Source: Octopus sinensis
Lineage: Eukaryota
DNA: 64,000 bases
Assembly (NCBI RefSeq): GCF_006345805.1
Contig: NC_042997.1
Span: forward strand, 4,278,001-4,342,000
Direction of reading: 5' to 3'
A program made the position numbers and the translations under genes. Positions 1 through 64,000 of the stretch are shown here, in pieces (the stretch's first letter is position 1; each line of letters starts with the position of its first letter). The notes below the pieces were generated by a model. It was not told the DNA's origin and did no database searches. It saw only the letters and a program-made list of their open reading frames with translations.

Positions 1-1139
1 TTACTCATTCACTCAGTTTTTCTTTCTATCTCTCACATCGCTGTTCCTCTCAATGGATTTCTCAATGTGCCTCGTACGTTGCCAATCTTAATGCAGAAAT
101 GGTACATTTGTTTCACTATGTTGTCAACGGCTCAGTACAGAAAGTTATTTCATGTTTTGTACAAAATGATACATTAGCTGGCGTGTAAAGATTGATAGGT
201 AGTGAAGCAGAGTTTAAACGTGTTTGCCTTACATTTCGTTTGTTAGCGATGCGCATTAATTTGCTAAATTTCTGAATGAACATATATTTCATTAATTTGT
301 AAAGAGTGTGTCATGCATAACATGTCGTTAATATTGCTATGGAAAGATAACTTGTAACATCAACAATCTTCTCACAGAAAACGGAAAAGTAAGACAACTT
401 GATTAGATTTCTAACGTGCATTCATTTTAAGTTACCTTTCTTATATGTAAAATAGGAAAACAAATAGCAAAAGTTGCTCTTCCTGCTTTCAAATTCTACT
501 TTGTACTATACATTATCTGTTTAGATATACTGATGAAAATATTGTAAAAGTACAGCCTATATTTCAAATTCCTTTTGTAGCAGCTTGTGGTATCCTGAGT
601 TATATCGCTCTAGGGTAATAAAAGTAGAAACTCCTGATAAACTGTCAATAATTGATGCATAATCTGTAGTGCATATGGTCTTGACTAACACTCAACACAT
701 CTAATTATTAAACCGCAAACGAAGTAGTGTCGCATTTCAAAGTGGCTTAAAAAGAAATGATTATTTAATCATAATTGATATATTTAATCAAATACATTAG
801 TTTCCTTTATTATTGCAAAATAATACCATTTATTACGCAAATTGTACAACTCTCGAGTGTAAAGTAACTCAGGTTTCGAATATATAATTTGTCACGTTTA
901 AACATTTCGTAATCAATAAACTCTTTTCCCAATAAACTATGATGAAACTCTCTAAAAATGACGATATTCAGATAAAGTAAGCTCAAGAGAGTAAAATGGA
1001 TGAGGCAAACATGTATATTTAGCTTCAATGTTTTCAAAAGTGTCTTGGGCAACATATGATCTTACATTATCGTGTAAGAGCAGCATGTTTATCATTTGAT
1101 AATAGATGAGCGCTTTAATCTACGATTTTCTGTACAATG

Positions 1140-1450
1140 CTTGCAATTGACACCAACTCTTTTCAAATACTTAGATGTGACATATCATAAGAAATGCAAC
1201 CTTTCTTATCCCACCAAAAATGGCAGTAACTATTCTCGTTTTCGACCCATTTTTCATGAATTGTGATGAGTAAATCCCAAAAGGATTTCCTACAAATATA
1301 CTTTGCAATGACGAGTATAGACCAACGCTTCATTACGATGAGCTGCTGTGAGTGTATGAGAAATCCACTGACCAAATAAAGAAACTCTTAGTTTTTGAAG
1401 ATGTTTTATGGCACAAGTTTAACATGAATTAAACTGTTTTATTTTTCATC
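1140..1450 (-). pseudogene. Mariner-type transposase relic (internally deleted)
   Basis: Minus-strand frames give FGQWISHTLT (cf. mariner WVPHEL), ITIHEKWV (cf. IVTGDEKW) and FWWDKKGCISYD (cf. VWWDxKGVIYYE). Frameshifted and collapsed; no TIRs found. Confidence 0.55.
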
Positions 1451-4400
1451 GAGCAATTGGCTTCGTGCTCGCATAGACTACAATTACCTTAAGCAGAATA
1501 TTCATAGAATTTTGTCTTCCAGATTCAGGAAGAGTTATCAATTCTACATAGACAAAACTTTTTTTAGTACAGAAGCATAGTTATAAAATAAATTTCATTG
1601 CTTTAGTGCTAAAGCAATGATCTTAATGTATATTATCTGCTAGATGCGGATGATTCAGAAAGTATAAGCTACGATAAATTTAGGACATACAATATATGTT
1701 CGAAAAATCATTCACTAGAATAATATACCTGTATTTTAATATTATTCTGGAGCTAGTTCCCTAGCTGAGTAAATAATATTTTTTTTTACCGCAGTTGTCA
1801 ATTTTAGTAATCCCGTCACTATTCAATTTAATATGCATGTGCATATATATGTTTATGTGTGTATATTTGTGTGAAATATACGTGATAAATATTCGTCGAT
1901 ATCAACAATTCCATTAGAAACATAAATTGTATAAACAAGATAGGATTATGTGGAAATCAATTATGTTCATTTTAAAAAAATATTATTTCCAAATATACCT
2001 CATACGAAACATTTTGCAATATAAGACGGCATGGAGGGATGTATATTAAGATATCATTGCTCCATTTCATACTAATATATTTTAAAGTAATATCTCTTAA
2101 TACAAGTAGGTTATATATTTTGTGAAGAAATAAACAATTTTTACACTTTTTTACTATCACCGAGATGATAAGCACATTTCGTTAGAGATATATGAACATA
2201 CGCACTTATACATATACCCACGAACATAAATATGTCTGTGTGTGAATGTATGCAGGCATGTAGGTATGTGTGCATATAAGCATGTATGTGTGCATGTATA
2301 GATGTATGTATATATATATATATATTGTATGCATGCATGCATGTATGTATGTGTGGGTGGGTTCTTTTCCTCTGTATTTGTTTCGATTATTGGGCTTCGA
2401 CTATGTTGTTGCACAGCCCTGATGGGCACTTAAGTGATGACATTAAGAGTAACTTTTTGTTTTTGATTTTTGTTTTTAATCTGTCAGTGTCTACCTTGTC
2501 CGACGCTAAGTTCCATGCACGTAGATATGTCAATAGAAGAATGTCGGTGAACACATTGCGAGCACAAAGTGAAATCCACGAATAGTTTCAAAATCACGAA
2601 AATACACAAGCGTACAATGACACGTTTATATATGTTTGCGTGTGTGTATTTGCTTAAGTATGCTTGTGTACATATGTGAATATATGACGTTTGCATGAGT
2701 TTAAATTTATTCCCATGTTTTGGCTTGTGTGTACGCTTGTGCTTCTGTGTAGGTTAAAGATCTAATTGTGATATTATGTATTGGGCTTGTTTTATTATCT
2801 TCTATTTGTTTTGATATATGAGATATTGTTTGACAATTCCTGAAGCTAAACACAGCGAGTTAATGGATCAACAATTATTTACGTACGTAAACTTTTAGCT
2901 TGGCATCAAACAATCGTTTCCTTCACTTATTTTTAGTTTAGTTTTCAATCGATAATACATTTAAAATGCAAATACAATGTATAAATTTATGCATGGATAT
3001 ATTTGTCAAATAATACAAATGACATATTCCGACATCACAGCACACTTTCGCTAACTCACACACGATCTAATGAATTTGATGTACGCTTCTTGTCCATCAT
3101 TTTAGAATAGAGAATGAAATAATTTTCCAATAAAGCATGCTCTGTGTTCCCTTAATGGTGCATTACCCTGTGATACTTGAATGGAAACACAAAATTAAGT
3201 GCACAGTGAAAAGTGTAATCTCACAAAGAAATAATATTCCTGGTCCAGTGAACATTAAATGCAGAAACACTACATTTTTATGCAGCTTGGAACTTTCTAT
3301 AACCCTAATTTTGTAACAGATGATAACACTGGCCAAATAAATGAAACTATTTTGTAATTATCAGAGTTGCTGATTGATTTTTCTGGGTTAAATTATGATG
3401 CTGATTATGAATCTGAAGTCCGATTTCCTCTATCATGTTGATGATACCTGCTGTTTTAAATTATAGGATAGTTAAAGCATGTCTATATAAAGTATACTGA
3501 ATACAAAATGCGATACTGTCATGGCTTTATATTGTACACATAAGTTAGAATACACTCAAATGCATAACAACTTAAAGTCTTAGGAATTTGGACTTTCTAT
3601 GGAGTTTTGTTTCAGGTTCCTCCTTGTATAACATCCAACAGTAGTCCAACATTACTGTAGTCCAAAATCCTTGTTATCGTTGTTCCGTGTATGCAATACC
3701 TTCATGAAAGCATTCCCCTTGCTTATCAGACACTGCTAGTGATTATCAAAGAAAACATTTTCAGTTTCACTTTCCAGCAATTATTTTCTAACAAGTATTG
3801 TTATATATATATGTAAATATAGCATAAAGGTTTCCGAGATAACACAGATTATCTAAACGGTTTTTCACCATAAGTCATGAAGTCATTGACAATACTTTTC
3901 TGATTTTATTCTTCTATTAATAGTGGATTTGGCGTGTATTTGTTTGACTTTATGCATTGTGAAAAACGGCTACAATTGTATGTTGTTTCAATTTCTATAT
4001 ATTTATTTTATACGTTAATGCAAACTATGACACTGCGTTGCATGTATAGGTAGAGTGTATTTAATTTGAATGGCGTATATTCAGTAAGTAAATAAGTGTT
4101 CTAGGTAATATAGTCATCAGATTTTGTAGACACATCTCTGTATTCTTCAATAGCTGTATTAGTCTTTGTTTTGTTTTTAACTCTGTATTTTCCCTCTAGT
4201 GTCTCATTTTCTATGCATATAAATCATATACAGCTTATAGACAGTAGTTAATTTAAATTTCGTACCAAACTTTGCTGCTCTATTCTGTTCGATATTTTCA
4301 CCAAGACGTTTGTTTCTCTTTTCCTCCTAAACCTAATACTAGATACTCTGTGTTATATGCCTCGAACACTGAAATAGAGTGTGCGTGTCATATTTTTTCT

Positions 4401-5649
4401 TTTGAAATTAATTTTGCATTAATGATGTATGTTTTGTTGAACTCTCTCTAGGTTCAGCCTAGGCAAACTTTTGTGCAAATTGTATAAACTAAAGGATATT
4501 AAGTCGCAGGATGAGTTAATGGTGATTGTAAATATAAAGGTGGATTATAAAATTGTTATTTTGTGTTATTTTGTTGGGTTTCTTTATTTCATTGGTATAT
4601 CGTACTTTACATGACCATAATGCTGCTTGAATACTGATAAAATATCCTAAAATTCTATCAATTCTTACATAATGTAGATAATAATGATATAATTAAAGAG
4701 TAAATTGTGGATAATTCTATTGGGTAGATCGCATTATTTTCAATAAATTTTAAATTCTTTGTTTTTTGTTTGTTTTTTGGGGGTATTTTTTGGTATATTT
4801 TCTGTTTGAGATGTATATTTCAACTTCAAAAGAAATATCATGTTAAAGGATTTACAATTTGCGATTAAATGTGATAAACATTTAGGAAAATGTATATTCG
4901 GTATATTCTTCAAGTACTAACTTGCTTAAATCTATGGAATAATGACAAAACAGACATAGGCGATGTGATTTCATGTAAAGTGGTTAAAAGTTATTGCTGA
5001 AAATTATTACTAATTCCTACAATATCCTTGGAGTCAATAATGAATTTAATGTTAGTTTAAAGATTTTTTGAAATCCAAATTGATTCTTTAGAGATGCAAA
5101 TATATATTCTAGCTGGTGAGATATCAATATCACTGTTGAATACAATTATGGTTGATATGTCATAGCTTATGTGCAACTGTTATAAAGGATTCCGTAACTG
5201 TAGCAATAGATCTTTATACAATGTCAAGATGATGTTGTGATGTGTTTTCTCAGGTTTTCCATTGAATTAATGAGGTAAATTTTGTATAGTACTAATACCT
5301 TGAAAGAAGCAGATTCCTTACTATTACATCGGTAATATTAAGGAATCTAAGTCAACAAATGTTTCTCATATTATCAAGAATATTCACTTCCTCAATAACG
5401 AGGGAGTAAGTTATGAGGAACTAATATATTCACAAGAAGTCATACATCAAACTTCCCCTGTTCAACACGTATACACGATTATACACGCATATGACCAAAT
5501 ATATGAAAAGATAAATAAGTGCGCAAACATAGAGCATACATTTGAGAAAATACAATGGACTAAGTAATATATATTAGATATGTAATATATTCATATGTCC
5601 CAGGATATAGATTTATGATACTACCAGCTGGTGCAATAGCGTTGCTAAA

Positions 5650-6100
5650 TTCGTGAGGTATGTGGTATGATTTCAATGAGTCTTTATATGTAACCTTCAA
5701 GTGCTTTTCTGTCCACATTGTATGCGCCCAAGTGTCTCATGGGAGTAAGTACCACCATGTATTGATGAACAATCATCAGAATTGAATCACCATGATTTAA
5801 ATTTGCATTTGGCAGAAAACATTTATTTGTATCATGATGATTCATGCGGGGTAACACTATGATGACAACATTGCGCTGATTAAAAAGTGTGAGCAATATG
5901 AAAGCTATGACATAGTGAGATTCAATCGAGTCTACGTATCCATGGCTCAAAGGCAGGGATATTACATGCAGTATTTATCCTCACATTCTTGAACCTGTTC
6001 TGATGCTCAATTCAGACAGATGTTTGAAGCTACTTGGCATTTGGTGGATCCCTTGCTGGAGAGGATTGCTACTGGAAGGCTATATATGTGAGAGCAAATT
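5650..6100 (+). pseudogene. Possible second, very decayed mariner-like transposase relic
   Basis: Fragments YPHILEPVL and DPLLERIATG resemble WVPHEL and DPFLxRIVTGD. Many stops; weak. Confidence 0.3.
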
Positions 6101-6368
6101 AGTCTAATGCCATATATGTATATATCAAAAATATAACTACACTCCGATTGTAGGCGATTTTTCATTACTTCTTCCTTTTATTTTGGATATTCCTATGTCT
6201 CCAGTTTCTGAAGGAGAGCTATACACGAAATGTAAAACAACAACTTCGGAACTGGTAAATATCGAAGCGATGTGTATAAAGGAGGCCACTCTTCAGTCCA
6301 AGGATACGTATAGTTACTACAGAGAGCTTGAAGCTTTGTTTCTGTATCTCGAGATTTGCATCTTATTA

Positions 6369-6394
<26 letters not shown>

Positions 6395-6400
<6 letters not shown>

Positions 6401-6758
6401 AGAAAAAGGTTTGAAAATGCAATTTAAACCATGTTTATTTACTTAACCGGTTTCACTCTTTGGTAAAAGATTGTCAAAAGTAACATTTAAGGAAACATTG
6501 ATTAATATGGGTTCAAAAAATGTTTTTAACATAATTGTCACATTGAATATTATGCATTCAAAACAGTTTTTTACATAATTGTCACATTGGATATTATGAA
6601 TTCAAAAATGTTTTTTTATACATAATTGTCACATTACATGTATAAATATAGTGTTTGGTAACAGAGAAGTTCAATAGTGTGATGAGAATATTTGGGAAAA
6701 TTTGGTAGAAAAGGATAAAACAAATATATTATTGGGAATTGGTTGCGTTAATTATTGG
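6395..6758 (-). repeat. Left arm of ~365-bp inverted repeat (partner 10392-10757), with internal ~45-bp subrepeats
   Basis: Direct reverse-complement match with few substitutions. Internal unit CATAATTGTCACATTGRATATTATGMATTCAAAA occurs about 2.5 times. Confidence 0.95.
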
Positions 6759-6761
6759 AAC

Positions 6762-8737
6762 TTCCCTTATGGTGAACTCCCACAACCTAAACTCAAACCC
6801 AACACCACTAAAGGAGAATGGGAAATCATCCATACGCTACGAGACAATCATGACGTCACAATAAAGGAAGCTGATAAGGGTAGTACGGTCGTTGTTATGA
6901 ATACTGAGCAATATGAAAACTCTGTATCTCTCCTTTTAGAGGATACCACATACTATGAAAGAGTAGTCGACTACCAGCAATCCAAAACAATGACCAAACT
7001 GAAGGCACTCATTTACCAACACCGGAATGACTTCACAGCAAAGGAATGCGACTACATTACTAAATTTAATTGCAAAACCAGCACACTCTATGGGCTTCCA
7101 AAAATACACAAGAGTCAAATTATCACAGAAGCTTGCAAAAAGTCCACTTCAACCTGCATCACTATACCACATCCCACTGATCTCAAACTGAGACCAATAG
7201 TGGCAGGCCCAAATTGTGAAACACACAGACTTAGCAACTTTATAGATATCATCTTAAAGCCAATACTGAAACACATTCCAAGTATTGTAAGAGATGACCT
7301 GGACCTATTAAACCATCTCCCCAAACATGCCGATAAAGACACCTTAATCGTTTCTTTTGATGTTATTAATCTTTACACCACAATCCCACATGAATATGGA
7401 CTGGAAGCCATTAAATTCTGGCTGGATAAATATCCCAATGAGATCCCGGAAAGAATTTAAAAAGAATTCATAATTGAGGGCCTCAAATTTATTCTGCAAA
7501 ACAACTTCATGTATTTCCACAACAACACTTACAGACAGGTCTCAGGAACTGCAATGGGTACGAAAGTTGCACCTACCTATGCAAACCTGGTGATGGCCTA
7601 CCTGGAATCACATATCTATGAAAAATCCAAATATAAGTACGGCCAGTCTTTCCACAAATACCTGTTGGAGAACTGGAAACGCTACTTAGATGATTGCCTC
7701 ATCCTATGGTCCCACACACTCGACCAACTTATAGACTTCAAAAACCTTATCAACAGTGTAAATAACAACATTCAATTCACAATGGAATATAGTCAGGACC
7801 AACTCCCTTTTCTTGACATCCTAATCATTAAAAAAGGCGTCAACATTGAAACTGACATCCGTTACAAACCCACTGACTCTAAACAATACCTTCTATTCAC
7901 CTCCAATCACCCAAAACACACAAAGACAAATATCCCCTTCAACCTAGCGAGAAGAATCTGCACTATTGTCTCAAATGACACAACACGAAATAGAAGACTC
8001 CGGGAACTAAGGGCAATTCTTCTCGAAAGACATTACCCGGCATCACTAGTAGACAACGGAATAGAACGGGCCAAATCAATCAACATTCAGACCTTCGAAA
8101 ACCCAAACACATCCACAGTACAGTAAATAGCCTCCCCTATCTCTCAACACACAACCCTAGGAATGCAGAAGCTTACACTATTATATACAACAACATTCCA
8201 CAACTAAATCAAGACCCACGCCTGAAAAAAATACTGGCAGCTCATAAAATAATAAAAAGTAAGAGACAACCTAAATCCCTAAAAAACCTCCTCACCAACG
8301 CAAAATTACACAACACAAACCCACCGCCCACCATCAAAATATGTGGTCGCCCCAACTGCAAGACCTGCATCCACCTCATTGAGGGATCGTCGTACAAGTT
8401 CCACTCGGGACACACATTCATCATAAAAAATAATTTCACGTGCGCATCAAAAAATTTACTCTACGTCATAAGGTGTGAAGGATGCCACGAAGACTACATA
8501 GGGCAAACGAGCCTTACCCTCAGAGAAAGAATGACAGTTCACCGACAACAACTGAGGGACCCCTCCACAAGACAAATACCACTAAGTGGACACTTAGACC
8601 TTTGTGCACACAATAAGTCCCCCAAATTCTTAGTCTTCCCACTATACCAATGCTCGGACAACACCACAGACCAAACACGAATAAATAAGGAAAGTAATCT
8701 TATTCAAGAATACAGACCACAACTAAACATACTCTAA
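6762..8737 (+). pseudogene. PLE reverse transcriptase + GIY-YIG endonuclease ORF, disrupted by one stop and one 1-bp deletion
   Basis: Motifs TIKEADKG, RPIVAG, SFDVINLYTTIP, GTAMGTKVAPTYANL, KRYLDDC and LPFLD. In-frame TAA at 7458-7460 and a -1 shift near 8092. The frame then continues through CGRPNCKTC and NLLYVIRCEGCHEDYIGQT to RPQLNIL*. The Cys-rich linker is Neptune-like. Confidence 0.92.
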
Positions 8738-8879
8738 CATACCCCCTGGAAACACATCCAGAGCAAGCACACAGGGACGCGCGCACGCTCACAGCATATC
8801 GTGCGGGCGGGCACATGCGCGCATCGGCACGCATAGGACACACTAGCGGGCATTGACCGCACACATACGTGGCATGCAC

Positions 8880-9158
8880 ACGCATGCATTATATATATGT
8901 AGGTGATGTATGTGTGTGAGTGTTGTGTGTGTGTGTGTGTGTGCACGTTGTGTGTGTGTGTGCGCGGGTGTATATATATATATGTGTGTGTGTGTGTGTG
9001 CACTGTGTGCGTGTGTGTATATGTGTGTGTGCGCGCGTTGTGTGTGTATGTGTGCACGTGTGTATATATGTGTGTGTGTGTGCACTGTGAGCGGGTGTGT
9101 GTGTATGTGTGTGTGTGAGCATTGTGTACGTGTGTATGTATTTACATGTGTATTTGTT

Positions 9159-9192
<34 letters not shown>

Positions 9193-9397
9193 ATATGTGT
9201 GTGTTGTGTGTGTATATGCATGGTATGTGTGTATATGTTAGTACTTTGTTTGTGTGTATGTGCGGTATGTAGAGATATATTTGAGTGTGTACGATATAGG
9301 TTTGTAATTTGTGTGTGTGGGGGGGTGAATTTTTTATATATATATATGTGTGTGTATGTGTGTGAAAAAATATATGTATGTGCATGTATGTATGTAT

Positions 9398-9445
<48 letters not shown>

Positions 9446-9839
9446 GTGTGTGTGTATGTGTGCATTGTGTATATGTATATTGTAGGTGTGCTATATATGC
9501 ATGAATACATGTATATGCATTGCGTGTATATATATGTATGCATTGTGTATGTATGTTATGTGTGTGTGTGTATATATATATTATATGTATGCGTACGTGT
9601 ATGTGCATGCATTGTATGTATGTATATTGTGTGTATATGTGGTATATCTATGTATGTGTATGTAAACACTTTTTATATGTATATATGTATATATGTATAT
9701 GCATTGTCTATATATATATATATATTATATGTATGTATTGCGTATGTATATTGCATACATATATTGTGTATGTGTATTATTTACATGCTGTGTATATATA
9801 TGCTAGTTTTATTTGTGTGATATTTATATTATGTATGTA

Positions 9840-9877
<38 letters not shown>

Positions 9878-10090
9878 GTGTGTGTATGTGTGTTATATAT
9901 CTGTGTATATTATATATAGATACATGTTATATTTTTGTGCTGTGTGTATATGTGATATATGTGGGTGCGTTATGTGTGTGTCTGTGCTCTGTGCGTGTCT
10001 GTGTTGTTTGTATGTGGTGTGTGTTTGTATACTATGTGTGTGTGTGTGTTGTTGTGTGTGTGTGTGTGTGTGTATATATATGTGTGTGAC
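8880..10090. repeat. Compound (TG)/(TA)/(TATG) microsatellite mosaic inside the PLE 3' region
   Basis: Seen directly; lies between the PLE stop codon and the right inverted-repeat arm. Confidence 0.95.
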
Positions 10091-10391
10091 AAACAGACGC
10101 TATCTGACCAGCAAGCACGGACACATCTATTCACACCCGCACACTAACCTCCTGATAACCCCAAAATCATTCATGCATAAAGGGGAAGTATACACCACAT
10201 TGTTTACTTCTTCTTTTCTCTCAGTTCAGCCTTTCTGCTAATACCAACAGGTCAGTAAAAATATATTCTCGCCTTGAACTTAAAATATTCTGAGATGTAT
10301 AAAAAATCCATTTTAATTTTTGCTGTCAAAAGGCTGTATATATATACCAAAGACTGTATATATATACATGTATTGTGACAATTTGCGACAA

Positions 10392-10757
10392 CCAATAATT
10401 AACGCAACCAATTCCCAATAATATATTTGTTTTATCCTTTTCTGCCAAATTTTCCCAAATATTCTCATCACACTATTGAACTTCTCTGTTACCAAACACT
10501 ATATTTATATATGTAACGTGACAATTATGTATAAAAAAAACATTTTTGAATTCATAATATCCAATGTGACAATTATGTAAAAAACTGTTTTGAATGCATA
10601 ATATTCAATGTGACAATTACGTAAAAAACTTTTTTTGAACCCATATTATTCAATGTTTCCTTAAATGTTACTTTTGACAATCTTTTACCAAAGAGTGAAA
10701 CCGGTTAAGTAAATAAACATCGTTTAAATTGCATTTTCAAACCTTTTTTCTTATATA
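10392..10757 (+). repeat. Right arm of ~365-bp inverted repeat (PLE 3' end)
   Basis: Reverse complement of 6395-6758. Confidence 0.95.
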
Positions 10758-10787
10758 ATCCCACTCGTGCGATACCCCACAACTCAA

Positions 10788-10846
<59 letters not shown>

Positions 10847-10847
10847 T

Positions 10848-10899
<52 letters not shown>

Positions 10900-11010
10900 T
10901 ATATACATAGGTATATATGTATGTATATATATGTATATATATATAATATATATATATATATACATATGTATATATATGTATATATATATATGTATATATA
11001 GATATGTATG

Positions 11011-11043
<33 letters not shown>

Positions 11044-11379
11044 ATGTATGTATATATATATGTATATGGATATGTATGTATATATATATGTATATTAATA
11101 TGTATATATATACATGTATATGTATATATGTATGTATACGCATGTATATATTTTGTTATATTTTTTGACAGTCATTTCGGTTTTACATAATGAACTCGTT
11201 CTTCACTTCAAATTTTTTTATTGTAATCTTTTTATGCCATGTGTCTTAAAATCTTCCGTTAAACATCTAGTGCTATGTTCAGCAACTCTTCATCGCTCCT
11301 GACTCCTAAGGCGACACACGCCTTCGTCTATTTTACAAAACAAATAGATGGGCGCAACGTGTATGTGTGTGCAAGTGTG

Positions 11380-11438
<59 letters not shown>

Positions 11439-11480
11439 ATATCTGTGTGTGTGCCTGGGTTACACGCCAACAGAACATGG

Positions 11481-11534
<54 letters not shown>

Positions 11535-11883
11535 GCATATACGTTCTGTATATATATGTGTGTGTGTGTGTTGTTATATACATAAATTTGAAATATCAAT
11601 CAAGCTTTATCAAACATGTTTTAGGATTCTACTGCTACTAATCTTTGAAATTATAAATAATGGTGTCTAATGAAGATTACTTCAATAATGTATGAACTAA
11701 ATCACCTTCTGATTATGTATTACATATTCAAAATATAATATTCACTAATACAAAATTGTTGCACGCAAAATATTACAAATTCTCTTTAGAGAATTTATTA
11801 CGGAACATTGTATTATAGAATGATAGGTTTGAATAAGAAAAGTAAATGATTTCATCAATGTTTCGTGAAATATAGGCAAATGC

Positions 11884-11907
11884 ATAATAATAATAATAAT
11901 AATAATA

Positions 11908-11947
<40 letters not shown>

Positions 11948-12103
11948 GAAGAAGAAGAAGAAGAAGAAGAGTAATAGTAATAATAATAATAATACTAATA
12001 ACAATAATAAATAATGATAACAATAATAATAATAATAATAATATAATAATAATAATAATAATAAAATAATAATAATAATAATAATAATGATAATAATATA
12101 ATA

Positions 12104-12181
<78 letters not shown>
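11884..12181. repeat. (TAA)n microsatellite; similar arrays at 14464-14605, 15318-15456, 16050-16114, 16555-16635 and (ATC)n at 15925-16050
   Basis: Seen directly. Confidence 0.97.
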
Positions 12182-12183
<2 letters not shown>

Positions 12184-12768
12184 AGCGATATTCTGAAATA
12201 CATCACAATAAACAACATCACAGAAACAAATAATTTGATCAAAGCAGCAAGCATTGTTGTAATAGAAAACGTGGGTGTTGATATGAAAATGAAACATAAT
12301 GGGAGTGACAAATACAGGGCGCTGAAAAGGATGTATAATACTGAAAGAAAGGGCTTGAAAGTCGTAGTGGAGGAACCGAAACAGTGCCTCGTTGCAAAGA
12401 AAGCAAATATGGTAAATACGACCAAAAAATTAAGAGTAATGACCAGAATAGGTTATACAGAATAGATCAGAAGAGATTCTATAATAAATAAATGGAGAGT
12501 GGACATATGAAAAGTTGATGCCAGATAACATTGAAAGACAAATGTTTGGGAGTGACATCTGGAGCAAACACAAGGAGCACAAAAAGGATGCGAAATTGTT
12601 GCAAGAACTGCAACAAACAGCAGTCTGTCCAAAACAGGCAGAACTAGTCATTTCAGGTAAGTGAAGGAAATCAGCAGAAAAATGAGCAACTGGAAGGCCC
12701 GGGACCTGATGGACTTCAAGGCTGCTACTGGATCAAAATATTTGGTGAATCTCATACACGAATAGTCC
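12182..12768 (+). mobile_element. R4/Dong-like RLE non-LTR retrotransposon fragment (N-terminal to RT start)
   Basis: Frameshifted translation gives TNNLIKAASIVV and KMSNWKA-PGPDGLQG-YWIK, directly after (TAA)n. Confidence 0.75.
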
Positions 12769-14462
12769 CATGTCTGGTAATTATTCTTCCAGTCCTTTTT
12801 GTAGATCTTCTTTCGTTCTATCTGTCTTTCTCTTCCTTTGATTAAGCCATCGTTCCATGACTTTAAAAAAGTTTACTTGCAGTGGGCTAGGCATCTCATT
12901 TTGTGTGAGTTCGTATCGTAATCGATACGTACGCAACCTTCCACACTTACCAATCCTCTTCCTTCATTTGCTCTCTTCATGTAGAGGCCAGCAATGACTG
13001 CACGTGAATGATGGGCACCGTGCATCGTTAGGAGCTTTCTTGACTTCCTGCCTATCTCATTTACTCCTCTGTCGAAATTCTTGATGCAAGCACCATACCA
13101 CACTGCTGCAACTACGCGCTTTCGAAATTCGCTTTGGTGCCAGTAATTTCCTCACTCCCCGCAGGTACTCGCATTTTGTCTCTTACTTGTTGTCGTGTTG
13201 AATTCCATCTGCCTCATGTATACTCAGGTATTTCTTGCTGGATTGAAATTTACTCACCTTCAACATCACTTGGCAAACATATGCCTTCTGTTCCTAATAC
13301 ATTTCCTCGTCTCATAATAATCGTGGCACATTGTTCGAGCCCAAACTACATTTTAATATCACTGGAGAAACTTCGCACAGAATGGACTAAGCTCTTCAGT
13401 TCAACCTCACATTTTGTGAATAGCTTCAAGTCAGCCATCAATATCAAGTGGTTCAGTTTTCGCTTACGTCTCCAGAGAACATACCCAAACTTTGTTTTCT
13501 GTAGTATTTCACACAAATGGGTAATTCCCAACAGAAAGATTGGTGGTAACATACTGTCCCCGACTCAGAAGATTCGTCTCCTGATTTTCACTTCTAATAT
13601 TTGATTTCCTGCTGTAAATTCCGTTCTCCACAATTTCCTGCTATTTCATATACTGCTTCTCATGTTTTCTGTTACTCCATACATTTCTATCTTTCTTATT
13701 GTCAATGAGTATAGTATCATATCGTATGGCTTACGATAGTCCACCGATGACATACTCAGGTGTGTCCGACTTCACTTGCATTTTCTGATTATTACGTTAT
13801 CGATTATGAGCTGATATTTCGTTCCCAGGTTCATCCTTCGGCACACTTGCTATTCAATAGGTAACAGTCAGCTTGTTCTATGTATCTATAAATTTCACCC
13901 ACCAAAGCACCTGACAGTAGTTTCTACATTAGTGGGAGACACGTTCTTGGTCATAAGTTCGATTAAAGATTTCCCTTTTCAGGATCATTGGCACATAACA
14001 ACGTTACTCCTTTGTCACCCAGCAGCTTAGTGCACCTTCGTGCTAGTACTAATCTAGCTGTTGCGCTATCGTTTCATGGGTCCCTCTAAGTTTCTTCATC
14101 CTGTAAACTTGGACCCCATCTGGTCCTGGACTCCTCCAATTTGGGAATTTTCTGAATTGCCTTCTTATCATTTCTGTATTGATTTTTATGTTTGCTTGGC
14201 CTTCTATATTTCTTAACCTATCTTTGATTTCATGCAGCCCCTCCGCTTCATAATTATTCTCTAGAGGTTGGTCACAGATCGAACTCCAGAATGCCCTGCA
14301 TTTCAATTCTTCCTATATCACTTAATACCTTTGCTTTTCTTATTCTATATCTACTTTCATTCTGCAGTTCCCCTCTACTCAATCTATCAACTTGTCCTAA
14401 ATGTCAGGACGGGTAGCCGTTGCTCACTTATTTCGAAGAGTCCTTTTTCATTCCAATTTGCT
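12768..14462 (-). mobile_element. R4/Dong-like RT fragment, decayed
   Basis: NWRSPGPDGVQ, LNHLILMADLKLF (cf. NHLLFMDDLKLY) and GAHH..LYMKRANEGRGLVSVEGC (cf. LYLPRKEGGRGL). Confidence 0.85.
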
Positions 14463-14506
14463 AATTATTATTATTATTATTATTATGATCATTATTATTA
14501 TTATTA

Positions 14507-15318
<812 letters not shown>

Positions 15319-15330
15319 TATTATTATTGC

Positions 15331-15456
<126 letters not shown>

Positions 15457-15925
15457 GATGGTTTCATAATAACTTTATTTAAACTGCCTCAGTAGCGGGC
15501 ATCCTCCGGAGACTGAAAGTTGCAAGGGCCCTTTTTGGATATTAAAGCTAAAATTATTACCACATTTATTCCATATTAGAGATGGTGAAAGTTTTTACGT
15601 AGTACGTATCGGCTGTACCCATCTAGGTAACAATTTGTAGTTCACGCAGGTTGGAGTTATTAAAGATTTACTTAGTAAACCTCTCATCTCCCTTCTTTAT
15701 CATTCCCATCGCGCCAATTTTTACTTTTACTATCGTAGTGCTTAGCTTCGAGAGTTTTGTGATTTAAATTTGCAGATCTTTATTGGGAGAAAGCTTTTCG
15801 TATCCTTTCTTGAGACATTTTGATCTTCTGGGACAGGCATATCTATTAACAAACAAGTTCCTCTGTTGTAGTCCTTGATCACAATGTCTAGTCGATTAAT
15901 ATCATTTTCTCTCTGTTTGTATTTG
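15457..15925 (-). mobile_element. Second R4/Dong-like 3' end (RLE) ending in (AAT)n
   Basis: NRLDIVIKDYNRGTCLLIDMPVPEDQNVSRK (PD-(D/E)xK-type RLE region), then a 3' UTR and an AAT tail. Confidence 0.8.
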
Positions 15926-16056
15926 GAAGTTATCATCATCATCATCATTATCATCATCCTCATCATCATTATCACCATCATCATCACCATCACCATCACC
16001 ATCATCCTCACCATCAACATCATGATCATCATGATCATCATTATCATTAATATTGT

Positions 16057-16114
<58 letters not shown>

Positions 16115-16117
<3 letters not shown>

Positions 16118-16550
16118 GCCCTGATACAGTACCAGGCTGTGGCTCAGGTGGCTTCTGATCTTAACTGCTTGGAAGTGTTATCATGTACATTGTTGTGCCT
16201 CGGTACAAAAGATGGGCTACAGCAAATATTCTGCTCAGTACCACAGATTTGCTTGTCAGTTGTTTGACCTTAAACAGTTGATCACGTCCATTAGTGGCTG
16301 ATGATATGTGCATCTCTGATCACGAACAGAAGTAGTGGGGAGCATCGTAGCCATGTATTGAGAGGCATTATTTGGGGTATGAGTAATTCACATCTGGAAA
16401 CATGTGTCTTTTGTTCAACAGTCTTAAGCAACCCTTATTTAGGGAACTTTTGAGCGGCATGGGTTACTCAACCAGAAGAATATTCTAACTAGGTCCCATC
16501 TGCATGGTCATGTGCTGTTTATCTTGATATGAGATCACCATGTCGCGTAC

Positions 16551-16554
<4 letters not shown>
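16115..16554 (-). mobile_element. SINE-like repeat body/tail flanked by (TAA)n; homologous to 23270-23425
   Basis: Shares GCTACGATGCTCCCC..GTGATCAGAGATGCAC..CAAATCTGTG..GAGCAGAATATTTG..TAGCCC with the plus-strand copy at 23.3 kb. Confidence 0.7.
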
Positions 16555-16589
<35 letters not shown>

Positions 16590-19500
16590 TAATAATAATA
16601 ATAATAACAATAATAACAATAGTAATAATAATAATATTTCGCCTCTGAGCTAGCAGAATTGAAAGCGTACGAGACGACATGACCAGCCGGATTTTGTCTG
16701 TCTTCAACTTCTAAGTTGAATATAATAATTTTCGTGCTGATATAATTAGGAAAAGTCAGGCATTATATGCTCGATATGAAAGATTAACCCACTCCTAGCA
16801 TTATTATTATGAGCTATAACACCAGCAGCATGATTTTTGTTGGTTTTATCATTGGTGTAGATATGTTTGGAATAGTAGAAGCAATTTAAATATTGAGTGA
16901 AATGTAGGCGTTGAATTGAAAATAGATTCTTTGAGAGGAGTGAATTACGATAAAATGAAAATGAAAAGCGCCATCAGTGGAGTGTTTTGTAGTATGAACA
17001 CATGACAAATAAAATTGGAAGTAAAAACAGAGATGTGAAGAACAATGACATAAAATCTAGATTTATAGAGTGAATTAATAAAAAAGTAAGGGATGCAAAA
17101 TCTGGTTTCTATCAAAAGAAAATTGCGATCAAGGGAAAGAAACTAGGAGAACGAGTGAAGCGGAAAATTAGAATTATTGAGAAAGATTTATGAGACGCAA
17201 TGATGAAAGCAGTTACATTTAAATAGAAGTCATAATGAATTATTTAGAAAGGATTCCAAACATTAAGACTACATACACCCCCAACACACACGCGTGCACA
17301 TATATTTATACACGTATAGATATACGCAAACACACCCACACTTACACACACACCCACATATATACGTATATGAATAACCAAATATATTCATCAGATGTAT
17401 GGCCCGTGATGTTGGATCTCAATTTCAAAACAAGTATTAAATGAATAGCATCATACACTAAACTACTAAAACAAGCTTCAAATTTGCATTGCAAATTCAT
17501 TACAATCAAAATCGCTTTGTGTCGAATATCATTGGTACTTGCAATCCTACATGAATGGATGTCTGGGTTGTTAGAGAAAGAAAATCATGTACTAAAACAA
17601 CCAAGAAAATGTACCATATGATTTTCAGCGAAAATAATATGCCTCGCGAAAAATAAACATAAATTAACGAGCACACTGTCGTCATCATAACATCCTTGCA
17701 CGTACTTATTGTTCCTGCTGCTTGTTTTGTTGCTTTTTAACTCCAAATTTTATATCCGTGAGCATATAGCAAACGTGCATAACCTTGGAAACTGTATTTG
17801 GTTTGAAAGCGACGACTCCTTTTTCCGTTTGATCAGCCTCTAAAAATGTGCAAAGTAGCACTTTGATTTAGACGATTATGCTTATTGGCGTTAGCAAGAT
17901 GTAATGTACAAAGGATAATATTTGGAGGCATAATCTTGATGTAGCTGTAATATATTTCATAAAATTTCTGATTCACTATGTCTATGACCAATGCTGTTGC
18001 CTGCTGTAATCATACACCCATTAAATTTATGTAATGCATCTAAAGAATTGCTTTCAATGCGACCTTCTACCGAGAGGGCACTTCTACGGTCTGAATTTTG
18101 GTTTCAATTTCTAGCAGATGAGATATATTTTGATATTTTTCATCTACGACATACTAATAACTCTCCGACAAATTTCGTCAAGTTCTACATTGTTTCTCAT
18201 TTGTCTGAGCCTTGCGGCACACATTTTACTCTTCCTTTGCAAGATGGAAATCTGCAAGACCGTAGATACATATAGTCTATATATCGGTGTTTTGTCTTGC
18301 GGCACAAGGATGTCTACACATCACCACAACTATTTTGTATGATCCGGTCAATTTTGTATTGTCTTAATAAGACAAAGCGTCCTCTGTAAAAGATTTCACA
18401 GTTTTTCTTTTCATCATCACCAGGGAACGTGTAGACGTTCCATTGTTTACACGATGTTTGGTTTCTTCGTTGTCAAGACACATGGTCTTCAATTTACTTA
18501 TTTAACCTAATGTACGTAAGAACGTTCTCAATATTCTCAATGCAGCAACATTTTTCTAAGTGAGTCAATGAAGCTCTTCAATACACTTAATTTTTTACAA
18601 ATGTATGAAGGAAATTTTTTTACAAGAATGGGGTTACTTCGCTCCAACCGATTGAGCAGGAAGTCATACTAAACGCCAAGACATATTATCTCAGATTAAA
18701 TCAAAAATAACTCATAAGATCAATTTGTGACAGTATAAACATATATTAAATTAATACTAGTAAATTTCTGGAGATGGTAACCAGCGTAAAAACATCGTTT
18801 GAGGAAAATGAAAAAAAAAACTCAGATAAGAATAAAGTTTGTCAAAACATAGGGACAATCTCTATGTGTAGCATGATACATTTCTGTAATTCTGAACGAA
18901 AGCAACATCAAATTGCTGTATGATTGAAAATCGACGTTGCGTTCAAACATATTGTAATATATTTGGTAATACCTAATGCATAAAAAACTGTTTAATGATA
19001 TGTGAAAGATTGTGGAAAAAGTGTGAATATCATGTACGTCGCTCAATTTGCACAGGTATGACTAAAGGGTTAGCACTTATTGAGGAGAATATGAAAACCA
19101 TTGAACTAAACGATGCAAAGTAGGGTACTAAGATACTGCCACTTAAACGTCTAATGAGTTTCGGTAACCTATTTCCACCCCGGTTCCATACGGTGATAAA
19201 AATGATCAACTAAGTAGAACACATCCCCTCTAATTGTAATTTTATCCGAACTTAACTCAGCATCAAGTTTGCTGTGTACGTATGTGACTACAATAAGGGT
19301 AATATACAATTTCAGATATATATATATAAAAGACTGCTATTTCATTTTTCTACAAAAATATGTCTACACCGACAACAGTATTTGTAACTCACGCATAACA
19401 AAAAAGAAGAAAAATAATGAAATCAGTCTTCGATTAATTATGGACGCTTTTCTGGATCAGAATCAGAAGTTGCTTGACCACGTAACAAAAATTTTAGAAA

Positions 19501-19857
19501 TAGTAGCCAAAAGACTGCTACTTCTTTTCTAAAGGTTTCTTTATGTGGTCAAGCAACTTGTTGCTAAACACGTATTGCTAGCTATTGTGTATCTAGTACA
19601 CTCTTCGCCTTGAATGTAATGATATATGTATAATATATGGCGTGTACTGGTACACCGGCGATTATAATTAATTTTATTGTATCGCATTTATCTTGTTTAT
19701 ATTCTCTCGATAAATTTCTGACCGTTAGACGATATACCACAATCCCCTATTTTGTCGGGTTGTTCGGAGTCTGCGCAGTGTTTTGAATAGTTTAGAAAGA
19801 GCATTTCGATAGACGCACATGGATCTATTGGTATGGTCTTTCCATCGTTAACAGGAA

Positions 19858-19929
19858 TCTTACTGAAGAGCAGCCTGAGTAAATAAATACTATTTTTATT
19901 ACTGAATTTGGCGAAACTGCAGTATAAGA
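19858..19929 (+). ncRNA. Type I hammerhead ribozyme, unit 1 (stem II has a 1-nt deletion)
   Basis: TCTTA-CTGAAGA-GCAG...TGGC-GAAAC-TGCA-GTA-TAAGA. Predicted cleavage after A19924. Confidence 0.75.
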
Positions 19930-20260
19930 AAAGTTAAGTTTGTAAAAGTTTTTAATTCTCATCTCACTAAATTTATCCAGCTATTGTGTATCTAGTACAC
20001 TCTTCGCCTTGAATGTAATGATATATGTATAATATATGGCGTGTACTGGTACACCGGCGATTATAATTAATTTTATTGTATCGCATTTATCTTTGTTTAC
20101 ATATTCTCTCGATAAATTTCTGACCGTTAGACGATATACCACAATCCCCTATTTTGTCGGTTTTGTTCGGAGTCTGCGCAGTGTTTTGAATAGTTTAGAA
20201 AGAGCATTTCGATAGACGCACATGGATCTATTGGTATGGTCTTTCCATCGTTAACAGGAA

Positions 20261-20333
20261 TCTTACTGAAGAGCCAGCCTGAGTAAATAAATACATTTTT
20301 TATTACTGAATTTGGCGAAACTGCAGTATAAGA
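20261..20333 (+). ncRNA. Type I hammerhead ribozyme, unit 2
   Basis: Stem I TCTTA/TAAGA, core CTGAAGA, stem II GCCAG/TTGGC with G10.1-C11.1, GAAA, stem III AC/GT with TGCA loop, triplet GUA. Cleavage after A20328. Confidence 0.9.
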
Positions 20334-20661
20334 AAAGTTAAGTTTGTAAAAGTTTTTAATTCTCATCTCACTAAATTTATCCAGCTATTGTGTATCTAGT
20401 ACACTCTTCGCCTTGAATGTAATGATATATGTATAATATATGGCGTGTACTGGTACACCGGCGATTATAATTAATTTTATTGTATCGCATTTATCTTTGT
20501 TTACATTCTCTCGATAAATTTCTGACCGTTAGACGATATACCACAATCCCCTATTTTGTCGGGTTTGTTCGGAGTCTGCGCAGTGTTTTGAATAGTTTAG
20601 AAAGATCATTTCGATAGACGCACATGGATCTATGGTATGGTCTTTCCATCGTTAACAGGAA

Positions 20662-20733
20662 TCTTACTGAAGAGCCAGCCTGAGTAAATAAATACTATTT
20701 TTATTACTGAATTGGCGAAACTGCAGTATAAGA
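20662..20733 (+). ncRNA. Type I hammerhead ribozyme, unit 3
   Basis: Same intact motif. Cleavage after A20728. Confidence 0.9.
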
Positions 20734-21058
20734 AAAGTTAAGTTGTAAAAGTTTTTAATTCTCATCTCACTAAATTTATCCAGCTATTGTGTATCTAGTA
20801 CACTCTTCGCCTTGAATGTAATGAATATGTATAATATATGGCGTGTACTGGTACACCGGCGATTATAATTAATTTTATTGTATCGCTTATCTTTGTTTAC
20901 ATATTCTCTCGATAAATTTCTGACCGTTAGACGATATACCACAATCCCCTATTTTGTCGGGTTTGTTCGGAGTCTGCGCAGTGTTTTGAAGTTTAGAAAG
21001 ATCATTTCGATAGACGCACATGGATCTATTGGTATGGTCTTTCCATCGTTAACAGGAA

Positions 21059-21129
21059 TCTTACTGAAGAGCCAGCCTGGTAAATAATTACTATTTTTAT
21101 TACTGAATTGGCGAAACTGCAGTATAAGA
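21059..21129 (+). ncRNA. Type I hammerhead ribozyme, unit 4
   Basis: Same intact core and stems. Cleavage after A21124. Confidence 0.9.
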
Positions 21130-21299
21130 AAAGTTAAGTTGTAAAAGTTTTTAATTCTCATCTCACTAAATTTATCCAGCTATTGTGTCTATCTAGTACA
21201 CTCTTCGCCTTGAATGTAATGATATATGTATAATATATGGCGTGTTACTGGTACACCGGCGATTATAATTAATTTTATTGTATCGCATTTATCTTTGTT

Positions 21300-21331
<32 letters not shown>

Positions 21332-21411
21332 ATATATAATATATATGCATAGATAGATAGAGAGATAGCTAGATAGCTAGCTAGCTAGATACATAGATAG
21401 ATAGATACAAA

Positions 21412-21605
21412 TGTGACAATTCGGAAGCCATTATAAAACTCCGAGTTTCGGATGTCGGGGCGGACCCCACGCCGGCATCTCTTCTGTAATCGGGCCATCG
21501 AGAAAAATGTTTTAATGATCTGATAACTGTAGAGATAGCGGCGTGGGTTTCCGCCCCGAGATCTGAAACTCGGAGATTTAACATAGCTACCGAATAATTG
21601 ATCAC
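21412..21605. mobile_element. MITE-like element with imperfect ~65-bp TIRs
   Basis: CTCCGAGTTTCGGATGTCGGGGCGGACCCCACGCCG is inverted against CGGCGTGGGTTTCCGCCCCGAGATCTGAAACTCGGAG. Outer ends TGTGA...TCACA. Confidence 0.65.
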
Positions 21606-21688
21606 ATATATTTACAAATAAATACCTCTCAGTACATAATATCGAGGTGTCCTTCATTCTTTCGTTGTCTCCCCATTTCTATCAATAT

Positions 21689-21721
<33 letters not shown>

Positions 21722-22769
21722 CAAATAGGTAGATAGATATGCATGTGTGTATATATATATATATATATAAAGATATACCTATACATATATATACATGCAT
21801 ATATATATAATATATACACACACGCGCACACACACACACGCGCACATATACACGCCCATATATATGTATATATATATATAATATATATATATATAAACGT
21901 AGATATGGTGGCTTATCATACACAGCTTTTGCGATTGTTAACAAAATTAATAGCGGTCACAAAAATGTCACATTGTATTAACCCCGCTTTTACTAATGAG
22001 TTAATCTAACTCAACCCACAAGCACACTGTCTTAAATGATTGACCAAAGGAGGTACGACCGAAGAATACATATCCTGATTGCAATTTACGATTTCATGTC
22101 GACCATATTAATCCTCATTAACGGCTCTGAACGGCTAGAGTTAAACACAACTACTGTCAGTCGCATGAGAAAAACCGTTGCAAATGTGTGTTGATTTCCA
22201 AAACGGTAAAATGTAAAGAACTGATTAAAAAGGAGTGGCTTATTAACAATCAGAAGCTAAATACAAAATCAGTAGCAGTCTGAAAAGTGACAGAGAATAT
22301 TAACTAGCAGCACCTTTGCTAAAGATAAGGCTTAAACTAACTCAAAAGCATAATGCACGGAGGGTTGAAATGCTCTACATATGAATCCAAAATCACAATC
22401 TAGCTTTGTACGATGGGGATTTCGCTCCCTGTTTCAGTCACTGAAGACAGTTTGTTTTGCGGTTCTGATATCATTTAACTCTTAGCTTTAGCTGAAGCAG
22501 TGTTACTGAATACTCTCTGTCCCTTTGGTGACCTTTATTCATTTTAGTAATAATTGCAAAATCTCTAATTGCTAATAAGACGCACATTCTAATACAAATG
22601 CATATATACATATATTTATATATACAGATGTCTATACATACACCCTCCACACACATATATCTTTAGCAGAGGCGATGATAGTGAATACACTCTGTCATTT
22701 GGTGATCTCCATTTATGTTGCTAATAATTGCATGTCTTTAATTGCTGATAAGCCGCACTTTCTAATATA

Positions 22770-22800
<31 letters not shown>

Positions 22801-22801
22801 G

Positions 22802-22832
<31 letters not shown>

Positions 22833-22875
22833 ATATATATATGGGTGTGTGTGTCTGTGTCTGCATCTCTGTATG

Positions 22876-23425
22876 TGAGGGTGAGTGGCCTAGTAGTTAT
22901 AGTGTTGCACACATGATTGACTGATCGTGGATTATAATGGTAGACCCGGTGATATGTTACGTTTTTGAGCAAAATACTTCATCACATGTTGATCTGCAAT
23001 CCATTCGGCACCTGATGCGTTTTATAAGGTGCAATTGTTCAGAGAGTGTCGAGTGGATGAAGAGAGTGAGATACTGCGCGACACGAACATTTCATCACTA
23101 TAGTCTAATTATTTGTGCAGGTCCATAGGCAATAGCAAAACGTTAATACGTCTTCTTCGATGGGACCAGTGCATACTATTAAGATTACACTGGGGGAAAA
23201 TACAGGAAGCCCGGTATACCCATCATGGCTATCCGTCTGATAAGTGAACACTAGGCACATGCATCACGAACATATGCATGCGATGGCTATGATGTTCCCC
23301 CCGGTATTTCTGCTCGTGATCAGAGATGCACTCATCGTCAACCAGAAAGGGACCTATTCGACTGGTTAAAGTGAAACAACTCACAAACAAATCTGTGTTA
23401 ATGAGCAGAATATTTGTTATAGCCC
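22876..23425 (+). mobile_element. Decayed tRNA-derived SINE
   Basis: A-box-like TGGCCTAGTAGTTA, decayed B box, TTGAGCAAAATACTTCAT core-like block, and a tail homologous to 16115-16554. Confidence 0.65.
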
Positions 23426-23895
23426 GTGTGTGTGTCTTTATGTATGTGTGTGTACGTACGTGCGTATGCATGTATAGGTCTTTCTCTATACAGTCGTATT
23501 AATATGCAAGTGCACTCCGTGGGCGACTGTATGTCACTGTGCCACTGAGTATGTGTTGGCGCGTGTTTGTGTATATATGGTCCCGAGTGTGCTTCAATAC
23601 TAATTTCAGGAAGAAAAAAAAAGAATATTCGTGTTTAAACGAACATGTACATAATAAAATATTCAAAAGGAAGCTGCAGCATTCTTATTATCTACTGTTT
23701 GATACGACTTTTGTGCATCATTTTAGGAAATACACACACACACAGATTTATGGAAACGTATGAACTTGTAAATATATATATATACATACATATATATATA
23801 TATATATTTCCTGAGCGCCATACTAATACAATTGTTCGTTTGTTTTCACCTGCCTTCGTCTTTTGTTTATTTCATAAAGCTTCCCTATATATATA

Positions 23896-23990
<95 letters not shown>

Positions 23991-24072
23991 GGTCCCGGGT
24001 GATTCGGGGTTAACCACAGTAAATAAGGTACTCAATACATAGCAGAGTAAAATTAATTTATTATATAGAAGG

Positions 24073-24123
24073 AGCTTCTACAGGACTAGAACTGTTTCAT
24101 TCAAGAGAAATCTTCAGGAAGCT
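24073..24123 (-). ncRNA. Type I hammerhead ribozyme (left arm)
   Basis: Exact reverse complement of 30039-30089. Confidence 0.85.
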
Positions 24124-24734
24124 AGTTAACAAGAATTGTATTGGCATTTATACATTTAGGCAGGTTTAAAGGGGTGTTGGTGTGGGAATATTTTGGGGGT
24201 AGGCATAGCGCAAAATATCATACTTGGGGGAGTGGTCAAGGTGTCAGTGTTAAATTAGATAGAAGAATAAATAAAAAAATAAAAAAATAAAAAAATAAAA
24301 AAAAAATCTATATATAAAAAAAATCTATATATAAAAAAAGGGGAATATAGTTTTAGGTAAATAAGGAGATTCTCACTTATACCTATGCACACATGTATAC
24401 ATACACACATACAAACATATATACATATACATACACACATACATACACACACATATATATACATATATATACACTTACACATACATATACATATTTACAC
24501 ATACACATATATGTATACATACACACACTCACATGCATACACGTATACACACATGTATATATACACACACGACCACACATACCTATACGCACAGAAAAAT
24601 ATATATACACTACACACACATACTCACATACACGCATACACACACATATCACACACACACATGCACACACAGCACACTAGTCCCTATATACACATATAAC
24701 ACATACACACACATATACACACACATACATACAT

Positions 24735-24792
<58 letters not shown>

Positions 24793-25360
24793 TATATATA
24801 TATATATATATATATACATATGTGTACCTATGCATACCTACACATACACACATATATACACATACAAATACAGACCCATTTCCTAATTTTAATTTTATTA
24901 TCTTCGTTTATTACTTTTGTTATTCTTGGCCGCTTGGTCACAAACATCTTGGCTATTACAGCCAGTCCATTTATCTGTCTATTGGAAACAAGCACTCATT
25001 CACTCACGCACACTCTTTAGCACGTACACTCACTCATTCGTACACTCATACACATACACGCACGCACGCGTTATATTCATACATACATACATCTACATAC
25101 ATTCACGTATATACACATACGTACGCGTACCTACAGATTCATATCTACACTTTAGAAGGCTAGTCTATATATATACACCAATAATAATAAATTACACACA
25201 CTACGCATAACACACACATATACATATGTATACACACATACACACATACATACATATACACATACACATACATACGTATACATACATACATACATACATC
25301 CATACATCCATACATACACACATTTATACACATACACACACCCACATACATACATATATA

Positions 25361-25409
<49 letters not shown>

Positions 25410-26723
25410 ATATATATATTCATACACACACATACATATACATACATACATATACAAATATACGCACACACATGCATACATACTCATATACTCATACACG
25501 CACATACACATGTACATGCGTACCCATACACACACACACACGCGCGTTTCAATATATACACGTAAGTACACACATGCGTAAAAGTATACATATATCTATG
25601 CTTACACATACACACACACACACGCGCCTCCTTATATTCATACTTACATGCATACTTAAAAAATAAGTAAATAGTAAAATATATATACGCGCAGTTATTC
25701 ATACTTGCATACTCAAAATAAATAATAAATATAAGTACATGTACGTGCAGTTACCTATTATATAGACGGATACATACATATAAACTTACACACAATATAT
25801 ATATATATATATCTATATATATATATATATTATATATATATATATATACATACTATATACACATAATATACACATACACATATACATACATATATATATA
25901 CACACACATATACACATATATATATATCACATACTTACACACATGTACGTATAAATACACACATAGATAACTCTACGTACCTACATAACATAAACACACG
26001 AGCGAACGCGTATATGTACATATACACATACACATACACACGCATATATATACATACATACATACACATACACACATGTATACACACACACATATACACA
26101 TATATATATACATACACATATATATACATATATATAATATATATACATATATATATACATATATATAATACTATAACATACACTATCATAACACATATAT
26201 ACATGTGTGCAAACATACATACATTCTCATACAAGCACACACACTTACATTTACATATATACACACACTTACACACATATATACATACACATATACACAC
26301 ATACATACATACGTATATGCATACATACACACACACACATATATATATATATACATACATACATACACATACACATACCCATACATATATATACACACAC
26401 ATATAGACACATGCACATACTTATATCTCTACATACTCGCATATACATATATATATATTATATATACATATACACACACATACATATACCTATATACATG
26501 TATATATATACACATACATATATATACACATCTACAATTTGTATCTACACTCACATACCTGCACATACACATAACTCTACATACCTACATATACATCGAC
26601 ATACTCGCGTACACTCATATATATACACATATACCTATACACACACACATACATATACATATACATATACATATATATAAATATACATATATAATACACA
26701 TATACACACACATACATTATATA

Positions 26724-26799
<76 letters not shown>

Positions 26800-26829
26800 A
26801 CACACCACACACACACATACATACATATA

Positions 26830-27175
26830 GGGTGCCAAGGATTCCAACATCACCATCAAAATACAGGTCCGATACTGCAACAGCTTGGGTTCAGAGGACC
26901 ACAGCTCATTAACATCCTCCCTAAATGCCTGAGAGACTTACATGGTGTGGATGTGGGTTTCTTTTAAAACTAAACTGGATCTCTTCTTGTTGGGAGTTCC
27001 CAGATGAACCTACCTCACGACAGGAGACACGGATGCGGGCAGCAGCATCGAACTCCCTTGTTGATCAAGTGCCACGTATCAGAGTGGATTCACAAACTAG
27101 TGTAGCTCATTCAGCGGTGGTGCCGCGCATGGCCGCGGCCTTCGGGCTAAAACATTTTTAAGGATTTAAGGATTT

Positions 27176-27177
<2 letters not shown>
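26830..27177 (+). mobile_element. CR1/L2-like LINE 3' end in the spacer of the inverted repeat
   Basis: [21 protein letters not shown]...KTKLDLFLLGVPDEP (typical RT C-terminus), then a 3' UTR and a TTTAAGGA tandem tail. Confidence 0.75.
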
Positions 27178-27213
<36 letters not shown>

Positions 27214-27607
27214 TATATATATACATACATACATACATACATACACATACACATAACATACAGGTACATATACACACATACACACACCATATATATACAC
27301 ACACTACATATATCACAATTGAGGGTAAAGTTATTAGTTATTAATCAATTTCACCAAGTATTCAGTATGTAAAAGGACCATTATTTTTATGAGTAAACAA
27401 TGTCTGAGGGAAAATTTTCTCTAAGTAGTGGAAGAGGCTAAAAAACTTTTTTGGCTGTTATTTCTAGAAAGTTCAGTATGTGGCAGAGTAATTTATTTTA
27501 CTAAGCCCTAATTATATATTTTATACATACATACACATACATACACACATACATATACACATACATATGCATACACACATATATACATATATACATACAT
27601 ACATCTA

Positions 27608-27638
<31 letters not shown>

Positions 27639-28114
27639 GCACATACATATATATATATATATATATTTTTTTTTTTACATACATACACGCACACACACAC
27701 ATAATACATGCGTAAATTCCTACTATAACCATATATTTCTATACATATATACGATACACATATACAAGCGTGCACATACAATATGTGAAAGGTCTTAGGA
27801 GAAAAGGTAATCGGGGGTGCTACGGGAACGCTGGGATTGGGGGGGTTTGTGGGTGGGGTGTCGTCAATCTGGTTGCCGGGTAGGTCTATAGTTCTTGTAG
27901 TTCGCATACCTCTTGTATGTGTGTGTGTATATGTATATGTGTGTGTGTATATGCATATATGTGTATATATTTGAGTGTACGCGAGTATGTCGATGTATAT
28001 GTAGGTATGTAGAGTTATGTGTATGTGCAGGTATGTGAGTGTAGATACAAATTGTAGATGTGTATATATATGTATGTGTATATATACATGTATATAGGTA
28101 TATGTATGTGTGTG

Positions 28115-28159
<45 letters not shown>

Positions 28160-28736
28160 GCGAGTATGTAGAGATATAAGTATGTGCATGTGTATATATG
28201 TGTGGTATATATATGTATGGTATGTGTAGTGTATGTATGTATGTATATATATATATGTGTGTGTGTATGTATGCTATACGTATGTATGTATGTATGTATA
28301 TGTGTAATGTATATGTGTGTAAGTGTGTATATATATGTAAATGTAATGTGTGTGCTTGTATGAGACTGTATGTATGTTTGCACACATGTATATATGTGTG
28401 TGTATGTGTATTGTATATATATATGTATATATATATATATATATACTATATTAGTATATATATGTGTATGTATATATGTGTATATGTGTGTGTGTGTATA
28501 CATGTGTGTATGTGTATGTATGTATGTATATATATGCGTGTGTATGTGTATATGTACATATACGCGTACGCTCGTGTGTTTATGTATATGTAGGTACGTA
28601 GAGGTATCTATGTGTGTATTTATATGTACATGTGTGTAAGTACGTATATATATATATATATATATATATGTGTATGTGTTGTGGTGTGTATATATATATA
28701 TGTATATGTGTATGTGTATATATATGTGTATATATG

Positions 28737-28776
<40 letters not shown>

Positions 28777-28782
28777 TTATAT

Positions 28783-28852
<70 letters not shown>

Positions 28853-29399
28853 GTGTGTGTGTGTGTGTGTGTGTAAGTTTATATGTATGTATCCGTCTAT
28901 ATAATAGGTAACTGCACGTACATATACTTAATATTTATTATTTATTTTTTGAGTATGCATGTATGAATAACTGCGCGTATATATATTTTACTATTTACTT
29001 ATTTTTTGAGTATGTATGTGTGTGTATTTATATTTATTGGTGTATATATATAGACTAGCCTTCTAAGAGTGTAGACATGAATCTGTAGGTACGCGTACGT
29101 ATGTGTATATACGTGAATGTATGTAGATGTATGTATGTATGAATATAACGCGTGCGTGCGTGTATGTGTATGAGTGTACGAATGAGTGAGTGTACGTGCT
29201 AAAGAGTGTGCGTGAGTGAATGAGTGCTTGTTTTCCAGTAGACAGATAAATGGACTGGCTGTCATAGCCAAGATGTTTGTGACCAAGCGGCCAAAGATAA
29301 CAAAAGTAATAAACGAAGATAATAAAATTAAAATTAGGGAATGGTCTGTATTTGTATGTGTATATATATGTGTGTATGTGTAGGTATGCATAGGTACAC

Positions 29400-29442
<43 letters not shown>

Positions 29443-30038
29443 GTGTATATGTATGTATGTGTGTGTATTTGTGTGTGTATGTGTATATATGTGTATATAT
29501 GGACTAGTGTGCTGTGTGGCATGTGTGTGTGTGGATATGTGTGTGTATGCGTGTATGTGAGTATGTGTGTTATGTGTATATATATTTTTCTGTGGCGTAT
29601 ATGTATGTGTGGTCGTGTGTGTATATATACATGTGTGTATACGTGTATGCATGTGAGTGTGTGTATGTATACATATGTGTATGTGTAGATATGTATATGT
29701 ATGTGTAAGTGTATATTATGTATATATATGTGTGTGTATGTATGTGTGTATGTATATGTATATATGTTTGTATGTGTGTGTATGTATGTATATGTGTGCA
29801 TAGGTATAAGTGAGAATCTCCTTATTTACCTAAAACTGTGTCCCCTTTTTATTATATATAGATTTTTAAAATTTTTAATTTTTTTTTTTTTTATTTATTC
29901 TTCTATCTAACTTACACTGACTCCTTGACCACTCCCCCAAGTATGATATTTTGCGCTATGCCTACCCCCAAAAGTCCCCCACCAACACCCCTTTAAACCT
30001 GCCTAAATGTATAAATGCCAATACAATTCTTCTTAACT

Positions 30039-30089
30039 AGCTTCCTGAAGATTTCTCTTGAATGAAACAGTTCTAGTCCTGTAGAAGCT
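30039..30089 (+). ncRNA. Type I hammerhead ribozyme (right arm)
   Basis: Stem I AGCTTC/GAAGCT, core CTGAAGA, stem II TTC/GAA with TCTT loop and a U.U closing mismatch, GAAA, stem III ACAG/CTGT with an 8-nt loop, triplet GUA. Cleavage after A30083. Confidence 0.85.
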
Positions 30090-30120
30090 CCTTCTATATA
30101 ATAAATATATTATCTATACA

Positions 30121-30168
<48 letters not shown>

Positions 30169-30637
30169 ATATATATATATATAGATATATATATATATAT
30201 ATATAATGTGTAAATTATTCATACAAAATGGTTTGTGTTCATGTATAGACAGAGCAGATAGTATTTACAATATTTAAATCTACTTCTGAAGGAAAAAAAA
30301 ATGAATAAAAACAATATAACGATTGTAGACATTTAATATCAGACACTTGCAAAAACTTTTGGTTAAAGAAATATTGAACTACAATGGAATATCAGGCACG
30401 TTGAATTGAAATTCGGAAATTAAAAGAGAAAAAAATGTACAAATATAGGGAACTTTCAGAAAAACATGTAATATCGAAAATATAATTAAGTACCAGTTTA
30501 CATGAAATAATAGATTAGGTTCTCTCTGCTCTCAGATATTATTTCTACTTCTGAGCTAATCTATTACATGTGCTATACATATATTTCCCTTATATAAATA
30601 TCTATATCTATACACACACACATATATATATATATAG

Positions 30638-30670
<33 letters not shown>

Positions 30671-31981
30671 TATTATATATATATATACATGGTGTGTATG
30701 TGTGTTTGTGTGTGTGTGTATTTATTATTGACATTGCTATTAGAAGCATATCATTCGCAGACTATATTATATATTCATAATTCATACAAGCACATGCAGA
30801 TACATAATCAAACACATACTCGCGAACGCAGGCACATACACACGCACGCAAGCACACAAGCACAGTCACACACGTATCTTTATATGTATGTATGTATATA
30901 TCCAAATATGTACAAATCCAAACACGAGTAACGAGGCATACATATATATACACATTCCTCAGCGTATAGACAGCAGTCATCTCGCTTAATCTTCTGTAAT
31001 TGTTAAGTTAACTTGATCCTGTTTTTCTCTACGTACAAATCTATTTTCTCGGATGTAGTCATATAACGAACGAATATCTACAACACGTATTAAAGAACGT
31101 TGCTTGTATTTTGAAGAAGTATATTTCTTAAAGAGACATGGACCTCGCTTCACCTCGACTGGTTATTCTATAGACCGTTTTAATTATTTTAATTTTTTTT
31201 TCCAAATGCCATAAGAGAGGGATTTACTCTAGTAGTGCGTATCTATTGCATAGATAATTATCAAACGATGGATTTATTTTCGGTGTAGACTTGGATAGTT
31301 GTATACGTAGCAGTTATAGTTGTATACTGCATGCGTGATTGTTAATGACACTAATATGCAGGCTAATGGTTTTCTTTCTTTTCGGATGCGTCTTTAATTA
31401 CAAAGATCGACATGTTTCTCCTGTTATAACGAACAGACGTATGCTACGTAATTCAATAGTTTTCAGCTTAATGTGTTAATACAACCGAACTTCTCACTTA
31501 GGTATTTCCAATTTCCACTGAAATTTGTATTTCTTTACTATTTTACTTACTTCTGAAGAAGTCGATTGGTTGTGCACATAGCGATTTCTGGGTATATTTA
31601 GTGATTGTGTTTTCTGTTAATCTAATTACTGTTTTTTTCTTTCTTAATTTTTTCCAAATCTCCATTAGAAGAGAGATATTGTAATCAATATTTGTTGATA
31701 GCTAGAAACAGATAACCCAGGCCGCGTCTAGGTTGTGTGCACACGATTTGTGCTCAGATATTTGAGTGGAAAGAAACGATGGAAACGGGTTCGTACGAAG
31801 AGTAAATGCTGGATTAAAATAAAGGTTGTATTAAAGAATCTGCACACTAGAATACAATTGATTCATTTTCAATTGGAAATGTGTAGTTTGAAATAGATCT
31901 TCCGTTCGGAGGCAATGATGGGAAATGATATGATATGACATATATGCCATATATACAAGCATATATATATACATACATATA

Positions 31982-32014
<33 letters not shown>

Positions 32015-32085
32015 GATATATATATATATATTATATATATATTATATATATATATATATACATATATATATACATATACATATAT

Positions 32086-32126
<41 letters not shown>

Positions 32127-32133
32127 TTATATA

Positions 32134-32195
<62 letters not shown>

Positions 32196-35100
32196 CATAA
32201 AGGAGTTTTGGGTCTAAAAAGCAATATTGTTTATTTTACCTTTGCTCTCCGGACGACGATCGTGCCTGTGGGAAATAATATCAAGAAGTCTATTTTTTTT
32301 TTTACCGTTTTCACTAATATTGGATACAAAATCCTTCTAATATTTATATTCACTTTGACCAAACATTTAATTTTTACATAAATCCCACTTCAATGAAATT
32401 CTCGAGAATAACAATTTAACTTATACAACCTTTGTTTTCTAAGTCATGGATTGCTAATTTACATCTTTTCTATTTGTAAAGTTAAAAATTGCACACATAC
32501 ACATGCATACACACACACGCATATCAATGCACACGCATGTATATCTATAACAATCTATCTATATGTATGCATGGTTGTGTGTGTATATTCATGTATGTGT
32601 GTAAGAATGAAGGGACAACGAAAAGAAAGTGGCACCCAACACACTTTTAGGTTTTACGTATATTACTTAATAACAGTTTAGTTTGGTTCAAAACATCTTA
32701 ATATGTCGTAGGTTCGTACAACGAACTTAGCTCATTAGTGAATTGAAGATTAATTAACATGATGGCTAGTAGATTCTAAGCTTATATTGGCCGACTAAGC
32801 TCACGCGGTAGTAATAGTTTGAAAGCAACAGCTATTCTTATCTTTGTTCTCAGATACGCGTAGTCAGATAGAATGTTGGTGGCTAACTGACACTGCAATA
32901 TCTGGAGTCGGTGATGTTGTTTATCGAATAACATCAATTCGGTGAATTTGATGCTACATGTATCGCAAAAGGCTGTTCTGTGGAACTAGCGAGAGACCAT
33001 CAATATATTAGTGACAACATCCCTCTGGAAGTAACCAGATTTATGCTACTTAATAAAATTTGTTGGTGCTAGATTGGATTGTCAGCGGAGATAGAACTGT
33101 AGGCTATACTGGTGAGCCGAATTAAGTGTCGTACACTTAATTATGAAACGAACGAGCTCATGTTGGTACATCTGGCTCATCTAGAGCCAGTGTTTGTAAT
33201 TCAAAACAGGGCATACTTCTGATGTGAAAAGTAAGATGGTGAATACTGGAGAGTGGCAGAGTATGTGCAATATCTCGTGAAGAGAGATTTGCAATTGCGT
33301 GGTTCCACAAATCACATGATTTTTAAGATCACAGTTCGTTCTCCTGCGATCATTACAGTATTCGTGGGAATCTAGTTGATTATCATCATCGAATCATTAT
33401 TCAAGCGATATAACATTTGTGGTTTACCAAAGGCATGTTGTCTTTTTACCAGGTATGTTTTTATCTTTTTATGAAGGTCAAGCTAGTGTTTCGTATGACC
33501 ACGGATATTGTGGAATACAATGTAATCATCACTGAGATATGGTGTGTGACCTTAGGTGATATTTGATACGTTGAAACGCGCATAGCGATGCATTAAATGT
33601 TTATAAATTCCATCCTAGGATTCTTGTTATTGTTATTATCATATTTATCCAATATTATATCGGTATAACTTGATGCAATCCCGAAAACATGCTTTACTAG
33701 TCAGCATGATTAGACGGTGGGTGGCGTAATTGAATAGGAGTTTTATTTGCATATTCAAGACTTTAACATAAACAAATTTAAACTATATTATATGCGTGTG
33801 TGTGCGAGTGTATGTGTGTGTATGTGTGTGTGCATAAACTCACACACTTTTATACATGAGCGTGAATATATGCTTGTGTGTATGACTGTGTGTATGTGTA
33901 TAAACGTGTTTGTGTATGTATACAGTGAAAATTCCATTTAGTAATCTTGTTTGATGTATTTCAATGACAGAAGAAGTGACATTGATGTTATGCTTTTGGT
34001 GCACAGAATTGTGCCTATGCATTTGCGTGTGTATATGTAAGTCTGTGTGCACGTGAGTATGATTGCGTTTAAAAGTGTGTGTAGGTGTGCCTGTACGAAA
34101 CGAATTTTTAGTATTTTTATTTTCTCCAATGATATTACATTATCTTTATCAGCTTTACCTCTACATTCAATTAGCAATTTTCGCAACAATCCAACGTGTG
34201 TATTTACTGATAGAAGATGATATCACCGCTGTCGTATCGGATTATTTCACTTGTTACTAAATTATTGAAGATTCTCTGCAGTACATATTACGTTTCGCAG
34301 TCAATGCATAATGATTTCCATTAACGTAAAACAATATAGTTGAGTGTAGAGGAAGTAGTGGAATCCATACCCTTGCGAATCATAAATGTGCAGTGAGATC
34401 ACTTGCGTACGTTTCGATTTGAACTACCTTTGGTAAAAATCTGTGGAAAGATATCACCGGGAGGAAAGTGAGATATATTCTGATGCATGAAATATCGGGT
34501 ATAGGGAGTAGTGACGGAAAAGGAGTCTGGATGCACCAAAATTTATAAGGAAGATTGTGACATGGGAATGACTAAGGCGTAAGGGCATTAGACCAGTTAT
34601 CGCCGTTAAAAGACCGCCATAGAATCGATAAAAATATGACGTACCTGAGAACATGCAAACACTTCATCACTAAGAGATACACTCTATCCACTGGCCAACT
34701 TGAATATTTTCAATTATGCCTTATATTCTATAGCAGTCTTTTTACGGTGATTCCTGTTCTCGTACACGCTAGATTATTCAGGGTAGCAATAGCAGCGTCT
34801 TAAATTTGGAAGCACTACACACTTTCGTCGCTCACTTAAGCCTTCGTTGATGACTAAATTATATTTTTCTGTTAATTGATTAACCAACCCTCGTTATGAT
34901 GTCCTAAGTATGCTAATCATGTGTTTTTGATATGAGTTCCTCGGTGGTAGCAAATCTCCAGATCCATACCATAAATGCATTGAGAGTTTGGGCCAGTGAT
35001 GTCTTCTTGATAAGATATACGTCTGTAAAACTTTATAAGGTTTTTATTGCCCCTCTGGAAAATGATTTGAAGTTATATTTTGAGAGATAAATGCATATCT

Positions 35101-35725
35101 GTTGTGTGGTCTGTACTGCATATGGATGACAAATGGTTAGCGATGAAACGAATTGGAAGGAATGGAGTAGTTAACTGCATAAATGTGAGCATTGTTAGAT
35201 ATGACAACACGCAGCTTATTAATATTTTGAAGGAAGAGAATCCAAGTCAGAAAGAAACAGGAAACATTAGGCTTATTTCAATTTATTGTAGAAATAAATC
35301 GCTCAAAATACTATTGTGATCTGAAAGGTACCGTTGCACGAGTGCTTCGCTTCAACGTAGTAAATAGATTGTAAGACATATGTAACTGCGTGCGTGTGCG
35401 CGTGTGCGCGCATGTGTTTGTGTGTGTCTGTGTGTGTGTGCGCGCGCGCGCTTTTGTGAAAACCTGGAGCGCGAGGAGTGGATGAAACAGGATTTTATAA
35501 AGAATCTATCAGCACTCAAACTCAGACGGCTTGCTGCTCAACTCGGAATGAATAGGCACATCTCTAAATACATCCGTTTGTAATAATGTAACGCTGAAAA
35601 TGAAAAGGCGTTGGCAATTTGAAATGTTTATACACACACATGTATATGTATTATATATATATATGTATATGTGTGCGTGTATATATATATATATCTGTGT
35701 GTGTGTTATATATATATACATATAT

Positions 35726-35767
<42 letters not shown>

Positions 35768-35884
35768 ACATCCACTATATACATACATACATACATACAT
35801 ACATACATACATACATACATACATACATACATACATACATACATTGTATACTTATTCGGGCATTTCCGCATTTCCTTCTATGTC

Positions 35885-37110
35885 TTTTATTGTTACCGGT
35901 AACTCGCCAACCACATTCTACATTACATTCTCTTTATGTATCCTCCTGATTTTAATGGTGAGATTAGCGTATCTTCAAAGGGCTCGCAGTATGTCTGTAT
36001 CAGTCTGGACAAACTATCCGCATGCCCTAGATTTTTTACGTAAATATTCCTTTTTGTAATCCTAATTCAGTAATATTGTGCCATCGCTGCAGTCAATTTG
36101 CTGCGTGTGCTGGTATTCCTTTTTTAGAACTGTATATTGAAAGTAATGAGCGATGATCTGTGTGTAGATAGAGAAACTTCCATGAATAAATCTATGGAAT
36201 TTTTTCACACCGAATATGATTGCTAATGCTTCATTTACTATTTAACTAATTCCTTTCTGCTGGTAATAACGATCGTGACGCATGGGGTACAGCCTTTTCT
36301 CTTCCATCGTTGTATTTGTGCAGAAACACCGCTCTGACACCATAATCACTCGCATCTTTAGCCAATATAAAATCCAGCTTCGGATCAAAATGAGTTGATG
36401 ATGTTAAAATATTTTTTAATTCGTCAAAAGCATTCTGGAACTTATCAGTCCAGCACCATGTTGCCATTTTCCTTGAAAATCATTGAGCGGCGCCGTTACA
36501 TTGTATATATTGGGAATATAAATTTAGTACTAATTTAATAATCCCAATAATTCTTGTAGCACAGTCACATTATTTGGTGTAGGCATATTTTTTTAATCTG
36601 TTGCCCTGGATGGAGGTGGTTTCTGTCCGTTTTTATCTTTTATTTGGCTCAATTATTTAACATTTTTCAGAAAGAAATTCCATTTTTCCTTCACTTTATT
36701 TAAAACCGCATTCTCTTATCATTTCGAACACCCTTTCTATCTCTGCTATATGCTGCTCGTGTGATTTGCTTTTTGTTAGGATATCGTCTAAATACGCTGT
36801 TCGCAAAAATCAGTGTCCGTTAGCATTGTATCCATTACTTGTTATAATGTGAAAGCGGCCAATTTTACCGCGAAAATTTAAATAAGCCAGAGAGTGTATT
36901 AATGGCTAATTGTCAGCATTCTTCTTCAACTCCGATTTGTAAATATGATTCCCAGAGGTCAAATGTTGAGAAGAGTTTCCGTCCATTCAATTTTGCGAAC
37001 ACGTTCTTAGGACTGCACAATGAATAGCTATGTGAAATGATGCAATCATTCGACCCTGTTGAAAACTTTGCAAAAACTCGCACAGACTGTGCACAGGCTT
37101 TCTGAGTTTC
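35885..37110 (-). pseudogene. Gypsy/Ty3 LTR retrotransposon pol relic (RT-RNase H)
   Basis: FAKLNGRKLFSTFD, QVMDTML, AYLDDIL, DASDYGV...HASRSLLPAERN, GIPAHAANxLQRW and HADSLSRL. Confidence 0.88.
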
Positions 37111-37391
37111 ATAACTCCTTGTGAGTTTTCTTTAATCCTCGTGAGTTTATCAATTCCTCTTCACCATTGTTGTAATCTGTTGTAATCCAATGTCATACTG
37201 TTATAACATCCACTCCCGTGTAACAGTTAGTTAGTTATACAAGTACGAACCACTGCTAATGACCGACAACCCAAACTCTCGAGTTCAGATTAATTGTAAA
37301 GACTCCCCATACAACTCATCACGTGAGAAGGATGTTTCCTTATAATTATTATTATCCTCATGACATATGTATACGTGTCTGTATATATACA

Positions 37392-37422
<31 letters not shown>

Positions 37423-37423
37423 C

Positions 37424-37482
<59 letters not shown>

Positions 37483-37515
37483 ATATATATTATATATATC
37501 TATATATATATATAT

Positions 37516-37546
<31 letters not shown>

Positions 37547-38050
37547 TATATATGTATACATACACACATATATATGTGTGTGTGTGTATGTGTGTATATA
37601 TATATATATAATGAGAGAGAGAAAGAGAAAGAGAGAGAAATGATTTTCTACCGTATAGACACTATTAATAGTAAAAACAGGAATATCGGGCGGCCGTGGC
37701 TCGGATATTAAGACAAGCTGAACGGTAACCTCCCAGCAGTCAATATAACTAACAACAATTTAGAGCAAACGTCCTTGGAGGGAACAAACGTCCTTGGAGA
37801 CTGTCGTGTCAAAACATTGTTGCAACCAACATTAACAGACTTAGAAGTGTATGGCAAAAGTAAAAGTAGCTGCAAACATACTGACTGCACCAACCCGTAA
37901 TCCTTATGTTTGCAATATATGTGGGCCTATTTGCAAATAGTTCGCGGGATTCAAATGTCGTATTTCACGTACGCCTTATGACAGACAATGGAATAGTTTT
38001 TATTCATATCCTCACACGTTAAAACTGGCGGAAGTGTCTATGACATATAT

Positions 38051-38136
<86 letters not shown>

Positions 38137-38739
38137 CGGAAAGGGATGTCGTCTGTATCAATGTGCGTTGCGAAAAGTTTCACCTAAACAGTCACCTTTC
38201 ACAAAGGACGTCTTCGTGCATGACACCACTCTCAAGCTATTATGTCCTCAATCGTTCTCCAGTTCCCTATATTGTCTTTCAAAAATGGCTCCACTAACTC
38301 TGTAACCCTTGATTTTATTCCTTTCATGAACTCGCTTAGAGCCTGCTGCATGGCGTACATCAACTGGTGAGCTGCACATCACGCCGCAGAATTGTTTTTT
38401 TTTATTGAACAACAAATTCTGCGTGTTTAATGTTTGCTTGAGCTCTGAATTGTCTGCAGCAAGTTTACTAATATTATATATGATTCCAGTCCCTATTTGA
38501 ATTAAAGTTTTGGGCTTACATTAGAAACTGTAGAAGTGTATTTTCTGTGGGTTTTTTTTTTTTACTTTAAAGTTTAGCATTATATTCGGTATTTATATTT
38601 CAGTCATTGCAAGCCACATTTTTTAATTATATATGAATTTATCCGTGCCCTGTATTGCTTTATTGAAACACATGGAAATATTCTATATCGTGAAGCTCTA
38701 AATAACAACAGTTATTAAAACAATGTGATATATATACGC

Positions 38740-39400
38740 AACAAACATCCAATAATAAATAAACTATGTAGAAATAGATAAAGGGTAGTCATCTGTTTTA
38801 ATCCCAACATCAACATAAAACTCTCCACACAGACAGCTAAATTATGCTTTCAAATACTGCAATAAAACATCCACACGAAACACAAATACTACAAACTAAT
38901 AAAGAAGGATAACATAAAATTGCCATACCCCATTATCAAAAAGTGTGTATAACATGTAACCAATTACAATCAACAAACTTATCTGAAAGTCGAAACGTAA
39001 ATCACACCACAATTGCTACACACTGCCTCTAGAATAAATCTGTCTCTCAAGTATGGTATCAAGCGCAATGGTAACTAGGAACACGACACGATCCACCACA
39101 GCTATGTATACGTGATCTACAGTAAAACATTTCAAAAGAAGATACAACTAATTCTCACATACATTTAGTAGCTCAACAGAAAAAAAATTATACCTTACTA
39201 GTCACACATATATGGAAAATAAAATGAAAAATATACCTTTTAGCTTCACTTGGAATATACTCGTACACTTACAACTATACCAAGATAACCAAAAACCTTG
39301 CTGACTTTGTACTTATGAATCCTACTAGATTCCCACAACTTAGGCCAAATTCTGAACCGACAATTTGAACTAGTCCCTTTATGCAAGCATAAAATGTTAC
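38740..39400 (+). pseudogene. Decayed PLE C-terminal region with GIY-YIG endonuclease (different family from the 6.7-kb element)
   Basis: Frameshifted remnants FNPNINIK, KHKYYKLIKKDNIKLPY, CPLxNxCLxxMVYQA, FKRRYN and HIWKIK..FTWNIL. Confidence 0.6.
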
Positions 39401-40710
39401 GAAGACTAACAGATTTTATACCAATAAATTTTGCTAACGCCTAAACTTATGTCTTACCTACTCCTCTCCCCCAACTACAACATAAACTATTCCCATATTG
39501 TACATAAAAAAGCATTTTTACAGCTGTACATTAAACAAATACTGTAGAAAATATGTAGCAGTTACTCCAACACTTGCAAATATATCCACATATATTTCCT
39601 AATGTAAGTGCAAGATAGATTGAAGACACTTTACTGTTTCGCTTCTTTTTAACTTTGACTTTATTGTATTAATTTATTTCTAATTATAAAGCGTTTAACT
39701 AATATATAATAGTGCTTAGAAAGAAGATAACAAAGAAGAATATATTCACATCAAATATTCACTTGTTACATTGTTTATTTTCGGTTAAATAAGTGTAATC
39801 CACTTACCAAGGGGAAGCGGTATGGGTTTGCAGCAAAATTATCATTTTATTTACCGCATGTATTAATGCACTCATTTATCTTGCATTCTTGATGTCTGAA
39901 GTTAAATTAACTATTTTTCAAAACAATGCTGGATGAGCTACAATTCCGAATGAGAAAAACGGTAGAGTTAAATATTTTTTGTCGCCACACCTTTCCATAT
40001 ATTTATGTAAGACGTGAGAACGGAGACATTGTTAATGATATACAAATACATATAAACTTCTGATCACGTTTTCACATTTCTTAAATTAATATTTTGACCC
40101 GAGAGGCTTAAATAATAATGGATGACATATATTTTGATATTGTTTGAATTTCGGGAAGGAGCTGGTGTATTGAGATTGAGTGTTAATTGTAAAAGCCAGT
40201 TCATATAAATTGGACAGAACTATAGGTTAAATCCGTAGGAATATTCTTGTATGCAATAAGAGAAAATGAAAATTATATTTTAATTCTGTTACTCTTATAA
40301 AGTGTATTACTGATATCCTTCGTGCTGGGTAAATGAGAAGCATGTTTAATTGGAAGATTTAATTGGAGCTTCAAATATATATGTCTATAGGGACTAATTA
40401 AATGGTGTCGTACTATAATTATGCATTCAAGACTTGTTACATAGTCCTTGCAATGTTAATACTGTTACATATTTACTAAACTTAAGAAGACATTTGAAAA
40501 ATAGCTTTCTGAACCGAATCGTTAAAGGCTTAACTTACACATAATTGTATAGCATAATACATATCAGAACAAAACTAGCCCCAATAAAGGAAAACAATAC
40601 TAGTGTAGTTAAATTTAACAACACCATAAAGACACCCTCTATGGCATATATACATTATATGCAAGCATGTATATTTGCATATAGAATAGACAAGGAGAAA
40701 AGGAACATTA

Positions 40711-41010
40711 GGTGCAGGCGTTGCTGAGTTGTAACACATGGTTCTGGGTTCAGTCCTACTTCGTTGAATTTCAAGTATCTTCTCTCGCCGCTACTCGACT
40801 GAAGCATTGTGAGTGGCAGTCATATTTCTTCAACAAATACAACGCTCGACAACCGGAGTTGGTTTGTTTACTTCCTTGTAATTTAGCTGTTCGGCAATAG
40901 ATACCCATGGATAAAGTACTAGGCGTAACAAACATTAAGTACTCGTGTCGATTAGTTCGACGAGGCCGCAGTTTAATAACTGAAGCAAGTGAATAATAAA
41001 CAGTAAAAGA
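40711..41010 (+). mobile_element. tRNA-derived SINE
   Basis: B-box-like GGGTTCAGTCC, and tail GATAAAGTACTAGGC..GTCGATTAGTTCGAC..GGCCGCAGTTTAATAACTGAAGCAAG. Confidence 0.7.
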
Positions 41011-41073
41011 TACTAGTGAACACATTTCATATCCTTTAGAAATGGTGGCGATTTGGTTTAATATTCATTTTTC

Positions 41074-42952
41074 GGTTAATATAGGGGGTAACAAATATCA
41101 GAAAATCAAAAAAAAAATGTGTGTAATAGGTGTAAAACAACTTCCTATGAACGAATATGAAAAAAAAAATTCGCGCACGCGAAAGGGGGGTGGGGGAGAG
41201 GCCTCGGAAAATTCACATCGGGAAGTTCCGAAAGCGTCTGAGGAGCTGACCCGGGCACCAAAACAAAAAAAAAATAGTGTAATATGTGTAAAACAACTTG
41301 CTCTAAACGAATATGACAAAAAAAAATGCGCTCTCGCGAAAGAGGGGTGGGGGAGAGGCCTCGGAATATTTATATCGGGAATTTCCGAAAGCGTCTGAAC
41401 CGGGCACAAAAACAAAAACAAAAACAGCGTAATAGGTGTAAAACAACTTGCTCTAAACGACTATCATGAAAAAAATGCGCGCTCGCGAAAGGGGGGTGGG
41501 GGAGAGGCTTCGGAAATTTCACATCTTCAGTCCACGGCCTTTAAACTAAGAAAAAATAGTGTAATTGGTGTAAAACTACTTGTTCTAAACGAGTATCAAG
41601 AACACACACTCACACATGAATCATAAACTCCGTATTTCGCAAAAAAAATAATAAAGAGAAGAAATTCTGGAAAAAGTGAAGAAATGTTGGATCTCCGCCA
41701 TGTGAATCAAAATACGTGTCAGAAACATCTTGAAATACTACAGAAATTATGTTACGAAAATGATAATGTATACATACCTCTTTGAGTGGTCCATCGATAA
41801 TGATGATAAAGAAATGAGTTGGATTTGAACTCAGAATATTGACTAACACAACTACATACTACAAGACTCAAAATATTCAGCCAAGTCACCACCCTTTAAC
41901 TAGCAATAATAATAACATCAATAACATAACAGCCAAAAGATTTATTTGTTCTGAAAATAACAATCATAGTAAATAAATATGTTCTTTAATATTCACATTC
42001 ATGTGCACAGTTAAACACACTTACATACAAACAGTCACGCATGCATAATACAGAACGGAACACATAAATGAAGGATGCATTACTTAGTATATATTACATC
42101 TAGAGAATTTTGATTAATAAGTCAAATATGCAAATTATAAAGATAATTAATTGCTTTACTAAACAGTGTTGTAAAGGTGAAAAAATAAATTTGGGAAAAA
42201 AATACACGCCAAAACTAATTAATAAAGGATAATTAGGGAAGGATTGACACAAAATAATTTTTTCTGTCTCTTTTTTTCTGATAAATGCATCTTAATAAGT
42301 GAGAAGAATTGCATATATCTGAACTATTTCAAAGAAAAGCATAAATTTAATGTTTAAAATAGCTTTAACCAAGGAATGAGATCCAACATTTCTTCACTTT
42401 TTCCAGAATTTCTTCTCTTTATTTTTTTTTTTTGCGAAATACGGAGTTTATGATTCATGTGTGAGTGTGTGTTCTTGATACTCGTTTAGAACAAGTAGTT
42501 TTACACCAATTACACTATTTTTTCTTAGTTTAAAGGCCGTGGACGAGCGCGCATTTTTTTCATGATAGTCGTTTAGAGCAAGTTGTTTTACACCTATTAC
42601 GCTGTTTTTGTTTTTGTTTTTGTGCCCGGTTCAGACGCTTTCGGAAATTCCCGATATAAATATTCCGAGGCCTCTCCCCCACCCCTCTTTCGCGAGAGCG
42701 CATTTTTTTTTGTCATATTCGTTTAGAGCAAGTTGTTTTACACATATTACACTATTTTTTTTTTGTTTTGGTGCCCGGGTCAGCTCCTCAGACGCTTTCG
42801 GAACTTCCCGATGTGAATTTTCCGAGGCCTCTCCCCCCCCCCTTTCGCGTGCGCGAATTTTTTTTTTCATATTCGTTCATAGGAAGTTGTTTTACACCTA
42901 TTACACACTTTTTTTTTTGATTTTCTGATATTTGTTACGCCCTATATTAACC
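41074..42952. mobile_element. Non-autonomous foldback DNA transposon with long modular TIRs and an 8-bp TSD (Merlin-like; superfamily uncertain)
   Basis: TIR arms 41074-41695 and 42378-42952 are near identical, with termini GGTTAATATAGGG/CCCTATATTAACC. Direct repeat CATTTTTC at 41066-41073 and 42953-42960. Internal ~150-bp subrepeats x3.5. Confidence 0.88.
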
Positions 42953-43194
42953 CATTTTTCAAGAGACACATTACCTGTTATCCCTGTTAAATATGTACGT
43001 AAATAAACCAATTCCAAACGCATATGTATTCATACATATATGCATATACATATACAAATAAATATAATTATATTTGACAAATTCTAGAAAGGAACGACGG
43101 CGCTAATAATAACGAAGAAATAGAAGGTTGTTTCTCGCAAATTCTGATGACTTTTTTCTCAATATATTTATATACATATGTATATATATGTATG

Positions 43195-43300
<106 letters not shown>

Positions 43301-43304
43301 ATAT

Positions 43305-43577
43305 GCTCAGCGGTTCGAGCGTCTAGCTTACGGTCGTGAGGTTGTGAGTTCGATTCCAGGACCGTGCTGCGTGTTGTGTTCTTGAGCAATACACTTTATT
43401 TTACATTGCTCCAGTTCACTCAGCTGTAGAAATAAGTTGCGACGTCACTGGTGCGAAGCTGTATCGGCGTTTCCCTTTCCCTTGGATAAAATCAGTGGCG
43501 TGGTGAGGGAGGACGATATTCATGGGCGACTGCTGACCGTCCTTAAACTACATTGCCCGGACTTGTGCTTCGGGGAA
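43305..43577 (+). mobile_element. tRNA-derived SINE with core-like domain
   Basis: A-box-like GCTCAGCGG, B box GAGTTCGATTCC at 43346-43357, then TGTGTTCTTGAGCAATACACTT..CCAGTTCACTCAGCTG. Confidence 0.8.
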
Positions 43578-43692
43578 TATATATATATATATATATATAA
43601 ATTGAGGGAGATAAATTAATATTAATTTTAATATCAATTTAAAACCAGTAGTCCAGCATTCAAAAAATCTGAGGAGTCAGAGAAAATTCAAA

Positions 43693-43997
43693 TATATGTG
43701 TATATTGGCAGGGCTGGCCTGCTAGGTAGCCGGCCAGAATGCTAGAAGATCATGAACGATCAAAACTACAAGGGAAATTCTCTAGAGGAAGAATTCAGCG
43801 AACACCAGAACCAACTTTGGCGGCCAGGACATATGAAAAATTAAATCTGTTATCTATTTAATTTTTCATATGTCCTGCCCGCCAAAGTTGGTTCTGGTGT
43901 TCGCTGAATTCTTCCTCTAGAGAATTCCCTTGTAGTTTGATCGTTGATGATCTTCTTGTAGCATTCTGGCCGGCTACCTAGCAGGCCAGCCCTGCCA

Positions 43998-44010
<13 letters not shown>
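43693..44010. repeat. Near-perfect hairpin (154-bp arms, 9-nt loop) between TA tracts
   Basis: 43693-43846 is the reverse complement of 43856-44010 with a few indels and substitutions. Loop CTGTTATCT. Confidence 0.95.
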
Positions 44011-44067
<57 letters not shown>

Positions 44068-44072
<5 letters not shown>

Positions 44073-44235
44073 TAATCCAAACATGAAAACACAAAGAAGA
44101 GAAAACACAACGCGAGGCCGTGGAACAAGTAGGAAAGAAGGAAGATTTAACGTTTCGAGCGGAGCTCTTCCTTAGAAACATAGGAAAAGGAAAGATCCAA
44201 AGATGGGAAGACGGAGGAAAAAAACGCGGTCACAT
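44068..44235 (-). repeat. Dispersed PLE-terminus-like repeat with a degenerate minimal HHR (44146-44178); homologous to 57476-57665
   Basis: Minus strand reads TTT-CTAAGGA-AGAGC-TCC-GCTC-GAAAC-GTT-AAA (G5>A in the core). Confidence 0.7.
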
Positions 44236-44538
44236 TATATATATATATATATATATACAGCTACGCTCAGGCTCTAACTTCTGAACACGAGTCGGACACG
44301 TGTGAACGATGTCGAGAGGACTCCGATACCAATGATATTTTTTGATAGGGGCATGTCTAAGATGACCAACAGGCGCAGAACGAATACAAATGAACTGCGA
44401 CGAGACTCAGAATAGGAGACCAAGTTATTGGCTGGAATGACATATTTGAAGATAGTATTGGCAGAAAGTAAATCACCTTGCAAATACACGTTCATTTTAC
44501 TAAATTTATACTCGAGCCGGTGTGCTGGAATTGCCACT

Positions 44539-44655
<117 letters not shown>

Positions 44656-44782
44656 GTATATATATATACACACACACAAAACTGAGTGGACAAACGAAAG
44701 AAATAATTTACATATATAGATCAAAGCAGTTCGATCCCAAATGGTTGGTGCACTCAAGTTTCATTCGTCATCCATTTTATAA

Positions 44783-45175
44783 TTAATAATAATGAAATTA
44801 TTGTATACAGTGCTGAGGTCCACCACAACTTGTCAGAAAGTGCGTATAGAGTATATGCAGTAATGTACAAATGTCCGGAAAGTGGACAATGTATGAGTCA
44901 GATAAATGCTTGTGTGTGTAGTAGGGGAGGGGGGGAGAAAATTAGGTGTAGTGTCAGCGAATCTCAGAATGCATGGACATTTTGAAGGATGCAGTGCTCC
45001 GACAACTAACAACTGATGCCGACATTTTGTTCCATGCTTCAGCATCTCTCAGCGTGAAAAAATGTTTCCTAAAGTCATGAGAGCTGTGCTGTTTTCTGAC
45101 TTTGTAAATATGTCCACGAGTGTTAGACGGGTGGAGTTTTTGAATTTAAATAGCAGAATTTGATTGTTATTACCG
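44783..45175 (-). mobile_element. CR1/L2-like LINE 3' end (same family as 54670-55285)
   Basis: High nucleotide similarity to 54670-55060; encodes TRGHIYKVRKQHSSHDFRKHFFTLR. Confidence 0.8.
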
Positions 45176-46075
45176 CAAAGTGGCCTGTGATTGGTCGAGG
45201 AATGTCAGGTAGTGTTGTGGTCTGATGTTGATATATAGGTGACAGCTGGAAATACCTTATGCTGAACAGGAAATCGACCTCGATGAGGACAGGAAGTGGA
45301 TCTCGTGGCGATCAAAAACTCGGTCAGTTTGTGATGGGGAATTACGAAGGGGAGACATGTGGAACTATAAAGTTGTATATGTAGGTGTGTTGAGGCCTCA
45401 TTTTGATTTGTCTGTATTGAGGCCAGCGTGCGCATCTGTACATAGGCACGCACACGCACGTCTGCACTCACACAGACACACATACGCTTGGACGTATACG
45501 CTCGAGCGCACACTCAGGCACCTACACGCGTATACGCACACATGCGCGCTTTTACATGCATACACACACAATGCGTATTCATTCATATGTACATATATAT
45601 ATTCGCATGCATGTACGCATATTTACTAGTGTGCGCGTGTACATGCGCATTCGTGCGTGCGTGCGTGAGTACACACAAGCAAATTAATCTTTGAGGATTG
45701 GGAATTGTTAAGCGTTGAGGAATTGGTATTCGCTGGGGGTGGGCAAAATTCGGGGATTAATAATTGTAATTGTCCTGTTCACCACGCAGTATTTTCCAGC
45801 TAATTGTTGCCCATATATCATCATCAAACCACAACAAACCGTAACCTTCCCCCACTAATGACAGCCCACCTTACAGTAATTACAATCAAAGTCTATCATT
45901 CAAATTAAAATTGCTTAAAAAGCAAGCGTACCAACGAATCCGTATCAAACCGTTTTGATCCATACACACACACACACACATACATATATATACATATGTA
46001 TATATATATGTATGTATTATATGATAGAACACCACGCATCCTTTTCCCAGTTTTATCTATATACATATATGTATG

Positions 46076-46179
<104 letters not shown>

Positions 46180-46186
46180 CATATAT

Positions 46187-46241
<55 letters not shown>

Positions 46242-47478
46242 CACACGCATATATGTACATATATATATGTGTGTGTCTGGGGGATATTCTCAGACAAATA
46301 TTTACATAGACTGGTAATTTTATGTGTTTCCATTTACACCGTGCGTTCAATATTATCTCTGTTCCAATTAGCAGCGTACTTATACGTTAATCGTTTACAA
46401 ATGAGAAACAGAAAAAAAAATGTTAGTAATTATAAGACACCCATAGGACATTCTATGTTTTATATATTGTTTTATATTCTATATCGTCCCACATAAATCA
46501 TAGAATGTTTCCTGAAAATAAAGAATAGAAACCAAATAAACTCAGTGACATTGATGTGTATTCATATATGTGTGTGTTTGTGTGTGTGTATATGTGTGTG
46601 TGCGTAATTGTACGCGCAATATGTCAAACGTATATAGACAAAATGTTAAGTTATTAATGACATTATCAAAGGTGATGAAAACACGTTTTTGCTTTCCTTC
46701 CTTCGATTTGATAAATAATAAATGGTGAAATAGCATTCTAAGTTAAGTAGGATGTGTTTAATAATGCAAGGAAGTGTATGTTTATGTTCATCTTCATTTA
46801 CACAGATGTACATGAAAATAACATTTCTTACACTCTACGACACCTGTGCGTTTTGATATGGGCATATTATATGTGTGTTTCAGTATGCATTGAGTATTTT
46901 TGTATGTATACAAAAGGAACGTGATTTAAAAAAATATTTATTTATATATTAATTGATATTTGCCTTCTTCTCAAATCTTTACCGTTTAGGAAACCCCATC
47001 TAAAATTCTTCTTTTAATTCCTATCGAACTTAAGGCAGAAATTCACGTCATTTTTAGATTTAAATGCACCTTTTAAAATCATCAGCTCCTTATCAATAAC
47101 TTAATATCTTTGCATCATTATGTTCTCTGAAGTGCCATCAGCAGGGTCTTAAGAATTGATGAAAATCAAATTATTCCCAATGAACCTTGTTTACAAATAT
47201 ATATCTTATGATATATATCCTTGCCTCTCCATTTTCTTTTAGGATCAACATATTCATAATAGGCTAAATATAGGAGATTACAGAATTTATTTCTTTATAT
47301 TACCGCGATATAAGACGAAGATATTGTTAATCATGCAGTAGGGAATCACATACACACACGACAAATTTGCAAGCATATATATTTTTGTGTGTGTGTAACA
47401 GCATGTCTATGAAAGATGCACACTTAAATACGTACACACACACACACCCACACAAGTACATACATGCGTATATGAATA

Positions 47479-47561
<83 letters not shown>

Positions 47562-47849
47562 CATACATATACATATACATATTGAGAAAAAGCTGTCAGT
47601 CAAAATCTTTGTTAATTCGTTATTAGGGCTTTCGTACGTTCATCAAAGTCAAGTCAAAATGAAAATGGTAAAAAAGAAATTTCATTGTTAATTTATATGA
47701 ACCGGATGTTGTTTTTGTTTTGTTCAGAGAAGGAGAAATATATTGTTTTATTTTAAAAAGAGCGGCAAGAGAGATAAAAAAAAAGCAAAAAACGGGAAGA
47801 ACAATTGCGGTACAGCCAGAAGGACGCAATTTGCACCTTGATATGCTAA

Positions 47850-48600
47850 CCTAGTCATTGGGATATTTGGACGACAAGCTTTATGAGTAAGTAGAGTGAG
47901 TTTTAAATAATGATTGCAAGAAATACGTCATTAAAATCTCGAAATACTTCGTCGAAGACAGCTTTATCGTTTGGGAAAATCGAATGAGTACGTACAAGTA
48001 TTTCATAATATATTGAACACACTTCAACCACCCATAAAATGCACGACAGAAGCCAGTTACAAGGAATTCCCATTCCTGGATATTCAGATAAAAATACACA
48101 AATCCACAATCACAAGGGACAAGCATCGATATTTGAATTTCTAGTCTTGCCGCCCCACGCACATTAAAATAAACACCCCATAGAGCAAGACAAAACGTTC
48201 TGTACTAAAGCGATTGACCCCAAAATATGTCAAATGCGACTCAATGAGCTCAAACGCTCCCTAACGAAACAGAAATAACCCTAAGAATTGATAAACGATG
48301 GAATTTTAAAAGGTGATGAAACTGAGCATCACACAGCTATGTATAACAAAGGAAAAAAATTATGAACACAATTCCATTTATCAAGACGCACAACCCTGGG
48401 GTAGCAACACATTTCATACTATCGAATCAAGCCTTCATATACTTCCAAAATGAAAAAATATGACTGAGATTAACCCTTTACGAAACAGCAGATGCCAACC
48501 GAAAGATACCCAAATCCCTTCACAAGAGTAAAATTCACATCAGAGAACGCATCATAATTCTCCGTAAAGAATGTAAAGATAGCAGATGTAAGGGGATATG
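47850..48600 (+). pseudogene. Decayed PLE RT/thumb fragment
   Basis: YFVEDSFIVW (cf. YLDDCFIVW), FHNILNTLQPPIKCTTE, EFPFLDI, RYLNFxSC and IPFIKTHNP. Collinear with the 7.6-8.2-kb RT. Confidence 0.7.
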
Positions 48601-49706
48601 AATTTGTGCTAGATGGCTTTGGTGTTTGTCAAGAAAGCTTCTTCATGGACATTTTACCACTTTATTATTATTTTTTAGATGAAGAGAAACATTCATATTA
48701 CACTGTTACTATAGTTTTTGAATGTGGTTCCAAACGTAACGAGATACTCATATCTAGAAATGATCAGATATGAACATAACATTGGGATTTTGATAATTTT
48801 TGTACTTGTGGATCTTACATATACCTGAGAAAAAATATTAGAAACATTTTATTACTGATTAGGAAAGATAACTAATGTAGCTACTTGGCAAAGTAATTCG
48901 TGAAGAAAAATCTCTTGGAATTATATTATCCATGCAACAAAAAGTTAAAGAAATTCTATAAAAGGATCAAAGATACTCAAAAAATATATTTAATCAGGCT
49001 TTGTTATATAATTTATATCCTACAGAGTAGCTTCCAGATAAATATACAGCATGCATGTTATTACAAAGCTCATTTATGATTAAATGAACATAGAGCATAG
49101 ATTGAATTAGAAACGGTAACTAGCTCAAATCATTTGTTTTATATTCTGACTTTATTTTGCTAATTTATGAACGTTGTACTATTTAATATTTGTTCGTGCA
49201 AGACATGGAATTACACGGAATATTGGATTTCACTATATCAATGTAAAGGGACATACATCTTCATAGGACTTTTAACTTTGGACTCTTTTTCATTTTTCAC
49301 TGATGACTGCAACGTCCATTATTTTCTTATTTTATCTCATTATACTGATCAAAATTGACATCTTGAAATGTCACCAGCCTAAGCGAGAAAATGTGTTTAT
49401 TTACAAATATGTTGCTATGTATATAATGAGAAAGAAAGAAGTGAAAAACAAGAAAAAAGAAAGGAAAGAAGTAAAATATGTTGATATTAAATATCAATCG
49501 ATTGACCCTATCAAATTGAAAAGAAACTCTCTTCCCCCACTCCATCCATCAATCTATCTATCTATCTATCGATCGATCGTTCGATCCTTCGATCTATCCG
49601 TCTATCTGTCTATGTATCTATCTGTCTCTCTGATTGTTTATCTATCTATCTATCTATCTATCTCTCTCTATATATATATCATTAAAATTATAAATTAGCG
49701 TATCTA

Positions 49707-49867
49707 CGAGATACCACCATGCTGAAAATAGCAGACTCTAAAACCGCCATAATTTTTTACTAGTTTCATCTTGTCTCTTTGTTTTCTCTCCGTGTTGATA
49801 TATGGACAATTATGGTGTTTTTCTAGAGTAAGATCACGGCTGCTATTTTCAGCATGGTAGTATCTCG
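49707..49867. mobile_element. 161-bp MITE with 28-bp TIRs and TA flanks (Tc1/mariner-type)
   Basis: TA-CGAGATACCACCATGCTGAAAATAGCAG ... CTGCTATTTTCAGCATGGTAGTATCTCG-TA, with one mismatch. Confidence 0.8.
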
Positions 49868-49976
49868 TATTACCTTAACTTATAATTTTAAGTTTAATTA
49901 TTATTACATTTGAAGGTTATTTTTTCCATGCTGGCCACTTGATAAAATCGTTATTTTATTTTTAAATTAACGATCT

Positions 49977-50007
<31 letters not shown>

Positions 50008-50041
50008 TATATATATATAATATATATATGTATATAAATAT

Positions 50042-50075
<34 letters not shown>

Positions 50076-50474
50076 ATATATATATATTTATTTATATATA
50101 TCTGTCTATTCATCAATAACTTTCCTCATCATTTGTTATTTTCCTTCTGTTTGGATCGTCTTGAACCCTGTCTTTGACTATTGTTCTCCCCAACATTTTG
50201 CTTTCTTCTCTCCCCCCCCCTCCAGGAAAATATTTTTCCTGAAAAAAGCATAAAAAGAAACAAAAGAAACATCTGATTCATATTAATGAACAACAAAAAG
50301 TTCTGGTTTTGCAATTTTGATTTTGTCACAACCTGTTCGAGAAACGAACTAAAGTAGTAATAAACATTTATCCAAAATTCGGACTACCGCATTTTTTTGA
50401 ATGTATATCTCTACACCATTCCAATACTCTGTACATACATGCATCCATATATACATATATATATATACATACAT

Positions 50475-50529
<55 letters not shown>

Positions 50530-50544
50530 ATATATATATACATA

Positions 50545-52358
50545 TTCTCTTACTATTTTACTTGTTTCAGAATACAGCTGCCGTCATGCTGGACCAGCAT
50601 GGTCCTTCTAATTTCTTGTATGCACTTCTGTCCTAGCTTTTGGTTCAGCCGGTATTGTGGAGCGAAGGATGTATATTTCCTCTATAAAGACATCTATTTC
50701 CATCTGATGCAGATTTCTTTATTTTTGTGTCAGGGCATTGAAGAGCGGCAGTCCTTTTAACGCAAGAATGTTCCAGCACCAGCTCCTGAATTTAGGTGGA
50801 ATGTATGCCAGCTTTGGTACAATACAATGGTGGCCAGTTCCTGCATTTGTATAACACTCAATGCCCAAATACGTTACTATTCCTTCTAGAGTTTTCCATA
50901 TGTTGATCATTGTATTTTAATCCCATGCCTTTGCTCCAGGGAGCTCAGCCTATCTCTATAGCTCATTTGCTGCACTGTTTTAGCCATAATATAGTGATGT
51001 GGAACTACTTTAAGATCCGCTGTTAGTTTGGCAATATGTTGGTGACAATAATTGGGAGTAGTAGTCCAGGTGGCCGAGAACAAACGTTCTCCACAGGGTC
51101 AGCATAGTTTTATGTTCTTTTGTCTTGAAGGACCTCAGTATTCTACCAGTTATCTCCACTTTGCTGCCACCTTGGTAATGAGCATATACAATGGGGCGTC
51201 ATTGCACATACTGATCACCAAGTCTGTCACCGCCTGTGACACTGGGATTGTAGTGCCTTCGAATCCTGTCTATACAGATTATAATTCTACAGCATTAAAT
51301 TGCATGTTGTTTATTTCGGGTCGGCTATATCGAATTCCGGTCCCACTGTAATTTTGTGACGTCATCTTGTTTTTATTTTATTGCCGGTGATAATTTTGTA
51401 TCATCGGCATTGCTAGTGAAACTGACTGTCCGAATGTCCGTGGGCGTGTTTAAAAAGGTTATTATGAGCAGTAATTGCTCCAGAACAGTTCCTTGGGGAT
51501 GTCACTTAGGATTTGAGCTACCTCAGAAAGGGCACCATTGGTAGCAACTACCTGACTTGCGTCTTTAAGGAAGTAATGCAACCACTCTCCGAGTTTACCA
51601 GCAATGCAAGGGTCTCGTAGCATATGGTGTATCATGCCATAACCTACATTATCAAATGACTTTGCTAAGTCAAGGTATATCACACTGACTTCTGAATGGT
51701 CAAACAGCTCTTTCAAAAACCATTCCAGCTTCTTCGTGGACAGAACCCTTGCTGTGTAGTGTTCAGTAGATCATTTTCTTCTAGGAATATTATCAACTGG
51801 TTTCGGATGATTCACACTATGGCTTTAATGATATGTGAAGTCAGAGAAACTAGACTGCAGTCTTGGGCATCTTCTCTGGTTCCACCTTTGTGGATTGGAA
51901 TTATAATGCCTTCTTTCAACTTTTTAGGAATTTACCACTTACAAGTATACTTTGGAGGAGTAGCTGCAGCGGTTTCGCCAAATTATGCTTCATGATTTCA
52001 GAAGAATAGCTGGGAAGCCATTAGGACTAGTTGCGGAGCATGAGCTCATCTTATCTATGGCCACTGTTACATCTGTCTCGTCACTGTTGATGTAATCGGT
52101 GGCCGGCGCCTCATTTTTTTGAGCTGCAATATTAAAGAATTCAGCCAGTGTTTTTCCTATCTGCATGGAAGAGGTGGGGAAGTGAAAACAAAATTAAATT
52201 CTTCACTGAGTATCTCACTTATCTTTCCTGGGTCCGCTGTCTGTGCGTCATCCCCTTGGAAAAAATGGCCCTATTTTACATTGTATTCTGGCTGATTCTT
52301 TGCGTGCGAATTTATAGAAAGCTTTGGAATTTATTTCATGTCCTCCACAGCGCATTTC

Positions 52359-52389
<31 letters not shown>

Positions 52390-52394
52390 GTCTG

Positions 52395-52438
<44 letters not shown>

Positions 52439-52970
52439 CTTCTTCTTTCGTGAGAGAATTTGAACTTGTTTTTCAATTTCTCGGAGTGCCCGTATTAAGA
52501 CAGTATTAAGACAGACATCTCCCTATCCTTCCGTTGCCTATTTGGCCGTATTGAGACCTTTGACGTGTGCCCAATAAGGATTTTTCTATCCCCAAGAATC
52601 TTGTTTGTCAGTGTGCTGGACTGTCTTTCTGGGGAATATTTAGTACATGTAGCTAACGCTGGCTGAGTTTTAAGTCAATGTCTTGCATACAATGAAAGTT
52701 GGACCAGTTTCGATTGTGTGTTTCTTTGTGGATTAATTCCTATTTTGCTTTATATAAATTAAGATTGGATAAGGTTTTGAATCATCCTGATAGGGTCGAT
52801 ACCGGCAGTTCTCGCAGGAAAATACATAGTGAGTTCAACAATGAGGTGATCTGAGAGTGCTTTTCGTGTCACCTTCACATTATGGATAAGGTCCACATTA
52901 TTTATGAAGCAAATGTCAAATGTATAGTTTCCCCAGGTTGGTGCGACTGTAACTTGCTTCATGAATAGCA
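50545..52970 (-). mobile_element. Decayed CR1/L2-like LINE (end of APE, RT, 3' tail)
   Basis: PTWGNYTFDICFINN..LSDHLIVE (APE C-terminus), VIYLDLAKSFDNV..GKLGEWL (RT), and KGLPLFNAL. Tail CCAGCATGACGGCAG..CTGAAACAAGTAAAA. Confidence 0.85.
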
Positions 52971-53005
52971 TATAAGTATGTATATATACATACATACATA
53001 CATAC

Positions 53006-53104
<99 letters not shown>

Positions 53105-53156
53105 CACTACATGAACAGAAGCATGCTGAGTCGATACTTGAATATACTGACACAAT

Positions 53157-53295
53157 GTTCAAGGAGCAGGTTATATTCAGGCGCTAACCAAGGAAAACGA
53201 CACATTGGGCACTTGCTTGCTGAATAATGTGGACTTTATCCATAATGTGAAGGTGACATGAACAGCACTCTCACATCACAACAATGTTGAAGTAT
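53157..53295 (+). mobile_element. Diverged APE-region LINE fragment, inverted relative to 52830-52965
   Basis: Shared AATAATGTGGAC(C/T)TTATCCATAATGTGAAGGTGACA and flanking similarity. Confidence 0.7.
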
Positions 53296-53349
53296 GTAAT
53301 GCTGGAAACTAACTAATGTAACGCTAGAAATGAAACGACATCGGCAAAT

Positions 53350-53800
53350 TAAAATGTTACTTCTCTTGGAGTGTTGACTTATTTAGAATGTGTTTTAGAA
53401 TGTGGAACTGCATATCCCCTTGTGTATGTTCGCGAATTAACTCATATCTTTGAAGTTCTAGATTTGTTATTCCTTGGGTTGTTATTTTTTGACATGATAT
53501 GAATTTATTGTTGAGTAAATTTTGCTTAATCCATTTAATTTTCAAGTTCTATTATCTTCTGTAATACTTGAGATTATGATGTCCTCTTCTGGGAGAAGTT
53601 TCTCCGATTATAGATACTGGTTTTTAATTTCCAGCTTTGTAATCACACTTTAATACGATTTTGTTTATATTCGATGTTGGTAATTGTAATAAAAACTGGG
53701 TGTATACGTAATGGACACAATACGCACATTTTCCGCTCCTACTACTTATAATATTAATAACCAGGTTATGTTTATGATTTTAACGCTGCAAACTCTACTG
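53350..53800 (-). pseudogene. Possible PLE GIY-YIG relic
   Basis: SRSGKCAYCVH (Cys linker-like) followed by IIGETSPRR (cf. YIGET). Heavily decayed. Confidence 0.4.
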
Positions 53801-54669
53801 AGTTGAATGGTAATCCCCAATAGTCGACACCAATGTAGCCTTTGATCTTCATACCTGTTTGATATACCCTGGTTGGGAATCTTATTTACGTTTGAGTCTT
53901 TTATTGTGAGTTTACCATCATTCTCGCAAGTGTGAACCTGTTTATATCATCTTGTGTTATGGTGATTACATATACCGTTATTGCACGTCTGTCTTAATTA
54001 CGAATCTTATTCTACTAGGGTAAAACTTAATTACTGGTTTCTAGTTTTGCTGGAATGTGTGGCATACATATTTTGTTTGTGTGCGCGTTTATTGATGGCC
54101 ACAAAATTTTATCACATTTAGAGTTTTCGATACAGGTGATACGTATCCTAATGCAACAAAAGTCCTTTTATTTTTGTATTTATCAGCACTAAATGTTTTG
54201 CTGTCTGTAACATATATGCGATGTGTGTATTTGATTCATACCTTATTTAAATGCCCCTTATACGAAAAAGATAGAACCATTGAAGATTGATCCATGGTGA
54301 ACCTGCTTTAAAAAAAAAAAAAAACTCATAAAAGTTTTGAATATTCAAGTCTTTTCCAAGGTGTTGTAAACATTTGTGATATTTGTAGAATATTCTTGAA
54401 ATTCAATTTCATATAAATTCTTCTTTGATCACCGATTATTTAAGCTCCCTTGTTCAGTTTATTTCTAGATTTCTAAATGAATAAGGTATTGTAAGTAATC
54501 AGAGACGGCATCAGGTGTCTGAAAGCATCTGGCAGATGCCTTTTGCTTTACTTATTGGCTAAGTATCATGATACGATTGAAAATTTACTATATTAACATT
54601 GCACAAATATATCATATGAAGATTGGCAAAAATTACTATGTTTGTATATCATAAAATAGCGTGGCGTAT

Positions 54670-55285
54670 AATGATAATGAAATCATTATATACAGTGCCC
54701 AGGTGCATCACAACTTGTTAAAAGTGCGTATAAAGCATATGCAGTAATGTACAAATGTCTGGAAAGTGAACAATGTATGAGTCAGATACATGCTTGTGTG
54801 TGTATGGATGGGAGAAAATCAGGTGTAGTTTTGGCGAATCTCAGGAAGCATGGAAGTTTTGAAGGTTGCAGTGCTCCGAGAACTAACAGCTGATGCCGGC
54901 AGTTTGTTCTGTACTTCAGCTACTCCTAGCGTGAAAAAATGTTTCCGAAAGTCATGGAAGCTGCGCTGTCTTCTGATTTTGTGAACATGTCCACGGGTGT
55001 TAGACAGGTGGAGTTTGAAAAGGTGCACAGTGTTATTGTTTGTAAGATGGTTAATAATTTTATGGGTGTCTGCTAAGTCAGCAGCCAGACGTAGAAGTTT
55101 CAATGTATCCATGCCCAGGGAAGTAAGGCGTTCAGAATATGGCAAATGCCTGATGGAGAGTATTCTCTTGGTTGCACGTCGGTGAACGATTTCCAGACAA
55201 TTAATATCCTGGTCAAGATAAGGTTTCCAGACCAGTGATGCAAATTGTAGGTGAGGTCGCACCATAGCTATATAAAGACGCAGAT
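54670..55285 (-). mobile_element. 5'-truncated CR1/L2-like LINE (RT C-terminus + 3' UTR)
   Basis: LYIAMVRPHLQFASLVWKPY..LEIVHRRATK..YSERL..LG..TRGH..RKHFFT..NKLP. Confidence 0.9.
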
Positions 55286-55930
55286 CAATAATCAACATAT
55301 TGCGAATAATCTACAACTTGAAAACTAGAAAGAAATATGTCTTATTTCTGATTCCATGAATGCATGAAAGACTTATCAGTTTGTTTCAATATAAATTGAT
55401 GAAATTTCGCATTATTAAGAAAAAATGTATCAGGTTTGAAATATGTTAGCGGACACATTCACATACTACTTGCTAAAAACATGAATACTTTACTTTGTTC
55501 TGCTGCAGCAGAGCAGGAGTGTGGAGTAATACTTGAAGTTTACTTGCCCAAGAATTTAGCGGAGGCACACTCCTGTGATTGATATGATTAATGGCAGAAC
55601 GTTTCAATTATACTGCTGTTAAAATTGCAAGCATGATGGATTGTATGGATACAACTACCTGATTTATTATACATTCAATTTTTACTACGCTATATTCAGA
55701 TCTGTCTCTGAAACGATGCAGAGGCGACGTTCATCTTAGAAGATAACAGGGGAATCTTAGGTTGGATTTGCAAATTCCTATGAGTAACTAAGGAGCGTTA
55801 ATGTATTACTGTTCCCTAATATATTTAATGATTTGATCAGATAACGTGGCATCACAATGCCCAACGCTGATATTTTAATATCTCAGCTCAAGTGGTTGCA
55901 ATCGTGAATGTGACATAGATGTAGAGAAAC

Positions 55931-56082
55931 AGGTGTGGCAATGTGTTAAGTAATTTACTAACAAACAACACGCTTCTGGATTCAATCCTACAAAGTGGTA
56001 CGTTAGGCACATGTCTTCTAATGTAGTTCGGGTCGACCAAGGCCTCGTGAGTGCATTTAGTAGGGTGAAAATGCAAGAAGAG
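55931..56082 (+). mobile_element. Decayed tRNA-derived SINE head
   Basis: B-box-like GGATTCAATCC, then GGCACATGTCTTCTA..GTCGACCAAGGCCTCGTGAGTG. Confidence 0.6.
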
Positions 56083-56125
<43 letters not shown>

Positions 56126-56128
<3 letters not shown>

Positions 56129-57453
56129 CTGCGGCCTAAATGATCAGAACGGCATTGTTTACGTCAGAAAAGTAAGTATAAGTTTTTATCAAAGTAGTTT
56201 TATATTCTATAATTTTCAATCACACTCTGAAATCTTCGACTGCATGAGGAATTTAAATTTTCAATTTCTTGCTGGGTGATCTTATTCCATTCTTCCTGAA
56301 GGGCATTCCATAATTGCTCAGTTGTTTTAGGATTTCTGGCTTTCGAACGTTCTGGGATTTGAGCAGGCCAATCCATAACAATAACATTTTCAGCCTTGAG
56401 GAAGTTGATGAACACCTTAGCCTTGTGACATGGGGCATTTTTCCTGCATGAATATGGGTGGCCGTTTAGTTGAATTTCTCAACACAGGCAAGACATGATC
56501 TTTTACAAGTTGTTTATAAACTCCTGCATTTACCTTTCCATGTAATCGCACCAAAGGGCCCACACCATCTCCAGATATCATCCCCCAAACAATGACACTA
56601 TCTCCACCGAATTTAACACTAGTCTTAAGGCATTTAGGCGACAATTTTTCACCTACTTTTCTACGAACGTACCTTTTCCCATTTGGGCCAAATAACATAA
56701 ACTTAAATTCATCACTGAAATGCACCGTTTGCCATTTTTCTTGAGACCACAACACATGTTCGGTTGCAAAGGTAAGAAGACACTTTTTATTCTTGGAGCT
56801 GATCAGTGGCTGCACTGCAGGTGCACTTGCTTGTAGGTCATGTTCAACTAAACGACGAGACAGAGTTTTTCGAGATAAAGTTTTCTGCAATACAATGCTC
56901 ATTTTCCGAGAAACAGCAGCAGCAGTTTTAAATCTGTCCTTTTTAACCAACTTTACCATAGCACGATCTTCTCTCTTGGTCGTTTTTCTTGGTCTACCTG
57001 TAAACACGAACCACAATCATTGTAGACCTTAAGAATACCGTGTACAACACTTTTTGACTTGCAATAGATCCAATACTTAAATTTTCCTTCCTTCGAAGCT
57101 TAATAATCTGCTGACGAATTGGTAACGGAGTAAGTGGCATTATATTAACAAAGTACACTGCAAATATTCTTACTAATGTTTAGTAAACGACTCGTCACGT
57201 AAACAAATTCAAAACATTAGAGTTCGCCGGTTGAATATACTAAAACACGGATTAAAAGCATCCGTTCTGATCATTTTGGCCGCCATGGGTTTTGCAATAA
57301 ATCACTAAACTTTTATTTTATCCTCTCAAATTACACCAAAATCTCAGGCAATAGCAAATACTATCGTATTTATTGTCTGTGAAAATTATAGAATATAAAA
57401 CAGCTTTGCTAAAAAATTATATCTACTTTTCTGACGAAAACAATGCCGTTCTG
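56126..57453 (-). mobile_element. Tc1-family DNA transposon, IR/DR type, with a defective transposase
   Basis: ATG at 57140 (MPLTPLPIRQQII), GRPRKTT, HFSDEFKF, VWGMIS and MQE-NAPCH (DDE domain). Frameshifts; SPDLNPIE and the C-terminus are deleted. Terminal repeat CAGCTGCGGCCTAAATGATCAGAACGG at 56126 follows TA. An inverted inner DR lies at 57262-57288 and an outer TIR match at 57375-57453. Confidence 0.9.
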
Positions 57454-57475
57454 TATATATATGTACATAAGTATG

Positions 57476-57665
57476 TAAAGTTAATCCAAATATGAAAATA
57501 CAAAGAGAAAACATAACAACGCTAGGACATGGAACAAGTATAGTGGTATTGGATGCTCAGGAAAGGAAAGAAAGAAGGAGGATTTCACGTTTCGAGCGGA
57601 GTTCTTCGTCAGAAACATAGGAAAAGGAAAGATCCAGGTAAGAGAAGACAGACGAAAAAAATCAC
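57476..57665 (-). repeat. Dispersed PLE-terminus-like repeat with a degenerate minimal HHR (57583-57615)
   Basis: Minus strand reads TTT-CTGACGA-AGAAC-TCC-GCTC-GAAAC-GTG-AAA. Core intact, but stem II has a mismatch and position 17 is G. Confidence 0.72.
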
Positions 57666-58469
57666 AAATCCGCGTAATATAGCGGTTTGTCAAAAAAATG
57701 GATAGAATACGTACTATGTTTTCCCCCAAACAAATTGTTCCCTTCGTTTGCAGTTCAAATGCTGCAACAAGTAAACGATATGAAAGAATAGTAAATGCGT
57801 CTCCATGCAGCAAAGGCTCAGAATGTATGTTGGTTAGTATAGAGTTAGAGAAACAGTATGCAATCGAACCACCTTTGTTTTGTTACCAAATGTAATTTGC
57901 AATGATAAATATCCTGTTTAGCCTATAAAAAACAGTATTCTTAAAATGCAATTACATTTTTACTGCTGTTGTGTTCATTACTATAAACTAGAGAGCAATA
58001 TCATAGTGAACATATGTGCGTGTGCGTGTTGTGTGTGAGCAGTAGGGTGAAATTGTGTGTAGGTGTGTTTAGCTCAGTTTAATTGCTTTTTAAAACATTG
58101 TCTACAATTGCGCAAATCCATTTAAATGTATTTTATAGCAGGTTTTATAGTTTTATAGAGGTAAATGATCTCTTCTATCATAATTGATTTTATAGACAAT
58201 TGGTTCCACTAACTATCATATTTATAGCGAATCCATACTATTAAACAATCTGATATAATTTGCATTTTTCTTGCCATCACAATATTCCTACATTGAAAAT
58301 GATTTTGACATAAAATACATGGATACACACAACTAGTAATTTGTTTAATCCGTTACTCTTTACACCAAGTAAGAAATCATTTTTGGAAGCTGCATTTATT
58401 TTAGGGCAATAGCCTGCAAACTGTTGCATTTCCAGTGCAAAATTTCTACACACGCAAACACACATACAA

Positions 58470-58700
58470 ATAATCCTGTGTGAGTGAGAGAGCAGACAAA
58501 GAAGCCTGGGTTGTAAAATACATTAAGTCAAATCCAAAAGATTTCGTTCATTATGCGAAAGAAACATCATTAGTACGCTGCAAGATAGGACCCCTCTTCC
58601 AAAAGGATGTCTCTCTCAGTCCAACCAGGGTCAGTGAGGTACTAAATGACCAGTTCAAAAGTGTTTTTACCACCCCGTTGGAACGCAGACAAGTGATGGA
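58470..58700 (+). mobile_element. CR1/L2-like LINE internal fragment (APE-RT linker)
   Basis: YIKSNPKDFVHYAK..IGPL..EVLNDQFKSVFT. Confidence 0.7.
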
Positions 58701-58755
58701 AACGTATTATAAATGATATTGTTTACATTACTTTCGCAAAGTTTTAATATATATA

Positions 58756-58810
<55 letters not shown>

Positions 58811-59010
58811 CATATATATATATATGTGTGTGTGTGTGTGCGTGTTCGCGTGTGTCTGTATGTATGTATGTATTGTATATAGTGGAATCACCGTAGGAAT
58901 ACACAAATTTCATGTACCATTCTAGTAAAAATTCTACCATCCAAAGCAGAATTTTTCCTTACAAATAAATATTCAGTATGTTGATCAACTGATAAGCCAA
59001 TAAATTAAGA

Positions 59011-59630
59011 GGGCACCAAACTGGCAGAAACATTGGTGCACCGGGCAAAATGCTTAGCCGTATTTCGTCAGCCGTTACGTTCCGAGTTCAAATTCCGCCG
59101 ACGTCGACTTTTCCTTTCATCCTTTCGGGGTCGATAAATTAAGTACCAGTTACGCACTGGGACTAATGTAATCGACTTAACACATCTGGCAGTCCTTGTT
59201 TGTCTCCTCCGTGTTTATCCCCTTGTGGGTAGTAAAGAAATAAGTATTTCATCTGTCTGAAAGTTCTGAGTTCAAATTCGACCGAGGTCCAATTTTCTTT
59301 CATCCTTTCGGGGTCGATAAATTAAGTACCAGTTTTATGCTGTAATCGAACTAATCGACTGGTCCCCCTCCCAAAAATTCGGGCCTTGTGACTAGAGTAG
59401 AAAATAATTTTTTTTTTAAGGCGGCGAGCTAGCGGAAACGTTATTATACGGGGCGAAATACTTAGCGGTATTTTGTCTGTCTTGACGTTCTGAGTTTAAA
59501 GTCCGCCGAGGTCGACATTGCTTTTAGCTTTTCGGGGTCGATAAATTAAGTACCACTTGCGTACTGGTGTCGGTCTCATCGACTAGCACTCTCTCCAAAC
59601 ATTTCGGGCAATGCGCTTAGAGTAGGAAAT
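59011..59630 (+). mobile_element. Three head-to-tail tRNA-derived SINE copies (59011-59242, headless 59243-59405, 59420-59630)
   Basis: Repeated B box GAGTTCAAAT and block CCTTTCGGGGTCGATAAATTAAGTACCA x3. Resembles octopod OK/OR-type SINEs (from recall). Confidence 0.85.
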
Positions 59631-60999
59631 ATATATTGTTAATTAACTGTTTACTTAATCTTTCGAGCATTAACTGTTTACTTTGGTAATGCAATGATTA
59701 GAAATTATCATTAATGAATTGCTAATAATATAAAAGGCACTATTCGATGCCTGTCTGACGTACTTAGGCATAATTTCTTTCGAATCAGTTAAATAAGTGA
59801 GTGCACATAAGAAATTCCATTTTCTATGAAAACAAGCAATACACTTAGAGCGGGAATTAGCACGAAAATATCAATTAAATTGGTATAAACATATTTATAG
59901 TAGGTATCATTGATACCGTTTTTTTTAGAAATACGTATATTTCACAAGTAGTGTTGTACTTCAATCTCACTTTTTTTAATTACAGACTTTCATAGATGAG
60001 TGAAGAAAGATTTGGTGATGGCTGTATACTTTGATATTCATTCTATATGAAATGGTTTGTCTGTTACCATACTGCTTGGATTTGTGTGTTTCCTAATTTT
60101 TCATTGAAACATAGACGATGTGTTCAATATAATGCCGACCACAACATCGTGGGACGAAGAAACGACGCCATCATTAAGATTCCCAATAGAGCGATGAACG
60201 GATTTGTAAGCAACATTTTAGTATTACCGTTGAATAATTATACTCTGAAGCGTATTTCAATTAATGAAAAATGCGATAGGAAACTTTAGAGAGTATTTCG
60301 TTTTTGGATTTTGTTTGCAAGATTCTTTATATGAGTCCGTGTATTGAAGCATATTCTGTTGTGTCAGGAGAGCGTTCTTCTCTTTAATGCCTTATACACA
60401 CTCACTGGTAAAATTTCCACCCATTTTCATTTTTACTTTTCTAAAATTGTCGATTCACCTTGCAAACTTTTCAATAGCTTTTGAATCCGTCCGTTAGTCA
60501 AGCTGCGTTCTTATTGTTTGTTTGTGCGCATGGGCGTAGAACAGTGTGTGCGAATACACACGTATTTATGTATGTACGTATATATGAATGAATGTATGTA
60601 TGCAGGCATGCTTGTAAGTGTGTCTATGCATTTATGTAATGTTTGTGTGGATATGTATATATGTATGTGTGTACGTGTGTCTCAATATGTGTCCTTGTGT
60701 GAAGTGAAGTGTGCGTGTATATGGTCATGTGTTTCAGCCTTCGTTTGTATATGTGTATGTATGTGTGCTTCTCTGGTCATATAAGCTATGTACTTATCTG
60801 TCTGTATGTCTATTGCTTACTTTCATATCCACATGCCTACATACATGAGCATATACAAATACATTTACAGACACATACATACATCTATCTACATAACGGC
60901 CCACTAACTATTCTACCTGTATATAATTATAAACATTGGGTATAGGTGTGTGATTATGTACTACGTATATTTTCTATTTAGTACTGCAGATGTTTCATT

Positions 61000-62100
61000 T
61001 ATGAGGACCTACTCATCGTATTTGTCTGAGTGTTGGGTCATTTACATGTTTGGATAAAATGCGGATATCAAATTGATCCAAGTTGCCTCCATGTTGGTCC
61101 TTGGCATGTTGGTAGAGAATTTTGGACTGTTTTTTTGTCGTCATATAGTCTCAAATGTTCGCTTTGTCTTTGCGCAATGCTCCTAGATATATCCCCTATG
61201 TTTGTTATGTCCCTGTCTTTACAAGCACCATTTATGCATCTTAAGCTGTAGACTACATTTCTAGTTCAACAGTTGATGACAGGGCTAATCCTACACGCCA
61301 TGTAGTTATCTTTGGTGCATATGGTATTTTCAAAGGTGTACATCCTACATAGTTGTGATCGTAATGTTGAATTTGGTCTACTCCAGAGCTTTCCCAAATA
61401 TCCGGGCTATTTCGCCATGGGCGGTGGCCTCTATAAACATCATTCTTTGATATTTGTCTATTTTATACAACGCGTTCACCCTGTTTGCTTTATCAGAAGC
61501 TCTTTGTATCTTATTCCAGTCTTTGCTTCTCTATCTAGGCCAGGTACCCCTGGTATTATTACATATAATGTTGTCTAACTTCTTTCTAACACCCCTGTAT
61601 ACTTGAACACTATCTTTCTTATCATATCGAGAGAATTGCATGTACAGAAACATGAAGTTCTCTACATGTTTCTTCGTTTCATATTGTTTGCATAGTGGGA
61701 ATATGTTATTCTTTATCTTAAGTCTGCTATCAGTATGTTAATTTTCATGTTGTGTGACAATGCTGAGTTATGTGAACAACATATTTCGAAGCTATCGTTT
61801 TCATATAATAGGAGTGGAGGAGTGGCATTCTGTTCTTCACAGTCCCTAAACAAAATTCAGTATCAAGGACGGAGAGTCTATTATTATGGTGCCTAGTGGG
61901 GTAATCTATAGTTACCTTGATACTTTGGTGGATGGAATTAGCTAATTGCTGGATGCTCTCCATTGTGTTCCTCTCAGTTTCTACGTTACTGTTACTAGAG
62001 TTGGTCGTGACTATGATATTAATGTCATCTACGTACCTTCTGTATCGTAAAATAATTGTGAAATTTTCTGCTCAGGGTTAGTTACGTATAAGAGGCGTGC
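61000..62100 (-). pseudogene. Decayed PLE (RT YxDD to GIY-YIG)
   Basis: YRRYVDDINII, ANSIHQSIKVTIDYP..RLSVLD, and NVVYSLRCINGAC..IGDISRSIAQRQSEH..DPTLRQI. Confidence 0.8.
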
Positions 62101-64000
62101 TATGGTGTGAAACTTAGATTATGTATGTCTACACGATATTCGTATTTTACTTAATTTTTTATTGTAGGCAACAATTTAGAAACATAATGTCATACACACA
62201 CTAACAGACACATACATAAATATATGTTTGTGTACGTTTGTGTGTCTGTGTGTTTTTGCGAGTATGTTTATGTGTGCGTGTGCGTGCGCCCGTGTGCATG
62301 CATAATGAACATGGGATTACTTTGGTGGGAATATCTTTTACATTCCGAAGAATGAATATAGCATAGATATAGATGTCTCAGATACAAACACCAATACAAG
62401 CTGCACATTTATCGATAATCTATTTCATATTGAGTGTTAAATTCGAATTGTCAAAATGAGTCATGTCTCTTTGTTATTTGAAGTATTGTCGCAGAATTAT
62501 CTTATGGCACGGAAGTATGTGTCATAGTTTATTTTAATTTAAAATATGATACCTAATTATTAGGTTACTTTAATATACTGATAAGGGTCACGCCTGCCCT
62601 GGTTTCAAATTATTAAATAATATATTGCTTAACAGGGTAGCTAATTAATTACAGTTTACCATTTTAGTACTACCAATATTTACTCAAGCATCATATAATA
62701 TGCTGATTGCAGATTCAAGCGTTGGAATTGGAAATGTTACTACCATTTAAATGTTTGAATCCAGGCAGTTTGAAAATCAGTTTATATAACGGCAGCAAAT
62801 AAATTCCTGATCCATTGATGTGTTTATGTAATGAATAAAAAATTTTATTCTATGTTTGTTCTCTTCACATCGCAAATGTCCACATCTACAAAAATAGGTT
62901 CAAATATAAAAATCTACGATAACCGTTTGATCTTTATCATTATCAGCTATGAAAAGAGTATCACACAGTTTCAAAGGAATTGACTATGCATATATCTCAT
63001 TCTGTAACTTGTAGATCCGCTTTAAACTCCTACCCCTAAAATTTCTCAAGTTATTTTTTGAATAACTCATACATTACCTTGAAATAAAGATAAATACGTA
63101 ACAGTTTAGTGATAAATCCAAACTCGCTGTATTGTTAACCGTTTGAATCTGAAATCACACTGCTTAACCACAAGAAAGCATGTAACATCTTGTTCTAACT
63201 GTGATGCATATGGGTGTACATGCAACTTGTCTCAAACAAAAAGCAATGGCCGTTCTTGAAAGCGTCACTTTCATTAATTCCCAAACGAGGTTTGGATTTT
63301 ATTTCAGTTCAATTTATCAGATTTTCTTGACCGATTGAATCTGTTTTGGGGTAATAATAAAAATCATTACTTTGCACCTAATTTTGCAAAAACTGACTTC
63401 TCATGGTGTTTAACATACTGTCATCATCACGTTTAATATCAATAAAAATTGTTGTAATTGAATAATTCAATTATGATTTAAATCTCCATTCGTTCCTGAT
63501 AGGGAGTTTTGCAATTGTCACAGTTATACATAAATGATTGCATATTATTCATTAGGTAAAAAAAGCTATGTTATACGGTTTTCAGCGAAGAAGACTGAGA
63601 GAAATTTAGGCATCATGCAACCATATTAATTTTTCTTCTAAATCATTTGTTTCCATCATTTTCCATTCTTTGGCAGAAGGAAATGCAGTTTAGAGTCACA
63701 TTGCATTGGAAGCAGCTATCCAAGACTGGATAACAGCTTCCAATTATATTAGTTTGAAACCACAAACTAGAAGCGAATCCCGTTTAACTTAGCTGAAAGG
63801 TTTAAGCTGACAGTTCATTGCAGGAATTCCAATAATTCAGTGCAGCGTACTTTATTATGTTCCACGAAATATAGAACTCAACTTTTTCTCCTCCAATCTT
63901 TTTCAGTGAGCGATATAATCTAAGCTTTATCACGCCTCTTAGAAGATTGAACATGATTATATACGCTGCGCTGAGATTCATTTCTGTTTGCGCCAATTTC

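What the first reader, a model, noticed from the sequence alone, without database searches (positions are those of the whole stretch)
19580..21300. Ribozyme-punctuated tandem array: candidate cephalopod non-LTR retrozyme / viroid-like circRNA locus
Seen: every ~400-bp unit carries a type I hammerhead core on the plus strand (CUGAAGA, G-C-closed stem II, GAAA, GUA triplet, 5-bp stem I UCUUA/UAAGA); only unit 1 has a 1-nt stem II deletion. Cleavage sites at 19924, 20328, 20728 and 21124 would release 404-, 400- and 396-nt monomers. The unit has no conserved ORF and is rich in local hairpins (GTGTAC-TG-GTACAC; CGAT..ATCG). Established: tandem non-coding repeats of a few hundred nt with one type I HHR each define metazoan non-LTR retrozymes, which yield small circular RNAs and are thought to be copied by another element's RT. 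Inference: this is a recently integrated multimer of such an RNA. I cannot verify whether this family has been described.
Basis: partly seen in the sequence, partly recalled or inferred. Interest (0 to 1): 0.92.

Follow-up and report, generated by a model that had tools for sequence, protein, structure and literature searches.

The report
Hammerhead-ribozyme tandem repeat (animal retrozyme)
A 1.7-kb run of four-and-a-bit copies of a 400-base non-coding unit, each carrying a self-cutting hammerhead RNA motif, fits by sequence the known class of animal "retrozymes", which are cut into unit-length RNAs and closed into small circles; it looks like a new example of that class, not a new kind of element.

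Summary
TRF finds one array at 19580-21306 (period 404, 4.3 copies, 97% match). Four phased type I hammerhead motifs on the + strand would cut after 19924, 20328, 20728 and 21124, giving 404-, 400- and 396-nt monomers. The motif is not chance: my helix-plus-core descriptor hits only these sites in 128 kb of both strands, against 0.01 hits per shuffled window. Rfam Hammerhead_1 aligns full length but below threshold (18.6-21.2 bits, cut-off 34) because loop 2 carries a 36-41 nt insert.

New details:
- Helix I continues beyond an internal loop.
- Helix III is an 8-nt palindrome (ACUGCAGU). In a two-unit transcript the two copies are predicted to pair with each other (P 0.67), the double-hammerhead arrangement of newt and Penelope-type ribozymes.
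- The array ends lie inside the unit, not at the cleavage site, and the 3' end runs into (TA)n.
- A decayed Penelope-like element lies 11 kb upstream.

Every sequence-level criterion of a metazoan non-LTR retrozyme is met except the circle's self-pairing, which was inconclusive. Self-cleavage, circular RNA and other genomic copies could not be tested, and no relative was found in any reachable collection. "Cephalopod" is unverified (mollusc-like transposons). Verdict: new member of a known kind, moderate interest.

The parts
19580..21306 (+). Whole tandem array: 4 full or near-full units plus a 182-nt partial unit; 34% G+C, the same as the flanks
   Evidence: TRF; BLAST; alignment; composition
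19580..19924 (+). 5'-truncated unit 0 (starts at unit position 55), ending at the first cleavage site
19925..20328 (+). Predicted monomer 1, 404 nt, cleavage site to cleavage site
20329..20728 (+). Predicted monomer 2, 400 nt
20729..21124 (+). Predicted monomer 3, 396 nt
21125..21306 (+). 3' partial unit (unit positions 1 to ~181); its end ...TTTGTTTA(C>T)ATAT merges into the (TA)n tract
19848..19937 (+). Hammerhead copy 1 (cleavage after 19924). A 1-nt deletion leaves a 2-bp proximal helix II. Rfam HH1 18.6 bits
20251..20341 (+). Hammerhead copy 2 (cleavage after 20328). Distal helix I UUAAC/GUUAA; internal loop AGGAA/AAA; proximal helix I UCUUA/UAAGA; core CUGAAGA; helix II GCCAG/UUGGC plus a long arm; GAAA; helix III A-U and C-G with UGCA loop; GUA. 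Rfam HH1 21.2 bits
20652..20741 (+). Hammerhead copy 3 (cleavage after 20728)
21049..21137 (+). Hammerhead copy 4 (cleavage after 21124); two changes in the distal arm of helix II. Rfam HH1 21.2 bits
20320..20327 (+). ACUGCAGU, the 8-nt palindrome forming helix III (also at 19916-19923, 20720-20727, 21116-21123). Predicted to pair with the copy in the next unit
21300..21346 (.). (TA)n microsatellite abutting the 3' end of the array; possible target of insertion
   Evidence: PLE preference for (TA)n from PMC8557442

Best explanation
The array is a genomic copy of a metazoan non-LTR retrozyme, a non-coding, non-autonomous retroelement made of ~400-bp units that each encode one type I hammerhead ribozyme in the + sense.

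Proposed cycle. The anatomy in steps 2 and 5 is shown by the sequence; every step of the cycle itself is inferred from the published retrozyme model.
1. Read-through transcription gives a multimeric + strand RNA.
2. Helix III of a single ribozyme is only two base pairs, and a competing UACUG/CAGUA helix is predicted to be more stable. So hammerheads of neighbouring units pair through the ACUGCAGU palindrome into a double hammerhead. [quoted passage not shown]
3. An RtcB-type tRNA ligase closes the monomers into circles. In a circle the lone ribozyme is mostly in the inactive fold, which would protect the circle.
4. A reverse transcriptase supplied in trans, most likely from a Penelope-like element, copies the circle round and round.
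5. The multimeric cDNA is inserted at a (TA)n tract. This would explain why the array begins and ends at arbitrary points of the unit, not at the cleavage site.
For: - Array of 4.3 units of ~400 bp.
- Complete hammerhead core CUGANGA / GAAAY / RUH with all three helices in every unit. It is found nowhere else in 128 kb, with 0.01 expected per shuffled window. The criteria are as stated in the supplement of PMC7229834.
- Full-length, sub-threshold alignment to Rfam Hammerhead_1.
- Helix I extends past an internal loop, as in canonical type I ribozymes.
- Helix III is an 8-nt palindrome. In a two-unit transcript the MFE and the ensemble (P 0.62-0.67) pair the two palindromes, against P 0.17-0.26 for the inactive helix.
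- No coding capacity, and no protein homologues of the unit's ORFs.
- G+C is 34%, below the <50% stated for the class.
- No ribozyme on the minus strand.
- The array ends lie at unit positions 55 and ~181, and the 3' end abuts (TA)n with ACATAT/ATATAT overlap. PLEs prefer (TA)n.
- A canonical RT-then-GIY-YIG PLE remnant lies at 6744-8728.
- Loci that encode relatives of this window's PLE RT and Tc1 transposase carry minimal PLE hammerheads with the same GAAAC-NNNN-GU palindromic helix III.
- The life-cycle model comes from PMC7229834 and PMC7761336.
Against: - No second copy of the family was found: not in the window, in JGI metagenomes or IMG/VR, or among 15 billion predicted proteins probed with two of the unit's ORFs. 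None of these collections is a proper search of the source genome.
- The Rfam score is below the curated threshold.
- As a monomer the active fold is ~6 kcal/mol less stable than an inactive one.
- The predicted circle is not more stable than shuffles (z -0.3 to -1.3). The experimentally validated mussel retrozyme scores only -1.1 in the same test.
- Adjacency to (TA)n has a chance probability of about 0.055 in this microsatellite-rich window.
- The two-block variant pattern (A A B B) is not what a single rolling-circle copy of one circle gives.
- No target-site duplication is visible.
Confidence: 0.68

Rival explanations
1. A dead relic: one hammerhead-bearing unit of retrozyme or PLE origin was amplified in place by DNA-level processes (unequal crossing-over, replication slippage). 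It now behaves as an ordinary local minisatellite-like repeat with no RNA cycle.
For: - It is the only copy in 64 kb, and no relatives were found anywhere reachable.
- Neighbouring units share variants in an A A B B pattern at alignment columns 15, 283 and 390, typical of in-place duplication or conversion.
- There are 13 indel events against 6 substitution columns, suggesting slippage.
- No target-site duplication is visible.
- The weak monomer fold is not the MFE.
Against: - All four ribozymes keep every invariant core nucleotide and the palindrome.
- 97% identity means the array is young.
- The class is defined by exactly such arrays, which are transcribed wherever they have been tested (PMC7229834).
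- A DNA-level origin of this array does not exclude activity of the family.
Confidence: 0.2
2. Part of an autonomous Penelope-like element: a tandemly repeated pseudo-LTR or terminal region, not a separate non-autonomous family.
For: - PLE pseudo-LTRs carry type I hammerheads that act as dimers, and retrozymes are phylogenetically close to pLTRs (bioRxiv 10.64898/2026.07.22.740005).
- A PLE remnant is in the window.
- PLE hammerheads in related loci share the helix III design, and one shares the CUGAAGAG core.
Against: - No RT or EN coding sequence adjoins the array. The PLE remnant is 11 kb away, shows no similarity to the unit and has no detectable hammerhead.
- PLE hammerheads are minimal (helix II of 2-3 bp with a 3-5 nt loop). 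This one has an extended helix I and a ~50-nt helix II arm.
Confidence: 0.06
3. An ordinary tandem repeat that contains a hammerhead-like string by chance.
For: - The Rfam score is below the gathering threshold, and its E-value rescaled to 64 kb is about 2.
- The four copies are one event.
- The bare two-part core string occurs by chance in metagenomes (15 hits).
Against: - With helices required, 2e-4 of shuffled units and 0.01 hits per shuffled window match.
- None of the 15 chance core matches has helix I or II.
- Extra unselected features fit: the distal helix I, the 8-nt palindromic helix III, the unit size and the tandem context.
Confidence: 0.04
4. An integrated cDNA of an exogenous viroid-like or deltavirus-like circular RNA replicon.
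For: The size (~400 nt), the hammerhead and the multimeric head-to-tail arrangement resemble rolling-circle intermediates.
Against: - A ribozyme is present in one polarity only.
- There is no ORF.
- The composition is identical to the host flanks.
- There is no match in viral contigs.
- The helix III design is that of animal genomic hammerheads.
Confidence: 0.01

Closest known systems
Metazoan non-LTR retrozymes (Cervera & de la Pena 2020, PMC7229834), e.g. the Mytilus galloprovincialis 350-390-bp repeats
   Same: Tandem non-coding units of 150-450 bp. One type I hammerhead per unit. Low G+C. No LTR, PBS or PPT. Helix III of two base pairs with a palindromic tetraloop (mussel ACGCGCGU, here ACUGCAGU). 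Co-occurrence with PLEs. A comparably weak fold z-score (mussel -1.1).
   Different: No sequence similarity to the published coral, mussel or axolotl units. Helix II carries a 36-41 nt insert, so the Rfam model misses it at threshold. The core is CUGAAGA, not CUGAUGA. Copy number, expression and circularity are unknown here.
Newt satellite 2 / axolotl HHR_Amex hammerheads (dimeric type I ribozymes)
   Same: Weak helix III closed by a palindromic loop. Predicted to need two ribozyme copies for an active fold. ~330-350-bp tandem units.
   Different: Those have a one-base-pair (Amex1) or two-base-pair (Amex2) helix III and conserved loop 1-loop 2 contacts. Here the loop contacts cannot be assigned, and helix II is much longer.
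[quoted passage not shown] 2017, cited in PMC7761336)
   Same: Type I topology. GAAAC-NNNN-GU palindromic helix III. Act as dimers. Occur in tandem. Seen in loci that encode relatives of this window's PLE RT and Tc1 transposase (L018, L021).
   Different: Those lie in the terminal repeats of an RT/EN-coding element and have 3-bp helices I and minimal helix II. This one is in a coding-free 400-bp unit with an extended helix I and a long helix II.
Rfam Hammerhead_1 (RF00163); 235 such loci were reported in the giant squid genome (PMC6962438)
   Same: Full-length alignment of core and helices.
   Different: Scores 18.6-21.2 bits against a 34-bit threshold. Routine Rfam annotation would not report it.

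Membership tests
Metazoan non-LTR retrozyme | Tandem DNA repeats of about 150-450 bp, in two or more copies | tested here: met
   Period 404, 4.3 copies, 97% match
Metazoan non-LTR retrozyme | One type I hammerhead per unit with core CUGANGA / GAAAY / RUH and helices I-III | tested here: met
   Own descriptor finds four phased hits, with 0.01 expected per shuffled window. Copy 1 has a weakened helix II.
Metazoan non-LTR retrozyme | No LTR, PBS or PPT, and no protein-coding capacity | tested here: met
   The array consists only of head-to-tail units. ORFs are <=79 aa, are not conserved between units and have no homologues.
Metazoan non-LTR retrozyme | G+C below 50% | tested here: met
   34-35%
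Metazoan non-LTR retrozyme | Stable, highly self-paired predicted circular RNA | tested here: inconclusive
   z -0.3 to -1.3 and 60-62% paired. Published retrozymes in the same test: mussel -1.1, axolotl -1.5 and -3.4, coral -3.2, with 66-71% paired.
Metazoan non-LTR retrozyme | Multiple dispersed genomic copies (a mobile family) | not testable with these tools
   The source genome is not searchable. There is no second copy in the window and none in metagenome, viral or protein collections.
Metazoan non-LTR retrozyme | Expression as unit-length linear and circular RNA; self-cleavage in vitro | not testable with these tools
   Needs RNA data or bench work.
Metazoan non-LTR retrozyme | Co-occurrence with Penelope-like elements in the same genome | tested here: met
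   RT + GIY-YIG remnant at 6744-8728, 49-61% identical to the PLE ORFs (RT and GIY-YIG) called in L020
Rfam Hammerhead_1 (RF00163) | Score at or above the curated gathering threshold (34 bits) | tested here: not met
   18.6-21.2 bits with full-length alignment. The penalty comes from a 36-41 nt insert in loop 2.
PLE pseudo-LTR hammerhead | Located in terminal repeats flanking an RT/GIY-YIG ORF; minimal helices | tested here: not met
   No adjoining ORF. No similarity to the PLE remnant. Helix I and helix II are extended.
Viroid / viroid-like satellite RNA | RNA-only replicon, commonly with ribozymes in both polarities | tested here: not met
   It is DNA-encoded in a host-like context, and the hammerhead is on the + strand only.

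The most novel reading that the evidence does not exclude
This is a living retrozyme family from a mollusc, possibly cephalopod, lineage in which none has been described. Its hammerhead has an expanded helix II that hides it from Rfam-based annotation and works only as a double hammerhead between neighbouring units. This array would be a fresh rolling-circle cDNA insertion into a (TA)n tract made by a PLE, with a template switch between two circle variants recorded in its A A B B structure. If so, the locus would give a direct, datable footprint of the still-inferred integration step of animal retrozymes.
Probability: 0.3. Interest if true: 0.5.

Novelty: new member of a known kind. Interest (0 to 1): 0.35.

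Why it matters
Animal retrozymes are a recently recognised, abundant source of small circular RNAs. How they are reverse-transcribed and inserted is still only a model.

A young array may preserve the junctions of an insertion event. Here the ends lie inside the unit, the 3' end sits in a (TA)n tract (the preferred target of Penelope-like elements), and two variant blocks are visible. Comparison with other copies and with empty sites could then test the rolling-circle cDNA model.

The locus also shows a practical point. A complete hammerhead with a long helix II insert scores well below the Rfam threshold, so counts of type I hammerheads in mollusc genomes (for example 235 in the giant squid) may be underestimates.

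Beyond that, the finding is an expected member of a described class.

Tried and rejected
- Rfam at gathering threshold and at E<=10 over 2.1 kb gave no hammerhead. The match appeared only when 111-nt stretches were searched.
- Exact gapped patterns of the ribozyme in JGI metagenomes: the strict pattern gave 0 hits. The looser pattern gave 15 hits, all without helices I and II, so chance. IMG/VR gave 0.
- The unit's spurious ORFs were used as probes for other copies among predicted proteins. The 79-aa ORF had no candidate. The 69-aa ORF hit only unrelated repetitive proteins at 21-38% identity. The exact look-up of a 37-aa ORF found nothing.
- About 90 kb around PLE and Tc1 relatives was fetched (L001, L017-L021). 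It showed no similarity to the unit, only minimal PLE hammerheads.
- Comparison with the published coral, mussel and axolotl retrozyme sequences showed no homology.
- The circular-fold z-score proved uninformative as a class test, because a validated retrozyme scores no better.
- Host identification failed.
- I first read the many 1-nt indels between units as long-read assembly noise. I rejected that as a full explanation because three variants, two of them indels, are shared by neighbouring units. The private ones may still be noise, including the helix II deletion in copy 1.
- No tRNA-like sequence is found in the window, and no target-site duplication is visible at the array ends.

Full report
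**What is there**

Tandem Repeats Finder reports a single long-period array in the window: 19580-21306, period 404, 4.3 copies, 97% matches. BLAST of one unit against the whole window recovers five consecutive pieces of 345, 404, 400, 396 and about 180 nt at 97-98% identity. It finds no other copy in the 64 kb.

The string GAAACTGCAGTATAAGA occurs four times, in phase. G+C is 34-35%, indistinguishable from the flanks. The ORFs in the array are at most 79 aa and differ from unit to unit.

**Is the hammerhead real or chance?**

Each unit reads 5'-UCUUA CUGAAGA GCCAG...UUGGC GAAA C UGCA G UA | UAAGA-3'. This satisfies the catalytic-centre rule CUGANGA / GAAAY / RUH that the retrozyme authors use (supplement of PMC7229834).

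- A strict descriptor of my own (core plus helix I >=4, helix II >=3 and helix III >=2 bp) hits units 2-4.
- A relaxed descriptor hits all four units and nothing else on either strand of the window.
- Dinucleotide shuffles of the window give 0.01 hits each, and 2e-4 of shuffled units give a hit.
- As an outside control, the bare two-part core string found 15 places in JGI metagenomes. None of them has helix I or II.

Rfam gave nothing at its curated threshold, and nothing at E<=10 over 2.1 kb. When only 111 nt around a site are searched, Hammerhead_1 (RF00163) aligns over its whole length (positions 1-45). The scores are 21.2, 18.6 and 21.2 bits for copies 2, 1 and 4, against a threshold of 34. 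The loss comes from a 36-41 nt insert where the model expects 8-12.

That score alone would not be significant at window scale. Together with the descriptor statistics and the tandem context, I regard the motif as genuine. The four copies are one evolutionary event, not four independent observations.

- Helix I does not stop at 5 bp. After an internal loop (AGGAA on the 5' side, AAA on the 3' side) it continues with UUAAC/GUUAA. This is the interrupted helix I typical of canonical type I ribozymes.
- Helix II is GCCAG/UUGGC followed by an internal loop and a 9-bp A/U-rich arm.
- Helix III is only A-U and C-G closed by UGCA, so A15.1 to U16.1 reads ACUGCAGU, a perfect 8-nt palindrome.

For a single ribozyme the nearest-neighbour model prefers an inactive helix, UACUG/CAGUA, which ties up C3-G5. 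The active three-way junction is about 6 kcal/mol less stable. For a transcript spanning two ribozymes (20240-20750) the result is different:

| Pairing in the two-ribozyme transcript | Ensemble probability |
|---|---|
| Two palindromes with each other (20320-20327 with 20720-20727), also the minimum-energy fold | 0.62-0.67 |
| Inactive UACUG/CAGUA helix | 0.17-0.26 |

This is the double-hammerhead arrangement known from newt satellite and Penelope-type ribozymes (PMC7229834; PMC7761336). It is a prediction, not a measurement.

**Variation among the units**

The alignment shows 13 indel events against 6 substitution columns. Three variants are shared by neighbours: alignment columns 15, 283 and 390. 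They split the array into a left block of about 2.1 units and a right block of about 2.2 units.

So at least part of the variation is real, and the array is not a set of identical copies of one template. The private single-base indels may be assembly noise. These include the CC-to-C deletion that weakens helix II of copy 1.

**The ends of the array**

The array starts at unit position 55 and ends near position 181, not at the cleavage site. At the 3' end the unit's ...TTTGTTTACATAT becomes ...TTTGTTTATATAT and runs into a (TA)n tract at 21300-21346.

Penelope-like elements insert preferentially into (TA)n (PMC8557442). In this window, however, 5.5% of positions lie in or next to such a tract, so the hint is weak. 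No target-site duplication is visible. A shorter (TA) run at 19318-19330 lies 250 bp upstream. I cannot tell whether the intervening hairpin-containing segment arrived with the array.

**Context**

A decayed canonical Penelope-like element lies at 6744-8728 on the + strand. Its order is RT followed by a GIY-YIG endonuclease, and its reading frame is broken by shifts. It is 49-61% identical at the protein level to the PLE ORFs (RT and GIY-YIG) called in a public contig. It has no similarity to the unit and no detectable hammerhead.

Loci fetched around relatives of this window's PLE RT and Tc1 transposase contain minimal PLE hammerheads with the same helix III design:
- ACCCUGAUGAGCC...GAAACUAUAGU in L018.
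- GCCCUGAAGAGCUCAGCGAAACGCGUU in L021, as two copies 795 nt apart.

**Search for relatives**

- Metagenome and viral pattern scans found nothing real.
- Two of the unit's ORFs used as protein probes found nothing real.
- An exact ORF look-up found nothing.
- The published coral, mussel and axolotl retrozymes share no sequence with the unit.

None of these collections is the source genome. Copy number therefore remains unknown, and this is the main gap in the case.

**Host**

I could not confirm 'cephalopod'. The PLE RT's nearest named relatives are from Mytilus coruscus (71% over two thirds of the query), Argonauta hians (58%) and Haliotis rufescens (48%). A Tc1 remnant in the window is 93-97% identical in DNA to a contig assembled from run SRR9969997, and 86% identical to an ENA contig. 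A mollusc is likely; more cannot be said.

**Comparison with what is known**

Cervera and de la Pena (PMC7229834) define metazoan non-LTR retrozymes by these features:
- tandem repeats of 150-450 bp with one type I hammerhead each;
- G+C below 50%;
- no LTR, PBS or PPT;
- target-site duplications only sometimes present;
- expression as linear and circular RNA;
- co-occurrence with PLEs.

Every sequence-level criterion is met here except one. The predicted circle's stability is inconclusive (z -0.3 to -1.3). However, the experimentally validated mussel retrozyme gives only -1.1 in the same test.

A 2026 preprint argues that retrozymes derive from PLE pseudo-LTRs. I found no paper describing retrozymes in cephalopods. 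The giant squid genome paper lists 235 Rfam Hammerhead_1 loci without further analysis.

**Verdict**

The interpretation as a retrozyme-type locus is supported at the level of sequence anatomy. Its activity, circular RNA, recent integration and host remain untested.

It is a new member of a known kind. Two modest points of interest remain. The first is a helix II insert that hides the ribozyme from standard annotation. The second is array junctions that could inform the integration model if other copies are found. Interest 0.35.

Noticed in passing
window 6744-8728 (+), with 6451-6699 and 10451-10700: Decayed Penelope-like element: RT then GIY-YIG, with frameshifts. Its nearest named relatives are molluscan. 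It is bracketed by 250-bp inverted repeats (97% identical) that contain 44-nt tandem repeats. No hammerhead was found in it.
   Followed up: partly
window 19467-19559 (and 19328-19347 / 19509-19528): A 34-nt-arm hairpin lies directly upstream of the array and gives weak sub-threshold microRNA-precursor matches. A 20-nt direct repeat lies 181 nt apart. It is unclear whether this 250-bp segment between a short (TA) run and the array belongs to the insertion.
   Followed up: partly
window 21419-21595: Relatively G+C-rich inverted repeat (46-nt arms, 85-nt spacer) sitting between two (ATAG)n tracts at 21349-21407 and 21685-21739. It looks like a small foldback or MITE-like insertion into a microsatellite.
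   Followed up: no
window 24056-26671 versus 30106-27914: Large inverted duplication (86-89% identity, arms of at least 2.6 kb) made largely of ATAC/TA microsatellite sequence. It is either a real palindrome or a foldback artefact of assembly.
   Followed up: partly
window 41074-41600 versus 42952-42474: Inverted repeats of 527 bp at 91% identity, each built of 154-157-nt tandem units. Possibly the ends of a foldback-type element.
   Followed up: no
window ~56215-57451 (-): Tc1/mariner transposase remnant (HTH_Tnp_Tc3_2 domain). It is 93-97% identical in DNA to a Logan contig of run SRR9969997, and 81-86% identical to an ENA contig that carries many copies of the family.
   Followed up: partly
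L018 19919-19948 (+) and an inverted copy near 19676-19705 (minus strand); L021 8029-8006 and 7234-7211 (-): Minimal Penelope-type hammerheads in loci fetched around relatives of this window's Tc1 transposase (L018) and PLE RT (L021). They have 3-bp helix I, a short helix II, and a palindromic helix III (ACUAUAGU or ACGCGU). The two L021 copies are 795 nt apart in tandem.
   Followed up: partly
window 19580-21306: The array is split into two variant blocks. The left ~2.1 units have T at column 15, G at 283 and T at 390. The right ~2.2 units have a deletion at 15, T at 283 and a deletion at 390. This is compatible with a template switch between two circle variants or with in-place duplication.
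   Followed up: partly
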